The notes under the pieces were generated by a model. The model made no database searches. It was not told the origin of the DNA and worked only from the letters and a program-made list of their open reading frames with translations. Source: an uncultured candidatus Porisulfidus sp. (GTDB taxonomy: Bacteria > Pseudomonadota > Gammaproteobacteria > Poriferisulfidales > Poriferisulfidaceae). Taken from it: a stretch of DNA of 64,000 nt. The translations under genes were made by a program, and so were the position numbers. Shown piece by piece: positions 1-64,000 of the stretch (the stretch's first letter is position 1; each line of letters starts with the position of its first letter). The stretch covers positions 800,001 through 864,000 of the forward strand of contig OZ220480.1 of NCBI GenBank assembly GCA_965116025.1. Direction: 5' to 3'.

Positions 1-2
1 GA

Positions 3-785
3 GGAGATTCGGATCTGAAGGCGGATTCGAATGGTTGCGCGGCTGGCAATACGCTGGAAGAAGCTATTCTTCAGGGCTTCTTCGAATTGGTCGAGCGAGA
101 CGCCTTCGCGGTCTGGTGGTATAACCGGCTACGCCTGCCCGAGGTGAGCCTGGAGAGCTTCGATGACGAATATCTCTCGACCGCGCGCGCTCGCTACCAG
201 GGTTTCGGCCGGGAGATGTGGGTGCTGGACGCCACGCATGATCTCGGGATCCCGACTTTCGTCGCGGTCTCGAGGCGAACCGACAAGGAAACGGAAGACA
301 TCATCTACGGAGCGGGCGCGCATTCCGATCCGCATATCGCGGTCTCGCGCGCGGTATGCGAGCTGAATCAGTTTCTGAACTGGGCCCAAGGGTCGGAGCG
401 CGGCGGTTGCGGCCATGACGTAGACGATCCGATGTGTCTCTGGTGGTGGCGAAACGCGAAGCTCTCGGAGCATTCCTATTTGGCGCCGGATGGCGATTCC
501 ACCCAGCGTGGAAAATCGGACTATCCCGTCCCCGACACCACGGATGTCAGAGAGGATATCGAATGGTGCCGCGCCTTGGTCGAGAGCAAGGGCCTGGAGT
601 TTTTGGCGCTCGACCAGACTCGTCCCGATATCGGTATGCCGGTGGCGAGGGTCATCGTGCCCGGCCTGCGCCATTTTTGGGAGCGCTTCGCGCCCGGTCG
701 CCTGTTCGGCGTGCCGGTCGAGATGAAGTGGCGCGAAACTCCTCTCGCGGAAGCGGATCTAAACCCGGTCCCGGTTCTCGTGTGA
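3..785 (+). CDS. YcaO-family cyclodehydratase, C-terminal part (5'-partial at window edge)
   Basis: Frame is open from base 3 and reads DSNGCAAGNTLEEAILQGFFELVERD (YcaO ATP-binding motif), then RAVCELNQ and VIVPGLRHFW. The Pro-rich C-terminus NPVPVLV is typical of azoline-forming YcaOs. Confidence 0.93.
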   Translation, partial: GDSDLKADSNGCAAGNTLEEAILQGFFELVERDAFAVWWYNRLRLPEVSLESFDDEYLSTARARYQGFGREMWVLDATHDLGIPTFVAVSRRTDKETEDIIYGAGAHSDPHIAVSRAVCELNQFLNWAQGSERGGCGHDVDDPMCLWWWRNAKLSEHSYLAPDGDSTQRGKSDYPVPDTTDVREDIEWCRALVESKGLEFLALDQTRPDIGMPVARVIVPGLRHFWERFAPGRLFGVPVEMKWRETPLAEADLNPVPVLV

Positions 786-822
786 TGGGGCGCGGCGCCC
801 CGCGATCAGCTGGGCCGCATGC

Positions 823-1929
823 ATGAGCGTCGCCGAGCAATGGCCCAACACAGAGCGCCGCCTCCTTCGCGAGGCGGATTCCTTAGGGGCGTTGCTGGAA
901 CGGCTTCGAAAGCATGTCTCGCCCGTATTGATTGGCGACGAGGAGTGGGCCGGCGTGCTGGAGCGCGCTTATGAGTTGCCCGTGACGATGGCAGCCTTCC
1001 CTTTCGGCTTCGAGATTCCGTTAAGCGATTCTCGACCGAGAGCGGATCTGGGAGTCTCGCTCGTCGGCGGCAGTCAGTCGGCGGAATTTTTCGAGACGAG
1101 GGAGAAACTCGAGGATCGCGATCCGTCAGCCTCGGGCATCGCTTGGTTGCTACGCGAGATGAAGCCGGAAGACTCCCCATTGCGTCGCGTCGTCGGCCAG
1201 AAGATGCTGCTGGAATACGACATCGACAGGATGCCGGACGGGACGCCTCCGTCTCCAGGCGTCTTTCTGTATCCCGACGAGCGAGTTCTGGCTGGTGACG
1301 GCTCCGACCGGAATCTCCAAGGCTTGAGGACGGTGGCCGACGCCGTGGCTTCCGCGACGGGCCGGGAATTGAGCGAAGCCGAGCGTCGACGAATCGATCA
1401 GGTGTATCTGGCGATGAGGCCAGACACGGAAATGCGAGCGATCGGCGCCTTCCCGTCACGCGCGAAAGCCACTCGATTGACGGCCACGGGATTCCAGAAA
1501 GCCGAGGATGTCGCGGGGTTTCTGGAGCGCGCGAACTGGCCTGGACGGCGCGCGCTGGCGGCATCGACCATATCACGTTTCGAGCGCCGCGAGGCGTTTT
1601 CCTATATGGGAATCCACTGCGACGTGACGGAAAATGGCGTGGGCTCAAATCTCGGAGTAAGTTTTTTCGCCCAGGAAGGGCAGTGGCTCAAGGACATTCG
1701 GCATTGGACCCCTCTCATCGATGGCCTGCTCGCGGAGCGATTCTCGATCCCAGAGAAGTTGCCTGAGTTGTTCGCTTGGTCCGGCTCGACGGCTTTCTCC
1801 GGCGAATCTGGCTCGTTCGCGCTCGTGCGCGGCATCCACCACATCAAGCTGACGCTGGTCGATGATCGGGTCGAGCGCGTCAAGGCGTACGTTTTCTTCC
1901 TGATCTTCGCTTGGCCTTTGACCCAATAA
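823..1929 (+). CDS. RiPP-cluster hypothetical protein, possibly an ABBA-type (aromatic/peptide) prenyltransferase fold
   Basis: 368 aa directly downstream of YcaO. Motifs GFEIPL..RADLGV, LLEYD, and a C-terminal HHIKL...VKAY recall the K-x-Y strand motifs of ABBA prenyltransferases. Fold assignment is inference. Confidence 0.5.
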   Translation: MSVAEQWPNTERRLLREADSLGALLERLRKHVSPVLIGDEEWAGVLERAYELPVTMAAFPFGFEIPLSDSRPRADLGVSLVGGSQSAEFFETREKLEDRDPSASGIAWLLREMKPEDSPLRRVVGQKMLLEYDIDRMPDGTPPSPGVFLYPDERVLAGDGSDRNLQGLRTVADAVASATGRELSEAERRRIDQVYLAMRPDTEMRAIGAFPSRAKATRLTATGFQKAEDVAGFLERANWPGRRALAASTISRFERREAFSYMGIHCDVTENGVGSNLGVSFFAQEGQWLKDIRHWTPLIDGLLAERFSIPEKLPELFAWSGSTAFSGESGSFALVRGIHHIKLTLVDDRVERVKAYVFFLIFAWPLTQ

Positions 1930-2203
1930 GCGGGAACCCTTTCGAGAAACGCCCACGCGCGACAGGATCTTTACGGCCTCGCTGTCCACGCTCCTCGCGT
2001 TTTGAGGCGAGGCGGGCGAGCGTGTTGCCCTCGACCTCATGGGTGAGAACCAAAGAGACGGGCGGCCAAAGCACCCATTTCCCGGGGACAGCACCGAACA
2101 AGGCTTTCGGAGGCTGCCCGCGGCGTGAGCCGCAATGCTGTCCATGACGGATTGTATCGCACAGCCTCGCTCCTGACTTCGACGGTCCAATCGGTTTTCC
2201 CGT

Positions 2204-4100
2204 GTGCGCAACGAATTGGATCACGCGGAAGCCCTTCCTTCATATGTCATGCGCTCGCGTTCACGGCGGGCGTGGTCACGATTCGAGCGGCGGGTCGGGT
2301 GTGCCGCCCTAGAATTGGTGAATCCCACAGGGCGAAGGCGGGGCGTGAGGCGAACCCGCCGCCTGGACGACGAGCGCCGGCGGCTCGCCGCCGCCGGAAC
2401 GCTGGCCGAGGCCGCGCCCCGCTTCGACCGCCCGGCCCGCTCGGTCGCCGGCGGCGGCGTCCTCGCCGCCCTTCCCGCCCTGCTCCGGGAAGGACTGCTG
2501 GAGCCCGCCCGCCGCATGCTCCGCCTGCCCGACGGCTACTACGGACTGTCCGCCGTCCTGCTCACCTGCGCTTTCCTGACCCTCTCCCGCGCCCGCGCCC
2601 CCGAGGCCCTGCGCCACCAGGCGCCCGGAGAGTGGGGCCTCCCGCTCGGGCTCGACCGCTGCCCCGAGGTCAAGACCCTGCGCCAGAAGACGGCCCTGAT
2701 CGCCGATGCCGAGGAGACCGTCCACGCTTGGCAGAGCGCCTTGGCGCGCGCCTGGATGGAGGACGAGCGCGACGACTGGATGACCTTGGCCGTGGACGGC
2801 CACGTCAAGGTCTACCACGGACGAAAGGGGCGCTTGCCCAAGGGCTTCGTCTCGCGCCAGAAGCTGTGTCTGCCGGCGTCCGCCAGCTACTGGGTCAACG
2901 TCCTTGGCGGCAAGCCCCTGCTGTGCCTGCATAAGAAGCTGGACCCGAAGCTGACGCGCGCCCTGGAGGAGGACGTCCTGCCCGAGCTGGAGCGGATGGG
3001 GCGGGTGCCGGCGGACGCGCCGGACCTGCGCCAGGGCGGGCGCCCCGTGGCCACCCTGGTGTTCGACCGCGAGGGCTGGAGCCCGCAGCTGTTCGCGCGC
3101 CTGGCGCGCCGCGGCGTCGCCTGCGTGACGTGGCGCAAGGGCTCCCGGGAAGACGACTGGCCGCGCGCGGAGTTCCGCTCCCGCGCGGTTCCGGTTCACG
3201 GCCCGGTCGGGAGGGGCGGCTCGCTGACCGTCTCGCTGGCCGAACGCCGGGTCGAGCTGCGCGACGGCCTTCAGGTTCGGGAGATCCGCCGCCTGCTGGA
3301 GAGCGGGCGGCAGGCGGCGCTGATCACGACCCATCCGGACATGCCGACCGAGGAGGTCGCCGGCGCCATGTTCTCGCGCTGGTCGCAAGAGAACTTCTTC
3401 AAGTACATGCGCGAGGAGTTCCGGCTCGACGCCTTGCCGGAGCATGCCGTGGAGCCGCTCGACCCGGAGACCCGGGTGGTCAATCCCGAGCGGCGGGAGG
3501 CGCGGAAAGAAGTCGAGCGCATCAAGCGGAGGCTTCAGTCCGTCGAGACGCGGGTCCGCGGGAAGCGCGCGAAGGGAATGGACGCGACCGGGCTTGAGGC
3601 CGAGGCGCGCGCGCTTCGGAAGCGTCTTGAGGAAGAGACGCTCCGCCGCGACCGGCTACCCGCCCACGTGCGCGCCGGGGAGCTCCGTGAACTCTCCCTG
3701 TAGGCGTTTCCTCATTTCGCCCGCCCACGTGCGCGCCGGGGAGCTCCCGAAGGAGCGGCGGCTCGACGCCTTGCCGGTCGCCCGGCGCCTGTTCGCCGAT
3801 CTCATCCGCATGATCTGCTACCGCGCCGAGACCCGCATGATGGCGGCCTCGGTCGCGGCGCCGGGGCGGAAGCCCCTGACGCGCAAAGCGCTCGCCGCCC
3901 TGATGCGGGCCGACGCCCATCTCCGGCCCGACCCGGAGCGCGGCGTCCTTGAGGTCGAGTTGCTCGGCTTCGCCAACGCCGCCGCCGAGCGAGCCCTCCG
4001 CCCGCTGCTCGACGAGCTCAATCGAACCGAAACCCGCTACCCCGGAACCGACCTCCGGCTCGTCTATCGCGTCGCCGACGAACCGTCCGAAGAGCGATAA
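2204..4100 (+). pseudogene. Large DDE-type transposase, split by a 61-bp insertion and probably 5'-truncated
   Basis: ORF 2204-3703 has LAVDGHVKVYHG, LVFDREGWS and MFSRWSQENFFKYM. It continues in the +1 frame to 4100. PAHVRAGEL occurs in both frames, and removing 61 bp fuses them. Confidence 0.88.
3659..3747. repeat. 28-bp exact direct repeat flanking a 33-bp unique insert (single repeat-spacer-repeat unit)
   Basis: cccgcccacgtgcgcgccggggagctcc at 3659-3686 and 3720-3747; insert gtgaactctccctgtaggcgtttcctcatttcg at 3687-3719. Confidence 0.95.
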
Positions 4101-4137
4101 CGCGTCATCCTATAATGCACTAGGTCAGGATGTCTGA
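4098..4137 (+). mobile_element. Right end / terminal inverted repeat of the IS, containing an outward TATAAT
   Basis: ...tataatgcactaggtcaggatgtctga. A near-identical end lies at 50614-50641, where it pairs with a left IR tcagacatcttgatct. Confidence 0.75.
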
Positions 4138-4206
4138 AATGAGGGCGTGTAAGATAAATTACACGGGCGCGGCTCGCGCAACGAAATTGTCAAGGAGGAT
4201 GACGGC

Positions 4207-5643
4207 ATGGCTAGAACGATATGGATAAAAGGCGTGAAGTACACGGTCGGATATTCAACTAAGGGAACAGAAGGGGATGACGAGTTCGATGCGGGAGCAG
4301 CGTACTTCGTTTTTGGCTACGGCGGCGATGACATTATCTATGGTAGGTACAACGATTATATATGGGGGGGCGAAGGCAACGATACGATTTACGCGGCGGG
4401 CAAGTCTCAAAAGCCTTTAGGGACGAGTACTTACGATGCTGGAGGCGTGATATCTGGCGGTAATGGCAATGACAAACTTTACGGGGGGAGTTCCATAACT
4501 GGCGGGCCGGGGAACGACCTGATGCGGAGTTACGATTCATCTGCCAAGATGAGCGGCGGTGAAGGTGATGACACGATGCATGGCGGTAAAGGCGATGACA
4601 CGATGCATGGCGGTGAAGGTAAAGACACGATGAAGGGTGGCCTAGGCGATGACACGATGAATGGCGGCAAGGGCAAAGACTGGATGAAGGGCGGTGAAGG
4701 CAACGACCAGATGCAGGGCGGTGAAGGTAAAGACATAATCTTCGGCGGTGCGGGCGATGACCTGATCTTCGGAGATCGTATGCTAATCAAGACCATGTCG
4801 GTAGGCAGACCGAGCGAGTGGCAACATAGAGATGTCATATATAGAAACTTCAGCGAAAAAATCGGGGAGTGGATATACGAAGACGAGAAGTGGATATACG
4901 AAGAAGGGGAGTTTAGACACCAAGACGGATCAACACCGCTCCCTGAAGGGATGCATCGAATCTACGAAGGGGGAAATTACCCATACCCGAAACAGCCCGA
5001 TGGTGCGGCTGATATCCTGCATGGCGGTAAAGGCAATGACACGATGATTGGCGGCCCAGGCGCCGACACGATGAATGGCGGTAAAGGCGAGGACACGATG
5101 AATGGCGGCCCAGGTGCCGACACGATGAATGGCGGCAAGGGCAATGACCGGATGGAAGGCGGCCTAGGCGATGACACGATGGATGGCGGCGCGGGCAAAG
5201 ACCGGATGGATGGCGGCCTAGGCGATGACACGATGGATGGCGGCGCGGGCAATGACCGGATGGAAGGCGGCCTAGGCGATGACACGATGGATGGCGGCGC
5301 GGGCAATGACCGGATGGAAGGCGGCCTAGGCGATGACACGATGGATGGCGGCGCGGGCAATGACACGCTATTTGGCGGCAAGGGCGATGATCGCTTTGTC
5401 TTCGGCCCGAATAGTGGACACGATACGATTTATGATTATGAAGACAAGGAAATGATCGTGTTCGCGTCCGAGTTGGGCTTGAGTTTTGAGGACTTGATAA
5501 TCAAGGATGAAACAGACCCTATCTACCAGGGAGCGGCAGAGCCTTTTGTAAGAATAACCGGCTCGCATGCAAATGACTGGAGCGTGACGCTGGTCGGCGT
5601 AGCTTCGGACTTGACCGAATCGGACTTTGATTTTCTAGGATGA
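4207..5643 (+). CDS. RTX-type (hemolysin-like) calcium-binding repeat protein, probable type I secretion substrate
   Basis: RBS aaggagg, many GGxGxDxM/L nonapeptides in two blocks, and a C-terminal GHDTIYDY...LTESDFDF tail typical of T1SS cargo. Confidence 0.92.
   Translation: MARTIWIKGVKYTVGYSTKGTEGDDEFDAGAAYFVFGYGGDDIIYGRYNDYIWGGEGNDTIYAAGKSQKPLGTSTYDAGGVISGGNGNDKLYGGSSITGGPGNDLMRSYDSSAKMSGGEGDDTMHGGKGDDTMHGGEGKDTMKGGLGDDTMNGGKGKDWMKGGEGNDQMQGGEGKDIIFGGAGDDLIFGDRMLIKTMSVGRPSEWQHRDVIYRNFSEKIGEWIYEDEKWIYEEGEFRHQDGSTPLPEGMHRIYEGGNYPYPKQPDGAADILHGGKGNDTMIGGPGADTMNGGKGEDTMNGGPGADTMNGGKGNDRMEGGLGDDTMDGGAGKDRMDGGLGDDTMDGGAGNDRMEGGLGDDTMDGGAGNDRMEGGLGDDTMDGGAGNDTLFGGKGDDRFVFGPNSGHDTIYDYEDKEMIVFASELGLSFEDLIIKDETDPIYQGAAEPFVRITGSHANDWSVTLVGVASDLTESDFDFLG
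5146..5361 (+). repeat. Four near-identical 54-bp tandem repeats in the RTX gene
   Basis: gaccggatgga... recurs at 5146, 5200, 5254 and 5308, encoding DRMEGGLGDDTMDGGAGN. Confidence 0.9.
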
Positions 5644-5957
5644 GGCTCGCGCTGTTCGCGCTGGCGTTCTGTCTCGCGGGGAGCGCGGCGGCGGCGCCAC
5701 CGGAGTTTTGCCGCCAGCACGAGTTTGGCGACAGCCGACCCTATTTTGAATACGCCATGGGCTTCTTTTGGGGGCGTAAAGCAGGATGGGACGTTACTAG
5801 GAATATCGAGTATTGGAACCTATTTGTGGCTACATTTGATTCTGACTTAAAGGACGAGGACGGCATGACAAGGAATGGAGACGCTTGCACACTGCTTGGA
5901 AGGATGGACGGCTTTGTACAAGGATGGCGCGACCGCAAGGAGTTGCTAGGCGAATAG
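5640..5957 (+). CDS. Small exported hypothetical protein
   Basis: ATGA overlap with the RTX stop; signal peptide MRLALFALAFCLAGSAAA. Confidence 0.7.
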   Translation: MRLALFALAFCLAGSAAAAPPEFCRQHEFGDSRPYFEYAMGFFWGRKAGWDVTRNIEYWNLFVATFDSDLKDEDGMTRNGDACTLLGRMDGFVQGWRDRKELLGE

Positions 5958-6545
5958 CCCGGAAGTGGAAATTCCGCCCTAGTGGAAAGTGGAAATCGCG
6001 CCCTAGCGTCGGGTGCCCTGTCGGCTTGATTGATGCCCCGTGTAGTGGTGCGCGGCGGGCCTGGGATATGCAAACATTTTTGATTGGCTCGAAAGTGGAG
6101 CGGGGGTGGGGAATTGGCTCGCGGCTACGCTATTGACTGATAGGCCGCGAGCGTCTAGGATGGCGGGCATGGCAACGATTGACATTCGCATACCTGGTTC
6201 CACCGCGCTATCGAGCCTCGCGGAGAATGGGCTGGGCTTCACCCCGTCGGGAGGGAGGCCGCGCAAGAGCGCGGACGGGCGCGTTAGCGTCCAGCGTCTG
6301 AGATACCGATCTCAGACGCCATGGCGACATCACGCCTAAAAGGACTTGCCCGCGACACGGCGGGCTGGATAGAGACCCTCGAAGTACCTGAAGGCCCCGG
6401 ACGCGGGGAGCGGGTCACTTTACGCGCTTGGCAGCGCGAGTTCCTACGCGGGGCACTCGCGCCCGACACTCGGATAGCCGCCGTGAGCATGGCTCGCGGA
6501 GCGGGCAAGAGTACGACCTGCGCGGCATTGGCCGCCGCCGCCCTA

Positions 6546-7710
6546 GTGTAGTGTAATCTAATTAGAGATATTTATACTTGCTTGGCGCGGAGGGGCGCCA
6601 GCTTGTCCAGGATCTGCTCGGGCGTCTTGCTCCACGAGAACGGCTTCGGGTCGGCGTTGTGATGATCCAGAAAATCGTGGATCGCCCGGGTCAGCTCCCG
6701 CACGCTTCGGAACACCCCCCGCCGCACGCGCCGCTCCGTCAGCTCCCGGAAGAACCGCTCCACCAGGTTCAGCCAGGACGCCGAGGTCGGCGTGAAGTGG
6801 ACGTGGAAACGCGGCCGCCGCGCGAACCATTCCCTCACCTTGCGATGCTTGTGGGTGGCGTAGTTGTCCACGATCAGGTGGACCTCCAGCTCCTTCGGGA
6901 CATGCCCGTCGATCTCCCGCAGGAAGCGCAGGAACTCGACATGCCGATGGCGCTGGTAGCAACGCCCGAGCACCGTGCCGTCCACGGCGTTCAGGGCCGC
7001 GAACAAGGTGGTGGTCCCGTGCCGCTTGTAGTCGTGCGTCATGGTTCCGGCGCGCCCCTTCTTCATCGGCAATCCGGGCTGGGTGCGATCCAGCGCCTGG
7101 ATCTGCGACTTCTCGTCGACGCACAGGACCAAGGCATGCTCAGGCGGGTCCAGATACAGCCCGACGACGTCGCGCAGCTTCTCGACGAAGCGCTCGTCGG
7201 TGGACAGCTTGAACGTTTGGACCAGATGCGGCTTCAGCCCGTGCGCGCGCCAGATCTTGTGAACGGTGGCGTGGCTCACCCCGGCGTGCTGAGCCATGCC
7301 ACGGGTCGACCAATGCGTGGCCTGTTCGGGAGCGTCATGCAGGGTGTCCTCGACGATGCGCTTGACCACGTCGTCGCCGTAGGTCCGCTTGCGCCCTCGC
7401 CCAGGACGGTCGGACAGCCCGGCCAGGCGCCGCTCGGCGAAGCGGTTCCTCCACTTCGCCACCGTGCTGGCGCTCGCGTCCAGTTGATCGGCGATGTCGA
7501 TGGTGCGCCGGCCCTCGGCGGCGAGCAGCACGACGCGAGCGCGAAACGCGTCGCGAACGCTGGAGAGGCTCGAGCGAGCCGTCTCGCTCAGGGCGGCGAG
7601 CTCCTCGGCGCTGAGCTCGATGGGAATGGCGCGGCGCATGCGATTCTCCTCCTGATCGCGGCAATCCGGCGAAGTGTAGCATAAATATATATTATTGACG
7701 TACACTACAC
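6546..7710 (-). mobile_element. IS630-family insertion sequence
   Basis: Terminal inverted repeats gtgtagtgta / tacactacac, flanked by a duplicated TA target (6544-6545 and 7711-7712). Confidence 0.93.
6572..7639 (-). CDS. IS630 transposase (intact)
   Basis: VDEKSQIQALDRTQP, THDYKRHGTTTLFAAL, DNYATHK and PTSASWLNLVERFF motifs; RBS aggagg before the ATG at 7639. Confidence 0.95.
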   Translation of the reverse strand: MRRAIPIELSAEELAALSETARSSLSSVRDAFRARVVLLAAEGRRTIDIADQLDASASTVAKWRNRFAERRLAGLSDRPGRGRKRTYGDDVVKRIVEDTLHDAPEQATHWSTRGMAQHAGVSHATVHKIWRAHGLKPHLVQTFKLSTDERFVEKLRDVVGLYLDPPEHALVLCVDEKSQIQALDRTQPGLPMKKGRAGTMTHDYKRHGTTTLFAALNAVDGTVLGRCYQRHRHVEFLRFLREIDGHVPKELEVHLIVDNYATHKHRKVREWFARRPRFHVHFTPTSASWLNLVERFFRELTERRVRRGVFRSVRELTRAIHDFLDHHNADPKPFSWSKTPEQILDKLAPLRAKQV

Positions 7711-8734
7711 TAGTTGGGCCGCTCGCTCAGTCCTGATCGAGCGTCCTGGTGGTGGCGGCCAGTTTCGCGCAGGCCGTCCGAACGGGCGGGCTGGCGCGCG
7801 ATTTCTTGGCGCCGTTCATCGAGCGCGACCGGAAGGCGTGGCGCATCCAGGACAGCGCCAACAGGTTCGAGCTGGAGTATTTGCCCGCCGGCATTCGCCT
7901 GCGGTGTTGCGGAACGAATCCCCGGACGCTTCACGGGCTGGCCCCGGCCCTGTCGATCCTTGATGAGGCCGCCCAGTGGCAGGTCAACGAGAGCGAGCGG
8001 CTGTGGAACGCGATCTTGACCGCGAGCGGCAAGCAGGGGGCTAGCCGCATTCTGGCCATATCGACGGCGCCGACCCGTCGGGATCATTGGATGTCGCGCC
8101 TGCTCCGCGAGGGCGGGCCGGGGATCTGGACGCGGCTGTATCAGGCGAAGGATGACGCGCTGACCTGGGCGAACGTGAAGCGGGCCAATCCCGGCCTGTC
8201 GAGCGCTCCGACGCTGGCCGCCGCGATCCGCGCGGAGCTGGAACACGCCCGGCGGGATGAGGCGTCGGCGCATGGCTTCCGGGCGTACCGGCTGAATCTC
8301 GGAACCAGCGAGCAGGGGCGGCAATTTCTGATCGACGCGAACACGTGGGCGGCGTTGCCGCTCGGCTCGGAGCGCGAGGGGGAGCCGATCTGGGGCGTGG
8401 ACATGGGCGGGGGGCAATCTTGGAGCGCCTGCGCGGCGTACTGGCCGGACACGGGCTTGCTCGATTGCATGGCGGTGGTCGGCTCCGACCCGACGCTGGA
8501 CGCGCGGGAGCGGGCCGACCGGGTGGAGTCCGGACTCTACCTGACCATGCGCCGCCGGGGGGAGCTGGCGATCATCGAGGGCAAGCGCGTTCCCGACCCG
8601 CTCGACCTGCTCCGGCTCGCGCTGGAGCGCTACGGGGAGCCGCAGGCGATCGTGGCGGATCGCTACCGCTTGCAGGAGCTGGCGGACGCGGTGGACGCGC
8701 TCGGACTTCGCCCGGCTCCGGTGAAGCGGGGGAT

Positions 8735-8758
8735 GGGGGGGGGGGGGGGGGGGGGGGG
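8735..8758. repeat. G24 homopolymer at a sequence junction
   Basis: 24 consecutive G between the terminase and the IS4-like remnant. Confidence 0.9.
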
Positions 8759-8945
8759 ACTAAGGCCGATCTTCTCGGGGAGCTCCTCAAGGAGCGTGTC
8801 GCGTCCAGCTGGGGGCAGGTCAAGCCCCACGGCGTCAAGCGAAAGGCGAGTTCCTACCTTATTCAGGCGCATGGGCATCTGTCCCGCCAGGTCCGCGACT
8901 GGACCCCCCAATTATGCCCAATTCCGTCTTAAAGCAACAGTATCG
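8759..8945 (+). mobile_element. IS4-family remnant (transposase C-terminus and right end)
   Basis: Reads LLGELLKERVASSWGQVKPHGVKRKASSY...stop, resembling the IS4 C-terminal PRxVKRKxSxY motif. It is followed by cttaaagcaacagtatcg, which resembles IS4-type ends (...AACAGTATTG). Confidence 0.6.
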
Positions 8946-11002
8946 TCGCTAGCCGCCCGGACGGACGGACAGGCTTGCCGCTTCAGGAGGGTTTTTCGGT
9001 CCACGGCGACCAGCAGGGGTGGCAGAAAGAAGAGATCGGCGACCAGCGCGAACGCGATGATCAACGCCGTGAGCAAGCCGACCTGCATGGTGGGGACGAA
9101 GGGCGACAAGACCAGGATCAGAAAGCCTCCGACCAGCGCGAGCGAGGTGGTGAGCAGCGCGGGCCCGGCGGTTTGGAACGCGTAGCGGACCGCGTCGTCG
9201 GGAGTGGCGCCGCGCTCGCGGCGCGCGCGACGGTATTTGCTCAGGAAATGAACCGTGTCGTCCACCACGATGCCGATGGTCATGGCCAGCACGACCGACA
9301 GCGCCAGCCCGACCTCTCCCACCGCCAGCCCCCAGATGCCAAATCCCATCGCCCCAGGCACGAGATTGGGCACGAGGCTGACGAGGCCGAGGCGGAGAGA
9401 GCGAAGGGCGACGATCAGAAAGAGGGAGATGCCGAAGAGTGCCACGGCCGTTCCGAGCAGCATGGCCCGAATGTTGCGTTGTCCGATGTGCGCGAAAAGC
9501 AGCGCGGGCCCCGATGCCTCAACCCGGACGACGTTTGGCGCGTGGTCGCTCAGCCACGCGCGCGCGCGTCCAGCTCCAGCGTCTCGCGCGAGGAAAGCGT
9601 CTTCGCGGTCACGGTCACGCGCGTGGCGGATCTCGATATGTCGATTTGGTTGTTGAGATCGAGCCCCAAGGGGAGCGAGAGCTCGTAGAGCAGCAAATAT
9701 TGCGCCGCGAGCTCTCGGTTGTCGGGCAATCGATAGGCATCCGGGTCGTCGCCGTGCATGCTTTTGTTGAGTTGTCGGAAGGTGTCGCTGATGGTTAGGA
9801 CATGCCTGGTCTCCGGCTGGGCCCGGTACCAGTCGGCGAAGGTGGCCAGGTCCGCGAGGTACGCGGGGTTGGAGATCTCGCCCGGCCCGCGCGAGCTGAG
9901 CGAATACTCGATCACCGTGTTGTCGCTCAGACGCTCGTCCAGGAAGTCCGAATCCTGCCGGAACTCGATGCTTTCGTCAAAAAAATGCACGAGAACGTCG
10001 TTGAGCTCGTTGTGCGGGATGGCGGCCGACCCCCAGAGCAGTGGCGCGCGCCAGCGCAGCGTGAACTCCGCGAGAGCCGCCATCATCGGGTCGCGTCGCC
10101 GGGTTGTGGGGGCGCGCATGGGAAGGAGGGAGAGCAGCGCGGGCAGGAACGTGACCGAAAGCAGGAACGAGGCGCCGACGCCCAGCTGCCACGAACGTTC
10201 CGAGGTGGCGGTACGGGGGCACTTCGGAGAAGTTCATGGTCAAGAAGCCGAACGCCGTCGTCGCGCTGGCCAGGAAAATCGGGCTCAGATTGATCTGGAG
10301 GGATTCGACGATGGCGGTGCGTTTCGAGTCCCCCGCCTGAACGCGTTGTCGCGTAGCCACCAGAAGATGCATGCAACTGGCCACGACGACCATCAGCACG
10401 ATGGTTGGGGCCGGGGCCGTGGGAGGAGTGAACGGCAGTCCGATCCATCCGCCCAGTCCCATGGAGACCAGGACCGAGAAAACGATCACGAGCCCGGTCG
10501 CGGCGACCAGGTTGCCGGCGAGCCGTGGCTCGCTCAGGGCCGTCTCTCGGATTCTGGCGCGCGCGTCCGCGTCGCCTAAGGTTCGCGGGTCGACGAGGTC
10601 GCGCACGAGCAGATCGTCGCCGCCCGCCGTCGCGCGCTGGAAGTTGGTGATGGAGTCCACCCGTCGGGAATGTGGCGCGAGCCACGCTCGCTTGGTCAGC
10701 CAAATGGTGGCGGCGAGCGCCTGTTCCGACGCGAAGTTACCCGCTTCCGGAACGATCATGAACCGGACGTTGTCGTTTTTCCCGCAGGTGTTTTCCAGGA
10801 GCTCGAACGCCAGGAGCTGGGGGTTGTCCTCGCTGAAGAACATCCGGTAATTCGTGGAGGTCTTGAGAAGCATGCCGCCGCTCGCGGCGGCTGCGACCAG
10901 CGTCAGGGTAGCGGTGATGATGGGCCAGCGGGCCGCGACGACCCGCTCCCCGAACCGGGTCGCGAAAGGTGGAGAGAGGGAGTCGGTCGCGCTCGTCATC
11001 AC
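8912..11002 (-). pseudogene. MMPL/RND-family transporter, frameshifted and internally deleted
   Basis: Three consecutive fragments (9977-11002, 9550-10119, 8912-9463) carry YRMFFSEDNPQL, ASATTAFGFL, AQYLLLYELSLP and IGIVVDDTVHFLSKY. Confidence 0.88.
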
Positions 11003-11190
11003 GCGAACGCCGACATGAACAGTTTTTTGGGAAGGTTACCGTCGAGGCGCGGCGGAACGGGACGCGGCGGCCAAAAACTTCTGGTGAGAGAAGACGCGAT
11101 ACGAGCGCTCCACGCCAGAAGTTTTTTGCTTACAAAGTCGCTTCCGAATCCAGCCCGTCTATCTCGAGAAAGCAGGCGGGCATGATGATT

Positions 11191-11444
11191 TTAGAGGCAG
11201 CAGCAAAGGCTGGCGGCGATCGACTCGAGTTGCTCCTCGTCCAGCTCCGGACCAGCCGGCAGGGCGAGATGAAGAGTCGTCATATCGCTCTCGTGCGCCT
11301 TAGATCTCGAAATTGTCGGGCGCCTCGATATTGAGCTTCTCGGCGATGGCCCCCCTTGGGGTCATCCATGAGCCGATTGCGGAACTCCGCGTCCTCGCAT
11401 GCTTTCTCTGTGAGATGGCGGCGCATCTCTTCCGAACGTTGCAT
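11191..11444 (-). pseudogene. NHLP (nitrile-hydratase-leader) RiPP precursor with core LCCCL and two +1 frameshifts
   Basis: Reconstructed by hand: MQRSEEMRRHLTEKACEDAEFRNRLMDDPKG/AIAEKLNIEAPDNFEI/KAHESDMTTLHLALPAGPELDEEQLESIAAS-LCCCL-stop. The span is 254 bp, i.e. 84 codons plus 2 extra bases. Confidence 0.85.
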
Positions 11445-11700
11445 TGCCGCTTCCGCAAATGATCCCCTAATGATATCCTCCTCGCTAGGTGGACTATATC
11501 CGCGTTTTGGCATCTAGCTCGAACCCGAAATGGTCGCTTTAGTCAACGCGGCCGCGACGTTCTCGATCCAAAGCGATTCCTTTTCGCCCGACGCGCGGGC
11601 GGCGAGGTTGGCTTCCCGCCCGGATCTCGGGGAGCCAAAGCTGGTACGGTCGGTAGAGAATCCGGGCCTCCCCCGCGGGTCGGAAGTAGAATACGCCTTC

Positions 11701-12525
11701 ATGCGGCTGGACTTCACCAAGATGCATAGTTTGGGCAACGACTTCGTCGTGCTGGACGCTTGGGCGCGCGAGATTTCCTTGACGCCGTCGCAGCTGCGGC
11801 GGATCGCGGATCGCCGCGCGGGAGTCGGCTGCGATCAGATCTTGTTTCTGGATCCCGACCCGGATGTCGATTTCGCCTACCGCGTTCACAACGCCGACGG
11901 CCAGCCAGCGGGGCAATGCGGCAACGGCGCGCGGTGCTTGGCGCGCTACGCCGCCGACCGCGGATACGCGGACTCCGAGCGCCAGCGCGCGCGCGCGCCC
12001 TCGGGGGAGGTGGCGCTACGGCTGCGCGACGATGGCTCGGTGAGCGTCGACATGGGAGTCCCGCGTCTAGAGCCGGACGAGATCCCCTTCTCGCATCGGG
12101 GCCGCCAGTCGTCCTATGCCTTGGAAGTGGGCGGCGAGGATCTCTCGCTAGGCGCGGTGTCCATGGGAAACCCGCACGCGGTGCTCACCGTCGACTCCGT
12201 CCCCAGCGCGCCGGTGCGCGAGCTGGGCCCCCGCGTCGAGACCCACCCGAAATTCCCCCGGCGCGCCAACGTGGGCTTCATGGAGATCTCCACGCCCCGG
12301 CACATCCGGCTGCGCGTGTGGGAGCGCGGGGTCGGGGAGACCCCGGGCTGCGGCACCGGCGCCTGCGCGGCCGTGGTCGTGGGCCGGCTGGCGGGAGAGC
12401 TGCGCGAGGACGTCGCGGTGTCGCTTCCCGGCGGCGACCTCCAAGTTCGCTGGGAGGGAGAGGGGCGGTCCGTGACGTTGCGCGGAAGCGCGGAATACGC
12501 TTATACGGGGAGTCTGGAGCTATGA
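11701..12525 (+). CDS. dapF: Diaminopimelate epimerase
   Basis: FTKMHSLGNDF, CGNGARC, SMGNPHAV and ERGVGETPGCGTGACA motifs. Confidence 0.97.
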   Translation: MRLDFTKMHSLGNDFVVLDAWAREISLTPSQLRRIADRRAGVGCDQILFLDPDPDVDFAYRVHNADGQPAGQCGNGARCLARYAADRGYADSERQRARAPSGEVALRLRDDGSVSVDMGVPRLEPDEIPFSHRGRQSSYALEVGGEDLSLGAVSMGNPHAVLTVDSVPSAPVRELGPRVETHPKFPRRANVGFMEISTPRHIRLRVWERGVGETPGCGTGACAAVVVGRLAGELREDVAVSLPGGDLQVRWEGEGRSVTLRGSAEYAYTGSLEL

Positions 12526-13208
12526 GCGCGAAGCCTAAAGCCGCCGCGCGCGACCGCTTGTCCGACGAGCGCGTCCAGGAGTTTCTGGAGGAGCGCCCCG
12601 ACTTCCTGGCCGATCATCCAGAATTGCTGGCGCGAATGCGGTTGCCGCGCGACGAGGACGGGACCATCTCGTTTCAGGAGCACCGGATTCGTCGGTTGCG
12701 CGAGGACAACGAGCGGCTGGAGGAGCTGGTGGAGATCGCCGCGAGCAACCAGGAGCTGATCGACCACACCCTGGCGCTGGCGACGGAGAGCCTGCAGGAT
12801 CGTCCGGCGAGCCTGGGCGCGGCGATCCAGGCGCAGGAGAAGCGCCTGCTTCGGCACTTCCCGAACGCAGGCTGGGCGATCCGGATTCGTCCGGAGATCC
12901 CGCGCGTCGCGGCCCGGTACCGGGTGCCCGAGCGCCCGCCCTTGGCGCGCGCGGTCATGGCCGCGTTCCGCAAGGGTCCGCAGGTGCTGGCGGATCGCGA
13001 GACCGTCGCGGCGCTGTGGCCGGGGTCGCGGGCGGATTCGGACGCTTTGGTGATCGCGCCCTTGAAGCGCCAGCGGCGGTACGGCGTTCTCTGTCGAGAG
13101 TTGCCGCCCGGCGCGGACCGGGACGGCGACACGACCTTGCTCCAGCGGGTGGCCGATCTGACCGCGGCGCTGATCTCCCGATTCTGCGACCCCCGGCGCG
13201 GCTCGTGA
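12522..13208 (+). CDS. DUF484 (YigA-like) protein
   Basis: FLEERPDFLADHPELL...LP motif; conserved dapF-yigA-xerC order; ATGA overlap with dapF. Confidence 0.8.
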   Translation: MSAKPKAAARDRLSDERVQEFLEERPDFLADHPELLARMRLPRDEDGTISFQEHRIRRLREDNERLEELVEIAASNQELIDHTLALATESLQDRPASLGAAIQAQEKRLLRHFPNAGWAIRIRPEIPRVAARYRVPERPPLARAVMAAFRKGPQVLADRETVAALWPGSRADSDALVIAPLKRQRRYGVLCRELPPGADRDGDTTLLQRVADLTAALISRFCDPRRGS

Positions 13209-14113
13209 GCGAGCCCGCGCGAGCGCCGGAGCGCTGGCTGGAGGAGTTCCGGGCCAAGCTGCGCTGGGAGCGCAACTATTCGGAGCACACCGTAGCGGGC
13301 TACGCGCGCGACGTCCAAAAATTCCTTCGCTGGCTGGAGGAGCGGTCGGTCCCGGTGGATCAGGCGCGCGACGGCGAGGTCCAGCGCTACGCCGCGGGCC
13401 TGTTTCGGCAGGGACTGTCTCCGCGGTCCATCCAGCGCGGCCTGTCAGCTCTGCGCGGGTTTTTCGACCATCTGGTCGCGACGCGCCGCCTGGAGGACAA
13501 CCCGGCGCGCGGGATTCGCGCTCCTCGTCCGCCCCGGCCGCTCCCCAAGGTCTTGGAGGTAGACGAGGTGACGCGTCTGCTCGACGCGCGCCCGGACGGG
13601 CCGCTGGGCCGTCGCGATCTGGCCATGCTCGAGCTGCTGTATTCCAGTGGAATGCGTCTTTCCGAGCTGGTTGGGCTGGACCGCGAGGATCTGGACCTGG
13701 CGGCGGGCGAGGTGGTCGTGCTCGGCAAGGGCCGGGTGGAGCGCAAGCTTCCGGTCGGACGCATGGCGCTGAAGGCGCTGCGCGACTGGCTTGGCGTTCG
13801 GGAAGAGCTGGCGAGTCCCGGGGAGGCCGCGCTGTTCGTCGGGCGGCGCGGGCGGCGCTTGTCGGCCCGTGGCGTGCAGTTGCGCTTGCGCCGGTTCGGC
13901 CGCGCCGCGGGCAGCGAGCGCCCCCTGCATCCGCATCTGTTCCGCCACTCCTTCGCCAGCCATCTGCTGGAATCCTCCGGCGATCTGCGCGCCGTGCAGG
14001 AGCTGCTGGGGCATCGCCGCGTCAGCACCACGCAGGTCTACACCCATCTGGATTACCAGCATCTCGCCCAGACGTACGACGCGGCGCACCCGCGCGCGCG
14101 GCGGCGAAAATAA
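13205..14113 (+). CDS. xerC: Tyrosine recombinase XerC
   Basis: SEHTVAGYARD, LLYSSGMRLSEL, HPHLFRHSFASHLLESSGDLRAVQELLGH and TTQVYTH motifs; dapF context. Confidence 0.95.
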   Translation: MSEPARAPERWLEEFRAKLRWERNYSEHTVAGYARDVQKFLRWLEERSVPVDQARDGEVQRYAAGLFRQGLSPRSIQRGLSALRGFFDHLVATRRLEDNPARGIRAPRPPRPLPKVLEVDEVTRLLDARPDGPLGRRDLAMLELLYSSGMRLSELVGLDREDLDLAAGEVVVLGKGRVERKLPVGRMALKALRDWLGVREELASPGEAALFVGRRGRRLSARGVQLRLRRFGRAAGSERPLHPHLFRHSFASHLLESSGDLRAVQELLGHRRVSTTQVYTHLDYQHLAQTYDAAHPRARRRK

Positions 14114-14128
14114 CTCCGGCGAGATTTA

Positions 14129-14497
14129 ATGATGGCCGCGCGCGTTCCCACGGAGTTGCACCTGCATCAGCGATCCCGCGTCCTGGAGGTCGCGTTCGGC
14201 GAGGAGCGCTTTCGGCTGGGTTGCGAGTATTTGCGGGTCCACTCGCCATCCGCCGAGGTGATGGGTCACGGCCCGGGACAGGAGACCCTGCAGGTCGGCA
14301 AGGAGGACGTCGCGATCGACGCCATCGAGCCGGTCGGCAACTACGCCGTGAAACTGGTGTTCAGCGACGGCCACGACACGGGCATTTACACTTGGGACTA
14401 TCTGTATGATCTGGGCCAGAGCTACGAGGCGCGCTGGCGGCGCTATCTGGAGCGCCTGCGGGAGGCCGGGGTCGAGCGAAAGACCGTGGAGAACTGA
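14129..14497 (+). CDS. DUF971 family protein
   Basis: EYLRVHSPSAEV.GHGPGQE and VGNYAVKLVFSDGHDTGIY motifs; commonly precedes ubiE. Confidence 0.88.
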   Translation: MMAARVPTELHLHQRSRVLEVAFGEERFRLGCEYLRVHSPSAEVMGHGPGQETLQVGKEDVAIDAIEPVGNYAVKLVFSDGHDTGIYTWDYLYDLGQSYEARWRRYLERLREAGVERKTVEN

Positions 14498-14501
14498 GGC
14501 G

Positions 14502-15233
14502 ATGGCGCGGTTCGGCTACCGGCACGTCGATCCGGACGAGAAGACCCGGCTGGTGGGCGAGGTGTTCGAGTCGGTGGCGTTCCGCTACGACCTGATGAAC
14601 GACCTGATGTCCTTCGGACTGCATCGCGCCTGGAAGCGCGCCTTCGCGCTACTGGCGCGGCTTCGGGAAGGCCAGCGCGCGCTGGACCTCGCCGGTGGCA
14701 CGGGCGACCTCGCCCGGCTCGTTCGCCCCCGAGTCGGCCCGGAAGGGCAGGTGGTCCTGTGCGATATTGGCGAGAGCATGCTGGCGCGCGGGCGGGACCG
14801 GCTGCTCGACGAGGGGGTGACGGACATCCCGGCGGTGCGGGGAGACGCGGCGGCGCTGCCGTTCGAGTCCGGCTCGTTCGACCGCGTTCTGGTCGGGTTT
14901 GGCCTGCGCAACTTCGCGGACCCCTCGGCGTGCCTGCGCGAGACGCGCCGGGTGCTGCGCCCTGGCGGCCTCGCGCTCGTGCTGGAGTTCTCCCGCCCGG
15001 CCGCCTGGCTGGAGCCGCTCTACCGCGCCTACACGCACCGGGTCTTGCCGAAGCTGGGCGAGGTGGTGGCTGGTGACCGCGACGGCTACCGCTATCTGGC
15101 CGAGTCCATCGCCGTGCACCCGGACCAGCGGACTCTGCGCGAGATGATGCGCGCGGCGGGCTTCCAGTCCTGCCAGTATTTCAACCTGAGCGCCGGCGTG
15201 GTCGCGGTCCACCGCGGCGCGCGAATCGACTGA
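14502..15233 (+). CDS. ubiE: Ubiquinone/menaquinone C-methyltransferase
   Basis: YDLMNDLMSFGLHRAWK, LDLAGGTGD, FGLRN and YRYLAESI motifs. Confidence 0.96.
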   Translation: MARFGYRHVDPDEKTRLVGEVFESVAFRYDLMNDLMSFGLHRAWKRAFALLARLREGQRALDLAGGTGDLARLVRPRVGPEGQVVLCDIGESMLARGRDRLLDEGVTDIPAVRGDAAALPFESGSFDRVLVGFGLRNFADPSACLRETRRVLRPGGLALVLEFSRPAAWLEPLYRAYTHRVLPKLGEVVAGDRDGYRYLAESIAVHPDQRTLREMMRAAGFQSCQYFNLSAGVVAVHRGARID

Positions 15234-15247
15234 GACGAGACCGGCCG

Positions 15248-17008
15248 ATGCCGCGCTGGACGGCCTTGAGGGCGCGCGTCCGCGCGCGACCGCATGGGGT
15301 CGCGGCGCTCGGCGTGGGCCTGGTCGCCGCGTACCTGTGTCTGGTCAACCTCGACTACGCGCCGTTATGGCACGACGAGGCGCCCGCGGTCATCATCGCC
15401 AAGAGCTTGCTGGAGCGCGGCGATATCGTCGGGTGGGATGGCCGCAACCTCGTCGGGGGCATGGACGGTCGCACCCTCAACGACGATCTGCGCGACGTGC
15501 TGCCGCCGCTGATGTACGCGGTGAACGCCGCGGGCCTGGCGCTCTTCGGCGTCAACGAGACAGGCGCGCGGGCTCTCCACGCCCTGACCGGGCTCGCGGC
15601 GCTGCTGGTTCTGTTCCTGATCCTGCGCCAGCGTCTGCCTCGTCATCCGCGGCTGCAGCTCCTCATCTTCAGCTTCGCCGCCTTGTCGGCGCAGCTGTTG
15701 CTGTATTTCCGCCAGTCGCGGTATTTCGCGATGATGGTCTTCCTGTCGCTGCTCATGTTCTGGCTGCACGGCCGCTACCGCGAGCGCCGCGACCCTTGGA
15801 CGCTCGCGGCCCTCGCGGCGGTTTCCGCGCTGGCGTTCCTCAACCATTACACCAGTGGCGTGGCCGCCATGCTCGCGCTCGCGACCTACCACGTCCTATG
15901 CCACCGCCGCGACACCGCTCGGCGCGAGTGGGCGCTGTTCGCGACGTTCGGCGCGCTCGTCGCGCTCGTCGGCCTCGGGTATCTGAGCTGGATCGGGGTT
16001 CTCGGCGGCGAGCGCGCCGGCTTCTCGGGCTTCGCGGGCCAGCTCACCGAAGAGATGACGCGGGTGGCCGCGGCCGGATCGTTCGCCGCCAGCCAGGGCC
16101 TCAAGCTCTGGGTCTACGCGCGCGAGCTGTTCGCCGCCGACTGGATTTCGTGGCCCATCTTTCTGTGGCTCGTCGCCATGCTCTTTCTCGCCGCGCGCGG
16201 GAAGGCGGTCTGGCCGCGCCGCGCTGAGGGCGATCCTGGCTCCCCTCTTCCAGAAACCGCGAGGATCATTCTGTTCGGGGGATTGCTCGCGCTGTTCTCG
16301 GCTCTCCTCTCGCCGCAGTCGATCAAGCTGCACGCGATCGCCGACCTGCGCTATTACGTCGCCGCGCTGCCCCTGTTGCTGGCCATGAAGGGGCTTTTCG
16401 TGGAGTGGCTGTGGCTACGCCACGCCGCCCTGGGCGCGGTCGCGCTCCTCGCGCTGCTGCTCACCAGCGCCGGCGCCTGGCCGTTCAACCTGATGTCGGT
16501 CATAACCGGAGAGCGCACTTTGGGCTGGCATCTGCCCATGCTCGTCCGCGAGATTCATCGGCCCTATCGGGACGCCAACGCCACCATCTCCGACTATCTG
16601 CTACGGCACGCCAAGAAGGACGATCTCGTCTACGTGGACAGCTTCGCCGATCGCGAGACTCTGACCTTCTACGCCGGCCACCACGTGCTGTTCTCCGGCG
16701 TCCTCAGCGCGGACACGCCCCTCCCGGAATCCCGGACGCGCCGCCTGCGCCCCACGCTGTTCCTGGACGCGATCCTGGAGCGCCCGCCGGACTGGGTCAT
16801 CCGATACTACCCGCATCGGTCTCCAAGCGGACGATTCGAGGATCTGGACCTCGGGCGAAGAATCGCCTACGGTCCGCATGACTACGAAGTGGTGGCCAAG
16901 CCGAACGTCTTCTCCTACCCCACGCAACGCCCAGAACTGAACATGCGCTCCTTCGCGCCGCTCGAGAGGAACGGCGTTCCCTACATCCTGCGCCGCGTCC
17001 GGGAGTAG
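15248..17008 (+). CDS. Polytopic GT-C fold glycosyltransferase (ArnT/PMT-like)
   Basis: LWHDE after TM1, PPLMY, FRQSRYFAM and many TM helices. Confidence 0.75.
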   Translation: MPRWTALRARVRARPHGVAALGVGLVAAYLCLVNLDYAPLWHDEAPAVIIAKSLLERGDIVGWDGRNLVGGMDGRTLNDDLRDVLPPLMYAVNAAGLALFGVNETGARALHALTGLAALLVLFLILRQRLPRHPRLQLLIFSFAALSAQLLLYFRQSRYFAMMVFLSLLMFWLHGRYRERRDPWTLAALAAVSALAFLNHYTSGVAAMLALATYHVLCHRRDTARREWALFATFGALVALVGLGYLSWIGVLGGERAGFSGFAGQLTEEMTRVAAAGSFAASQGLKLWVYARELFAADWISWPIFLWLVAMLFLAARGKAVWPRRAEGDPGSPLPETARIILFGGLLALFSALLSPQSIKLHAIADLRYYVAALPLLLAMKGLFVEWLWLRHAALGAVALLALLLTSAGAWPFNLMSVITGERTLGWHLPMLVREIHRPYRDANATISDYLLRHAKKDDLVYVDSFADRETLTFYAGHHVLFSGVLSADTPLPESRTRRLRPTLFLDAILERPPDWVIRYYPHRSPSGRFEDLDLGRRIAYGPHDYEVVAKPNVFSYPTQRPELNMRSFAPLERNGVPYILRRVRE

Positions 17009-17024
17009 CCCGCGGGCCCCGGGC

Positions 17025-18005
17025 TCACCCCTCGTCGGCATCCACCCCCAGGAAGGTGCCGCCGTTTCGCCGGGTCAGTTCCCGCATCAAGGTGGCGAAG
17101 CGACTGGTCGTGTCCGCGTATTTCGGGTCGATCTCCTCGATTCGCCCCCGAGTGAAGAACCCGACCGCGTGGATGCGGACCTGCCGCTCGCCGTCCCGGT
17201 GGTTGAGCCGGTCCACCTTGTCGACTTCCTTTTGGATGTCGCCGGTGTGCTCGTCGCCGAAGATGTACAGGCTGATCTTGTCGGACTTCATGCGAAAGGT
17301 CTTGATGGCCTCCTCGATTCCCTCGACCGGGCTGGAGTTGCTGTAGGGGCTCCAGGAATCGAAGCGTTTCAGGAGGACCGCCCGGCGCGCCGGCGTGTCG
17401 GGAATCCACCGCCTCCGGTAGCCCTCGAACATGTACGAGCCCATGTCGTTCATCACCTGGATCCCGCGCACCTTCGGGTAGGCGTCCAGCAGCGACACCA
17501 TCTGCCGCTTGGCCGCCTTCCAGGCGAAGCGCTTCATGCTGCCGGACGTGTCCACGATGAAGATGACGTACTCGCTGTCGGCCGGGACGCCGCCGATCAC
17601 GTCCTCCTCCGACGGCGCCAGCTCCAGCTTTCGCATCTCCTCGTTGAGGCTCTGCAGCGCGGTTTTCAGACTGGCCTCGACCAGCGCGCTGGCCCGGGCG
17701 CTGGCCTGGGCCCCGGCGCTCGCCCGCCGCGCCTCCTCCAACGCCTTTTGGTCTTCCCGCAGCCTCTCCCTTCGCTCGGCCAGGCGCGCCCGCTCCGCCT
17801 GCCGCTCGGCGGCCAGGCGGGCCTCGACCCGCTCCACCCGGGCGAGCTCCTCCCGCAGGGACTCGATCCGGGACTGAAAGTCCACGACCGGCTCGCCGTC
17901 GGCGTGCTTGGTGATCAAGAGCAGCAGCACGATGGCTCCGAAGCCGCAACTGACCACGTCGAGGAACGACAGATGGTTGTCGGCCGCCCGGCGCCGGCGC
18001 CTCAT
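17025..18005 (-). CDS. ExbD-like TM + coiled coil + VWA domain protein
   Basis: LSFLDVVSCGFGAIVLLLLI TM segment, coiled coil, MIDAS IVDTSGSM and YIFGDE. Confidence 0.85.
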   Translation of the reverse strand: MRRRRRAADNHLSFLDVVSCGFGAIVLLLLITKHADGEPVVDFQSRIESLREELARVERVEARLAAERQAERARLAERRERLREDQKALEEARRASAGAQASARASALVEASLKTALQSLNEEMRKLELAPSEEDVIGGVPADSEYVIFIVDTSGSMKRFAWKAAKRQMVSLLDAYPKVRGIQVMNDMGSYMFEGYRRRWIPDTPARRAVLLKRFDSWSPYSNSSPVEGIEEAIKTFRMKSDKISLYIFGDEHTGDIQKEVDKVDRLNHRDGERQVRIHAVGFFTRGRIEEIDPKYADTTSRFATLMRELTRRNGGTFLGVDADEG

Positions 18006-19060
18006 GGCCAGTCCTCCGCGGGCGCCAGGAACTGCCCGCCGGTGCGCATCGCCAACCTCCAGTAGGCGCCCGCCGCATGCGGGTCGCCTTCCAGCGGCAG
18101 CAGAACGACGTTGAAGGGCGGATTCGCGATTCTATCCGTAGCCGCCTGAAAGAACTCCATGCGCTGGTCCGCGCTGACCAGATTCTTCCGTTTCGGAAAG
18201 ATCCGGCCCAGGACCGTTTTCCCGCGCGTCGGGAGGCCGTCCGTGATCAGGTAGACCGCGTCCGGCCGGGGCCGCGTCGACAGAGCCTTCTCGAGAGTCG
18301 AGTCCAGGCGAGTTCCTCCCGACGGAACCCAGCCCCGCGCCGCCGCGATCACCTTCTCCATGCTCTCCGCGTCGTCCGCCCTCAGCCATCCGTCGCCCGG
18401 CAGCAGGCGCGCCGGGGCCTCGCTGAAGCCCCAGACCTGATACTGCGCGTCCCGCGGCAAATGCGCGAGGGTCCACTCGAGAATGGACCGGGCCCAGCGC
18501 CATTTGTGGCTCTCGATCTGGTGCTGGATTGGAAGGTATTTATTGCGGATGATCGTGGCGACGCGCGTGGCCTGCATGCTGGCCGAGCGGTCCAGCAGGA
18601 TCAGGATTCGGCGGCCCTCGACCCGAAAGCCCGCTACATACTGGCGCTGGCCCTCGCCTTCCCGCGCCAGCAGCTGCCGGCTCTTCTTCGCTTCCTGGAT
18701 CTTCCGCTTCAGCTCGCGCAACTCTTCTTCCAGACGGGCCGTGTTGGACGTTTCCGGTCGCCGGGCGCGGAGCTCGGCGCTGGCGGTGATGGCGGCCACG
18801 CGGCGTTCCGCCAAGCTCCGCGACTCGCGTCTCGTCTGCTCCGTCTCTCGGCGATGATCGTCGATTCGCTCCTCCCGCTCCTGGATGGACCGCTCCAGAA
18901 TCCGCAGATCGGCCTCGCCGCTCTCCGAAGCCCGCGCGACCTCGGTCAGGTTGTGGTCGATGATCAGGAACAGCAGGACCGCGGCGCCCAGCCCGCAGGA
19001 CATGACGTCCAGGAAGGCCAGACCGAACGGGTTCAGGAAATGGGCGCGGCGCCGGGACAT
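18002..19060 (-). CDS. Second ExbD-like TM + coiled coil + VWA domain protein
   Basis: LAFLDVMSCGLGAAVLLFLI, LLDRSASM and YLITDGLPT motifs. Confidence 0.85.
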   Translation of the reverse strand: MSRRRAHFLNPFGLAFLDVMSCGLGAAVLLFLIIDHNLTEVARASESGEADLRILERSIQEREERIDDHRRETEQTRRESRSLAERRVAAITASAELRARRPETSNTARLEEELRELKRKIQEAKKSRQLLAREGEGQRQYVAGFRVEGRRILILLDRSASMQATRVATIIRNKYLPIQHQIESHKWRWARSILEWTLAHLPRDAQYQVWGFSEAPARLLPGDGWLRADDAESMEKVIAAARGWVPSGGTRLDSTLEKALSTRPRPDAVYLITDGLPTRGKTVLGRIFPKRKNLVSADQRMEFFQAATDRIANPPFNVVLLPLEGDPHAAGAYWRLAMRTGGQFLAPAEDWP

Positions 19061-19972
19061 CTAGATCGAGAGCGCGACGCAACGGCGGGATCGCCCATCC
19101 TCCGGCAAGCTGGCTCCCAAGTCGAGGCAGGCGTCCGGCGCGGGGTTCTCGCGCAGGGGGAAGCCCAGCCCCCGCTCCGGCAGCGGCAACGCCCGCGCCA
19201 GCGGGGGCAGCAGCAGCAGCCGCAGCCCCTCCGTGTCGAGAGCGGGCTTGGGCCAGCGCGCCTGGAAGACGTTCTGGTCCAGCGTCACGACCCGGGAGTC
19301 CAAGCTGAGCCGCATCCGCTCGTACCCTCCGGAGAAGGCCCGGCGCATCTGCCCGAACAGGCGCTCTCGGTTGGCCGCGAGATTGCGGTGCATGTCGAAG
19401 CGGTGGCGCGCCGCGAACGCCTCGGCCACGCTCTCCATCCACTGGACGAAAAGGTGGTAGAACCCGAAATTTCCGTACTCCCGAACCTCCTCCAGCCGCG
19501 CTTGGTCGTCCTGGACGTCGACCACGCTGACCCAGCTCCGGCCACGTCCGAGCTCGATGATCCCGTAGCGGCCGGGCGAAAGGTCCCGCGCCGCCAGCAG
19601 CGCGGTCGGGATCGCGCCGCGCGGCTCGTAGCCCAGCGCCTCCAGCACGCCAAGCAAGGATTCGAGGCGCGCCCGCTCGATTCCGGCCCCGACCAGCAGG
19701 TCGAGCGGTCCCGCGCCCTCCGACAGGAATCCTCGCAGCTGGAAGTACGCTAGATCGGAGGAGGACGGGCCCCGGCTCGCTTTCGGCTCCGGGGCCTCGA
19801 GGTACTCGTTGCTCTCGCGGTCGTCCCCCACGGGCCGCAACAGCTCGCCCGCTCCCTCCCCGAACCGCCACGCGCCGTCCTCGTCCTGTCGGGCGGAGCA
19901 CCATTCGGTCCGCCATTCGGCTCCGTCGGGCCGCGCCAGCGCGTAGCTGTCGATCCTAATCGGCGGGTTCAT
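19061..19972 (-). CDS. Conserved hypothetical protein, possibly a divergent actin/Hsp70-like fold
   Basis: 303-aa ORF coupled to both neighbours; SDLAYFQL and AFAARHRFD segments. Fold is inference. Confidence 0.6.
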   Translation of the reverse strand: MNPPIRIDSYALARPDGAEWRTEWCSARQDEDGAWRFGEGAGELLRPVGDDRESNEYLEAPEPKASRGPSSSDLAYFQLRGFLSEGAGPLDLLVGAGIERARLESLLGVLEALGYEPRGAIPTALLAARDLSPGRYGIIELGRGRSWVSVVDVQDDQARLEEVREYGNFGFYHLFVQWMESVAEAFAARHRFDMHRNLAANRERLFGQMRRAFSGGYERMRLSLDSRVVTLDQNVFQARWPKPALDTEGLRLLLLPPLARALPLPERGLGFPLRENPAPDACLDLGASLPEDGRSRRCVALSI

Positions 19973-20840
19973 GGGTCGTCCGGGCGCTCTCCCGCAGATA
20001 GCGCAACAGATGGGTCTGGCAATGCTCCTGGGAGTCCAGCACCAGCGACTCCTGGGCTTCCTGCAACTTATGCAGCAGCAGCATGATGAACAGGCTGATC
20101 AGCAAGGCCACGAAGGTCGAGTTGAAGGCCACTCCGAGACTCTCCGTGACTGGCCCGATGTTGCCGCGGGTGGCCTCCTCGGCCTGCGCCAGGGCCGCGC
20201 CGATCCCGCGCACCGTCCCGATGAAGCCGAGCGAGGGGATCGCCCAGGTCAGATAGCGCACCAGGGCCAGCTCGGTCTCCAGGCGGTCCGATTCCATCTC
20301 GCAGCTGGCCTTCATGGCGGCGGTCGCGTCCGCCACGGAGCGCGTGGTGAAGAAGCGGTCCAGGCAGGCGTCGGCGGCCCGGTACAGCACGGTGCCCGCG
20401 TAGCCCAGCTCGCGCGCGCGCTCGCGGACGTCGGCGAAGCGCGCCCGGTCCTCGGCCTGGGGCAGGATCAGGTCGGCGTCCCGAGTCTCCAGAAAGCTGT
20501 CCTCGCCGCCGCGGCCGCGCTGCCGCAGCAACCCGCGCCCGAAACGCAGCTTCTGCAGCTTCATCCACATGATGGCGAGCGCCCAGAGCAGAGCGACGAA
20601 GCAGGCCTCCTGCTCGTAGTCTTTGATGACCACCGCGACCCGCGCTCCGAACGTCGCTTCGGCGACGTCGGCCCGCTCCTCGGCGACCGCCTGGCGACGC
20701 AGCTCCTCCTGAGCGGTCGGTCGCACGACGAGCTCGTACGTCGCGTGCGTCAGCGCGAACGACAGCGCCAGCGCCAGAACCTGCCAGAGGGCCTCGCGCT
20801 CTCGCCAGCGCCGAACCAGATTCGCCAGACTAGATGTCAC
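19956..20840 (-). CDS. MotA/TolQ/ExbB proton-channel protein
   Basis: WAIPSLGFIGTVRGIG and LGVAFNSTFVALLIS signatures. Confidence 0.92.
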   Translation of the reverse strand: MTSSLANLVRRWREREALWQVLALALSFALTHATYELVVRPTAQEELRRQAVAEERADVAEATFGARVAVVIKDYEQEACFVALLWALAIMWMKLQKLRFGRGLLRQRGRGGEDSFLETRDADLILPQAEDRARFADVRERARELGYAGTVLYRAADACLDRFFTTRSVADATAAMKASCEMESDRLETELALVRYLTWAIPSLGFIGTVRGIGAALAQAEEATRGNIGPVTESLGVAFNSTFVALLISLFIMLLLHKLQEAQESLVLDSQEHCQTHLLRYLRESARTTHEPAD

Positions 20841-21057
20841 TGGGCATGTCCACGGCCTCGTCGAGAGAGATCTTCTCCTTCGGAAGCAACTCCCGGATCG
20901 TGACCGGCGGCGCCTCTCGCTCTCGCTTGATGTCGTCCTCGGTCAAGGTCTCGACGATCCGCCGTCCCTCCTCTCCCTCCGCCCCCGGTTCGGCGGGCTC
21001 CTCGGCCCACGCCAGAGCCGAGGCCGCGCAGAGGAGCGCCCACCCGGCGCCCCTCAT
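20830..21057 (-). CDS. Small exported acidic protein
   Basis: Signal peptide MRGAGWALLCAASALA; ends PKEKISLDEAVDMPSDI; overlaps both neighbours. Confidence 0.65.
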   Translation of the reverse strand: MRGAGWALLCAASALAWAEEPAEPGAEGEEGRRIVETLTEDDIKREREAPPVTIRELLPKEKISLDEAVDMPSDI

Positions 21058-22868
21058 GGCGCCTCCAGGTAGTGGGCCAGCCGGAACCCCACGTCGTCCC
21101 GGGGCCCGCGGCCATAGCGACGATGGGTCAGGCTCAGCTCCTTGCGGCTTGCGTCGCGCCAGCCGAAGCCCCGGATGACATGGTGCGGGCCGCTGGCCTC
21201 GCCCAGGGGGTTGACCCGTTCCAGCTCTCGGCCGGCCGAGATCCGAAGTCTTTCCAGAAACACGTCGTGCACCCATTCCGCCACGTTGCCCGGCAAATCA
21301 TACAACCCCCGTCGGGACGGCGGGAAGCTCCCGACCTCGGCGCTGGCGGCGTGTCCGTCGTCGTACCCCTCCAGCGTCGGCTGGACGATGGCCGTGGCGG
21401 AGGCGTCCGCCAGGTTGCCGAAGCGATTCGGGGGCGGCAGAAAATCTCCCCAGGCGTAGCGCCTCTCGGAGCGGGTCAGCCAGACCCACTCGGCCTCGCT
21501 CGGCAGGCGATATCCGGTCGCGCTCGAGTCGAATCCCTCGACTTTCCCGTCCCGAGTCCGGTAGAACGGCGCGATGCCCGCCCGCTCGCTCATCCAGTTC
21601 GCGAACAGCGCCGCGTCTGCCCAGCTGACCCGAGCGACCGGCTGGCTCGCCCGGTCCAGGCGCTCGCCCAGGACCTCCCCGGACTCGTGCGCGCTCCGAA
21701 ACTTCAGGAACAGCTCGTTGGTGACCTCCTTGTCCATGATCGCGAACGGTCGCGTCAGACGAACCGGGACGCGCCGGCGCGTGGTCGCGATCTCGAACGA
21801 CTCGTACGGTCGGAACTCGACGAAGACCAGCCCGAGGTCGCGCTCCCGCTTGCTGCGCCGGTCGCGCTCGGCCTCGGTCCGCGACCGCAGGACCGCGGAG
21901 AGGATCTTCGGTTCCTCGGGGTGGGGCGTGACGGTGTATTTCCCCGGCAGATAGTCTGGCGCGGACACCTCGATGACGTGCGCCTTCTGCGGCAGTCGCA
22001 ACTGGCGCCGAGTCTCGATTCGCCCGTTCACGCGGACCGTCGCGTTGGCCGGGTTCGGGCGCAGATCCAGCGAGCCGTCGCGGGGAGTCAGCGTCACCGC
22101 GTGCTCGCGCGGTCCGGACGCGAGCTTCAGGGTCCGGCTGTTCGGGACGTGGCCGGGCAGCGCCACGACGACCTCCACCTCGGCGCCTGGCGCGAACCGG
22201 AACCGCTTCGGCGCGCGTCCCTTCCAGGCGCCGTCGATCAGGATGTCCGCGCCTTCCGGCGCGCTCGCGACCGCGAGCGTGGCCGGCGCCACCACCTCGC
22301 TTAGGGGGATCTCGATCTCGGTCAGCCGCCCGTACCCCTCGACTTCCACGGTCCGCCGGGCCTCTTCGAAGCCTTCCGCGCGAACCCGCGCGACATGGAT
22401 TCCGGGCGCGAGGCCCTCCAGCGTCTCGCCGACCTTTCCGGCGCGCTCGCCGTCCACCAGAACCTCCCCGTCGGTCTCGGGGGTCGTGGAGACCCGGAGC
22501 TTGCCCGGCAGGGGATCCAAGGTCACCCGCACGACGCCGCGCGCCGTCTCCGCCTCGAACTCGACGCGCCGGGAGCGGTGCCCTTCCGCCGACACGTCCA
22601 CGACATGCCGGCCGCTCCAGAGCAAGGCTTTCTCGCCCACCATCACGTGCGGCCCCTCGACGCGCGCCGTGGCCTCAATCGGGTCGGTCTCGAAGCCGAC
22701 GAGGTGGATCCGCTCCGCGACCAGCCAGGCGCTCCCCGCCAGCGCCGCGAGCGCGAGAGTCGCCGCCGCGATCCTCCGGAGTCGGAGTCGCGGCGGGCGC
22801 TTCCGGGGCGCTCTCTCTCCCGGCGGTCGGTAAGGCCGCGTCGAGATCGGCTCGTGGTCCAGAATCAC
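21054..22868 (-). CDS. TM + PEGA repeats + FGE-sulfatase (SUMF1-like) domain protein
   Basis: PEGA-like SAPEGADILIDG repeats; C-terminal EVTN, VSWADA, YRLPSEAEW, GLYDLPGNVAEW and VGFR. Start placed at GTG 22868. Confidence 0.88.
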   Translation of the reverse strand: MILDHEPISTRPYRPPGERAPRKRPPRLRLRRIAAATLALAALAGSAWLVAERIHLVGFETDPIEATARVEGPHVMVGEKALLWSGRHVVDVSAEGHRSRRVEFEAETARGVVRVTLDPLPGKLRVSTTPETDGEVLVDGERAGKVGETLEGLAPGIHVARVRAEGFEEARRTVEVEGYGRLTEIEIPLSEVVAPATLAVASAPEGADILIDGAWKGRAPKRFRFAPGAEVEVVVALPGHVPNSRTLKLASGPREHAVTLTPRDGSLDLRPNPANATVRVNGRIETRRQLRLPQKAHVIEVSAPDYLPGKYTVTPHPEEPKILSAVLRSRTEAERDRRSKRERDLGLVFVEFRPYESFEIATTRRRVPVRLTRPFAIMDKEVTNELFLKFRSAHESGEVLGERLDRASQPVARVSWADAALFANWMSERAGIAPFYRTRDGKVEGFDSSATGYRLPSEAEWVWLTRSERRYAWGDFLPPPNRFGNLADASATAIVQPTLEGYDDGHAASAEVGSFPPSRRGLYDLPGNVAEWVHDVFLERLRISAGRELERVNPLGEASGPHHVIRGFGWRDASRKELSLTHRRYGRGPRDDVGFRLAHYLEAP

Positions 22869-23644
22869 CGGATCTTCTCGGCGCACCGGATATCCAGGAC
22901 GGGGGACTCTCCGGGGCGCACCCGCAGGGCGGCGCGGGCGTCTCGATATCCGGGCCGGCTGGCGACGACGATATAGTCGCCGGGCCGCAGCCGCAGGACC
23001 TGCCGCTCCAGCGGCCCGATCTCCCCGATCCCGTAGATCTCCACGCGGGAGCGGCCGTCCGAGGTCAGGGTGACCGAGACCGGCGACTCGGCCAGCTGGA
23101 GCGTGGCGGCGGTCTCCGCGCGCGCGGCGGTGATTTTCCGGTCCTCCAGCTTTCTCTCCTTGAGGAAGGCGAGCCATTCGCGCGCGCGCGCGCGGCCGAC
23201 CTTGTCATACAGTCCGTCTGGCAGATTCAGCGCCGCCAGCCGGCGATGCGCCTCAAGATATGGGGCGACCCGCGCGCGGCCGTCGTGGGCCTCCTTGTTG
23301 CGCGGAGACGCGGCCTGCGCCTTGAGGTAGGAGGCGTCCGCCGCGGCCCAGTCCTCGCGCTCCCGGGCCGCCCGCGCTTGGCCCAGCAGAGGCCGGGCCT
23401 TCTGGAATTGGAGCTCTGTCCGCGCCTGGAGGAGATAGTCTTGGGCTCGTGGTCCGTCCACGCGCGCCCACAGCCGCGCCGCGAGGGCCCAGTCCTCGTC
23501 GAGCGTCGCGCGAAACGCTTGGTCCCGAACGCTCTCGCCGGCGGCGTCGCCCGCGGCTAGAGCCGCGGCCAGCGCGAGCGCGAGAGGTTTCAGTTCCGCC
23601 CGCTCCGCTCCGCCCGGTAGACCTCGTTGAGGATCTCGTGCCAC
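22865..23644 (-). CDS. Exported TPR-like + PEGA-like protein
   Basis: Signal-like LALALAAALAAG, helical repeats and C-terminal LRPGDYIVVASRPGYRD. Start uncertain (about 23593). Confidence 0.7.
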   Translation of the reverse strand: MARDPQRGLPGGAERAELKPLALALAAALAAGDAAGESVRDQAFRATLDEDWALAARLWARVDGPRAQDYLLQARTELQFQKARPLLGQARAAREREDWAAADASYLKAQAASPRNKEAHDGRARVAPYLEAHRRLAALNLPDGLYDKVGRARAREWLAFLKERKLEDRKITAARAETAATLQLAESPVSVTLTSDGRSRVEIYGIGEIGPLERQVLRLRPGDYIVVASRPGYRDARAALRVRPGESPVLDIRCAEKIR

Positions 23645-24768
23645 TGCTGATACTGCTCCTCGACCGATCCGGAGAGCGTGCGAGTCTGGTTCTCCACCTG
23701 CACGACCTGGGGCTCGACCTCCATGTTGAGCGACAGCCCAAGCTCGGTGAGCGCGGCCTCGTGCACCTCCGTCGCCGCGTAGTCCTGATAGGCGTCGTAA
23801 GCCCCGTAGGCCCCGGCGACTGTGAGGACCTGTCCGAGCTGCCTTCCCTCCGTGCTTCCGGAATCGACCGCGACGGCCACGCCCGCGATGACGGCCAGGG
23901 CGCTCAGGACCCCCTGCGTCACGCTGGCCGCGACGCCCTCGTCGTGCGCGCGCCGCTCGTAGAAGCTCTGCCGCGCCCAGTCCCGATACGAATCGTCAAT
24001 TTTCTCCGAGAAGCTTTCCGAGTATTCCTGCAGAGTCTCGATGAACATGTCGTCGCGCTCCTTGATCTGCAGGACCAGCTGGTACATCGTGTCCTCCTCG
24101 GCCGGCAGCGAGACCAGCCGGGCGCGCCCGTCCTTCTCCTGGACATGGTGACGGAACGCCTTCGGCGCGAACTCCTTGGCGAAGCGCAACTCCGCCACGC
24201 CGCGGATCTCCCGCATGGCGGCCGCGCCTTGACGGTCGCGCTCGAGAAGCAGGTCTCGCGCGATTCGGTCGAAAATCTCGTCCAGCGGGCGCGCCGCCTC
24301 CTCGCCGGCGTAGTCGACGTCCCGGAACTCGTGCTCGTAGACGCGGTCGAGCCACTCCGCGCCGGTCGCGTCGCGGGCGCGGATCCGCAACTCGATCTCA
24401 GTGCCGTTGGACTTCAGGATCTCGCCCTCGATCCGCAGGTCCGCGACCGCGCTTTCCGGCATCACCCACACATGCCGCCAGCCGCCGCCGCGCAGCATCG
24501 CCTGGCGCAGCTGCTGGGGAAAATACAAGGTCTCGGCCTTCCGCACCAGAGGAAAGGTCTCGCCTTCGGCCACCTCCTCCGGGTCGGCCTCGCCCGTGAA
24601 ACGGACGATGCCGGCGTCCAGGTGCAGCTCTTCCGGAACCGGCTCCGGCGGCGGCTCTTTCGCGGAGTCGCCGCCGAGCAGGGACCCGACGCCGCCTCCC
24701 ATCTGGCATCCGCCGGCCAAGGCCAAGGCCAAGGCGAGCGGGATTATCCTTTTTTCAGGGTTTCGCAT
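23590..24768 (-). CDS. Lipoprotein of unknown function
   Basis: Lipobox LAGGC after a hydrophobic signal; glycine-rich hydrophobic hairpin near the C-terminus. Confidence 0.75.
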   Translation of the reverse strand: MRNPEKRIIPLALALALAGGCQMGGGVGSLLGGDSAKEPPPEPVPEELHLDAGIVRFTGEADPEEVAEGETFPLVRKAETLYFPQQLRQAMLRGGGWRHVWVMPESAVADLRIEGEILKSNGTEIELRIRARDATGAEWLDRVYEHEFRDVDYAGEEAARPLDEIFDRIARDLLLERDRQGAAAMREIRGVAELRFAKEFAPKAFRHHVQEKDGRARLVSLPAEEDTMYQLVLQIKERDDMFIETLQEYSESFSEKIDDSYRDWARQSFYERRAHDEGVAASVTQGVLSALAVIAGVAVAVDSGSTEGRQLGQVLTVAGAYGAYDAYQDYAATEVHEAALTELGLSLNMEVEPQVVQVENQTRTLSGSVEEQYQQWHEILNEVYRAERSGRN

Positions 24769-26396
24769 TTCTCTCTCAGTCGCTCGCGAACTTCGGGGTC
24801 TTTCTCTCGCCGCGCGAGATCGCAGACCTGGCGCGTGACGATGTCCTCGTCCGTCTCGTAGTCGTCCGGCTCGCGGGCCTCCCCGGTCTGGGCGCTCCCC
24901 GGGACCCCGCCGCCCTTGTTGGATTCGGCCGTTTCCTCCCGGGCGTCTTCCGGGCCCTCCCGACCGGCTTGGCGCTCCTCGCTCTTCTCTCGCCCCGCTC
25001 CGCCGACTCCGGCTCCACCGCCTCGCCGCTCCTCTCGCTCCCGACGGGCCTCGTAGCGGGCGTCGAGCAGGATCTGGTCGACGCGGCCCAGCGCCGCCTG
25101 GGCGCGAGCGAGGCTGGCGGCGCGTTTTTCCTCGACGCTCTCGCCGCCCGCGAGCTCGGGGTCTCTCCCTCCCATTCGCCGCGCGGAAGCGCTTTCCGCG
25201 TCCACGCCGTCATCAGGCGTCTCGCCCATCGCTGCTCGCTCCGCGGGCGCGCGTTCTGGCGTGGCGAGATCCTCAGGGGACTCGCTCCGCGTGGGTGCTT
25301 CGGGAGCTTTCGCCTCGGCGGTCTCTTCGGCTTTCGGACTCCGCTCCGCTTGGGCCTCTTGGCCGTCGAGCAGGATCTGGTCGACGCGGCTCAGCGCGTC
25401 TTGGGCGCGCTCAAGGCTGGCGGCGCGCTCTTCCTCGACGCTCTCGCCGCCCGCGAGCTCGGGGTCTCTCTCTCCCATTCGCGGCGCGGAAGCGCTCTCC
25501 GCGTCCTCGTCGTCATCGGGCGTCTCGCCCATCGCTTCCCGCTCCGCGGGCGCGCGTTCTGGCGTGGCGAGATCCTCAGGGGACTCGCTCCGCGTGGGCG
25601 CCTCAGGAGCTTTCGCCTCGGCGGTCTCTCCGGCTTTCGGACTCCGCTCCGCTTGGGCCTCTTGGCCGTCGAGCAGGATCTGGTCGACGCGGCTCAGCGC
25701 GTCTTGGGCGCGCTCAAGGCTGGCGTCGCTCTCTTCCTCGGCGCTCTGGTCGCCCGCGAGCTCGGGGTCTCTCCCTCCCATTCGCCGCGCGGAAGCGCTT
25801 TCCGCGTCCACGCCGTCATCGGGCGTCTCGCCCATCGCTGCTCGCTCCGCGGGCGCGCGTTCTGGCGTGGCGAGATCCTCAGGGGACTCGCTCCGCGTGG
25901 GCGCTTCGGGAGCTTTCGCCTCGGCGGTTTCTTCGGCTTTCGGACTCCGCTCCGCTTGGGCCTCTTGGCCGTCGAGCAGGATCTGGTCGACGCGGCTCAG
26001 CGCGTCTTGGGCGCGCTCAAGGCTGGCGTCGCTCTCTTCCTCGGCGCTCTGGTCGCGCGCGAGCTCGGGGTCTCTCTCTTCTTTCTCCAGCGCGGTGGCG
26101 CTCTCCGCGTCCTCGTCCTCAGGCTTCTCGCTCGCCGCCTCTCGTTCCGGCGGCGGCTCGTCCGGCATGGCGAGATCCTCGGGAGGCTCGCTCCGCGGGG
26201 GCGCCTTGGGGATATCCCTTTCGACGGGCTCCTCGACTTTCGGACTCAGCCCCGCGCGATTCTCGTCCGAAATCAGGCGCAGGGCGATTCGCTCGCCAGA
26301 ATCGGAGGCGACGGGGAACGGGGAATCCGCGGCGTGTCCGGCGCCGCCAAGCGACGCCAGCAACCCCAGCGAAAGCGCTCGCGCGTGCATGTGCAT
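24744..26396 (-). CDS. Exported, acidic, repeat-rich protein
   Basis: Signal peptide, about four 101-aa repeats with helical SLERAQDALSRVDQILLD, and C-terminal DEDIVTRQVCDLARREKDPEVRERL. Confidence 0.8.
   Translation of the reverse strand: MHMHARALSLGLLASLGGAGHAADSPFPVASDSGERIALRLISDENRAGLSPKVEEPVERDIPKAPPRSEPPEDLAMPDEPPPEREAASEKPEDEDAESATALEKEERDPELARDQSAEEESDASLERAQDALSRVDQILLDGQEAQAERSPKAEETAEAKAPEAPTRSESPEDLATPERAPAERAAMGETPDDGVDAESASARRMGGRDPELAGDQSAEEESDASLERAQDALSRVDQILLDGQEAQAERSPKAGETAEAKAPEAPTRSESPEDLATPERAPAEREAMGETPDDDEDAESASAPRMGERDPELAGGESVEEERAASLERAQDALSRVDQILLDGQEAQAERSPKAEETAEAKAPEAPTRSESPEDLATPERAPAERAAMGETPDDGVDAESASARRMGGRDPELAGGESVEEKRAASLARAQAALGRVDQILLDARYEARREREERRGGGAGVGGAGREKSEERQAGREGPEDAREETAESNKGGGVPGSAQTGEAREPDDYETDEDIVTRQVCDLARREKDPEVRERLREKCETLKKG
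25062..26246. repeat. About 3.9 tandem copies of a 303-bp unit
   Basis: gtcgagcaggatctggtcgacgcgg at 25062, 25365, 25668 and 25971. Confidence 0.93.
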
Positions 26397-26406
26397 GGTT
26401 TTCGGT

Positions 26407-26440
26407 ATTATAACGGGCGAATCCCCCGCCCCTCTATAAT
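26407..26440. promoter_or_regulatory. Candidate divergent -10 boxes
   Basis: TATAAT on the minus strand at 26407-26412 (10 nt before ATG 26396) and on the plus strand at 26435-26440 (before ubiJ), in very GC-rich DNA. Confidence 0.5.
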
Positions 26441-26481
26441 CGGTTCCCTAGAACCCCGCCGCCCCGGCGGGCCGAAGCCGC

Positions 26482-27042
26482 ATGCTCGCCTCGCTGTCCG
26501 CCCTCGTCGATCAGGCTCTGCGCACCGACGAGCGCGCGCGGGCGCGCCTGCGCGCGATGGGGCGGCGCTCGATCCGGCTGGAACTCGCCCCGTTGCCCGC
26601 CGTCGGCTTGCGCGTGGACGACGGCCGGCTGGCCGTGGAACCCCCGGACGAGCGGGCGGACCTCGCGGCGCGCGGACACGTCTTGGCGTTCGCCCGGTAC
26701 GCGATCAACGGCCGGGCCGATGGGGTCCGCGTGGAAGGCGACGCCGAGCTCGCGCGGGACTTTCGGGACTTCGTGGTCGCCCTGGATATCGACTGGGAGG
26801 AACTGCTGTCGCGGGCCATCGGCGACGTTCCGGCTCGATTGATGGCGCGGACCTTCGGAGAAGGACGGCGCGCGGCCCGGAATTTCCACGCCGCGGCCGA
26901 GAGCGACGCTAGCGACTGGCTGCGTGAGGAATCGGGTCTGTTGCCGAGCGCCGACGAGCTGGACCGCTTCGCGCGAGTGGTGGACCGACTCCGCGATGAT
27001 CTGGAGCGATTCGAGCTGCGGCTCGACCGCGTCCGGTCATGA
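26482..27042 (+). CDS. ubiJ: Ubiquinone biosynthesis accessory factor UbiJ
   Basis: VEGDAELA, DIDWEELLSRAIGDVPA and a C-terminal coiled coil; upstream of ubiB. Confidence 0.88.
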   Translation: MLASLSALVDQALRTDERARARLRAMGRRSIRLELAPLPAVGLRVDDGRLAVEPPDERADLAARGHVLAFARYAINGRADGVRVEGDAELARDFRDFVVALDIDWEELLSRAIGDVPARLMARTFGEGRRAARNFHAAAESDASDWLREESGLLPSADELDRFARVVDRLRDDLERFELRLDRVRS

Positions 27043-28576
27043 CCCGACGGGGAGACGCCGTCGCGCGGCCGCTCTACATCTCATGGGTGCTGTTGCGCCA
27101 CGGCATAGACGAGATCGTCCTGTCTCGCTTCCGGCTCGGTCGCGTGACGTTGCGCCTGTTGCCCTGGCGCTGGTTTCGCCGGCCGCGGCGACGTTGGCCA
27201 GAGCGCGTCCGCCGCGCGCTGGAGGAGCTAGGGCCCATCTTCGTGAAATTCGGACAGATGGTGTCGACCCGGCGAGATCTGCTGCCCGCGGATCTGGCCG
27301 AGGAGCTGGCTCGCCTGCAGAATCGGGTGCCGCCGTTCGACGGCGCGGTCGCCCGGGACGTCATCGAGCGGTCTTTGGGACGAACGGTTCAGGAGATGTT
27401 CAGCGAGTTCGACGCGACGCCGCTCGCCTCGGCGTCGGTCGCCCAGGTGCACGCGGCGCGGTTGGGGGAGAGCGACGTCATCGTCAAGGTGTTGCGCCCG
27501 GGGATCGAGCGGACGATTCGCCGCGACATCCGGCTGATGCGCGCGATGGCCCGGGTGGCCGAGCGCTGCTCGGCGGAAGCCCGGCGCTTGCGTCCGGTCG
27601 ACCTGGTGGCCGAGTACGAGAGCGTCATCTTCAACGAGCTGGACCTGACCCGCGAGGCGGCGAACGCGAGCCAGCTGCGGCGAAACTTCCAGGACAGCCC
27701 TCTGCTGCGCGTGCCGGAGGTGCACTGGAACCACACCGCGCGGAACGTCATGACCATGGAGCGCATGCGCGGCATCCAGATCTCAGACCGCGCGGAACTG
27801 CTGCGCCACGGTGTCGACCTGAAGCTTCTGGCGGAGCGCGGCGTCGAGATCTTCTTCACCCAGGTGTTCGACCACAATTTCTTTCACGCCGACATGCACC
27901 CCGGCAACATCTTCGTCTCTCGGGAGACTCCGGAATCCCCGAAGTACAGCGCCGTGGATTTCGGCATCATGGGCTCGCTGTCGTCGTTTGACCAGCGCTA
28001 CTTGGCGCTCAACCTCGCGGCCTTCTTCGACCACGACTATCGGCGCGTCGCCGAGCTGCACGTGGAGTCCGGATGGGTTCCGCCGGGCACGCGGGTGGAG
28101 GATTTCGAGGCGGCCATCCGCGCCGTGTGCGAGCCGATCTTCCAGCGCCCGTTCTCCGAGATCTCGTTCGCGAACTTGCTGTTGCGGCTGTTCCAGACCG
28201 CGCGCCGGTTCCAGATGGAGGTGCAGCCGCAACTGGCGCTGCTGCAGAAGACCTTGGTCAACATCGAGGGACTCGGGCGGGATCTGTACCCGGATCTAGA
28301 TCTGTGGACGACCGCGAAGCCTTTCATCGACCGCTGGGTCCGCGAGCGGATCGGGTTGCCGGCGCTGTTTCGCTTGGCGCTCCATCGCCTGCCGCGACTG
28401 ATCGAGAACGCGCTCGGGGACTCCGCCCTAGCCCCGCCGAATCCCGCGCCCGCGCTCCGCGCGCGGCTCGACGAGTCCCGGCGCGCGTTGCGGCGCGCCC
28501 GCGTCTGGCTGGCCGCGCTCGCCACCGCGCTGGTGGCGCTGGGGAGTGGGTTGGCGGTCTCGCTCTGGGGAAGCGG

Positions 28577-28580
<4 letters not shown>
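27039..28580 (+). CDS. ubiB: Ubiquinone biosynthesis kinase-like protein UbiB
   Basis: LGPIFVKFGQ, ASASVAQVH, FFHADMHPGN and DFGIMG motifs. Confidence 0.96.
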
Positions 28581-30757
<2,177 letters not shown>

Positions 30758-30788
30758 TGGGCGAGCCCCGCGGTCGGGAAGGTCGGCG

Positions 30789-31859
30789 GTGAGGCGCCGG
30801 GAATTTCTGGGAGCGGGCGCGGTCGCCGCGACCGGGCTCGGGATGGCCGGGAAGGCCACCGCCGATAAGCCCCTGCGCTGGAAAATGGTGACGACCTGGC
30901 CCAAGAATTTCCCCGGATTGGGCACCGGCGCGGAGTTTTTGGCGCGGTCCATCGGCGAGATGTCCGGCGGGCGACTCCAGATCCAGGTGTTCGGCGCCGG
31001 AGAGCTGGTGCCCGCGTTCGAGGCGTTCGACGCGGTCGGCCAAGGCGCCGCGCAAATGGGCCACGGCGCGGCCTACTACTGGAAGGGAAAGAACCCGGCC
31101 TTCCAGTTCTTCTCCACCATGCCGTTCGGCATGACGGCCAACGAGATGAACGGCTGGCTGCTCAAGGGCGGTGGCATGGAGCTGTGGGAGGAGGCCTACG
31201 CCCCGTTCGACATCGTGCCCTTGGCCGCCGGCAACACCATGGTGCAGATGGGCGGCTGGTTCAAGCGCGAGATTCACGGGATCGAGGATCTCCAGGGTCT
31301 GCGCATGCGCATCCCGGGGCTGGGCGGCGAGGCGTTGCGCCGGGCCGGCGGCACCCCGGTGAGCCTCAGTGGCAAGGAACTGCTCGTGTCGCTGCAGACC
31401 GGAGCGATCGACGCCAGCGAGTGGGTGGGACCGTGGAACGATCTGGCGTTCGGCCTGCACCGCGCGGCGAAATACTACTACTACCCCGGCTGGCATGAGC
31501 CCGGGACCACGCTGGAGTGCCTGGTGCACCGCCCGGCGCTCGAGTCCCTTCCGAAGGATCTGCAGGCCATCGTGCGGCACGCCGCCCGCGCCACCAATGA
31601 GGACATGATGGCGGACTTCACGGCGCACAACAACGACGCGCTGAAGGCGCTGGTCGAGAAACACGGGGTCGCGCTCCGGAGGTTTCCGCCGGAAGTCCTG
31701 GCCGCGCTGCGCGAGCACGCCGACGCGGTGGTCGCGGAGCTGGCCGAGACCGACGATCTCGCGTGGCGGATCCACGCCAGCTACCAGGCGTTCTACGCGC
31801 GGGTGCGGGAGTGGACGGACATCTCCGAGCGGGCGTATCTGGACGCGCGGGTGGTGTAG
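30789..31859 (+). CDS. dctP: TRAP transporter substrate-binding protein (TakP-like, Tat signal)
   Basis: RRREFL Tat motif, WKMVTTWPKNFPGLG, QMGGWF and YYYPGWHEPG. Confidence 0.9.
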   Translation: MRRREFLGAGAVAATGLGMAGKATADKPLRWKMVTTWPKNFPGLGTGAEFLARSIGEMSGGRLQIQVFGAGELVPAFEAFDAVGQGAAQMGHGAAYYWKGKNPAFQFFSTMPFGMTANEMNGWLLKGGGMELWEEAYAPFDIVPLAAGNTMVQMGGWFKREIHGIEDLQGLRMRIPGLGGEALRRAGGTPVSLSGKELLVSLQTGAIDASEWVGPWNDLAFGLHRAAKYYYYPGWHEPGTTLECLVHRPALESLPKDLQAIVRHAARATNEDMMADFTAHNNDALKALVEKHGVALRRFPPEVLAALREHADAVVAELAETDDLAWRIHASYQAFYARVREWTDISERAYLDARVV

Positions 31860-31897
31860 AATAGGCCCGATCCCGAGAATCTGGCCAGAATCCCGGC

Positions 31898-32473
31898 ATG
31901 AACCAATTCCTAACGGACCCTTCCCTCGCGAGCTTGGCGCTCTACTACGGCGCGTGCTTCCTCAATTTCGTGGGTGCGCTCTGGATGGCGATCTCCGTTG
32001 TCCGCATGCGCGAGACCGACCCGTGGATCTTCCGCATGCCGCTTACCGTCGTCGGGATGGCCCACGCGCTGATCACCGTCTCGATGTTCAAGAACCCAGA
32101 GTACGCGCCGCACGCCACCAGCCTGATCTGGTGGTGGGCGATCGCGATGTTCGGCTTGCTGGTGCTTCTGGGGGCGGCCGGGAAGATCTCCGGCGGCGCG
32201 CTTCGGGCCAGCACCTACGTCGCGGCGGTCCTGGCCGTCTGGGGCGCCCAGATGGTCTTCACCGAGCAACCCTCGTTCGGGGAGCTCGCCACCTACTACG
32301 GCTTCTTCGCCGCCAACCTGTCCGCCGCGACCTGGATGATCGTCAGCCCGCTCCTTAGTGCAGACATGCGAAGCCAGAAGCGCGCCGTGATCATGGGGAC
32401 CGGCGCGGTGTACGCCACGCTGGCGGTGATTGGGTTGCAGACCATGCAGATGATCCTGGAATCTCCGTACTGA
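31898..32473 (+). CDS. Hypothetical membrane protein (about 6 TM)
   Basis: Hydrophobic ORF with an internal repeat (LYYGACFLNFVGALWM / TYYGFFAANLSAATWM). Confidence 0.7.
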   Translation: MNQFLTDPSLASLALYYGACFLNFVGALWMAISVVRMRETDPWIFRMPLTVVGMAHALITVSMFKNPEYAPHATSLIWWWAIAMFGLLVLLGAAGKISGGALRASTYVAAVLAVWGAQMVFTEQPSFGELATYYGFFAANLSAATWMIVSPLLSADMRSQKRAVIMGTGAVYATLAVIGLQTMQMILESPY

Positions 32474-32510
32474 TTCCGCATGGGGACTTCGATTTCAGGT
32501 GTAAATAGCT

Positions 32511-32987
32511 ATGCGCCCGGTGACACTTAAAGCGTTCTTCGCTTCCGCGCTTGTGGTTCTAGCGACTCCTGCAACTGCCGAGTGGGAGTTTCACCAGAAT
32601 GTGGATGAAATAACTGATGAGAAACGAGAATCGGCAATCACATTTCGAGACCGGGTGGGAATAATAATTACATGTTTCAGAAGTAGTAAGGATCTGCAAG
32701 CAACCGTTCACATGGGGGACTTCCTAAATACTAAATTCGACCCTGTGTCAGTAACTTACAGGGTGGACAAAGGGGCACCGGAAAATCCGACATGGAAAGC
32801 TTACGATGGTAACCAGACATATAGTAGCGACTATATGGCTGAAATGTTTGCTCGCAAACTAATTACAGGGAAGGTTTTGGTGTTTCGGGCAGAGGACTAC
32901 CAAGGATACGACCACACGGAAAAATTTGATTTAACTGGAGCGGCGGGACCCATCAGGAAAGTGTTAACTGCTTGCGGGGAAAAATAG
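32511..32987 (+). CDS. Exported hypothetical protein
   Basis: Signal peptide; W..VDEITD and FDLTGA..I..V..AC pattern; lower GC than the backbone. Confidence 0.7.
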   Translation: MRPVTLKAFFASALVVLATPATAEWEFHQNVDEITDEKRESAITFRDRVGIIITCFRSSKDLQATVHMGDFLNTKFDPVSVTYRVDKGAPENPTWKAYDGNQTYSSDYMAEMFARKLITGKVLVFRAEDYQGYDHTEKFDLTGAAGPIRKVLTACGEK

Positions 32988-33521
32988 ATGCTCACTCGTA
33001 CTTTTTTAACTAGTACATTTGTTGCCTCGACCTTGCTCGTGGGTTGCTATCCGCGCCTTGCTGATGTTGAGCCTTACACGCCACCTCCTGGGCAAGTATG
33101 CGAAGAGGAACTGACTACAGTCGTGGGCGATTTCGGGGAAAGGCTTAAAGGTCGGCGGGTGCGGTGTCGCGATGTCGCTCCGAGGTCACCGAAGGAGGCG
33201 GACAACTCGTTAGCGGACTCGGTGGCGGGGATGGCAAGCGAGACGCGGGACGAAATGATTGAATCGATGAGAGATCTCGAAGAGAAGTTGTTCGAGATAT
33301 TCACGAATGAATGCTTACCCTATGAAGATGGCCCGCGTTGGTGCCAACGAGTTTTTGACAGATGGGCGCAATTAGATCCTCCGATCCGAAAAACTGATCC
33401 CAATCTGTACGATTTTGCATGGTGGCGCGAGCAGGAGCGGCGATCTCGGATGTGGCAAGCATCCACAGTACTCGGGTATGAACTCACGGCGGAGTTGATG
33501 ATCCGGGGGGAGTTCGAATAA
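32988..33521 (+). CDS. Putative lipoprotein
   Basis: Lipobox LVGC; abuts the previous gene. Confidence 0.6.
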   Translation: MLTRTFLTSTFVASTLLVGCYPRLADVEPYTPPPGQVCEEELTTVVGDFGERLKGRRVRCRDVAPRSPKEADNSLADSVAGMASETRDEMIESMRDLEEKLFEIFTNECLPYEDGPRWCQRVFDRWAQLDPPIRKTDPNLYDFAWWREQERRSRMWQASTVLGYELTAELMIRGEFE

Positions 33522-34071
33522 TGGCCATGTTCTGTTGGAGGCGGAACATGGGATGCGCTGGTGCCGGGCGACCGTTCCCATTTGGCAGGGAGAGCATGAG
33601 TGGTTGCAGACGATCTGGGGGCGGTGACCAAACCATAATGGCCACAGCCATTGAGTTCCCCGAGATTAAGCGGGAGCGATCAGGCGGTAGAACAGCCCTC
33701 AGTGTGGAGGCCAGGGTACGTTCGCGGCATGTATGACGGGAAGTAGATTGCAGCATGAAGGGTTACCCTGTACCGCTTCCGGCCCTATACCTGAAGGCGT
33801 GCATTGATCATCACTCATGTGTAATCGCCCGGCGCATCGACAGTGCGAGGCTGGAACACCGCTCGCTATGAGGAATGGATCAAGTGCCATAAAGTTGGCT
33901 TCGCGGCGGGATGCGTCTAAATGCAACGCGGTGTTCTATGCGCTATAAGCGTTTGTCCGCAACGGCTGGCTACGTAAAGAATCTGGGCGTAGTCATCAGC
34001 ATTATTGGAATGATCTTGGCGTACACATTGAAACTCCTTGCTTACTTGCCCGCATTGATCGGGAAGCGCAA

Positions 34072-34473
34072 GTGAACGAGACGGCAACAACGCGCTGTAC
34101 GCAATGGCGCGAGGCGTTAACTGCCGCCGCGAAGCAGGCAGATGACGTGGGTGAGGTAGCGGCGACCGATAATCAAGTTTGGTCTTTGGCTGATCTGCTC
34201 CGGTGGCTGTTCGAGAAGCAGGGTGATCAAGATTATGACCCGGCGGTGGAAGTTAAGGCGGAGTGGGAGGACGGATTGAAGCTGGAGACGGCTAGTGAGG
34301 TGGTTGACCAGTTGAAGATGACCGAGGAGATGGCCGACCAAATCGCCGAGTTGGAAGAGGTGGCGGCAGAGTTGGAGGACGATGTGGCCCCGCCGCGTAA
34401 AGAGAAAGGTGGTTGGGGCTTTTGGTTGGCGGTGCTCGCGAGCATGATCGTCCTAATAGCGGTATTTGGATGA
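34072..34473 (+). CDS. Acidic hypothetical protein with C-terminal TM anchor
   Basis: Open frame ending WGFWLAVLASMIVLIAVFG. Confidence 0.55.
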   Translation: MNETATTRCTQWREALTAAAKQADDVGEVAATDNQVWSLADLLRWLFEKQGDQDYDPAVEVKAEWEDGLKLETASEVVDQLKMTEEMADQIAELEEVAAELEDDVAPPRKEKGGWGFWLAVLASMIVLIAVFG

Positions 34474-34808
34474 TCGGGCGATTGGCGTTCGCGCTGGGCG
34501 TTCTGCTCGTGTGCGCGGCAGGGGCGCATGAGTTCGATGACTGGGATTGGTATGAAGAGATGGGGTTAGTGTGGCCGAGTGTGGAATACGTTAAGAACTG
34601 TCAACCACTCGCGGATGGTGGCTCGTATGGGGGAATGCAGGCGGCGGACGTTTGGATCAAACAAGTATCGATCTGACCGATCATGTTCTATATGGCATTC
34701 CTGAAACACACGAAGGAAAGGAACGAGATGCTAATCAAACGTGAGAGAACATGGGACTATCGGCGGAAGGATTTATATGGGTATTGGTTCGCGTGGGATA
34801 TCTTGTGA
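34470..34808 (+). pseudogene. Small exported protein with an internal TGA
   Basis: ATGA overlap and signal peptide; TGA at 34674-34676, after which the frame stays open to 34808. Confidence 0.4.
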
Positions 34809-34998
34809 CTAGGAGTGATTTGGTAGGCTGAAAGACGATGACTGACGCTATTCCCTCGTCCGGTAGCATTTCACTGTTTCCATGCGGATGCCCTGTCGTG
34901 TTCTATGGGGGTGGTATAGCGGTGTTCGCCCAGATAAACAAAGATCATTCTCGGAAGCATAGCGATCCATTCGGAACGTTTTCGCGGAGGTGTTTCGC

Positions 34999-36432
34999 AT
35001 GAACCGTCTCTATTACGGCGACTGCCTGACCGTCATGCGGGAAATGCCATCCGAAAGCGTGGATCTGATCTATTTGGACCCGCCGTTCAACTCAAATCGC
35101 GACTACAACGCGATCTACAAGGACCACACTGGGCGACCGTTGCCAGATCAGATGGAGGCGTTTCGCGACACATGGACGCTTGACGAAGAGCGGGAGCGAG
35201 CCATTCTGCGGATACCAGTCCTGATGCGCGAAGCTGGAATGGATTACGAGACGGCAGAATTCTGGCGGCTATGGATGAACGCTCTCCGCAAAACGAACCC
35301 GCGCTTGCTCGCCTATTTGTCCTATATGGTCCAGCGGCTCTTGCCCATGCTTGGGATCCTCAAACCGACCGGAAGCCTGTATCTGCATTGCGACCCGACG
35401 GCTAGCCATTACATCAAGGTCATGTTGGACGCGGTGTCCGGACACAAACGATTCCAAAACGAATTCATCTGGTATTACTCGGGCGGCGGCGCATCGAAAA
35501 AGCGATGGGCGCGCAAGCACGATGTCATTTTGCTCTACACGAAAGGGAATACATGGACGTTCAACGCGGATGCCGTGCGCGTTCCGCACAAGTGGAAATC
35601 CGGGCAGTTGCGGGCGGATGGCTCCGAAAGAGATCACGAGAAAGGGAAGCTCGCCGATGACGTTTGGCAGCATCACTATGTGATGCCTTGGGCGAAAGAG
35701 CGTCTCGGCTATTCCACGCAAAAGCCACTCGCGCTCTTGGAGCGGCTTATCACCGCCAGTTCCAACCCCGGCGACATGGTGCTCGACCCGTTCTGCGGTT
35801 GCGCGACGGCCATTGAGGCGGCGCACAGTCTTGGCCGGCGCTGGATTGGAATCGACAACTCTATTCATGCTATAAAACGTGTCGCGAAAATTCGGCTGGA
35901 GGAGCGACTCAAGCTTGTCGAGAGCGAGGATTTCGCTATTGAGGGGATTCCGCGAAATGTGGAGGGTGCGCGCGACTTGTGGGAGCGCGACAAATATCAT
36001 TTTCAGAAATGGGCGGTCGAGCAAGCGGATGGGTTCGTCACGACGCGCCGTTCGGGCGACGGCGCGATTGACGGGCGGCTTTACTTCGCGGAGCCGGGCC
36101 GCCGCGACCTTCACTCCATGGTGCTGGAGGTGAAGGGTGGGGCGAATGTCGGTGATGATGTCGCGCGCGACCTTCGAGGCGTGCTGGAGCGTGACGACGC
36201 GTCTATGGCCGGCTTGATCGTTATGGACGATCCGGGGACGCGAGAGCGAGCGAATTTCGCCCAAGAAATGGCGGCGGTCGGAGATCTTGATATATTAGGC
36301 GTTCCATATCCTCGCATGCAACTGTTGACGGTTTCGGAGATACTGGATGGGCGGCGATTCAACACGCCGGGCGTCGTTGGGCAAAGTTCGGGGCAAGGGA
36401 GTTTGCCGCTCTCGTCTGACGCGGCGAAGTGA
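34999..36432 (+). CDS. N4/N6 DNA methyltransferase with a C-terminal Mrr-like/PD-(D/E)xK domain
   Basis: IYLDPPFNS, STQKPLALLERLI and VLDPFCGC; C-terminal D.AIDG...EVKGG; RBS ggagg. Confidence 0.9.
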   Translation: MNRLYYGDCLTVMREMPSESVDLIYLDPPFNSNRDYNAIYKDHTGRPLPDQMEAFRDTWTLDEERERAILRIPVLMREAGMDYETAEFWRLWMNALRKTNPRLLAYLSYMVQRLLPMLGILKPTGSLYLHCDPTASHYIKVMLDAVSGHKRFQNEFIWYYSGGGASKKRWARKHDVILLYTKGNTWTFNADAVRVPHKWKSGQLRADGSERDHEKGKLADDVWQHHYVMPWAKERLGYSTQKPLALLERLITASSNPGDMVLDPFCGCATAIEAAHSLGRRWIGIDNSIHAIKRVAKIRLEERLKLVESEDFAIEGIPRNVEGARDLWERDKYHFQKWAVEQADGFVTTRRSGDGAIDGRLYFAEPGRRDLHSMVLEVKGGANVGDDVARDLRGVLERDDASMAGLIVMDDPGTRERANFAQEMAAVGDLDILGVPYPRMQLLTVSEILDGRRFNTPGVVGQSSGQGSLPLSSDAAK

Positions 36433-36528
36433 TGAAGGCGCGGACATGAATAGCCATCCGCTCCAAGTAACGCTTGATGGCGCGAATGTTCCGAAGAAGG
36501 CGATAGTGGATGGCCTCGACATCATCGT

Positions 36529-36801
36529 ATGAGAGTTGCAGCGAAGGTGGTGGTCTTGCTGGTGGCTGGCTTGCTCGCCGGGTGTGGTGGAGCCCCGTTG
36601 CGATCCATGCTGACTGGACATGCGGGTCACGACCTTGCGTTCCTTGAGCGAGAGCGGGACATATCCACGACGCGCATAGCGACTACGGAGAGCGGCGTGG
36701 ATTACGCCATGCAGCGAAGCCGCCTCGACGAAATACGCCGGCTTGAGGTGGAAATATTGAAGCGTTGCGAGAAGAAGGGTGGGCCGGGGTGCCCAGAGTG
36801 A
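36529..36801 (+). CDS. Small lipoprotein
   Basis: Lipobox LAGC. Confidence 0.55.
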   Translation: MRVAAKVVVLLVAGLLAGCGGAPLRSMLTGHAGHDLAFLERERDISTTRIATTESGVDYAMQRSRLDEIRRLEVEILKRCEKKGGPGCPE

Positions 36802-36838
36802 CGGCGATAGTCCTGATGGTCCCCTGTCGCTCCACCCC

Positions 36839-38212
36839 TCAGTAGCCAAAAATCGCCCGCGGTAGCCAGGTGGCCAGTTCCGGCCACAGGGCGAGGATGC
36901 CGAGCGTCAGGGCCTGCAGGGCGATGAATGGGGCCACCCCACGATAAATCTGCGCCGTGGCCACGGTATCTGGAGCGACTCCGCGCAGGTAGAACAAGGC
37001 GAAGCCGAACGGCGGGGTCAGAAACGAGGTCTGCAGGTTGATCGCGATCATCACGCCGAGCCAGATCGGGTCCAGTCCCATCATCAGCAGCGCGGGGCCA
37101 ACCAGCGGCACGACCACATACGTGATCTCGATGAAGTCCAGCACGAAGCCGAGCAGGAACATCAGCAGCATGACCGCGGCCACGGCCCCGACCACTCCTC
37201 CGGGCAGTCCCGCCAGCCACTCATGCACCAACTCGTCGCCGCCGAGCCCGCGAAACACCAGCGAGAAAATCGATGCCCCGATCAATACTAGGAACACCAT
37301 GCTGGAGACGCGCGCGGTGTCTCGCGCGACCTCGCGGAGCATGGCCACGCGCACAGGCCCCACGCGGCGCGCCAGGAGGAGGCTCCCGACCGCGCCCAGC
37401 GAGGCCGCTTCCGTCGGGGTGGCGAATCCCCCTAGGATGGCGCCGAGCACGGTGACGATCAAGGCGAGCGGCGCGACCAGCGCGCCCATCGCCTCGCGCG
37501 CCCCGATCTCGGGGGCGTTGGTGCCCGGGGCGCTGGAGGGCAGGCGCTCGGGACGGCGCCAGGCGGTGAGAAGCAGGTAGGCCACGTACAGCCCTACCAG
37601 CAGCAATCCTGGAAAAATGGATCCCGCGAACAGATCCGCGACCGAAACGGTTTGCGGAGAGAAGATTCCCATATCCAACTGGGCTTTCTGGAAGGCGGAG
37701 GACATCACGTCGCCGAGCAGCACCAGCACGATCGAGGGTGGGATGATTTGGCCAAGGGTTCCAGACGCGCAGATCGCGCCGCAAGCGATGGGCGGGTCGT
37801 AGCCGCGCCGCAGCATGCTGGGCAAGGCCAGCAGGCCCAGCGTCACCACCGTCGCGCCGACGATGCCGGTGCTCGCGGCCAGCAGGACGCCCACCGCCAT
37901 GACGGAAATCCCGAGCCCTCCGGGGAGGGAGCCGCACAAGCGGCTCATCGCGTCCAGAAGGTCCTCGGCGACTCTGGAGCGTTGCAGGGTCACCCCCATG
38001 AAGATGAACAGGGGAGCCGCGATGAGGATATCGTTGGTCATTATTCCGAACACCCGGGACGGCAGCGTCAGTAGCAGGGCCGGGTCGAAGACCCCTGCCG
38101 CCGTGGCCGCCGCCGCGACCAGCAGGGAGACCCCGGCCAGCGTGAACGCGACTGGATAGCCGGCGATCAGCGCCAGCACGACCAGCCCGAACAGCGCCAG
38201 CGCCCAGTTCAT
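36839..38212 (-). CDS. dctM: TRAP transporter large permease
   Basis: GYPVAFTL, SGTLGQIIPPSI, TPTEAA and SFLTPPFG motifs. Confidence 0.95.
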   Translation of the reverse strand: MNWALALFGLVVLALIAGYPVAFTLAGVSLLVAAAATAAGVFDPALLLTLPSRVFGIMTNDILIAAPLFIFMGVTLQRSRVAEDLLDAMSRLCGSLPGGLGISVMAVGVLLAASTGIVGATVVTLGLLALPSMLRRGYDPPIACGAICASGTLGQIIPPSIVLVLLGDVMSSAFQKAQLDMGIFSPQTVSVADLFAGSIFPGLLLVGLYVAYLLLTAWRRPERLPSSAPGTNAPEIGAREAMGALVAPLALIVTVLGAILGGFATPTEAASLGAVGSLLLARRVGPVRVAMLREVARDTARVSSMVFLVLIGASIFSLVFRGLGGDELVHEWLAGLPGGVVGAVAAVMLLMFLLGFVLDFIEITYVVVPLVGPALLMMGLDPIWLGVMIAINLQTSFLTPPFGFALFYLRGVAPDTVATAQIYRGVAPFIALQALTLGILALWPELATWLPRAIFGY

Positions 38213-38724
38213 TCCGAGCGCTCCGCGAGCTGCCCGATCCGTCTGAGGATGTCAGCCAGTCCTTGGAGAATCAGCAGGCCCGACGTGATCGGAATGACGG
38301 TTTTCAGCAGATACAGGAACGGCAGTCCGCCCGTCTCGCGCGACGCCTCGCGCAGCGACCAGGCTTGTTCCGCGTAGTCGTACGACAGCCAGAGCAGCAG
38401 GCTCGCGGTAGGCAACAGCAGGAAGATTCCCCCGATCAGGTCCACCCATGCTTGGGCGCGCGGGCGGAGGGAGCGGTACAGCACGTCCATGCGCACATGC
38501 CCGTCAAGGCGTAGGGTCCAGGCGGCGGCCAGCATGAACACGGTCGCATGCAGATACGTGACTATTTCCTGCAGGTAGATCCGCCCGAACCCGAATCCAT
38601 AGCGCAGGACCACGATGGTGGCGGTCAAGAGCGCCATGACCAGAGTCAACCAGGCGACGGCCTGGCCCACGCGAGCGCACAACGCGCTCAGCGCCCGGTC
38701 AATGGCGGTCAGAAAGCCGAGCAT
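38209..38724 (-). CDS. dctQ: TRAP transporter small permease
   Basis: Four TM segments, HVRMDVLY motif, coupled to dctM. Confidence 0.92.
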   Translation of the reverse strand: MLGFLTAIDRALSALCARVGQAVAWLTLVMALLTATIVVLRYGFGFGRIYLQEIVTYLHATVFMLAAAWTLRLDGHVRMDVLYRSLRPRAQAWVDLIGGIFLLLPTASLLLWLSYDYAEQAWSLREASRETGGLPFLYLLKTVIPITSGLLILQGLADILRRIGQLAERSE

Positions 38725-39254
38725 CGGGAGTCGTCGGGGGTGGGTGCGCTATCGTACAGCATGGACTCGGGCCGGGGGCTTCGCCGAGAGGTCGTTTCGG
38801 ATAGAAATAGTGCTGTTTCCCACGGACGAGCTTCTGTTCGCGAATCTGCGAAACTTCGACGGTTTAACCCGAGAAAAGCTAGATTTAACAACCGCCCAAA
38901 AATTCTCTAGGCACTACATTCGCGGTTTTTGGTGGCAAGAATTGGATTTGTGGCGGGCGAGTCGAGCGCGGGCGACGCTAGGCCATGAACCGGGTCCATG
39001 ACTCGGCGCTTGCCACGTGCATCGTCTCGCGGATCCTTGATGAGGTCGCGGAGGCGACCTTACGGTCCTCCGTCTTCCACCTTTCGCCTGGTGGCTACGT
39101 TTTCGCGCTCATCTCGCGCGACGATCTCCGTTCCGCATCTTCCTCCACCGCCATTTCCTCGTTTTCCCGCCCGCCCGCGAACTCGCGCTCTGTATAATGC
39201 GACCAAGGCGAAACACTCCATTCTTTCAGCGAGATTCGGGAGGCTTTGGACATC

Positions 39255-39887
39255 ATGTCGCGGTCACCGGCGGACGATTTATCGAGCCATCTGGGCGACA
39301 GGACGTTTGGGACCGTATTGGCGGATCCGCTTTGGAGGTTCTCCAACCGCACGGGGAAAGTCGCTCCCGAACATCGGAGGCTATCGCGATACGACACGCT
39401 TTCCTTCGAGGAGATAGCGTCGCTTCCGGTGGCGGACCACATGGCCGACCGGGCGCATTGCTATTTATGGATCCCGAACGCGCTTCTGCCAGAAGGGCTG
39501 CATGCGCTCTCGTCTTGGGGGTTCCAATACAAAATCAATCTGATCTGGCACAAGGTGCGAAAGGATGGGGGGTCGGATGGGAGAGGGGTCGGTTTCTACT
39601 TCCGGAACGTCACGGAAATCATGCTCTTTGGAGTTCGCGGGCAAAACGCTCGCACTCTTGACGCGGGCCGAAGGCAGGTAAATCTGATCGCGAGTCGCAA
39701 GCGGGAGCATTCTCGAAAGCCCGACGAGCAATACGAGATTATCGAGAGTTGCAGTCGGGGACCCTACCTTGAGTTATTCGGGCGTGGCGCCCGCGAGAAC
39801 TGGACCGTTTGGGGGCATCAGGCCGAGCCAGACTATCAGCCCGACTGGCCGACTTACGCCCACAGCTCCGTGGGCGCGGCGCCATGA
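39255..39887 (+). CDS. MT-A70-family adenine methyltransferase (catalytic motif reads DPLW)
   Basis: LADPLWRF.NRTGKVAPEH, DGRGVGFYFRNVTE, REHSRKPDE and YLELFGRG. Confidence 0.88.
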   Translation: MSRSPADDLSSHLGDRTFGTVLADPLWRFSNRTGKVAPEHRRLSRYDTLSFEEIASLPVADHMADRAHCYLWIPNALLPEGLHALSSWGFQYKINLIWHKVRKDGGSDGRGVGFYFRNVTEIMLFGVRGQNARTLDAGRRQVNLIASRKREHSRKPDEQYEIIESCSRGPYLELFGRGARENWTVWGHQAEPDYQPDWPTYAHSSVGAAP

Positions 39888-40070
39888 GCATGGCCGGTCT
39901 TGAGAGAAACGGCCTCGCCGCGCGGCTTCGCGGTCACTGAGGCGCGGCCGTGGCGGCGAAATCGCTATAGGCGCGAAAAGATGTCGCCGCGCGGTGCCGT
40001 CTCGGCGGATTCGGGCTCGCGCTTTCCGGCGATCATCTGATTCCATTCGCGTCGCCTGCCCGCCCCGCTC

Positions 40071-41651
40071 ATGATCCGGCTTTTCCGCTCTCTGGCCACC
40101 ACGGCGTGCATGACCTCGCTGTCCCGTCTGCTGGGCTACGCCCGCGACGCGGTGGTGTTCATCTTCATCAGCAACGCGCACGGCGCGCTCGACGCGTTTT
40201 TCGTGGCCTTCCGCATCCCGAACTTCTTGCGCCGCCTGTCCGCCGAGGGCGCGTTCTCGCAGGCGTTCGTGCCGGTGTTCGTGGAATACCGAGAGAAAAA
40301 TCCCCAGCAGCTGAGCTCTCTCATCGCCGCCACCTCCGGCGCGCTGGCGACGGTCCTGGTCGGCGTCACCGCGCTCGGCATCCTCGCGGCCCCCGCGCTG
40401 ATCATGATCTTCGCGCCAGGCTTCGCGGTGGCCGACGACCCCCGCGCCGACATCGCCAGCGACCTGCTGCGCATCACCTTCCCCTACGTCTTGTTCATCT
40501 CGCTGACCGCCATGGCGGGAAGCATGTTCAACGCGCTTGGACGCTTCGCTCTGCCCGCGATCACCCCGGCGCTGCTCAACCTGTCGCTGATCGCGGCCGT
40601 GCTGTGGTGGGCCCCGAGCCTTGAGCGTCCGGTGTACGCGCTCGCTTGGGGAGTCTTCGTCGCGGGGGTTCTGCAGCTGGCGGTTCAGTTGCCGTGGCTA
40701 CGTCGGCAAGGGTTATTGCCGCGCCCTCGGCTGGACTGGCGCCACTCTGGATTCCGCAAGGTCGCCAGGCTCATGCTGCCGGCCCTGTTCGGCTCCTCGG
40801 TGGTGCAGATCAACCTGCTGTTCGACACTCTGGTGGCCTCCTTCCTGGCGGTCGGCAGCATCAGTTGGCTGTACCTGTCGGATCGTTTCGTGGAGTTGCC
40901 CCTGGCGCTGTTCGGGGTGTCCACGGCCACGGTCTTGCTTCCGAGGCTGTCCGAGTGCAGCGCGCGCTCCGATGGGGAGGGTTTTCGGGCGGGCCTCGAG
41001 TGGGGCGTTCGAGTCGGCCTCGCGGTCGCGTTGCCGTCCACGGTCGGGCTGGCGCTCTTGGCCGAGCCGATTCTGGCGACGCTCCTGCAGTACCGCGAGT
41101 TCTCCTTGTTCGACACCCGCATGGCGGGCATGGCGTTGACCGCTTTCGCGCTCGGGCTTCCGGCCTTTATCTTGGTCAAGGTGTTCGCGCCCGGCTTCTT
41201 CGCCCATCAGGACACGCGCACTCCGGTGCGCGTTGGGGTGATCGCGATGCTGGCCAACATGGCGCTGACCGGCATCGGCACGCTCGCGTGGCTGGCCGCC
41301 GATTTGGAAGGCCCGCATGTCGCGTTGGCCTTGGCGACCGCTCTAGCCGCGTATCTGAACGCTGGACTGCTGTACCGAAAGCTGGTCGCCCGAGACGTTT
41401 ACGCCGTCAGCCGGAAGACCTCCGCGCTTCTGCTCCGCATGGGCTTGGCCTGCGCGGCCATGGCGGCCGCGCTTTGGCCGCTCGTCCCGGAAACCTTGGA
41501 ATGGACCCGCCTTGAGTTCGCTGGCCGTCTTCTGTTGCTGGTCGAGTTGATCGTTCTGGGCGCGTCCGTCTACGCGGCCGCGCTGTGGGCCTCGGGCGTT
41601 CGCGTCGGCGACTTTCGCATCCAGTCCCATTCTGGGGAGGCCGCCGCGTGA
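40071..41651 (+). CDS. murJ: Lipid II flippase MurJ
   Basis: SRLLGYARD and AFRIPNFLRRLSAEGAFSQAFVPV motifs. Confidence 0.96.
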   Translation: MIRLFRSLATTACMTSLSRLLGYARDAVVFIFISNAHGALDAFFVAFRIPNFLRRLSAEGAFSQAFVPVFVEYREKNPQQLSSLIAATSGALATVLVGVTALGILAAPALIMIFAPGFAVADDPRADIASDLLRITFPYVLFISLTAMAGSMFNALGRFALPAITPALLNLSLIAAVLWWAPSLERPVYALAWGVFVAGVLQLAVQLPWLRRQGLLPRPRLDWRHSGFRKVARLMLPALFGSSVVQINLLFDTLVASFLAVGSISWLYLSDRFVELPLALFGVSTATVLLPRLSECSARSDGEGFRAGLEWGVRVGLAVALPSTVGLALLAEPILATLLQYREFSLFDTRMAGMALTAFALGLPAFILVKVFAPGFFAHQDTRTPVRVGVIAMLANMALTGIGTLAWLAADLEGPHVALALATALAAYLNAGLLYRKLVARDVYAVSRKTSALLLRMGLACAAMAAALWPLVPETLEWTRLEFAGRLLLLVELIVLGASVYAAALWASGVRVGDFRIQSHSGEAAA

Positions 41652-42613
41652 GCGCGTCTCCAGATTCCTCCATCGCCCAAGGGTGGGGGCCGGATCTGGA
41701 GGCCGCGCTGCCGGCCCGCCAGCCCTGCGCGGTCACGGTCGGAAACTACGACGGAATGCATCTGGGGCATCAGTCGGTGCTGCGGCGGCTCCTGGACGCC
41801 GCGGCCGCCCGCGGGCTGAAATCCGTGCTGCTGACTCTGGAGCCCTCGCCCCAGGAATTCTTCCGGGGCGCGGAAAGCGCCCCGCGAATCGGATCGCTGG
41901 AGGACAAGAAGCGGTTCGCCGCGCGGATGTTCCCGGTGCTCGACCATTTCGTGGCGCTTCCCTTCGACGCGCGGACCGCCGCCATCGGCGCGCGGGAGTT
42001 CGTCCGGGATCTGTTGGTCGACCGCTTGGGCATGCGCTATCTCACGGTCGGCGAGGACTTCCGATTCGGGCGCGACCGCGCTGGAGATTTCGCGCTCCTT
42101 GAGGAGGAGTCCGCGTCCCTCGGCTTCGATCTCGATGCGGCTCCGATTCTCGAGCTGGATGGAAGCCGGGTTAGCAGCAGCCGAGCGCGCGCGGCGCTCG
42201 CCGCTGGCGACGTGCGGGAGGCGGAGCGCCTGCTTGGGCATCCGTTCGAGATTCGCGCCGAGGTCGTGGAGGGAGACCGGCGCGGGCGCGAGATCGGCTT
42301 TCCTACCGCCAACCTTTCTTTCCCGCACAACCCTCCGATTCGTGGCGTGTTCCCGGTGACCGTCGAGCTCGCGGATGGGCGCTTCCGGGGGGTCGCCAAC
42401 GTGGGCACGCGCCCGACCGTGGATGGCGCGAGACTGGTGATCGAGGCGCACCTGCTAGACTTCGCCGGAGATCTGTACGGTCAACGGATGACCGCGCGCT
42501 TCCACCCGCGCCTGCGCGCCGAGCGCCGCTTCGACTCGGTGGATCGCTTGCGCGAGCGGATCAAGCGCGATATCGCCGCCGCCCGAGAGTTTTTCGCTGA
42601 TGGCCCCGCCTAA
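41648..42613 (+). CDS. ribF: Riboflavin kinase / FAD synthetase
   Basis: GNYDGMHLGH, GEDFRFG, GFPTAN and NVGTRPTV motifs. Confidence 0.96.
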   Translation: MSASPDSSIAQGWGPDLEAALPARQPCAVTVGNYDGMHLGHQSVLRRLLDAAAARGLKSVLLTLEPSPQEFFRGAESAPRIGSLEDKKRFAARMFPVLDHFVALPFDARTAAIGAREFVRDLLVDRLGMRYLTVGEDFRFGRDRAGDFALLEEESASLGFDLDAAPILELDGSRVSSSRARAALAAGDVREAERLLGHPFEIRAEVVEGDRRGREIGFPTANLSFPHNPPIRGVFPVTVELADGRFRGVANVGTRPTVDGARLVIEAHLLDFAGDLYGQRMTARFHPRLRAERRFDSVDRLRERIKRDIAAAREFFADGPA

Positions 42614-45407
42614 TCCCTACCGCGACACCCTGAACCTGCCGCGCACCGACTTCCCGATGCGCGGGAACCTCGCCGCGCGCGAGCCCGAGCGCCTGCGTCG
42701 ATGGCAGGAAATGGACCTCTATGGCCGCTTGCGCGCCGCCCGCCGGGGCCGACAACGCTTCCTCCTGCACGATGGCCCGCCGTACGCCAACGGCAAGCTG
42801 CACATGGGCCACGCGGTGAACAAGACCCTGAAAGATATCGTGACGCGCGCGCGAAGCCTGGACGGCATGGACGCTCCGTACCGGCCGGGCTGGGACTGTC
42901 ACGGACTTCCGATCGAGTTGCGGATCGAGAAGACTTTGCCGGCCGAAGAGCGCCGGGACGGCCGAAAGTTCCGCCGCGCCTGCCGAGCCTACGCGGCCCG
43001 GCAGGTGGACGAGCAACGTCAGGACTTCATGCGCTTGGGCGCGCTGGGGCAGTGGGACGATCCCTATCTGACCATGGACCCCGGGACCGAGGCTGGGATC
43101 GCGCGGGCGCTGGGCGCGTTGCTGGAGGCCGGCTATCTGTCGCGCGGGTCCAAGCCCGTGTACTGGTGCGCGGACTGCAAGTCGGCGCTGGCCGAGGCCG
43201 AGGTCGAGTACAAGGATCGCGTCTCGCCGGCGATCTACGTTCGCTTCGACGCCACGGACGCGGGCCTGGCGCGGACCTTCGGTCTCGCGGACGATTCCGA
43301 GATCGCCGTGGCGATCTGGACCACCACACCCTGGACCCTCTTGGCGAACGAGGCGGTCTGCCTGCATCCGGAATTCGAGTACGCGCTGGTGGAGCGGGAC
43401 GGATGTCTGTTGCTGGTGGCGGACGCGCTGCGCGAGACGGTCCGCGACCTCATCGGCGCGCGGGACGCGACATCGCCCACCGCGCAGGGAAAGCGGCTGG
43501 AAGGAATTCTCTTGCGGCATCCGTTTCTGGACAAGACCGTGCCGTTGATCACCGGAGAGCATGTCACGGCCGAGGAAGGCACCGGTTGCGTGCATACGGC
43601 GCCGGCGCACGGCCCCGAGGACCACGCGGTCGGGTTGCGGTTCGGGCTTCCGGTGGATTGCCCGGTGGAGGAGGACGGACGCTTCCGCGCGGACGCGCCG
43701 GAAGTCGGCGGACTCAGCGTGGAGGAGGCGAACCCGCGCGTCCTTGACGCGCTGAGGCGGGTCGGGCGGTTGCTGGCGGACGCCAAGCGCGCGCATAGCT
43801 ACCCGCATTGCTGGCGACACCACACGCCGTTGCTGTATCGGACCGCCCCCCAATGGTTCATCCGTATGGACGCGCTCGATTTGCGCGAGCGGGCGCTCGC
43901 CGCCACGGACCGGGTGGAATGGTATCCGGCCTGGGGCCGGGAACGCATCCGAGGGATGCTGGACGGACGCCCGGACTGGTGCGTCAGCCGCCAGCGCGAA
44001 TGGGGGTCGCCCATCCCGTTCTTCTTGCGGCGCGACGACGGCGAGCTCCACCCCGACACTCCCGCCTTGCTTGAGGAGGTCGCCAAGCGGATCGAGCGGG
44101 GCGGCATCGACGCTTGGTTCGATCTGGATCCCGAGGAGTTGCTGGGCGACGAGGCCGCGGAGTACGTGAAATCGCCGGACACCCTGGACGTCTGGTTCGA
44201 CTCCGGGGTGACCCACCGCACCGTGCTGGCCGAGGAGTACGGCGCGGGCGCGCGGGCCGATCTCTACCTGGAGGGCTCGGACCAGCACCGCGGCTGGTTC
44301 CAGTCCTCGTTGCTGACCGCGGTGGCGCTGAACGGCGACCCGCCGTACCGGCAAGCGCTCACGCACGGCTTCGTGGTCGATGCGAACGGCCACAAGATGT
44401 CCAAGTCCCGGGGAAACGTCGTCGAGCCGCAGAAGGTCATCGACCGTCTGGGAGCGGACATTCTGCGCCTTTGGGTGGCCTCGACCGACACCAGCGGCGA
44501 GATGGCGGTGTCGGACGAGATCCTCGGACACACCGCCGAGGCGTATCGCCGGCTCCGCAACACGGCCCGCTACCTGCTGGCGAGCCTGCGCGACTTCGAC
44601 CCGGACGCCGACGCGGTCGCGCCGGCGGACATGCTGGCCTTGGACCAGTGGATTCTGCGAAGGGCCGCGGACCTGGACGCGGCCATCCGGGAGGATTTCC
44701 ACCGCTATCGATTCCATATCATCTGCCAGCGTCTGCATGCGTTCTGCGTGAACGAGCTCGGCGGCTTGTACCTTGACGTCACCAAGGATCGAACCTATAC
44801 GCTCGCGGCCACGCATCCGGCGCGCCGCAGCGCCCAGAGCGCCATGTTCCTGCTGGTCGAGGCGTTGTGCCGCTGGCTCGCGCCGATCTGCCCGTTCACC
44901 GCCGACGAGATCTACGAGCATATCCCCGGAGACCGGGAGGATTCGGTGCATCTGGTCGAATGGCTCGATCTCGACGCGTGCCGGAACGCGCCGTCCGCGA
45001 TATCCGATGAGGAGTGGGAGGTCCTGCTGGAGGTACGTCAGGCGGTCAGCCAGACGCTGGAACCCATGCGCAAGGCGGAAGTGATCGGGGCCGCGCTGGA
45101 TGCCGAGGTGACGCTGGCAGCCGAGCCCGCCACGGCCCGGTTGCTGGAGAGGCTGGGCCCGGAACTGCGGTTTCTGTTCATCACGTCCGCTGCCCACCTC
45201 GGCGACGCCATCGCCCCCGACTCCCGAAACTACCAGTTGCCCCGGGCGGGCTCGTTGCGCGTCCAGGCCATTCCCAGCCCGCGGCCCAAGTGCGTTCGAT
45301 GCTGGCACCACGATTCGAGCGTGGGCAGCGTCGCCGGGCACCCGGACCTGTGCGCGCGGTGTCACGGCAACATAGAGGGGGCGGGCGAGGAACGGCGGTA
45401 TGTCTGA
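42600..45407 (+). CDS. ileS: Isoleucyl-tRNA synthetase
   Basis: HDGPPYANG..HMGH, KMSKS and a C-terminal zinc motif CVRCW...CARC. Confidence 0.98.
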   Translation: MAPPNPYRDTLNLPRTDFPMRGNLAAREPERLRRWQEMDLYGRLRAARRGRQRFLLHDGPPYANGKLHMGHAVNKTLKDIVTRARSLDGMDAPYRPGWDCHGLPIELRIEKTLPAEERRDGRKFRRACRAYAARQVDEQRQDFMRLGALGQWDDPYLTMDPGTEAGIARALGALLEAGYLSRGSKPVYWCADCKSALAEAEVEYKDRVSPAIYVRFDATDAGLARTFGLADDSEIAVAIWTTTPWTLLANEAVCLHPEFEYALVERDGCLLLVADALRETVRDLIGARDATSPTAQGKRLEGILLRHPFLDKTVPLITGEHVTAEEGTGCVHTAPAHGPEDHAVGLRFGLPVDCPVEEDGRFRADAPEVGGLSVEEANPRVLDALRRVGRLLADAKRAHSYPHCWRHHTPLLYRTAPQWFIRMDALDLRERALAATDRVEWYPAWGRERIRGMLDGRPDWCVSRQREWGSPIPFFLRRDDGELHPDTPALLEEVAKRIERGGIDAWFDLDPEELLGDEAAEYVKSPDTLDVWFDSGVTHRTVLAEEYGAGARADLYLEGSDQHRGWFQSSLLTAVALNGDPPYRQALTHGFVVDANGHKMSKSRGNVVEPQKVIDRLGADILRLWVASTDTSGEMAVSDEILGHTAEAYRRLRNTARYLLASLRDFDPDADAVAPADMLALDQWILRRAADLDAAIREDFHRYRFHIICQRLHAFCVNELGGLYLDVTKDRTYTLAATHPARRSAQSAMFLLVEALCRWLAPICPFTADEIYEHIPGDREDSVHLVEWLDLDACRNAPSAISDEEWEVLLEVRQAVSQTLEPMRKAEVIGAALDAEVTLAAEPATARLLERLGPELRFLFITSAAHLGDAIAPDSRNYQLPRAGSLRVQAIPSPRPKCVRCWHHDSSVGSVAGHPDLCARCHGNIEGAGEERRYV

Positions 45408-45873
45408 TTCCTGGCGCCAGGCGATTCCGGTCGCGGGCGCGACGCTAATTCTCGACCAGCTGAGCAAATTCCTGATCGAGCGCGCCTTCGCGCCGTATCA
45501 GGAGTGGACGCTGCTTCCCTTTCTTTCCCTGCGACTCGCCTACAACACGGGGGCGGCGTTCAGCTTTCTGCATGACGCGGGAGGCTGGCAACGCGGCTTC
45601 CTGTCCGTGGTGAGCGTCGCGATCATGATTTGGCTGGCCACGTGGATCCATCGCCTCGCCCCGTCGGAACGGAGGCTGGCTTGGCCGCTCGCGCTGATCT
45701 TGGGAGGAGCGGCCGGCAACTTGATTGATCGCTTGGTGGCCGGCGCGGTGACGGATTTCATCTCGCTGCACTATCGAGACTGGTATTGGCCGACCTTCAA
45801 TCTGGCGGACGCGGCCATCTCTATCGGGGTCGTCACCCTGATCCTGTTCAGCTTGCGCCGCTCTCCGTCCTGA
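45400..45873 (+). CDS. lspA: Lipoprotein signal peptidase II
   Basis: DQLSK, NTGAAFS, GNLIDR and FNLADAAI motifs. Confidence 0.97.
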   Translation: MSDSWRQAIPVAGATLILDQLSKFLIERAFAPYQEWTLLPFLSLRLAYNTGAAFSFLHDAGGWQRGFLSVVSVAIMIWLATWIHRLAPSERRLAWPLALILGGAAGNLIDRLVAGAVTDFISLHYRDWYWPTFNLADAAISIGVVTLILFSLRRSPS

Positions 45874-46014
45874 CTCTGGTCCGGGCTCGCGGCTCCGAGC
45901 GGGCTCAAACCGCGCGGCGATATGGACCAAGCGCCGTTCGCCTCGCGCTTGAGTCGTCCCATGCGGATCTTCCGAAGAAAGCCAGCGCGCCGCGCTGATC
46001 AGCAAGAAGGCGAA

Positions 46015-48957
46015 TCAATCTTGAGGCTGGGATTCGGCCCAGCGCTCATATTTCGCGAGGGATAACGTCGCCGCGCATTCCGGGTAATTCACGCAACCGA
46101 AAAAACTGCCATATTTTCCGTGCCGCTCGACCATCCATCCGTCAGAGCATTCAACGCATGCCGGAGCTTCCGCGCCACACGCGCACCGGGTGACGCCGGG
46201 TCTGGATGGATCGCGAAGGGGCAGGTCTACCCCGCATGCCGCGCACGCTGGGAAGCTCGCGCCGCAAAGCTGCTTATGCTCGCAGATGAAGCGGCGGCTT
46301 TTGCTATCCTGAATCAATTGACCGTCGCATCTGGGGCAACGATATTGGCGGTTTCGCGATTCCCCCTCTTCCGTAACACCGTACTCCTCATGTTCCAGAA
46401 GCTCGGTCACGAAGCGCGAGGGCTTTTCTCGGGAAGCGAGAATCGCGACGGAGTCCCGGGCGCGGGTGAGGGCGACGTAGAAGACGCGCCGTTCTTCAGC
46501 GTGCTCAAAGCGCTCGGGTTCGGGGAGCGCGAGCTCCAGCACGGGATCGTCGGTGATCTGGGACGGCAACCCGACGCGTCCGCCGTCCGCGCCAAGGATG
46601 ATCACGTGATCCGCCTCGAGCCCCTTCGCGGAATGGATGGTCTTGAAAGACAGTGAGAGATCCGGATACGCCCTGCCTAGTTCCGCCAGGCGATCTGGGC
46701 GCGACCGGTTGTAGCGGCCGAGCAGGAGAACTTCGGATCGTTCCCCGCTCGCTCGCTCCGCGAGGCGCTCCAGGATTCGCTTCAGGGTCTCTCCTCCGTC
46801 GTTCCTCGATTTCCAGATGATCCGGATCGCGGGATGGTTATCGCTCGCGCGGGTCGCGTCCATCTCTTTCTCGATTTGGGACGGATTTCTCAGAACGAAG
46901 CTCCGGGCGGGGCGCGCGATCCGCTCCACGCTACGGAAGGTCTTTCCGAGATCCACGGATCGGTGAACGCCGCTCTCTCCCGCGAAGGGGCCGCCGAAAA
47001 TCGTTCCGAACTCATTCATCAGACGCACGTCGGATCCCGAGAATCGGTAGATTGACTGCCAGTCGTCTCCCACCGCGAAAACGCGGGCATCCGAATGCCG
47101 TTTCTTGAGCTCCATCAGAAGGCCGGCGCGCCCGCGCGAGATGTCTTGGAACTCGTCCACCAGCAGATGGCGGTAAGGGCTTTCGTAGCGACCCGCCCGG
47201 ATGTGCTCCGTGGCTTTCGTTATCATGTCCTCGAAATCTATGTGACGGCCGAGCTGCCGCTGATACTCCGAGAAGACGGCCTCGAAGATCTCCAGAAACG
47301 CTAGGTCGCGGGGCGAGCGCGCGGGCTCGCTCGCCTTGAGACGGCAATCTCGTAGCGAGAGGCCAGCGTCCTTGAAGTGTCGCAGGAACGCCGCGAGGGT
47401 TTTCGTGAAGGCATCGATTTGCCCCATCTTTTCCAGCCGCTCGAAGACGCTTTCGGGAGAGCGTGGCTCGAATTTCGCGTATGGCGCGATCTTCGCCCGC
47501 AAGCCGGAGATCAGTCGTCCTTCGGATTTCTCGTAGCTGAAGGTCTCGATCAGGATAGTGCCGTGCTTGGCATGCGTTCGACGCTTCCATTTCATGCCCT
47601 TGAGGTATTCCTCCCGGTCGACGAAGGGGGCCGTCGTCAGCCGTTCGCCTCCAGCGCGGCCCCGCTCGCGGCGAACCCCGAAATGCTCGATATAGACGCC
47701 GCTGTCCTTCAGGCGAAAATCCGGCGTGTAGGTCTTTCGGCGCGTGTCGCGAATCTCACGCTTGTACACGGGCTCATATTCGTAATCCACTCCCTGCATG
47801 TAGAGCCAGTTGGCGATCTCGAGCTCTTCGAAACTGCGGACCTTCTCGCCCTGCAGAGTTCGCAGCTCGTTCGCCTCGATGTAGCGGTAATAGTCGTGCT
47901 TCGTCTGGAAGTCGAACTTGCTTTTCGCGGGCGCGAAAAACTCGCTGAACCAGCGCAGGAGCAGATTTTTCAGTTTCTCGTCCTTCCCCGCGCATTCAAG
48001 AAGAATGCCTCGCAGATGGGCATCGAGCGCTTTGGGGTCCTGGGCGTGGTGGGCGAGCGGCGGCGCGGTTCCCTCGACCTCGGCGAGGATCCCGTACGCG
48101 AGCGAGTGAAAGGTCTTGGCCGTGACCGAGCCGCCGCACCGTCGCGTCACTCGTTGGGCCATCTCGTCCGCGGCGTCCTTGGCGAACGTCATGAGCAAAA
48201 TCTCTTCGGGCTTCCGCATGCCTTGCTCTATCAAATAGGCGGCCTTGGCGGTGATGACGCTGGTTTTTCCCGATCCGGCGCCCGCCAGGACGAGAGTCGC
48301 GTCCTCATCGCAAACCACGGCGCGGCGTTGCTCCTGAGTCAAGGAATTCTTCTCGACGCTCTCGAAAAACGGCGCCATGTCCCTCAGTTCGCTCGCGAGG
48401 AAGCGATCCATGGCCTCTTGCCGCAGGCGGGCTGGCGAGCGATGAAAATCGACGAGTCTGGCGAAACTCGTCTTCATCTCCGGCTCAAGCGCGAAATCGG
48501 GAAAACTCTTCGGCACGGACCGAAACAACGTTTCCACCTGTCGCCGGAATGGCTCCATGAGGCAAGCCGCCGGAAATATCCGGGGGCTCTCGAGCTGGTC
48601 GGCGACGAGACAGAGCGATTTGACTTTTTGGGCATGCCGCAAGGTGTTTCGTCGCCATGCCTCGCTCAGCTCTTGGCCGAAAGCCTTGGCCTCGACCGCG
48701 TCCAGTCCCCGAATCCTGAGAACGGATCCGTCCTCTCGAGGCACGTCGATTCTCCCGAAAAGCAGCCCTTTCCTGGATCGGGGGCTTTTGGATATCGCCG
48801 CGAACGGAATCCTGCGCGGGTCGCTCCCCAAGACGGTCAGGCCCTCGCCGTCGACCTCCAGCCCGGTTTTTCGGTTCCCGATCAGCGCATAGAGGACGCT
48901 CGCTATGGTTCCGCGTTGGGCTTTCATCTTCGGAGGGTTTTCCGGGGCTCGCGTCAT
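46015..48957 (-). CDS. HelD/helicase IV-like SF1 helicase with C-terminal zinc ribbons
   Basis: LAGAGSGKT, VDEFQD, VGDDWQSIYRFSG and EERRVFYVALTRA; internal YTPDF..IEHFG nuclease-like insert; C-terminal CxxC repeats and FFGCVNYPEC. Confidence 0.88.
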   Translation of the reverse strand: MTRAPENPPKMKAQRGTIASVLYALIGNRKTGLEVDGEGLTVLGSDPRRIPFAAISKSPRSRKGLLFGRIDVPREDGSVLRIRGLDAVEAKAFGQELSEAWRRNTLRHAQKVKSLCLVADQLESPRIFPAACLMEPFRRQVETLFRSVPKSFPDFALEPEMKTSFARLVDFHRSPARLRQEAMDRFLASELRDMAPFFESVEKNSLTQEQRRAVVCDEDATLVLAGAGSGKTSVITAKAAYLIEQGMRKPEEILLMTFAKDAADEMAQRVTRRCGGSVTAKTFHSLAYGILAEVEGTAPPLAHHAQDPKALDAHLRGILLECAGKDEKLKNLLLRWFSEFFAPAKSKFDFQTKHDYYRYIEANELRTLQGEKVRSFEELEIANWLYMQGVDYEYEPVYKREIRDTRRKTYTPDFRLKDSGVYIEHFGVRRERGRAGGERLTTAPFVDREEYLKGMKWKRRTHAKHGTILIETFSYEKSEGRLISGLRAKIAPYAKFEPRSPESVFERLEKMGQIDAFTKTLAAFLRHFKDAGLSLRDCRLKASEPARSPRDLAFLEIFEAVFSEYQRQLGRHIDFEDMITKATEHIRAGRYESPYRHLLVDEFQDISRGRAGLLMELKKRHSDARVFAVGDDWQSIYRFSGSDVRLMNEFGTIFGGPFAGESGVHRSVDLGKTFRSVERIARPARSFVLRNPSQIEKEMDATRASDNHPAIRIIWKSRNDGGETLKRILERLAERASGERSEVLLLGRYNRSRPDRLAELGRAYPDLSLSFKTIHSAKGLEADHVIILGADGGRVGLPSQITDDPVLELALPEPERFEHAEERRVFYVALTRARDSVAILASREKPSRFVTELLEHEEYGVTEEGESRNRQYRCPRCDGQLIQDSKSRRFICEHKQLCGASFPACAACGVDLPLRDPSRPGVTRCACGAEAPACVECSDGWMVERHGKYGSFFGCVNYPECAATLSLAKYERWAESQPQD

Positions 48958-49174
48958 GGCCGTGCAAGCGTGGGGAAAGATGTCCCCGCGCTTGCCAACG
49001 ACCGCCGTCCGACGGGCCGTTCCGGGCCTCGAACGAGCGCTCACGGTCAACGATTGTACGTGACGTTGGCCTAGCGCTCACGTGACGCTAGCCGGCTTTG
49101 ATGTAGACTTTGATTTGGAATCCTGAGCGTTTCCTCGCCTGCGGACGCGCTCCGCTTCGGGAGGAGGACAGCCG

Positions 49175-49420
49175 ATGACGAGTATCACGATCCGAAACCT
49201 TGACGATGGCGTGAAGAAACGTCTGCGCGCCCGCGCCGCTAGACGCAATCGTTCAGTGGAGGAAGAGGCGCGCGTGATCCTGCGCGAGGCGGTGAATGGC
49301 AAGAGGGCCGCTCCCCGAGATTTGGCGAAGTTCACGCGGAAGTGCTTCGCGCTTCTCGGGGATGTCGAGCTGGAGCTTCCCCCGCGTGGGCCAATGCGCG
49401 AGCCTCCGGATTTTTCCTGA
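49175..49420 (+). CDS. FitA/StbC-like ribbon-helix-helix antitoxin
   Basis: MTSITIRNLDDGVKKRLRARAARRNRSVEEEARVIL; RBS ggagga. Confidence 0.85.
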   Translation: MTSITIRNLDDGVKKRLRARAARRNRSVEEEARVILREAVNGKRAAPRDLAKFTRKCFALLGDVELELPPRGPMREPPDFS

Positions 49421-49450
49421 AAGTCCGCATGCTGACGCGGTGTCTGGCGC

Positions 49451-50350
49451 ATGCGCTCAGCCTTCTTCGATGCGCGCGCGACCTCTCCGTTCCTGGAGAT
49501 GGGAGCTTACGAAGCCCTGTGGTCCGAGCCGACCGCCACGTTCAAATCGCTCGCCAAGCGTTTCGCCAGCCATCCGGGTTGCGTTCCTTCTAACTTCGTC
49601 TCCTTGAACGAAGCGCGTGAATGCGCCGCTTTCGTGAAACGCCGATTCGACGCGGCGGGCGTGAGGAGGTTTGGCGTGCGGGTGTACGGCGCGGGCGAGT
49701 ACCCGGAGATGTTGCGTGACGCGGCCTATCCCGTTGAGGCGTTCTACTACCAAGGCGGGTGGGATCTCGTATACTCTCGGCTGGTTGCCGTCATAGGGAC
49801 TCGAAAACCCTCGCGAGAGGGAGCCTCGCGCGCGCGACGGCTCGTTCGCGCGCTTGTGGCCGACGACTTCACGGTCGTGTCGGGACTCGCCGCGGGGATT
49901 GACCGCGTGGCCCACGAGACCGCTATTGAGGAGCGAGGCCGCACGATCGCGGTGCTTGGCACGCCGCTCTCGCATGTCTACCCCAAAGAGAACGCGAATC
50001 TGCAGCGTCACATCGCCGAGAATTTTCTTCTCATAAGCCAAGTGCCCTTGAAGCGCTACGAGTCCCAAGACTATCGTCATAATCGTGGATTCTTTCCAGA
50101 ACGCAACGTGACTATGTCCGCGTTGACTGAGGCGACGATCATCGTCGAAGCGGAGGAGAAGTCGGGAACGCTCATCCAGGCGCGCGCCGCCCTCCATCAA
50201 GGACGCAAGCTTTTCGTTCTCGACAGTTGCTTTCGCGACTCGCGCTTGACGTGGCCAAGGAAACTCGTCGAGAAAGGAGCCATTCGGGTTAGGGATTACG
50301 ATGATGTTCGCCAGCGGCTTGCCCGAATAAATTCAGACATCTTGATCTGA
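49451..50350 (+). CDS. Short DprA/Smf-like protein
   Basis: VAVIGTR, VSGLAAGID, FFPERN and EA..KSGTLIQA; lacks the canonical DprA C-terminal domain; the last codons come from the MITE end. Confidence 0.85.
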   Translation: MRSAFFDARATSPFLEMGAYEALWSEPTATFKSLAKRFASHPGCVPSNFVSLNEARECAAFVKRRFDAAGVRRFGVRVYGAGEYPEMLRDAAYPVEAFYYQGGWDLVYSRLVAVIGTRKPSREGASRARRLVRALVADDFTVVSGLAAGIDRVAHETAIEERGRTIAVLGTPLSHVYPKENANLQRHIAENFLLISQVPLKRYESQDYRHNRGFFPERNVTMSALTEATIIVEAEEKSGTLIQARAALHQGRKLFVLDSCFRDSRLTWPRKLVEKGAIRVRDYDDVRQRLARINSDILI

Positions 50351-50641
50351 TAGTCTGATATCGCGAGGGCTGGAGCCCGGAGCTGTTCGCGCGCTTGGCG
50401 CGCTGCGGTGCTACCTGCGTCTCACGTGGCGCGAGAGTTCTCGGGAGGACGACTGGCCGAGTGCCGCGTCGGGTCGCGCGACGGCCTCCGGGTTCGCCAA
50501 TTTCATCCGCATGATCCGCTACCGCGCCGAGACTCGCCATTCCGGAACCGGTCTCCGGTCTGTCTACCGCGTCGTCGACGCGCCGTCCACAGAGGAATAA
50601 AGCGTCATCCCCCTATAATGCATTTAGGTCAGGATGTCTGA
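50333..50641 (+). mobile_element. MITE-like internally deleted derivative of the 2.2-4.1 kb IS family
   Basis: Inverted ends tcagacatcttgatct / aggtcaggatgtctga (14/16 match). The interior is a patchwork of segments matching about 3068-3163, 3245-3279, 3797-3838 and 4043-4137. Confidence 0.85.
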
Positions 50642-50662
50642 AACTTATGATGGCGACAACGA

Positions 50663-52375
50663 ATGATCACGCAAGTCACCATAGAAAACTTCAAGCGCTT
50701 TGAGCATCAGAAATTCCTGCTCGAACCCGTGACGGTGCTGGCTGGGCAAAACAATTCAGGCAAGACGACGCTCATTCAGGCGCTTTCCTCGTGGGCCTTT
50801 GCCCTAGATCGCTGGCGCTTCGGTCGAGGCGCGCCAATCATTCGCGGCGATGCCCGCGCGAGCTACCGGCCCGGACAGCCAATCACTCGCAAAGACTTTA
50901 CGCCGCTACCGCTCAGCCATTTCAACCTGCTATGGAACGAACGGACGACCAGCTGGCGTAACAAGGATCGACATGGAGGAAGCGAAAGAAAAGCCGGTCG
51001 CCCCCGTCCAATCCATATTCGGGTCGAAGGACAGTCGGATAAGAACGTGTCTTGGGGGCTCACCATCGAGTTCCGCTATCAGGGACCGGAGCAGATTTAC
51101 GCCAATCCGCTTGATTACAACGATTTGGAGGATGACTCCGTTTTGCCCGGCGTTATGCATTGTCCCGCTTTTTCCGGCATCGGCGCGGAGGAGCCTCGCT
51201 TCGACCCAGGATATCGGAATCTGCGCATCGGAGAGGGTAAGCCCGGTGATGTTCTGCGCAACCTGCTTCTCGATATCGCCGAGAACGAAGATGCTTGGAA
51301 CGCGCTGACGGAGGATATAGAAAAGCTGTTCGAAATTCAGTTGAAAAAACCTGCATACGACTCGGCCCAGCCATTCATTCTTTGTGAATATAAAGAGCGA
51401 GGCGCTTCTTATGATCTCGCCTCGGCCGGAAGTGGATTCCACCAGACGTTGCTCCTGTTCGCCTTCATCTACGGTCGCGAGAGTGAGGTTTTGCTGGTGG
51501 ACGAGCCGGATGCCCATCTCCATGTCTGGCTCCAAACGCGGGTATTCGACCGCTTGCGCGCGCTTGCCATGGATCGTGGCCGGCAACTAATTCTCGCCAC
51601 GCATGCGGAAACCATCCTAGAAGCGGCGAACCCCAATCAAATCTTGTCTTTCGCGGGTTCGCCGCACATCTTGGCCCATCAGCAAGATCGCAAGGCTCTT
51701 AGAACGGTTATTCGGAACGTTTCGCCGCTTGATCTGCTATTGGCTGAGCAGGGGCGCGCCGTCCTCTATTGCGAGGATATGTCGGATTGGCGCATCCTCG
51801 AAGCATGGGCGAAGCGACTGAACCATCCTGCGGAGAAATTCTTTGAAAATCCATTCGTCCACACGCTTCAGGGCCATCGTCCGAGCGACGCTCGACACCA
51901 TCTATTCGGCCTACGCGCCATTGATGAAGACGTGCGCGGACTCCTGTTGCTCGATCGAGACAATCGCGACGTAGATGAGCATGATTTTCGTGCTGAAAAT
52001 CTCGATTTCCATCGTTGGAAGCGATACGAAATCGAGAACTATCTTCTTGTGCCATCAGCCATTGAACGCCTGCTTGGGTCGAATGATCTCTTCAACCAAC
52101 CCTTAGTTCGCGAAGCCTTCAACGCTGAATTACCGAGTTCCGTCATCACTGATCCACTTCGCGATATAGAAGCCGTAGTCCGGATTCCAGCGTCCAAAAC
52201 CATTCTCCCAAATATATTTGGCCACCCAAATGCGATGCGATTGTTCAAGGCCGATTACTATCGCATAGCGGAGGTGATGGAACCAGAAGAGATCCATCAC
52301 GAAGTGACCGAGGTGCTCGATAAGATCGCCACCCTTCCGGCTAGCTCGCGCCCTGTTTTTGATCAAAGAGGATGA
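50663..52375 (+). CDS. ABC-type ATPase fused to a TOPRIM-like domain (OLD/AriAB-like)
   Basis: Walker A GQNNSGKT, signature AGSGFHQ, Walker B LLVDEPDAHLH, ATH, CEDMSD, DRD and RYEIENY. Confidence 0.85.
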   Translation: MITQVTIENFKRFEHQKFLLEPVTVLAGQNNSGKTTLIQALSSWAFALDRWRFGRGAPIIRGDARASYRPGQPITRKDFTPLPLSHFNLLWNERTTSWRNKDRHGGSERKAGRPRPIHIRVEGQSDKNVSWGLTIEFRYQGPEQIYANPLDYNDLEDDSVLPGVMHCPAFSGIGAEEPRFDPGYRNLRIGEGKPGDVLRNLLLDIAENEDAWNALTEDIEKLFEIQLKKPAYDSAQPFILCEYKERGASYDLASAGSGFHQTLLLFAFIYGRESEVLLVDEPDAHLHVWLQTRVFDRLRALAMDRGRQLILATHAETILEAANPNQILSFAGSPHILAHQQDRKALRTVIRNVSPLDLLLAEQGRAVLYCEDMSDWRILEAWAKRLNHPAEKFFENPFVHTLQGHRPSDARHHLFGLRAIDEDVRGLLLLDRDNRDVDEHDFRAENLDFHRWKRYEIENYLLVPSAIERLLGSNDLFNQPLVREAFNAELPSSVITDPLRDIEAVVRIPASKTILPNIFGHPNAMRLFKADYYRIAEVMEPEEIHHEVTEVLDKIATLPASSRPVFDQRG

Positions 52376-52514
52376 GCGTTATTTCGCGGGCGAGCGCGCG
52401 GCCTGCCAGAACTCCGAGAGAGCGGAGCGTGAATGAATCCACTCAAGCGTGGTCGCGATTCGCCCGATCAGGCTGGTGGGCGGGAGGCTTCGGGCGCTAT
52501 ACTGAAATCCGCTC

Positions 52515-52589
52515 GCTCCCTTCGTCTAGCGGTCAGGACATCGCCCTCTCAAGGCGGGAACAGGGGTTCGATTCCCCTAGGGAGCGCCA
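52515..52589 (+). tRNA. tRNA-Glu (anticodon CTC)
   Basis: Acceptor GCTCCCT/AGGGAGC + G-CCA; anticodon arm tcgcc-ctCTCaa-ggcgg; T arm agggg-ttcgatt-cccct. Confidence 0.96.
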
Positions 52590-52655
52590 AAACCTCGCCA
52601 ATCTCCGCGTCCACGGGATGAATGGCATGGGCCTTTCCGACGAGGAATCGTCCCG

Positions 52656-53411
52656 GTGAGCCGTCCAGCGAGCGAGATTCCGCGCGTCGCCGCCGTGCCG
52701 GACGTGGCTCCGGCCAGCGTATTTGGCCGGCATCGGGATGTTGACGCGCCGGATATCGCGTTGCCGAGAGGCTTTCGCCTGAACGCCCGGCTGAAAATGG
52801 ACGGACTGAAGTTCCTGTCCAACCTCCCCTCCGACAGTTTCCCAGTCGCGTTTCTCGATCCGCAATATCGGGGCGTGCTGGACAAGCTCGGCTACGGAAA
52901 CGAGGGGAAAGAGCGAGGCCGGGCCCGGTGCGCTCTGGAGCAAATGGACGAGAAGACGATCCGCGCGTTCGTCCAGGGCGTGTCGGAAGCGTTGATGCCC
53001 AGCGGCCATCTGTTCCTGTGGGTGGACAAATTCCACCTCTGCACGGGCTTCGCGAATTGGCTGGATGGCACGCGGCTGAGCGTCGTGGACATGCTCACTT
53101 GGTACAAGAAGCGGATCGGCATGGGCTACCGGACACGCCGCGCCAGCGAGCATGTGGTGATTCTGCAGAAGAAGCCGTGCAGGGCGAAAGGGATTTGGAT
53201 GGTCCATACCATCCCGGACGTTTGGCCGGAAGAGGTCAAGCGTGACGGCGGACACGCGCATAGGAAGCCGATAAAGTTGCAAAGCGAATTAATCGCAGCC
53301 GTCTCGAACGCCGGCGACATCGTGATTGATCCGGCGGCAGGAAGCTTCTCCGTGCTGGAAGCATGCAAGTCGCGAGAACGGAATTTTTTGGGTTGCGACC
53401 TGAATGGCTGA
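52656..53411 (+). CDS. Orphan site-specific N4/N6 DNA methyltransferase
   Basis: FLDPQY, HRKP..LQ and VIDPAAGSFS motifs; start uncertain. Confidence 0.85.
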   Translation: MSRPASEIPRVAAVPDVAPASVFGRHRDVDAPDIALPRGFRLNARLKMDGLKFLSNLPSDSFPVAFLDPQYRGVLDKLGYGNEGKERGRARCALEQMDEKTIRAFVQGVSEALMPSGHLFLWVDKFHLCTGFANWLDGTRLSVVDMLTWYKKRIGMGYRTRRASEHVVILQKKPCRAKGIWMVHTIPDVWPEEVKRDGGHAHRKPIKLQSELIAAVSNAGDIVIDPAAGSFSVLEACKSRERNFLGCDLNG

Positions 53412-53719
53412 TAAACGGAAGCTGGGCCACGCGGAATCGTCAAAATCTTTGATACCAAACCATGAGGCGCGATAGCCTAGTCGGCATGGGCGATGCCGCT
53501 ACGGTCGAGGGCCCCGTGCCTCTACCGCCACTCAGTGCTGTTGGATCCTCTCGTCCAGCATATGGACCGAGCGCAAAGAACTTTTCTTGAGCCTCTTGAC
53601 GCACTGAATTTTCCATGCATGATAGAGACCATATTACGCACACGCGCCAAAAAAGCTATGTTGGCGAGATCTACAACGACATCAAGTCGTTTGAACTTGA
53701 AAACTAGGAGAACCAAACT

Positions 53720-53968
53720 ATGAATGGTAGAACGGAAATTTATGTGAGCGGCCGAGAACACAAAGTGTCAGGTGATCATGTAACCTACAAGCAGATTGTG
53801 AAAATCTGGAATGATCTGCATCGGACGGAGAACAAACATATCATCGGTACTCCTGGCATAGATTACGAAAATGACGCTAAAGATGAGGACGGAGTTCTCT
53901 TACCAGGCAAGGATGTCAGAGTCAAGGACGGCACGAGTTTCTCAGTCGACCCCGAGCATGTCTCATAA
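53720..53968 (+). CDS. Multi-ubiquitin-type beta-grasp (ubiquitin-like) protein, single domain
   Basis: EIYVSGREHKV..DHVTYKQIV...GVLLPGKDVRVKDGTSFSV; RBS aggag. Confidence 0.75.
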   Translation: MNGRTEIYVSGREHKVSGDHVTYKQIVKIWNDLHRTENKHIIGTPGIDYENDAKDEDGVLLPGKDVRVKDGTSFSVDPEHVS

Positions 53969-55157
53969 AAACCGCCTCATAGCATTCGGTAATCAGGCAG
54001 GGTTTAGAGTTGAGGACAAATGTGACTCTGTTCGGGCCATCGGGGTTCGTTGCCTTCTTGTCGGAGGTGCTGTTGGAACCTGCAGTATTGAGAAGTCTTG
54101 CGACCAGACGAGTAGGAAACCGAATTCTAGGATAGGTGACGATGTCCATGTGGTAAAGATCACCATTGACAAAGAAAGCGATGGGCTCGTATACCAAGCG
54201 GATGGAACTCCTATTGGGAGTCGCATTAATACAGATGGAAAGACTTGGTCAAACATTTCTGTCAAGAAAGGAGATCCAGATAATCCAGAGGAAGACAAGT
54301 CGGTCTATGATTTGATCCATCGTTATGCGAGACAGATCATCGGCGCGGTTTTTGCGGCTGAGGACACGGACGCTGTGTTGCCCACAGTACCGGGCCCATT
54401 CGAGATACCCAATACTTTTGAGCAACGAGCTGCAGTGGGTCCGATGCATGATCGGGTCCGCGAGCAGCGTGTCGCGATCATTGGTTTGGGTGGAACTGGT
54501 GCATATGTTCTTGACCTCATCGCGAAGATACCTGTGAGGGAAATTCACATTTTGGATCCCGACCATGTTGAATGGCACAATCTCATGCGGGCTCCCGGCG
54601 CACCTGTTGCTGATGAGATCAAGTCGTTGCACAAGGAATGTCCGTTGCCGAAGGTTGATTACTACCATGCCAAGTATGCTGCCTTTCGGAGGGATATTCA
54701 TCCGCATGCTGTTCAAGTAGACAGCACCGCGATGTTCGATGAATTCCTGTCAAAGCATCCTTTGGACTATGCGTTTGTTTGCGTGGATCAAAAGATTGAG
54801 GGGGACTCGTCACGCCAAGATGTTGTTTATCACTCTCTATCTAAAGGAGGCATTCCGTTCATAGATTCGGGCGTAAGTGTCACGTTAGAAGACCATGCCG
54901 TTAGAGGTGCTGTGACGATAAGCGCTCATGATGCGGGTTCCATGGAGTGGAAGAATGTCATTCCAGACGCGAGAGTCGAGGGTGGTGTTCCAGGCTATCG
55001 CAACGTTCAACTGCCGGAAGTGAACGCGCTAGCGGCAACACTCGCAGTGATAGAGTGGCGGCGGCGCACAAAACAGTTTGTTAATGAATCGACTACGATC
55101 CTCCATAAATGTCGGCTCGAAAAACCGAAATTTTTTGAACCTCCTAACACGCAATAG
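53958..55157 (+). CDS. ThiF/E1-like adenylyltransferase with an N-terminal extension (degenerate E2-like?)
   Basis: VAIIGLGGTGAYVLD, D.D.VEWHNLMRAPG, FVCVD, IPFIDSG and YRNVQLPEVNALAA; start overlaps the Ubl gene. Confidence 0.88.
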   Translation: MSHKNRLIAFGNQAGFRVEDKCDSVRAIGVRCLLVGGAVGTCSIEKSCDQTSRKPNSRIGDDVHVVKITIDKESDGLVYQADGTPIGSRINTDGKTWSNISVKKGDPDNPEEDKSVYDLIHRYARQIIGAVFAAEDTDAVLPTVPGPFEIPNTFEQRAAVGPMHDRVREQRVAIIGLGGTGAYVLDLIAKIPVREIHILDPDHVEWHNLMRAPGAPVADEIKSLHKECPLPKVDYYHAKYAAFRRDIHPHAVQVDSTAMFDEFLSKHPLDYAFVCVDQKIEGDSSRQDVVYHSLSKGGIPFIDSGVSVTLEDHAVRGAVTISAHDAGSMEWKNVIPDARVEGGVPGYRNVQLPEVNALAATLAVIEWRRRTKQFVNESTTILHKCRLEKPKFFEPPNTQ

Positions 55158-55580
55158 ATGGTCATGAAAATCCGGCCCATCTTCGTCGAGGTACTTCCCG
55201 ATTTCCCTGCAATCAAAGCCGGTGAGCTTTGGATCAGCCATAAGCACCGGACTGCCAACCTCAGATGCCCCTGTGGTTGTGGTGATTTGACGGTGCTATC
55301 CCTTCACCCTAGTCGTTGGCACGTCCATTTCGATGGGAAGTCCGTTTCCTTGGATGGTCCTACGGGTGGTTCGGTGTGGGCTAATTCCGGATGTGGTAGT
55401 CATTACGTCATACGGAGTAACAAAGTGATTTTTTTGGATAAGATTGATCCGAGTCGGCACCCAGAGTATGTGGAGACTGAAAGGGTTCGCCTGTTTGAAG
55501 CCAAAACAAGCCGTGAGATTTTTCCTTCAAGAATCAGGCACGTATGGCACGGTTTGTTATCACGAATCTGGTGTAAGTGA
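55158..55580 (+). CDS. DUF6527-like Cys/His protein
   Basis: GELWIS, CPCGCG, W and S.W...GCGSHY.I motifs; abuts the ThiF stop. Confidence 0.8.
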   Translation: MVMKIRPIFVEVLPDFPAIKAGELWISHKHRTANLRCPCGCGDLTVLSLHPSRWHVHFDGKSVSLDGPTGGSVWANSGCGSHYVIRSNKVIFLDKIDPSRHPEYVETERVRLFEAKTSREIFPSRIRHVWHGLLSRIWCK

Positions 55581-55668
55581 AGCTTGGTATTCTGATTTAT
55601 TCCAGTAGATTTTCATGTCCAATAATAGGATATTGGGGCTTGTTCCCGATTTCCGAACTACCAGAGTA

Positions 55669-56933
55669 CCCAGTTTCAACTTTCAAGTGCAACACCATTG
55701 TAACCCGGTGGAGAGCGGCAGGATGACGAAGAGGATCGGGGGAAGCCGGCGACAGTCGGCCGCGTTCCGTCCGGGGAAGGCCGGCCTTCCCCGGACGAAT
55801 CATCACCGCGCCAACCTGCCCCCTCGGATTTACAGAAGCCGAGACATCTCCTCTCGCCAGGCCCGAACCACCTCCGACTCCGCGCCGAAAAACGCCTCGT
55901 TCGGCGTGCGCCATCCCAAGCAGCGCCGAGGCCGGTTGTTCAGGCGGTCCTCCACCGCCCGCGCCTCCTCCTCCGAGATCGTGTCGAAGCGCCGCGACTT
56001 CGGGAAATACTGCCGGATCAGCCCGTTCGCGTTCTCATTGCTCCCGCGCTGCCAAGAGGAATACGGATCCGCGAAGTAAAACCTCGCTCCCAAGCGGCGC
56101 GCCACCCGCCGGTGATCCATGAACTCGGTTCCATTGTCCGAGGTCAAGGTCAGAACCCGGTCCTTCAACGGCGCCAGCATGCCGATGATCGCGTCCGCCA
56201 CCGCGCGCGCCGAGCGCCGGGGCAACCGCTTGAAGCGCACCAGCCGCGATTTGCGCTCGAGCAGCGACGCCAGAACCCCACTGCCCCGCCGTCCGATCAC
56301 CGTGTCCGCTTCCCAGTCTCCCAGCCGCGAGCGCGTCTCCACCACCTCCGGACGCTCCTGGATCGGCACTCGCCCCGGAATGCGCGACCGGCCCTTCCCG
56401 CGCCCATACCGCCGACGCCGGCGGTGGCCTTGCCGCAAATGCAGATACAGGTCGCCGCCCCCCCGCCGCCGATCCGCCCATACCCAGCGGTAGATGAGCT
56501 CGTGGCTCACCTTCGCCAAGCCCTCCTTGTCCAGCCACGCGCTGATTTGCTGCGGGCTCCAGCCCTGCTTCAGCAGCTTCTTGACCCGCCTCCACACCGC
56601 CGGCGAGACCCGCCGCCGAGCCCGCTTCTGGCGGCGCTCTTTCGCCTTTCGGCACGCCAGCTCGGCCCGGTATCGTCCGCTCCGAGCGTCGGCGTTCCGC
56701 TTCAGCTCGCGGCGCACCGTGCCGCGGTCGACGCCGATCCTTCGCGCCACCTCCGCCTGGCTCATGTCGAGGCCCCGCAGCGCCTCGATCTGGTAACGTT
56801 GGGTCTCGGTGAGTTGCGTGTAACTTCTCATAAGCGCCTCTCTCGGGGGCGGTTTTTGACAATGAGACCTTACCGCGACTCATCGCCTACACCGCCATTC
56901 TTCGGAGTGTTGCACTTGAAAGTTGAAACCGGG
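55669..56933 (-). mobile_element. IS30-family insertion sequence
   Basis: 27-bp inverted repeats cccagtttcaactttcaagtgcaacac / gtgttgcacttgaaagttgaaaccggg (one mismatch); no clear target duplication. Confidence 0.92.
55830..56831 (-). CDS. IS30 transposase (intact)
   Basis: YTQLTETQRYQI, WSPQQI, GDWEADTV, TSDNGTEF, WQRGSNENANGLIRQYFPK and LNNRPR. Confidence 0.96.
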   Translation of the reverse strand: MRSYTQLTETQRYQIEALRGLDMSQAEVARRIGVDRGTVRRELKRNADARSGRYRAELACRKAKERRQKRARRRVSPAVWRRVKKLLKQGWSPQQISAWLDKEGLAKVSHELIYRWVWADRRRGGGDLYLHLRQGHRRRRRYGRGKGRSRIPGRVPIQERPEVVETRSRLGDWEADTVIGRRGSGVLASLLERKSRLVRFKRLPRRSARAVADAIIGMLAPLKDRVLTLTSDNGTEFMDHRRVARRLGARFYFADPYSSWQRGSNENANGLIRQYFPKSRRFDTISEEEARAVEDRLNNRPRRCLGWRTPNEAFFGAESEVVRAWREEMSRLL

Positions 56934-57615
56934 GTGGCATTGTGGGGTTTGATGCCAAAACAGCAAAAGCCTGCCAATGACCAGTTTGGCAGCACGATTA
57001 ATCTAGTCTCATAAGTGGACAGATGGATACTCGTAGGTTGCTTTTGCTTCCCAACCATGCTGGTACACTCGGAGGCAACAATATTTGCATCAGCTTGCTC
57101 TTGCTACAGCTTCTCCTGCTTCTCCGGCGGTGGGCTTCAGGTATTCTTAGCCGCGTCTCGAAACTCCAAGTTCGGGTTTTGGCAGGATCATGATTCCACC
57201 GATACCCACGGTATTGTGAAGGAACCGGCTGTTCTCAGTCATTCGGAACAACTCGACTATGCTTGATTTGGGGTGGCTCCGTGGTCACTCCGTACAGCCG
57301 AAGGCTGAACCACTTCACGCTTGCAGGGTAAGGGATAGGTCTGCTCGCTACACGGGTGTTCTTCAGCGTGGTCGCCAACACGCCCAGGTCGCGGCGCGAA
57401 TAATCCTGGCCGCCCCACACGAGCCGGGAGTTATTCCAAAGCCGCGCATCTGTGGCGTTCCGCCGTAGACGCTCACAGGCCACCGACAGAGTCCGTTGAG
57501 GCGGGTCGGCGGTGGAACGCTGCTGGGCGGCAGTGGGAGGGCGTGGTGGTAGTCACGCGCGCGTGTTCCGGAAAGCGGACAAATGGCGTGTGGTGCCTCC
57601 TCGTATAATGCGGGA

Positions 57616-58251
57616 ATGGACGGGGAAGTCAGCGGGTGGATCTATTGGGCTAGGGAGGCGTTCCTAGTATTTGGGGTATTTATGATTTTAGTTGGGGCTT
57701 ATGCGTTGTTGTGGAAAGGGTTGGCAAAGTTGTTTGATATGGCGGGCATAGACGGGAAGGGGATCAACGCAGTGCTGAAGGTGACGCGAGGGAAATTGAT
57801 TACGGGCGGAGTGATCGTTGGGTTGCTATTGTTGGCTGAGTGGGTGGGCTGGCACGAGACTCAGACCGCCATGGGTGTGTCTGCCACCGCCATGGGTATG
57901 TTTGCCATGGCTATGCTTGCGTGGTTTGGCACTGCGGTCTTTGGCACGAACATCATGCTTAGAAAGTTGTGGGGTAGAGTCAAGGTGGGCATTGGTCGGA
58001 TTAATGATCGGTTATGGATAGCAGGGGCGTTGTTACTTGCGGTGCCCGTGGTTTATATAGCCGAAGAAAGTCTGCCGTCTGGGGGCGCGAAAGGACGTGA
58101 TCCCTTTTACTCGTTAGGCCGCGAAGAGGCTCGTTGTGGCCGGCCAGCACACTTGGCCGAGCGAATTATGGGGTATAGGAAAGCCGGAGGCATGACTAAA
58201 TCTGAGGCGAAGAAGTACGCCAAAGGCTGGAAAGACAAGTGCGCGAAGTAG
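57616..58251 (+). CDS. Hypothetical membrane protein
   Basis: About 4 TM segments; TATAAT 6 nt before ATG 57616; internal 21-bp tandem duplication at 57865-57906. Confidence 0.6.
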   Translation: MDGEVSGWIYWAREAFLVFGVFMILVGAYALLWKGLAKLFDMAGIDGKGINAVLKVTRGKLITGGVIVGLLLLAEWVGWHETQTAMGVSATAMGMFAMAMLAWFGTAVFGTNIMLRKLWGRVKVGIGRINDRLWIAGALLLAVPVVYIAEESLPSGGAKGRDPFYSLGREEARCGRPAHLAERIMGYRKAGGMTKSEAKKYAKGWKDKCAK

Positions 58252-58332
58252 GCGAATAGCCGCGTTCCCCGTTCGGTGGGATTTCCCTAATCGGTGGAAT
58301 GGGCCGGGTCCCAGCGGTGTCCATAGAAAGAG

Positions 58333-58351
58333 CCCCCCCCCCCCCCCCCCC
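58333..58351. repeat. C19 homopolymer at the island/core boundary
   Basis: 19 consecutive C. Confidence 0.9.
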
Positions 58352-58554
58352 GTTGGGGCAAACGCGGTGGGCTGAACAAAAATTTAAGGTCGGGGGCGGA
58401 CGGGACGTACAAGCCGAAGCTTGAGATGGCTCACGACTTCGGGAAGCTGGAACTCTGTTTGTGGCCTTCTCCGATTTGGCGAAATCCTCGCTCTATGGCA
58501 TATTACGCGCCTAGCGGGTTGGCGACGGGTGCTTTCGGGCCGCCTGCCCCTACG

Positions 58555-58574
58555 ACCGCTCCGGCGGTTTTTTT
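58555..58574 (+). terminator. Small hairpin plus T-tract upstream of sga
   Basis: accgc-tccg-gcggt followed by tttttt. Confidence 0.4.
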
Positions 58575-58638
58575 ATGATGGCGCGGGGCCAGGGCGGCCG
58601 CGCGCGCGGCTTCATTCACCAACGAAAAGGATTTCCTT

Positions 58639-59919
58639 ATGCCCGCTGAAAAACTTGTCTTCCCTGGCCGAAACTATCTCTACGCGCCGGGCCCCACGCA
58701 CATTCCGGTCGCGGTCCAGAACGCCATGATCGTTCCGATGGAGGACCATCGGGCCCCCGACTTCCCCAAACTGGTCAAGCCCCTTCTGCGCGACCTGAAC
58801 AAGATCTTCAAGACCCGCTCCGGCAAGAGCTTCATCTTTCCCGCCACCGGCACCGCCGGCTGGGAGGTCGCGCTGACCAACACCTTGTCGCCAGGCGATC
58901 GCGTCCTGACCGCCCGGTTCGGGCAGTTCTCTCATTTATGGGCGGACTTGGCCGCGCGCATGGGGCTGGATGTCGAGCTGGTGCAGGTTCCTTGGGGCGA
59001 GGGCGTGCCGCTCAAGGAGTTCGAGCGCATCCTGAAGAACGACAAGGAGCATTCGATCAAGGCGGTTCTGGCCTGCCACAACGAGACCGCGACGGGGGTC
59101 ACCAGCGACATCGCGGGCTTGCGCAAGGTCTTGGACCGGGCCAAGCATCCGGCGATGCTGATGGTCGACGGCGTCAGCTCCATCGCCAGCATCGATTTCC
59201 GCATGGACGACTGGAAAGTCGACGTGGCGGTGTCCGGCTCGCAGAAGGGCTTCATGCTGCCGGCCGGCATGGCGCTGGTTTGTTTCTCGCGTCGCGCTCT
59301 GGCGGCGGCCAAGAAGGCCGGGTGCAAGCGTTGCTTCCTGGATATCGCCGACCACATCGCGACCAACAAGGACGGCTTTTTCCCGTACACCCCCTCGGCG
59401 CCGATGCTGCGCGGCCTGCGCGCCTCGCTCGACCTGTTGCTCGGAGAGGGACTGGAGAACGTGTTCAAGCGTCACCATCGGCTCGCCGAGGGCGTGCGTC
59501 AGGCGATTTCCGGGTGGAAGCTGGATCTATGCGCGACCCATCCGAAATGGTACTCCGACACGGTGTCCGCCATCAAGGTGCCAAAGAACGTGAACGCGGC
59601 CGAGGTCATTCATATCGCTTATCATCGCTACAACGTCTCGCTGGGCGCCGGCCTGTCCGAGGTGGCGGGCAAGGTGTTCCGCATCGGCCATCTGGGCGAC
59701 AACAACGAGGTCCGCATGATGGCGGCTCTCGGCGGCGTGGAGATGGCGATGCGCGACGCCGGCATGAAGGTCCGTCCAGGCTCGGGCGTGGCGAAGGCGG
59801 TCGAGTACTATTGCGACACCGCGGCCGGCAAGAAGAAGATTCCCGCGTTCGGCTCGGGCAAGGGCTCGCGCGACACGGTGGCCAAGAAGAAATCCGCTCC
59901 GAAGCGCGCGAGGAAGTGA
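58639..59919 (+). CDS. sgaA: Serine-glyoxylate aminotransferase (class V PLP enzyme)
   Basis: PGPT, EDHRAPDFP, HNETATGV, DGVSS, GSQKGFMLP and FRIGHLG motifs. Confidence 0.9.
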   Translation: MPAEKLVFPGRNYLYAPGPTHIPVAVQNAMIVPMEDHRAPDFPKLVKPLLRDLNKIFKTRSGKSFIFPATGTAGWEVALTNTLSPGDRVLTARFGQFSHLWADLAARMGLDVELVQVPWGEGVPLKEFERILKNDKEHSIKAVLACHNETATGVTSDIAGLRKVLDRAKHPAMLMVDGVSSIASIDFRMDDWKVDVAVSGSQKGFMLPAGMALVCFSRRALAAAKKAGCKRCFLDIADHIATNKDGFFPYTPSAPMLRGLRASLDLLLGEGLENVFKRHHRLAEGVRQAISGWKLDLCATHPKWYSDTVSAIKVPKNVNAAEVIHIAYHRYNVSLGAGLSEVAGKVFRIGHLGDNNEVRMMAALGGVEMAMRDAGMKVRPGSGVAKAVEYYCDTAAGKKKIPAFGSGKGSRDTVAKKKSAPKRARK

Positions 59920-59929
59920 GGCGCTCGCC

Positions 59930-60871
59930 ATGAGCCATACCCAAGCCACCCCCGCCCCGACCCGCCTGCAGCGCAGCGAGCTGGCGGTGCCGGGATCCAA
60001 TCCGGCGCTGTTCGAGAAGGCGCTGAGTTCCGCGGTCGACTACGTCTTTCTCGACTTGGAGGACGCGGTCGCGCCGGGAGACAAGGAGCGAGCTCGGAGC
60101 AACGTCATCGAGGCCCTGCGCGACCTCGACTGGCGCGGCGCGGGCAAGACCATCTCGGTGCGCATCAACGGGCTGGATACCCACTACATGTACCGCGACG
60201 TGGTGGATCTGATGGAACGGGCCGGCGACCGGCTGGACACGATCCTGATCCCGAAGGTGGGCGTGCCCGCGGACGTCTATATGGTCGAGGCGATGGTGAG
60301 CCAGATTGAGCAAGGCATGGGTTTCGAGACCCGGGTCGGTCTGGAGGCCCTGATCGAGACGGCGCTCGGCATGGCCAACGTCGAGGCGACCGCCGCGTAT
60401 GGCGGGCGTTTGGAGGCGTTGCATTTCGGGGTGGCCGACTACGCCGCCTCCAACCGCGCGCGCACGGTCAACATCGGCGGGCTGAACCCCGACTACCCGG
60501 GGGACCAGTGGCACTTCGCCCTGTCCCGGATGACGGTCGCGTGCCGGGCGCATGGCCTGCGGGCGATCGACGGGCCATTTGGCGATTTCAAGGATCCAGA
60601 CGCTTACCGCGCGGCGGCGCGGCGGGCCGCCGCGCTGGGTATCGAGGGCAAGTGGGCGATCCACCCGTCCCAGATCGAGCTGGCCAACGAGATATTCTCT
60701 CCGCCGGAAGCGGAGGTGGATCGGGCCCGGCGGATTCTGAAGGAACTGGAGGTCGCGGCGGCGGAAGGCCGGGGCGCGGCCGCCGTCGACGGAAAGATGA
60801 TCGACGCCGCGTCGGCCCGGATGGCCGAGAACGTGGTTCGCCTCGCGGAGGCGATCGAGGCGCGCGGCTGA
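59930..60871 (+). CDS. mcl: L-malyl-CoA lyase
   Basis: RSELAVPGSN, DLEDAVAP, RINGLDTHYMYRDV, HFGVADYAAS and GKWAIHPSQI motifs. Confidence 0.9.
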   Translation: MSHTQATPAPTRLQRSELAVPGSNPALFEKALSSAVDYVFLDLEDAVAPGDKERARSNVIEALRDLDWRGAGKTISVRINGLDTHYMYRDVVDLMERAGDRLDTILIPKVGVPADVYMVEAMVSQIEQGMGFETRVGLEALIETALGMANVEATAAYGGRLEALHFGVADYAASNRARTVNIGGLNPDYPGDQWHFALSRMTVACRAHGLRAIDGPFGDFKDPDAYRAAARRAAALGIEGKWAIHPSQIELANEIFSPPEAEVDRARRILKELEVAAAEGRGAAAVDGKMIDAASARMAENVVRLAEAIEARG

Positions 60872-60890
60872 ACCGGCCGAGGAGGCAATC

Positions 60891-62060
60891 ATGCACATCC
60901 ACGAATATCAGGCCAAGGAGATCCTGGCCAACTACGGGATCCAGACGCAGCCAGGCACGCTGGTCTACAGCCCCGACCAGGCGGTGGCCGCCTACAACTC
61001 GCAAGGTTCCGCGGTGTGCGCGGTCAAGGCGCAGATCCATTCCGGCGCGCGCGGCAAGGCTGGCGGCATCCGGCTGTGCCGCAGCAACGACGAGGTTCGC
61101 CGCGCCGCGGACGAGATGCTCGGCGAGCGGCTGGTGACCCATCAGACCGGATCCGCCGGCAAGCTGGTGCAGAAGCTTTACGTCGAGGCTGGCGTCGACA
61201 TCGACCGCGAGATATACCTAGCGTTTGTGCTGGACCGAGCCAAGCAACGGCACGTCGCCGTCGCTTCCGCCGAGGGCGGCGTGGAAATCGAGCAGCTGGC
61301 CCACGAGAAGCCGGAGAGCATCCTGCGCATCAGCATCGATCCGGCCTCCGGCATGCGCCACTTCCAGGCGCAGGAGTTGGCCTTTGGGCTGGGACTGGAG
61401 GCGGACCTCGTGAAGCAGGCGGTAGGCACGTTCCGTGGCCTGTACAAGGCGATGGTCGAGCTGGACGCGAGCATGGTCGAGATCAACCCGCTGGTGGTGA
61501 CCCGGGACCGGCGCCTGATCGCGCTGGACGCCAAGATGGAATTCGACGACAATGCGCTGTTCCGGCACCGCGAGGTCGCGGAGCTGCGCGACATGTCGCA
61601 GGAAGACCCGCGCGAGACCGCGGCCTCCGACCACGACCTCAGCTACGTGGGCTTGGACGGCGACATCGGCTGCATGATCAACGGGGCCGGGCTCGCCATG
61701 GCCACCATGGACATGATCAAGCTGTCCGGCGGCGAGCCGGCCAATTTCCTCGACATCGGCGGCGGAGCGTCGCCGGAGCGGGTGGCCAAGGCCTTCGAGC
61801 TGGTGCTGCAGGACGGCAACGTCAAGGCCATGCTCGTGAACATCTTCGCGGGGATCAACCGGTGCGACTGGATCGCCGAGGGCCTGATCAAGGCGCTGGG
61901 CGTGGTCGATCTGGGCGTGCCCTTGGTGGTGCGCCTGTCGGGCACCAATGTGGAGGAAGGCACCCGGATGCTGCGCGACAGCGGGCTGCCCATCATCATG
62001 GCCGACACGCTGGCCGACGCCGCCGAGCGGGCGGTGGCCGCGCGCGGACAGGGAGGTTGA
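60891..62060 (+). CDS. mtkA: Malate-CoA ligase beta subunit
   Basis: IHEYQAKE, KAQIHSGARGKAGG and NIFAGINRCDW (Mtk-type rather than SucC GGIMRCD); sga/mcl context. Confidence 0.88.
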   Translation: MHIHEYQAKEILANYGIQTQPGTLVYSPDQAVAAYNSQGSAVCAVKAQIHSGARGKAGGIRLCRSNDEVRRAADEMLGERLVTHQTGSAGKLVQKLYVEAGVDIDREIYLAFVLDRAKQRHVAVASAEGGVEIEQLAHEKPESILRISIDPASGMRHFQAQELAFGLGLEADLVKQAVGTFRGLYKAMVELDASMVEINPLVVTRDRRLIALDAKMEFDDNALFRHREVAELRDMSQEDPRETAASDHDLSYVGLDGDIGCMINGAGLAMATMDMIKLSGGEPANFLDIGGGASPERVAKAFELVLQDGNVKAMLVNIFAGINRCDWIAEGLIKALGVVDLGVPLVVRLSGTNVEEGTRMLRDSGLPIIMADTLADAAERAVAARGQGG

Positions 62061-62064
62061 CGCG

Positions 62065-62952
<888 letters not shown>

Positions 62953-62960
62953 GAGAGCGC

Positions 62961-63932
62961 ATGTCAAAACCCAAAGTCATCGCCACGCGCCGCTGGCCCG
63001 AGCCGGTCGAGGCGCGTCTGTTCGAGAGCTACGATTTCACGCTCAACGAGGACGACCATCCGATGAGCGCCGACGAGTTGCGCCAGGCTTTGCGCGAATA
63101 CGACGCGGTCTGCCCGACCGTGACCGACCCGATCACTTCCGACGTGCTCGGAATCGACGGGATCCGCGCGCGAATACTCGGAAACTTCGGGGTCGGCTTC
63201 AACCACATCGACCTGGACGCCGCCACGCGCGCCGGCCTCGTCGTGACCAACACGCCGGAGGTCCTCACCGACTGCACGGCGGATATCGCCATGAACTTGC
63301 TGCTGACCGTCGCCCGGCGCACCGGCGAGGGCGAGCGGCATCTGCGGGCCGAGGAGTGGGCCGGCTGGCGCCCGACCCATATGCTGGGGACCAAGGTGAC
63401 CGGCAAGACCCTGGGGTGCGTCGGTTTCGGGCGCATCGCCCAGGCCATGGCGCGGCGTTGCCATTTCGGGTTCGGCATGCCGGTGATCTTCCACGACCCG
63501 TATCCGCCGAAGCCGGAGGTGGTGGAGGAATTCCAGGCGGTCGCCTGCGACTCCGTCGAGGAGGTTCTGGAGCGCGCGGACTTCGTGTCTCTGCATTGCC
63601 CCGGCGGCGAGTCCACCTATCACTTGATCAACGAGGAGCGGTTGGCGCGGATGAAGCCGTCCGCGTTCCTGATCAACTCCGCGCGCGGCGACATCATCGA
63701 CAACCAGGCCTTGATCGCGGCCCTGAGAGACGGCGTCATCGCGGGGGCCGGGCTCGACGTCTTCGAGGGCGAGCCGGAGCTGGATCCCCGCTTTCTGGAC
63801 CTTGAGAACGCGGTTCTGCTGCCGCATCTGGGCAGCGCTTCGACCGAGACCCGGATCGCCATGGGCATGCGGGTCGTAGAGAACCTGGACCTTTTCTTCT
63901 CCGAGCGGGAGCCGCGCGACCGCGTCGCCTGA
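62961..63932 (+). CDS. D-2-hydroxyacid dehydrogenase (hydroxypyruvate/glyoxylate reductase)
   Basis: GVGFNHID, VTNTP, GFGRIA, INSARG, GLDVFE.EP and PHLGSA motifs. Confidence 0.88.
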   Translation: MSKPKVIATRRWPEPVEARLFESYDFTLNEDDHPMSADELRQALREYDAVCPTVTDPITSDVLGIDGIRARILGNFGVGFNHIDLDAATRAGLVVTNTPEVLTDCTADIAMNLLLTVARRTGEGERHLRAEEWAGWRPTHMLGTKVTGKTLGCVGFGRIAQAMARRCHFGFGMPVIFHDPYPPKPEVVEEFQAVACDSVEEVLERADFVSLHCPGGESTYHLINEERLARMKPSAFLINSARGDIIDNQALIAALRDGVIAGAGLDVFEGEPELDPRFLDLENAVLLPHLGSASTETRIAMGMRVVENLDLFFSEREPRDRVA

Positions 63933-64000
63933 ACGCCCGGCCCGGGCTCGGTCCAGACCGCATGCCGTCCGAAGCCGCCTCTCCCGCCGACCGCCCGGAA

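Follow-up and report, generated by a model that had tools for sequence, protein, structure and literature searches.

The chromosome of an uncultured candidatus Porisulfidus sp. carries two short units, 177 kb apart, in each of which 33 bp of inserted DNA are bracketed by an exact 28-bp direct repeat. The two units share this geometry. The first has an empty counterpart in sister strains and is recent, and the duplicated segments of both resemble, in register, the repeats of type I-E CRISPR arrays. We conclude that both units are probably off-target integrations by a type I-E Cas1–Cas2 that has since been lost or that lies off the chromosome. The I-E identity of the enzyme we infer from these features; it is not encoded on this chromosome. 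The earlier note had read the first unit as a natural neo-CRISPR event. The geometry, the empty site, the second unit and the I-E-like 28-mers all speak for that reading, but the genome itself yielded no I-E system.

Two units of one geometry

Unit 1 lies in the window, by which we mean the whole 64,000-nucleotide stretch analysed here (table 1). The window contains exactly two copies of its 28-mer, CCCGCCCACGTGCGCGCCGGGGAGCTCC, 61 bp apart from start to start, a pair of matches reached in 0 of 100 shuffles. The repeat is not extendable in either direction, the preceding base being A at one copy and G at the other, and the following base G and C. The 33 bp between the copies (G+C 17/33 by hand count) have no second copy in the window when 3 mismatches are allowed, nor in the whole genome when 8 are. 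The exact 28-bp duplication bracketing 33 bp that the earlier note had described is thus borne out: unit 1 is a genuine 28-bp target duplication with 33 foreign bases.

Table 1. Features of unit 1 and of the insertion sequence (IS) remnant that surrounds it, in window coordinates.
Feature	Position	Strand	Remarks
Upstream part of 5′-truncated IS remnant (Transposase_29)	2357..3658	+	PF21804 positions 9-418, E 7e-83; ORF 2204-3703 (N-terminal piece) enters the insert
Left copy of duplicated 28-bp target (neo-repeat)	3659..3686	+	exact direct repeat; I-E-like on the + strand
33-bp spacer-like insert	3687..3719	+	first base G; holds the TAG that ends the upstream ORF
Right copy of duplicated 28-bp target	3720..3747	+	100% identity to 3659-3686
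Downstream part of the same IS remnant	3748..4144	+	PF21804 positions 445-560; C-terminal coding in frame 3720-4100; right inverted repeat about 4123-4136

Is unit 1 the only one of its kind? A scan of the genome for further 28 + 33 insertions, a check that the earlier note had proposed, returned one more exact unit, at genome positions 980866–980954. Besides these two, no 61-bp-period unit was found in the 2.02 Mb, either by the exact scan or by a scan accepting at least 24 of 26 matches. The units have different repeats, and their inserts share no sequence; being unrelated to each other, the inserts are not a mobile element. The unit 2 insert is unique in the genome within 3 mismatches, and its 28-mer has no metagenome match. 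Among the relatives, no stretch homologous to the intergenic region of unit 2 was found that might show an empty site; fur and folP lie there at different loci. Each unit is a single repeat-insert-repeat, the repeat being the host's own coding or intergenic sequence. The congener G010, scanned in the same way over 1.63 of its 1.638 Mb, gave 0 orphan 61-bp-period units, a negative control for the scan and not evidence on mechanism.

Where might the inserts have come from? Exact 33-mers from both inserts had no match in viral contigs, a kind of source that the earlier note had suggested, or in genome contigs, and the unit 1 insert had no exact match in metagenome contigs. At up to 3 mismatches neither insert was found in 40 relatives, and blastn against phages and plasmids gave partial matches only, with E values of at least 0.07. 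The inserts were also compared with the spacers of the resident type I-G array and of three I-E loci. Only identities of 8–12 nt appeared, the best being an 11-mer (chance expectation 0.03) and a 12-mer lying outside the array, and these were dismissed as chance.

The empty site and the interrupted transposase

Unit 1 interrupts the coding sequence of a transposase, the two pieces of which match separate stretches of Pfam Transposase_29 (table 1). The 61 added base pairs shift the frame, and the TAG within the insert stops the ORF at position 3703. Deleting the 61 bp restores the reading RDRLPAHVRAGELPKERRL, as the earlier note had claimed and as both the ORF translations and the DNA alignment to an intact paralog confirm. 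The further claim that the insertion had knocked out the transposase holds for the frameshift but was overstated, since this copy is 5′-truncated too. The left inverted repeat is missing, as are roughly 680 nt from the start of the element, the HTH region included, and the copy is therefore defective regardless of the insert. Similarity to the full copy starts at window position 2357, with an identity of about 97% in the upstream part and about 95% in the downstream part. The right end of the remnant, GGTCAGGATGTCTG, is the reverse complement of the full copy's left end. The ORFs adjoining unit 1 that were scanned in the window encode a YcaO protein, an RTX-repeat protein and a DDE transposase; no cas gene is among them.

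What did the site look like before the insertion? In the DNA alignment the intact paralog of the same genome contains the 28-mer once and no insert. Contigs from two sister samples are likewise empty: that from sample X2 differs by 1 base over 440 and omits exactly the 61 bp, and that from sample X3 omits the same 61 bp. The insert is thus absent from the paralog and from both contigs, and filled and empty alleles of unit 1 coexist among sister strains. Since the paralog and two sister-sample contigs carry the empty site, we conclude that the insertion is genuine and recent; its polymorphism among near-identical strains likewise makes it recent.

The reads bear on whether the unit might be an artefact of assembly or sequencing. 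In run X1, the run in which it is best represented, two 94-nt unitigs at a depth of 34–36 cross both filled junctions with 0 mismatches, and the empty form of the paralog is present at a depth of 37.8. X1 may be the source of the genome's assembly and is thus not independent support, a point in favour of an artefact. Against it stand these same junction-spanning unitigs, the second unit of identical geometry 177 kb distant, and the uniqueness in the genome of each 33-mer (the first within 8 mismatches, the second within 3). We hold an artefact to be extremely unlikely.

Type I-E likeness and the CRISPR–Cas content of the genome

How closely do the two 28-mers resemble type I-E repeats? According to Goren et al. 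(2016, PMC5039180), the GCGGG anchor of the second inverted repeat (IR2) ends 8 nt before the repeat–spacer junction, the CCCCGCG anchor of the first (IR1) ends 16 nt before it, and both inverted repeats matter for efficiency in E. coli. On its reverse strand, unit 2 has GCGGG at positions 16–20 (5/5) and matches the whole IR2 heptamer GCGGGGA (7/7; background 1.4e-4 per position). Unit 1, on its forward strand, matches GCGGG at 4/5 of the same positions and the heptamer at 5/7 (background 0.027). IR1 (heptamer TCCCCGC, positions 5–11) is poorly matched, at 4/7 in unit 1 forward and 2/7 in unit 2 reverse.

Genome positions were ranked against a profile built from four I-E repeats, those of E. 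coli and of the genomes G010, G048 and G020. The forward strand of unit 1 falls within the highest 0.106% and the reverse strand of unit 2 within the highest 0.293%. These scores are not extreme, being equalled by some 4,000–12,000 genome positions (arithmetic from the percentages). The opposite strands stand at 18.5% and 9.1%, respectively. The earlier note had seen the likeness to I-E repeats in the unit 1 28-mer read in reverse. The likeness stands, but the strand does not: compared in register with the four repeats, the 28-mer agrees at 13–15 of 28 positions forward and at 9–12 of 28 in reverse. In these I-E-like orientations the first base of the insert is G in both units, which is weak evidence, as G makes up 31% of bases and C or T mostly takes this place in a further two I-E arrays from the order. 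Both 28-mers contain the hexamer GCGCGC at positions 12–17 (genome frequency 0.0027 per position). A reading of this hexamer as a symmetric recognition site was set aside, because the I-E-like stretch CGCGC(G/C)GGG, in register in the G020 repeat, accounts for it better.

Which CRISPR–Cas systems does the organism possess? The assembly is a single contig of 2.02 Mb at 99.39% completeness, and plasmids are thus still possible. Its only CRISPR–Cas system is of type I-G, with a Cas4g/Cas1g fusion (NCBIfam NF049935, 753 bits) that is also the one genome match to Pfam Cas1, a model covering all Cas1 types. The I-G array has 39 repeat matches, with repeats of 36–37 nt, spacers of 34–39 nt (none of 33 nt) and a period of 71–75 bp; outside it, no orphan unit of I-G geometry (71–75 bp period) was found in the genome. 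The earlier note had looked to an I-E cas operon and arrays of 61-bp period in the same genome, and neither was found. Models of I-E Cse1, I-E Cas2 and Cas1e had 0 matches in the genome. With eight I-E proteins of G010, the best tblastn match was that of Cas3, at an E value of 5e-5, and it fell beside the I-G locus. The G010 repeat has no counterpart in the genome at up to 6 mismatches, and there is no periodic array besides the I-G array. Rfam gave only chance-level matches and no CRISPR family for either unit, an uninformative result, as the genuine I-E array of G010 used as a control went equally unrecognised.

The earlier note had held that the lack of an I-E system in the lineage would refute its reading. 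The lack is real for this genome but not for the genus or the order: an I-E system is present in 1 of 15 congeners, and Cas1e scores above the cut-off in 3 of 53 genomes of the order. The congener is G010, which has a complete I-E system beside tRNA-Leu(CAG); our own genome has no island at that site. The G010 array keeps a strict 61-bp period of a 28-nt repeat plus G, and 58 of its 59 spacers start with G. In the array of E. coli K-12 the 28-nt repeat is followed by G in 10/10 units, with spacings of 61 bp in 7/9 and 62 bp in 2/9. The G010 locus was considered as an integrative element; no duplicate of the tRNA 3′ end was found and its neighbours are glycosyl- and methyltransferases. It has the look of a variable region adjoining a tRNA, not of a demonstrated mobile island.

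Origin of the units

Of the marks of an I-E product, both units carry the 28-bp duplication with a 33-bp insert, the first-base G and the IR2 anchor, and unit 1 has its empty site; the IR1 anchor is poorly matched, and no cognate Cas1e–Cas2e was found in the same genome. The canonical I-E arrays of E. coli K-12 and G010 are alike in their 61-bp period, 28-nt duplication, 33-nt insert beginning with G and GCGGG (IR2-like here) 8 nt before the junction. They differ in that the units here are single, have repeats of host sequence, match IR1 poorly and have no adjacent cas genes that we could find. A bona fide CRISPR locus has several repeats of the same sequence and cas genes nearby, whereas these are single units and no cas gene lies beside unit 1. 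Nor are they functional CRISPR loci here, because the genome is without I-E processing and interference genes.

We suggest the following course of events. An I-E integrase, loaded with a prespacer of 33 nt that begins with a G derived from the PAM, would dock on a chromosomal sequence similar to the half of an I-E repeat that is distal to the leader. It would carry out two strand transfers, staggered by 28 bp, and gap repair would duplicate the 28 bp. The enzyme may since have disappeared, for instance together with an island that varies between strains, such as the congener's beside tRNA-Leu(CAG); alternatively, it may reside on a replicon or mobile element outside the assembly. Because the enzyme is absent and the insertion is recent, either a recent loss or an unassembled replicon is required, and each is a candidate only. 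We count against our reading that G010, which has an active-looking I-E system, has no orphan units.

Could a process other than CRISPR adaptation have made the units? Staggered double-strand breaks repaired by capture of filler DNA, or cuts with a 28-bp stagger by some integrase or transposase as yet unrecognised, would suit a genome without a cognate Cas1–Cas2 and searches that turned up no protospacer to tie the inserts to CRISPR adaptation. Yet the same geometry is found in both units, coincidence would have to explain the in-register I-E anchor as well as the profile scores, and two inserts sharing no sequence are not a mobile element. No process of repair or transposition known to us leaves a duplication always of 28 bp around an unrelated insert always of 33 bp, and we consider such an origin unlikely. 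The target-site duplications and excision footprints of IS elements are alike in that a direct target duplication flanks the inserted DNA, but the duplications known for IS elements fall far short of 28 bp, and of the two unrelated inserts here neither is a transposable element.

If the enzyme was of the CRISPR kind, need it have been of type I-E? Since the genome is without I-E genes, the subtype has to be judged from geometry and sequence likeness, and another foreign adaptation module with a 28-bp ruler, such as an I-F-like Cas1–Cas2/3 or a minimal Cas1–Cas2 borne by a plasmid or phage, would work by the same mechanism under a different subtype. I-F repeats, too, measure 28 bp, but with spacers that are usually of 32 nt the I-F period is 60 bp, whereas both units have 33 nt and 61 bp. 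In both 28-mers, moreover, the IR2 motif of I-E is in register, both rank in the top 0.1–0.3% against I-E repeats, and Pfam Cas1 finds the I-G fusion only; this alternative seems to us very unlikely. The resident I-G Cas4/Cas1–Cas2 is the sole Cas1–Cas2 encoded in the genome, its 39 repeat matches suggest past activity, and I-G likewise inserts spacers with repeat duplication. To account for the units it would have to act aberrantly, duplicating less and inserting a shorter spacer than it does in its own array. Its repeats of 36–37 nt, spacers of 34–39 nt (none of 33) and period of 71–75 bp do not fit 28 + 33. Two aberrant events would both need exactly that geometry, the I-G repeat has no GCGGG, and no orphan unit with a 71–75 bp period lies outside the array. 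Its involvement is highly improbable. Finally, the units might have been made in a cell that never carried I-E, by an enzyme with an unrecognised ruler: the I-G Cas4/Cas1–Cas2 working in some other mode, or else an integrase with no relation to Cas1. We regard this as quite unlikely; were it true, an I-E-like geometry could no longer be taken to diagnose I-E, and there would be a new class of short-DNA capture. It is much more likely that the lineage for a time hosted an I-E adaptation module, mobile or since lost, with the off-target scars as its sole trace.

Off-target integration is already known experimentally, and the units described here would be a natural example of it. Nivala, Shipman and Church (2018, Nat Microbiol) reportedly described such neo-CRISPR events, in which E. 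coli type I-E Cas1–Cas2 integrates spacers off target. Some of the passages citing that work (PMC11788318, PMC7054753, PMC6698737, bioRxiv 10.1101/148544) place it in E. coli over-producing Cas1–Cas2. For natural genomes, the relevant passage of one citing preprint (bioRxiv 10.1101/148544) speaks of circumstantial evidence in two other species only. As far as these passages describe them, the E. coli events resemble ours in having a spacer-sized insert and a repeat-length duplication of non-CRISPR chromosome, away from arrays, and differ in coming from over-produced Cas1–Cas2, whereas ours are natural. The 28 + 33 geometry is that of the E. coli array. Here, unlike in the E. coli events, two units occur in one genome, one of them is polymorphic among sister strains, and the matching integrase is no longer encoded.

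The two target sites serve as a natural record of the integrase's requirements: each has the IR2 anchor in register, and it seems that IR1 can be dispensed with. If the absence of I-E holds, such scars could act as fossils or markers of lost or transient CRISPR–Cas modules, outliving the enzyme that made them. Two clean natural events in one small genome support the view that the CRISPR adaptation machinery is a rare insertional mutagen in the wild.

The unit in the transposase gene

In the genome under study (G000; a single contig, C1, of 2,018,984 bp, 62.7% G+C, of which the window covers 800001–864000) the two copies of the 28-mer of unit 1 are separated by a 33-bp insert. The earlier note had described an exact 28-bp duplication around 33 bp unique in the window, and this is confirmed: the repeat can be extended neither to the left nor to the right, and the insert occurs once in the window, with no further copy genome-wide at up to 8 mismatches.

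Did the insert knock out the transposase, as the earlier note had claimed? The 61 additional bp do split a Transposase_29 (PF21804) gene: the ORF at window 2204–3703, covering profile positions 9–418, stops at a TAG within the insert, and the frame at 3720–4100 covers positions 445–560. However, the copy is also deficient at its 5′ end. It is homologous to the full IS from window 2357 onward only; the left inverted repeat is missing, as are roughly the first 680 nt, the HTH region included. The window transposase copy is defective with or without the insert.

The empty site, to be sought by aligning other copies of the IS, was found in the genomic paralog and in contigs of two public sequencing runs (X2 and X3). 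The paralog, which shares about 96% identity with the window copy, has one 28-mer (1 mismatch) and no insert. In a third run, X1, two 94-nt unitigs (depth 34–36) match window 3623–3716 and 3689–3782 with 0 mismatches, supporting both filled junctions, and the paralog's empty form lies on a separate unitig at depth 37.8; all three runs come from one study and X1 is perhaps the source sample, hence not independent support. The X2 contig, of 1,269 nt, differs by 1 base from the window copy across 3450–3950 and lacks exactly the 61 bp; the X3 contig lacks the same 61 bp. Because the X2 allele carries the window-type bases beside the site, including the A preceding the 28-mer, but not the 61 bp, we conclude that 28 bp were truly duplicated around a 33-bp insert, recently enough for polymorphism among near-identical strains.

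Elsewhere in the window, the DDE_3/HTH transposase gene may represent an IS insertion within another gene. The run of 24 G may be either an assembly error at a homopolymer or a tract prone to slippage; it lies in an ORF that has no Pfam match. Coding repeats similar to the RTX ones, with periods of 54 or 108 bp, are many across the genome.

Locations of the features discussed (L003 and L004 are stretches of G000; L016 and L017, of the same-genus genome G010)
Feature	Location	Description
Unit 1 28-mer	window 3659–3686 and 3720–3747	CCCGCCCACGTGCGCGCCGGGGAGCTCC, two exact copies
Unit 2	genome 980866–980954 (L004 3866–3954), outside the window	28-mer CCGCTCTCCCCGCGCGCCCAGTCCAGAG in two exact copies flanking the 33-mer GACGCGGCCCGAACGGCGCTCTTCTTGTTCGAC
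Sole full IS copy in the genome	genome ~419.48–421.88 kb	terminal inverted repeats; intact 742-aa ORF with HTH and Transposase_29 domains
Third remnant of the same IS	window 50328–50642	heavily degraded, internal deletion; short pieces 79–91% identical
YcaO cyclodehydratase	window 3–785 (+)	C-terminal part, at window start
368-aa ORF	window 823–1929	adjoins the YcaO piece; no Pfam match
RTX protein	window 4207–5643 (+)	478 aa, mostly RTX calcium-binding nonapeptide repeats
DDE_3/HTH transposase gene	window 6572–7705 (−)	intact; between ORF 6321–6551 and ORF 7749–9185
Run of 24 G	window 8735–8758	inside ORF 7749–9185, read as poly-glycine
Tandem repeat	window 25061–26255	303-bp unit, 4.0 copies, 90% matches
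Type I-G array, cas-proximal end	genome 342277–342633 (L003 17277–17633)	irregular spacings of 88, 55, 53, 80 and 80 bp; one repeat short by a base
G010 type I-E locus with three glycosyl- or methyltransferase genes	G010:C1 ~1467600–1484000 (L016 5607 to L017 2044)	

A second unit

Are there further 28+33 insertions, for which the earlier note had proposed a genome scan? Exact repeats of at least 20 nt at spacings of 40–110 bp, sought across the whole genome, gave one more (unit 2), leaving aside tandem repeats in protein-coding sequence and the CRISPR array. A looser scan, at 24 or more of 26 matches and periods of 45–89, found no units of period 61 other than units 1 and 2. The same scanning of congener G010 (1.63 of 1.638 Mb) found no 28+33 unit. 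The two inserts are unrelated in sequence, which rules out a mobile element present in two copies.

A fur-like gene and folP flank unit 2, which is 79 bp upstream of the fur start and may affect the fur promoter. The fur–folP adjacency (L004 3302–5023) seems peculiar to G000; the two are separate loci in the same-genus genomes listed with matches to both.

Likeness of the target sites to type I-E repeats

In E. coli, as shown by Goren et al. (2016, PMC5039180), two rulers are at work: one places the spacer 8 nt past the end of a GCGGG motif in IR2, the leader-distal inverted repeat, and the other, of 16 nt, is anchored by CCCCGCG in the leader-proximal one (IR1). The repeat found in NC_000913.3 (E. 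coli) agrees with both. Read in reverse, unit 2 carries GCGGG at 16–20 and GCGGGGA at 16–22, exactly in register (background 1.4e-4 per position and strand); unit 1, read forward, has GCCGG at 16–20 (4/5) and 5/7 IR2 bases (background 0.027). In these same orientations the first base of both inserts is G. When all genome positions on both strands are ranked by their score against a profile built from four I-E repeats, the forward reading of unit 1 is among the best 0.106% and the reverse reading of unit 2 among the best 0.293%; in the other orientation the two units reach 18.5% and 9.1%. With two orientations allowed for each, the joint probability is ~1e-5 as a product and ~1.5e-4 by Fisher's method. 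Against this likeness, however, the IR1 match is poor (4/7 in unit 1, 2/7 in unit 2), thousands of genome positions reach equal profile scores, and the motif was noticed ahead of the formal test.

Which integrase?

The type I-E cas operon and 61-bp-period arrays that the earlier note proposed to look for in the same genome failed to appear. Cse1, I-E Cas2 and the Cas1e model have 0 matches in G000; tblastn with G010's eight I-E proteins yielded no match apart from a weak one for Cas3 beside the I-G locus; and the G010 repeat has no site at up to 6 mismatches. Type I-E is not present in this genome, an assembly of one contig at 99.39% completeness for which an unassembled plasmid is possible.

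The lineage does hold the system. Among 15 same-genus genomes, one (G010) carries the complete operon (cas3, cse1, cse2, cas7e, cas5e, cas6e, cas1e, cas2e) and an array of 60 repeats (CTGTTCCCCGCCCACGCGGGGATGAACC) at a strict 61-bp period, in which G is the first base of 58/59 spacers. Cas1e scores above cut-off in 3/53 genomes of the order (G010, G048 and G020), all three with 61-bp-period arrays. The G010 locus directly follows tRNA-Leu(CAG), with no tRNA-end duplication seen there; in G000 (580161–580357) no more than ~110 bp separate this tRNA from the conserved downstream gene, and the island is absent.

G000 encodes a single Cas1, fused to Cas4 as Cas4g/Cas1g (NCBIfam NF049935, 753 bits) and followed by Cas2 and a type I-G array with repeats of 36–37 nt and spacers of 34–39 nt. 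Neither the 28-bp repeat nor the 33-bp spacer size fits this resident system, and the genome scan found no orphan unit of I-G geometry beyond its array. The array's cas-proximal end, with its irregular spacings and a repeat missing a base, suggests decay or rearrangement. Searches found no protospacer for either insert and therefore there was no PAM to check.

The structure of unit 1 is real, recent and one of two in the genome. Given the 28+33 geometry, the anchor in register and the G that opens each insert, both units are probably products of off-target integration by a type I-E Cas1–Cas2 integrase, an activity already known from E. coli over-producing Cas1–Cas2 (Nivala et al. 2018, as described in citing papers). 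The second unit also speaks for the neo-CRISPR event that the earlier note proposed, but what weakens this reading is that the chromosome does not encode the enzyme. The remaining probability is shared by another foreign adaptation module, an unknown non-CRISPR mechanism, the resident I-G system and artefact. If a type I-E integrase did act here, it would have been lost recently, or would be carried on an off-chromosome or mobile module.

Follow-up and report, generated by a model that had tools for sequence, protein, structure and literature searches.

A precursor gene split over three frames

The window (the whole stretch of 64,000 nucleotides that was analysed, G000:C1:800001-864000) belongs to a single-contig genome of 2,018,984 bases that is 99.39% complete. 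It opens on the end of a cyclodehydratase gene, followed by a prenyltransferase-like gene, a block of mobile DNA, a broken transporter gene and the remains of a short NHLP precursor gene (Table 1). Three-frame translation of window positions 11560-11150 resolved these remains into three colinear pieces, each in a different frame of the minus strand. Piece 1 begins with a Met at 11444 and ends in Lys-Gly at the G run (a C6 on the plus strand, hence a G6 on the coding strand), piece 3 makes 36 codons together with the core (11301-11194), and the three pieces sum to 83 codons (31+16+36).

Table 1. Positions of the precursor remains and of the neighbouring features, in window coordinates
Feature	Position	Strand	Remarks
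Whole srp-family NHLP precursor gene, probable pseudogene	11191..11468	-	From former upstream start codon (now AGG, 11468-11466) to TAA stop (11193-11191)
Piece 1, helix-rich N-terminal part of leader	11352..11444	-	31 codons from internal Met; conserved N-terminal extension up to 11468
G6 run with one extra G, first frameshift	11350..11355	-	Single-base gap versus intact paralog
Piece 2 of leader	11303..11350	-	16 codons, second frame; ends in a TAA created by the shift
Extra T (ATC-T-AAG), second frameshift	11302..11302	-	Produces in-frame TAA; no homopolymer
Piece 3 of leader	11209..11301	-	L(X)4L-type motif ELDEEQL; ends in Ala-Ser (Ala-Gly in the family); Ser codon 11211-11209
Core codons L-C-C-C-L	11194..11208	-	Followed by TAA 11193-11191
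MMPL/HAE3-type RND transporter pseudogene	8954..10999	-	Two frame changes; about 76 residues without counterpart
Inserted mobile or foreign DNA, about 7 kb	1930..8950		Recognised by Pfam and by repeated copies elsewhere in the genome
Intact cluster gene, predicted ABBA (aromatic) prenyltransferase fold	823..1929	+	368 codons; fold search
3' part of intact cyclodehydratase gene	1..782	+	Leader-binding domain fused to YcaO; gene starts at genome position 798266

A hidden 83-residue NHLP precursor with an LCCCL core had been predicted from the letters alone, and profile searches of the window bear this out. Piece 1 matches the NCBIfam model TIGR03793 (NHLP leader) at model positions 3-28 (20.2 bits, E 3.9e-4) and piece 3 matches it at positions 48-76 (19.0 bits, E 9.5e-4), in colinear order, against a curated cut-off of 50.9 bits and with the pieces scored separately and the middle piece unscored. 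The 27-residue stretch that contains the 16-codon middle piece gave no match of its own in the NCBIfam search. A six-frame search of the whole genome recovered the same two TIGR03793 pieces. Lacking any uninterrupted frame of about 80-90 codons, and carrying two frameshifts, the gene is not a working NHLP member.

The residues themselves have changed as well. Among 134 distinct family sequences, 27 columns are at least 90% conserved, and the pseudogene departs from the consensus at four of them: E44K and G46N, both in piece 2, V57A, and G86S. The last of these places a Ser at the final leader position before the core, where all 140 family members scored have Gly.

An intact paralog elsewhere in the genome

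A second copy with the same core and a leader of the same family is intact. It lies at G000:C1:1989945-1990217 (P0001) and, unlike the window copy, has an uninterrupted frame (91 codons) and the Ala-Gly site ahead of LCCCL; in the six-frame search it scores 72 bits on TIGR03793, above the cut-off, and it departs from none of the 27 highly conserved columns. With the paralog as query, tblastn found the pseudogene pieces at E 6e-26. The DNA of the two copies aligns at 82% mean column identity over 422 columns, flanks included, and within the coding part just two gaps open, each of one base: one at the G run, the other at ATC-T-AAG. Relative to the paralog, the upstream start has changed from ATG to AGG and the last leader codon from GGC to AGC (Gly to Ser). 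The AGG change need not inactivate the gene, since the internal Met is still present here and serves as the start in 27 or more homologues; homologues of 84 residues begin at that Met.

The paralog has no YcaO gene nearby: it stands by itself, with a methyltransferase-like gene on one side and dinB on the other, and no YcaO remnant was found beside it at E 1e-4. A promoter scan, which is weak evidence, gave an 11-of-12 sigma-70-like promoter upstream of the paralog and no promoter-like site upstream of the window copy. The 1142-codon ORF that adjoins the orphan precursor (genome 1986210-1989635, minus strand; L013:6210-9635) weakly matches domains of MmeI-type and N6 DNA methyltransferases and may encode a type IIG restriction-modification enzyme.

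The biosynthetic cluster and its damaged arm

The genes of the cluster that lie upstream and into the first 2 kb of the window follow the order HlyD, C39-ABC, second ABC, an 898-codon protein, an 839-codon YcaO and the 368-codon protein. The NHLP export genes (genome 789194-795382) lie 16-22 kb from the pseudogene. The C39-peptidase ABC exporter scores 864.7 bits on TIGR03796, above the cut-off of 853.3; the second ABC exporter and the short HlyD have their best NCBIfam matches below cut-off, to TIGR03797 (669.5 bits) and TIGR03794 (93.4 bits), respectively. The YcaO gene is open over 839 codons and matches the profiles Pfam YcaO, TIGR03604 and TIGR03882 over their full length; its product joins a TOMM leader-binding domain (TIGR03882) to a YcaO of the SagD type. 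The 898-codon protein (genome 795569-798262; L012:12569-15262) carries a fatty-acid-desaturase/AlkB-type domain at residues 210-438, and its C-terminal part resembles GlnE/GlnD nucleotidyltransferase regions. The 368-codon protein had no sequence match in Pfam, NCBIfam or PDB. Its AlphaFold2 model (pLDDT 92.6, from an alignment of 27 homologues) had IptA, EpzP, DMATS, PriB, NphB and the cyanobactin enzyme LimF as top Foldseek matches, with probability 1.00 and TM about 0.5, and the protein is predicted to adopt the ABBA aromatic prenyltransferase fold.

The pseudogene and its MMPL neighbour form an arm that is parted by mobile DNA from the intact YcaO, prenyltransferase-like, desaturase-domain and exporter genes. 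When searched by tblastn with the 780-residue orthologue of a same-genus genome (G008), in which the gene is a single 780-codon frame, the window MMPL gene was recovered as pieces in frames -1, -1, -2 and -1, with residues 181-256 unmatched. It matches Pfam MMPL; the HAE3-type assignment is taken from the orthologue. The 7-kb insert consists of a Transposase_29 element, an RTX-repeat ORF, an IS630-like element and an ORF without Pfam match, and in G008 the genes flanking the insert site are only about 30-60 bases apart.

Several parts of this insert can be followed across the genome. The IS630-like element (window 6543-7713) has three genome copies that are 99.4-99.5% identical, and the Transposase_29 element (window 2358-3900) has a second copy at genome 420155-421875 (97%). 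IS activity in this 2.0-Mb genome is recent. The RTX-repeat ORF (478 codons, window 4207-5643) is flanked by two insertion sequences and is made up mostly of RTX calcium-binding nonapeptide repeats (10 Pfam stretches), with 54-base tandem repeats at 5018-5364. No Pfam family matches the ORF at window 7749-8950, which at its 3' end overlaps with the broken, opposite-strand MMPL gene; a paralog at genome 617748-618746 is 44% identical to this ORF.

Six same-genus genomes were compared for gene order. In two of them (G008 and G005) the order is compact: desaturase-fusion, YcaO, prenyltransferase-like, MMPL, precursor, HlyD, C39-ABC and ABC, with MMPL and precursor on the other strand from the first three genes. 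G015 has the compact order without the YcaO and prenyltransferase-like genes within the 20 kb examined, the order is rearranged in G001 and G009, and in G013 the precursor lies beside YcaO and dinB. In relatives with the compact order the precursor directly adjoins an intact MMPL gene, and since it stands next to MMPL in the window too, the window copy is in the ancestral position. The YcaO gene and divergent precursor of G013 adjoin dinB, which is also the neighbour of the orphan copy in the present genome.

The genome holds a second NHLP/TOMM cluster outside the window (G000:C1:1077466-1095197). This cluster comprises a C39 ABC exporter, two further fused YcaO genes (55-60% identity to that of the window) and no fewer than four NHLP precursors, in which a Gly-Gly site is followed by a long core rich in Ser, Thr, Gly and Ala.

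A second sample and a sister strain

Four public runs, all from one study, hold the stretch, and we compared their per-run contigs over window 10900-11900. The contigs of X1, which is possibly the assembly's own source, and of X2 show no differences from the window over 10900-11769 or more and keep both insertions. X2 is a second sample (depth 54), and its contig, covering 10900-11769, was built independently.

At depth 245, the contig of X3 covers the entire interval 10900-11900 with both flanking genes, and it differs from the window by 83 substitutions and 20 gap letters. It comes from a sister strain that is about 90% identical. X3 and X4 both have one base fewer at 11350 and lack the base at 11302, leaving the sister strain with a plain open frame at the same locus. 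The original prediction had placed one indel in the G6 run and another near 11302, and the gaps against the paralog and these two contigs now position both exactly. Five codon changes in the sister strain all go in the direction of the family consensus: Gly stands in place of Ser (11211 T>C), Glu in place of Lys (11338 T>C), Phe in place of Leu (11335 G>A) and Val in place of Ala (11297 G>A), and the AGG reads ATG, a restored start (11467 C>A). These were read from the listed X3 and X4 substitutions set on window coordinates, with 36 further differences beyond those listed. The Gly of the sister strain, added to the Gly of all scored family members, corroborates the idea that the Ser at the cleavage site reflects decay. 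The inactivation is lineage-specific.

The sister strain was sought among 15 same-genus genomes and ruled out there, the best DNA identity to the locus being 68-79%; dapF was not seen beside the precursor in those 15 genomes.

From the extra G in a homopolymer, a classic site of indel errors, and from evidence that comes from contigs rather than raw reads, one could suspect that both additional bases are sequencing or assembly errors and that the gene is intact in the organism. We regard this as very unlikely. The second insertion falls outside any homopolymer, the independently built X2 contig repeats both, and contigs of the same study resolve the G run one base shorter in the sister strain. 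An error would also leave aside the four replacements at highly conserved positions and a neighbouring MMPL gene broken in several places, and the completeness of the genome speaks against an indel-ridden assembly. Because the contig of the second sample keeps both insertions, and because exactly these two bases are missing from the sister strain, we read the window copy as a pseudogene and not as an assembly error.

Core residues and the halogenase

Background on this peptide family comes from the srp clusters of sponge symbionts; Nguyen et al. (J Am Chem Soc 2021) is said to be the source paper for SrpE and these clusters. Passages in PMC10858898 and PMC10286304 describe a precursor SrpE with core LCCCW, a YcaO enzyme SrpC that makes three thiazolines, and a brominase SrpI that acts on the terminal Trp, in line with the original prediction. 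A preprint (bioRxiv 10.1101/2023.06.09.544420) gives ITEEQL as a motif of srp precursors and reports that, within their clusters, no gene is transcribed more strongly than the precursor.

The intact paralog has 62 relatives in a large protein collection. We tallied the cores over 63 rows, counting among them the query itself and the 83-residue form of it: LCCCGI (27 rows), LCCCL (14 rows, 12 from other genomes), LCCCI, LCCC and LCCCW (4 rows each), LCCCT and LCCCV (3 rows each), and other cores in one row each. The relatives ending in LCCCW are 83 residues long, carry the ITEEQL motif and are 48-52% identical to the paralog, and LCCCW loci hold homologues of the same fused YcaO (53-66% identity), prenyltransferase-like (35-42%) and desaturase-domain proteins. 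The proposed kinship to the srp precursor thus stands, with the match to an SrpC-type YcaO judged through LCCCW loci and not against the SrpC sequence itself. Judging by these sequences, Trp-less cores are common, not rare, in public genomes. A full-text literature search for Trp-less core strings gave no RiPP paper among the matches listed, and the review PMC12426817 makes no mention of the srp terms sought.

In species-representative genomes, 358 stretches encode relatives, and the best 79 loci were kept; their records span many phyla and include several sponge-symbiont taxa. Only stretches with LCCC fitted the scan pattern, and loci were ranked by likeness to the Trp-less query, so the ratio of 22 Trp-ending loci to 57 with other cores is not a frequency. 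A YcaO homologue occurs in 18 of the 22 Trp-ending loci and in 49 of the 57 others, placing intact LCCC homologues near YcaO genes, and a prenyltransferase-like homologue occurs in 18/22 and 51/57, respectively. The 898-codon desaturase-domain protein is conserved in both kinds of locus alike. The halogenase tracks the terminal Trp: a full-length copy was found in 16 of the 22 Trp-ending loci (and one more cut by a contig end), versus none of the 57 others, one of which has a 53-residue fragment. This count used as query the halogenase of an LCCCW locus, which scores 154.5 bits on Pfam Trp_halogenase. The same query gave no tblastn match in the present genome, where Pfam Trp_halogenase found only short N-terminal matches (model positions 1-43). 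The Trp-less, non-brominated branch that had been proposed is therefore supported by these sequences and proves to be large.

The 53-residue fragment lies in an LCCCGI locus (L078:3420-3578), is 60% identical to the halogenase and is the sole trace of it among the 57 loci; it may be a relic of halogenase loss.

A tree built from leaders only (91 rows) separates all 22 Trp-ending precursors from the other precursors at a branch with 99% SH-aLRT support; with only 86 columns, most other forks are poorly split. One locus, L062 (match 10001-10347), was excluded from the tree for its aberrant C-terminus, which has no Cys-rich core behind Ala-Gly, and was left out of the cleavage-site count too; it may be another broken copy. 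Cores vary widely within one genus (L018-L028, L033 and L034), where we read LCCCL, LCCC, LCCCT, LSCCL, LSCCV, LSCCC, LSCCI, LTCCGC, VLFCT and one LCCCW. Elsewhere, five full 20-kb loci have a precursor with no YcaO within 10 kb. Unlinked precursors do occur, then, which says nothing on their processing.

Discussion

We conclude, with a probability of about 0.9, that the minus strand of window 11191-11468 carries a pseudogene, inactivated recently, of an srp-family NHLP/proteusin RiPP precursor gene. The change of 4 of 27 conserved columns, versus none in the paralog, indicates a gene released from selection and not an assembly slip or a programmed shift. With the locus intact in a sister strain about 90% identical, the losses of the in-cluster precursor and of the MMPL transporter, and the IS invasion, are recent.

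Part of the broken gene could in principle still work. A 30-codon ORF at 11283-11191 is present in the sequence, begins with a conserved internal Met and keeps ELDEEQL and the core, so that one might take it for a minimal precursor with a truncated leader. According to passages in PMC10858898 and PMC12537861, the structured N-terminal leader is dispensable for SrpI, and the L(X)4L motif is enough. SrpI is a halogenase, however, and the present genome has none; for the azoline-forming YcaO MprC, part of PMC12455567 reports that leader truncations retaining L(X)4L nearly abolish modification. The Gly of the cleavage site is gone, moreover, and the scan saw no promoter-like site upstream, so we hold a minimal precursor to be hardly probable at all. 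Next to no chance is left for a regulated precursor expressed by programmed frameshifting or transcriptional slippage: G6 runs can support slippage, yet two separate corrections would be needed, the second at a site without a slippery run, none of the 140 homologues scored has a broken frame, the locus is plainly open in the sister strain, and lost constraint is indicated by the Gly to Ser change together with the other replacements.

For the pseudogene reading, the family and the srp literature suggest what the ancestral gene would have done. It would have encoded a precursor of 83-91 residues, whose long nitrile-hydratase-like leader would dock on the leader-binding domain fused to the YcaO cyclodehydratase of the cluster. 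This enzyme would turn the three adjacent Cys of LCCCL into thiazolines, and the C39-peptidase ABC exporter would cut after Ala-Gly and export the product. A bromination step would have been absent from this pathway, since the core has no Trp and the genome no halogenase. The cluster enzymes would now act in trans on the product of the intact paralog. We infer that this orphan may be the present substrate of the cluster, as its N-terminal leader helix is nearly the same as that of the pseudogene and MprC, in the part of PMC12455567 cited above, depends on that portion of the leader. A minority of cells may carry an intact frame, or slippage may occur at the G6 run.

Comparison with known systems sets the locus close to srp. 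It shares with SrpE an 83-codon NHLP precursor and a five-residue core of Leu, three Cys and one more residue behind what is in the family an Ala-Gly site, and with the srp clusters the biosynthetic homologues described above and NHLP-type ABC export genes. It differs in that the last core residue is Leu, where passages of PMC10858898 give Trp (LCCCW), in that the genome, which was searched, is without an SrpI-type flavin-dependent Trp brominase, and in that the window copy is a pseudogene.

Generic NHLP/TOMM systems, with TIGR03793 precursors and TIGR03796, TIGR03797 and TIGR03794 exporters, were reportedly described by Haft et al. in 2010. PMC9426513 cites Haft et al. 2010 for NHLP/TOMM systems. 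The present system has in common with these, and with the MprE/MprC azoline proteusins, a leader that is long and structured, a leader-binding domain on the YcaO and an exporter with a C39 peptidase; its core is much shorter than in either. The conserved ABBA prenyltransferase fold, the desaturase-domain fusion and the MMPL transporter genes are extra to the generic NHLP/TOMM set.

The srp cluster type of sponge symbionts with core LCCCW is known already, and the gene described in this work stands on the Trp-less side. A broader scheme, which we put forward tentatively and consider somewhat less probable than its negation, would make the brominated LCCCW srp peptides described so far just one branch of a larger family whose remaining members are Trp-less and halogenase-less (LCCCL, LCCCG, LCCCGI, LSCCx and others). 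All would share the YcaO, the ABBA-fold prenyltransferase-like protein and the desaturase fusion, and the Trp-less members would make a non-brominated, possibly lipidated thiazoline peptide. The cluster in the window would be one caught in mid-decay, its precursor and MMPL genes dead and its production sustained solely by the unlinked orphan, processed in trans.

Taken singly, the window copy is of little weight: it is dead, and it duplicates a precursor of a known kind. Its interest lies in showing decay that can be dated, in a reduced symbiont genome (2.0 Mb). At the level of the family, the halogenase closely tracks the terminal Trp, and Trp-less precursors keep the same accessory genes, in a 79-locus sample ranked by likeness to a Trp-less query; the family tables are a useful pointer for finding the natural srp products. 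In the organism itself, the survival of the biosynthetic enzymes and of an unlinked precursor suggests that the product is still under selection.
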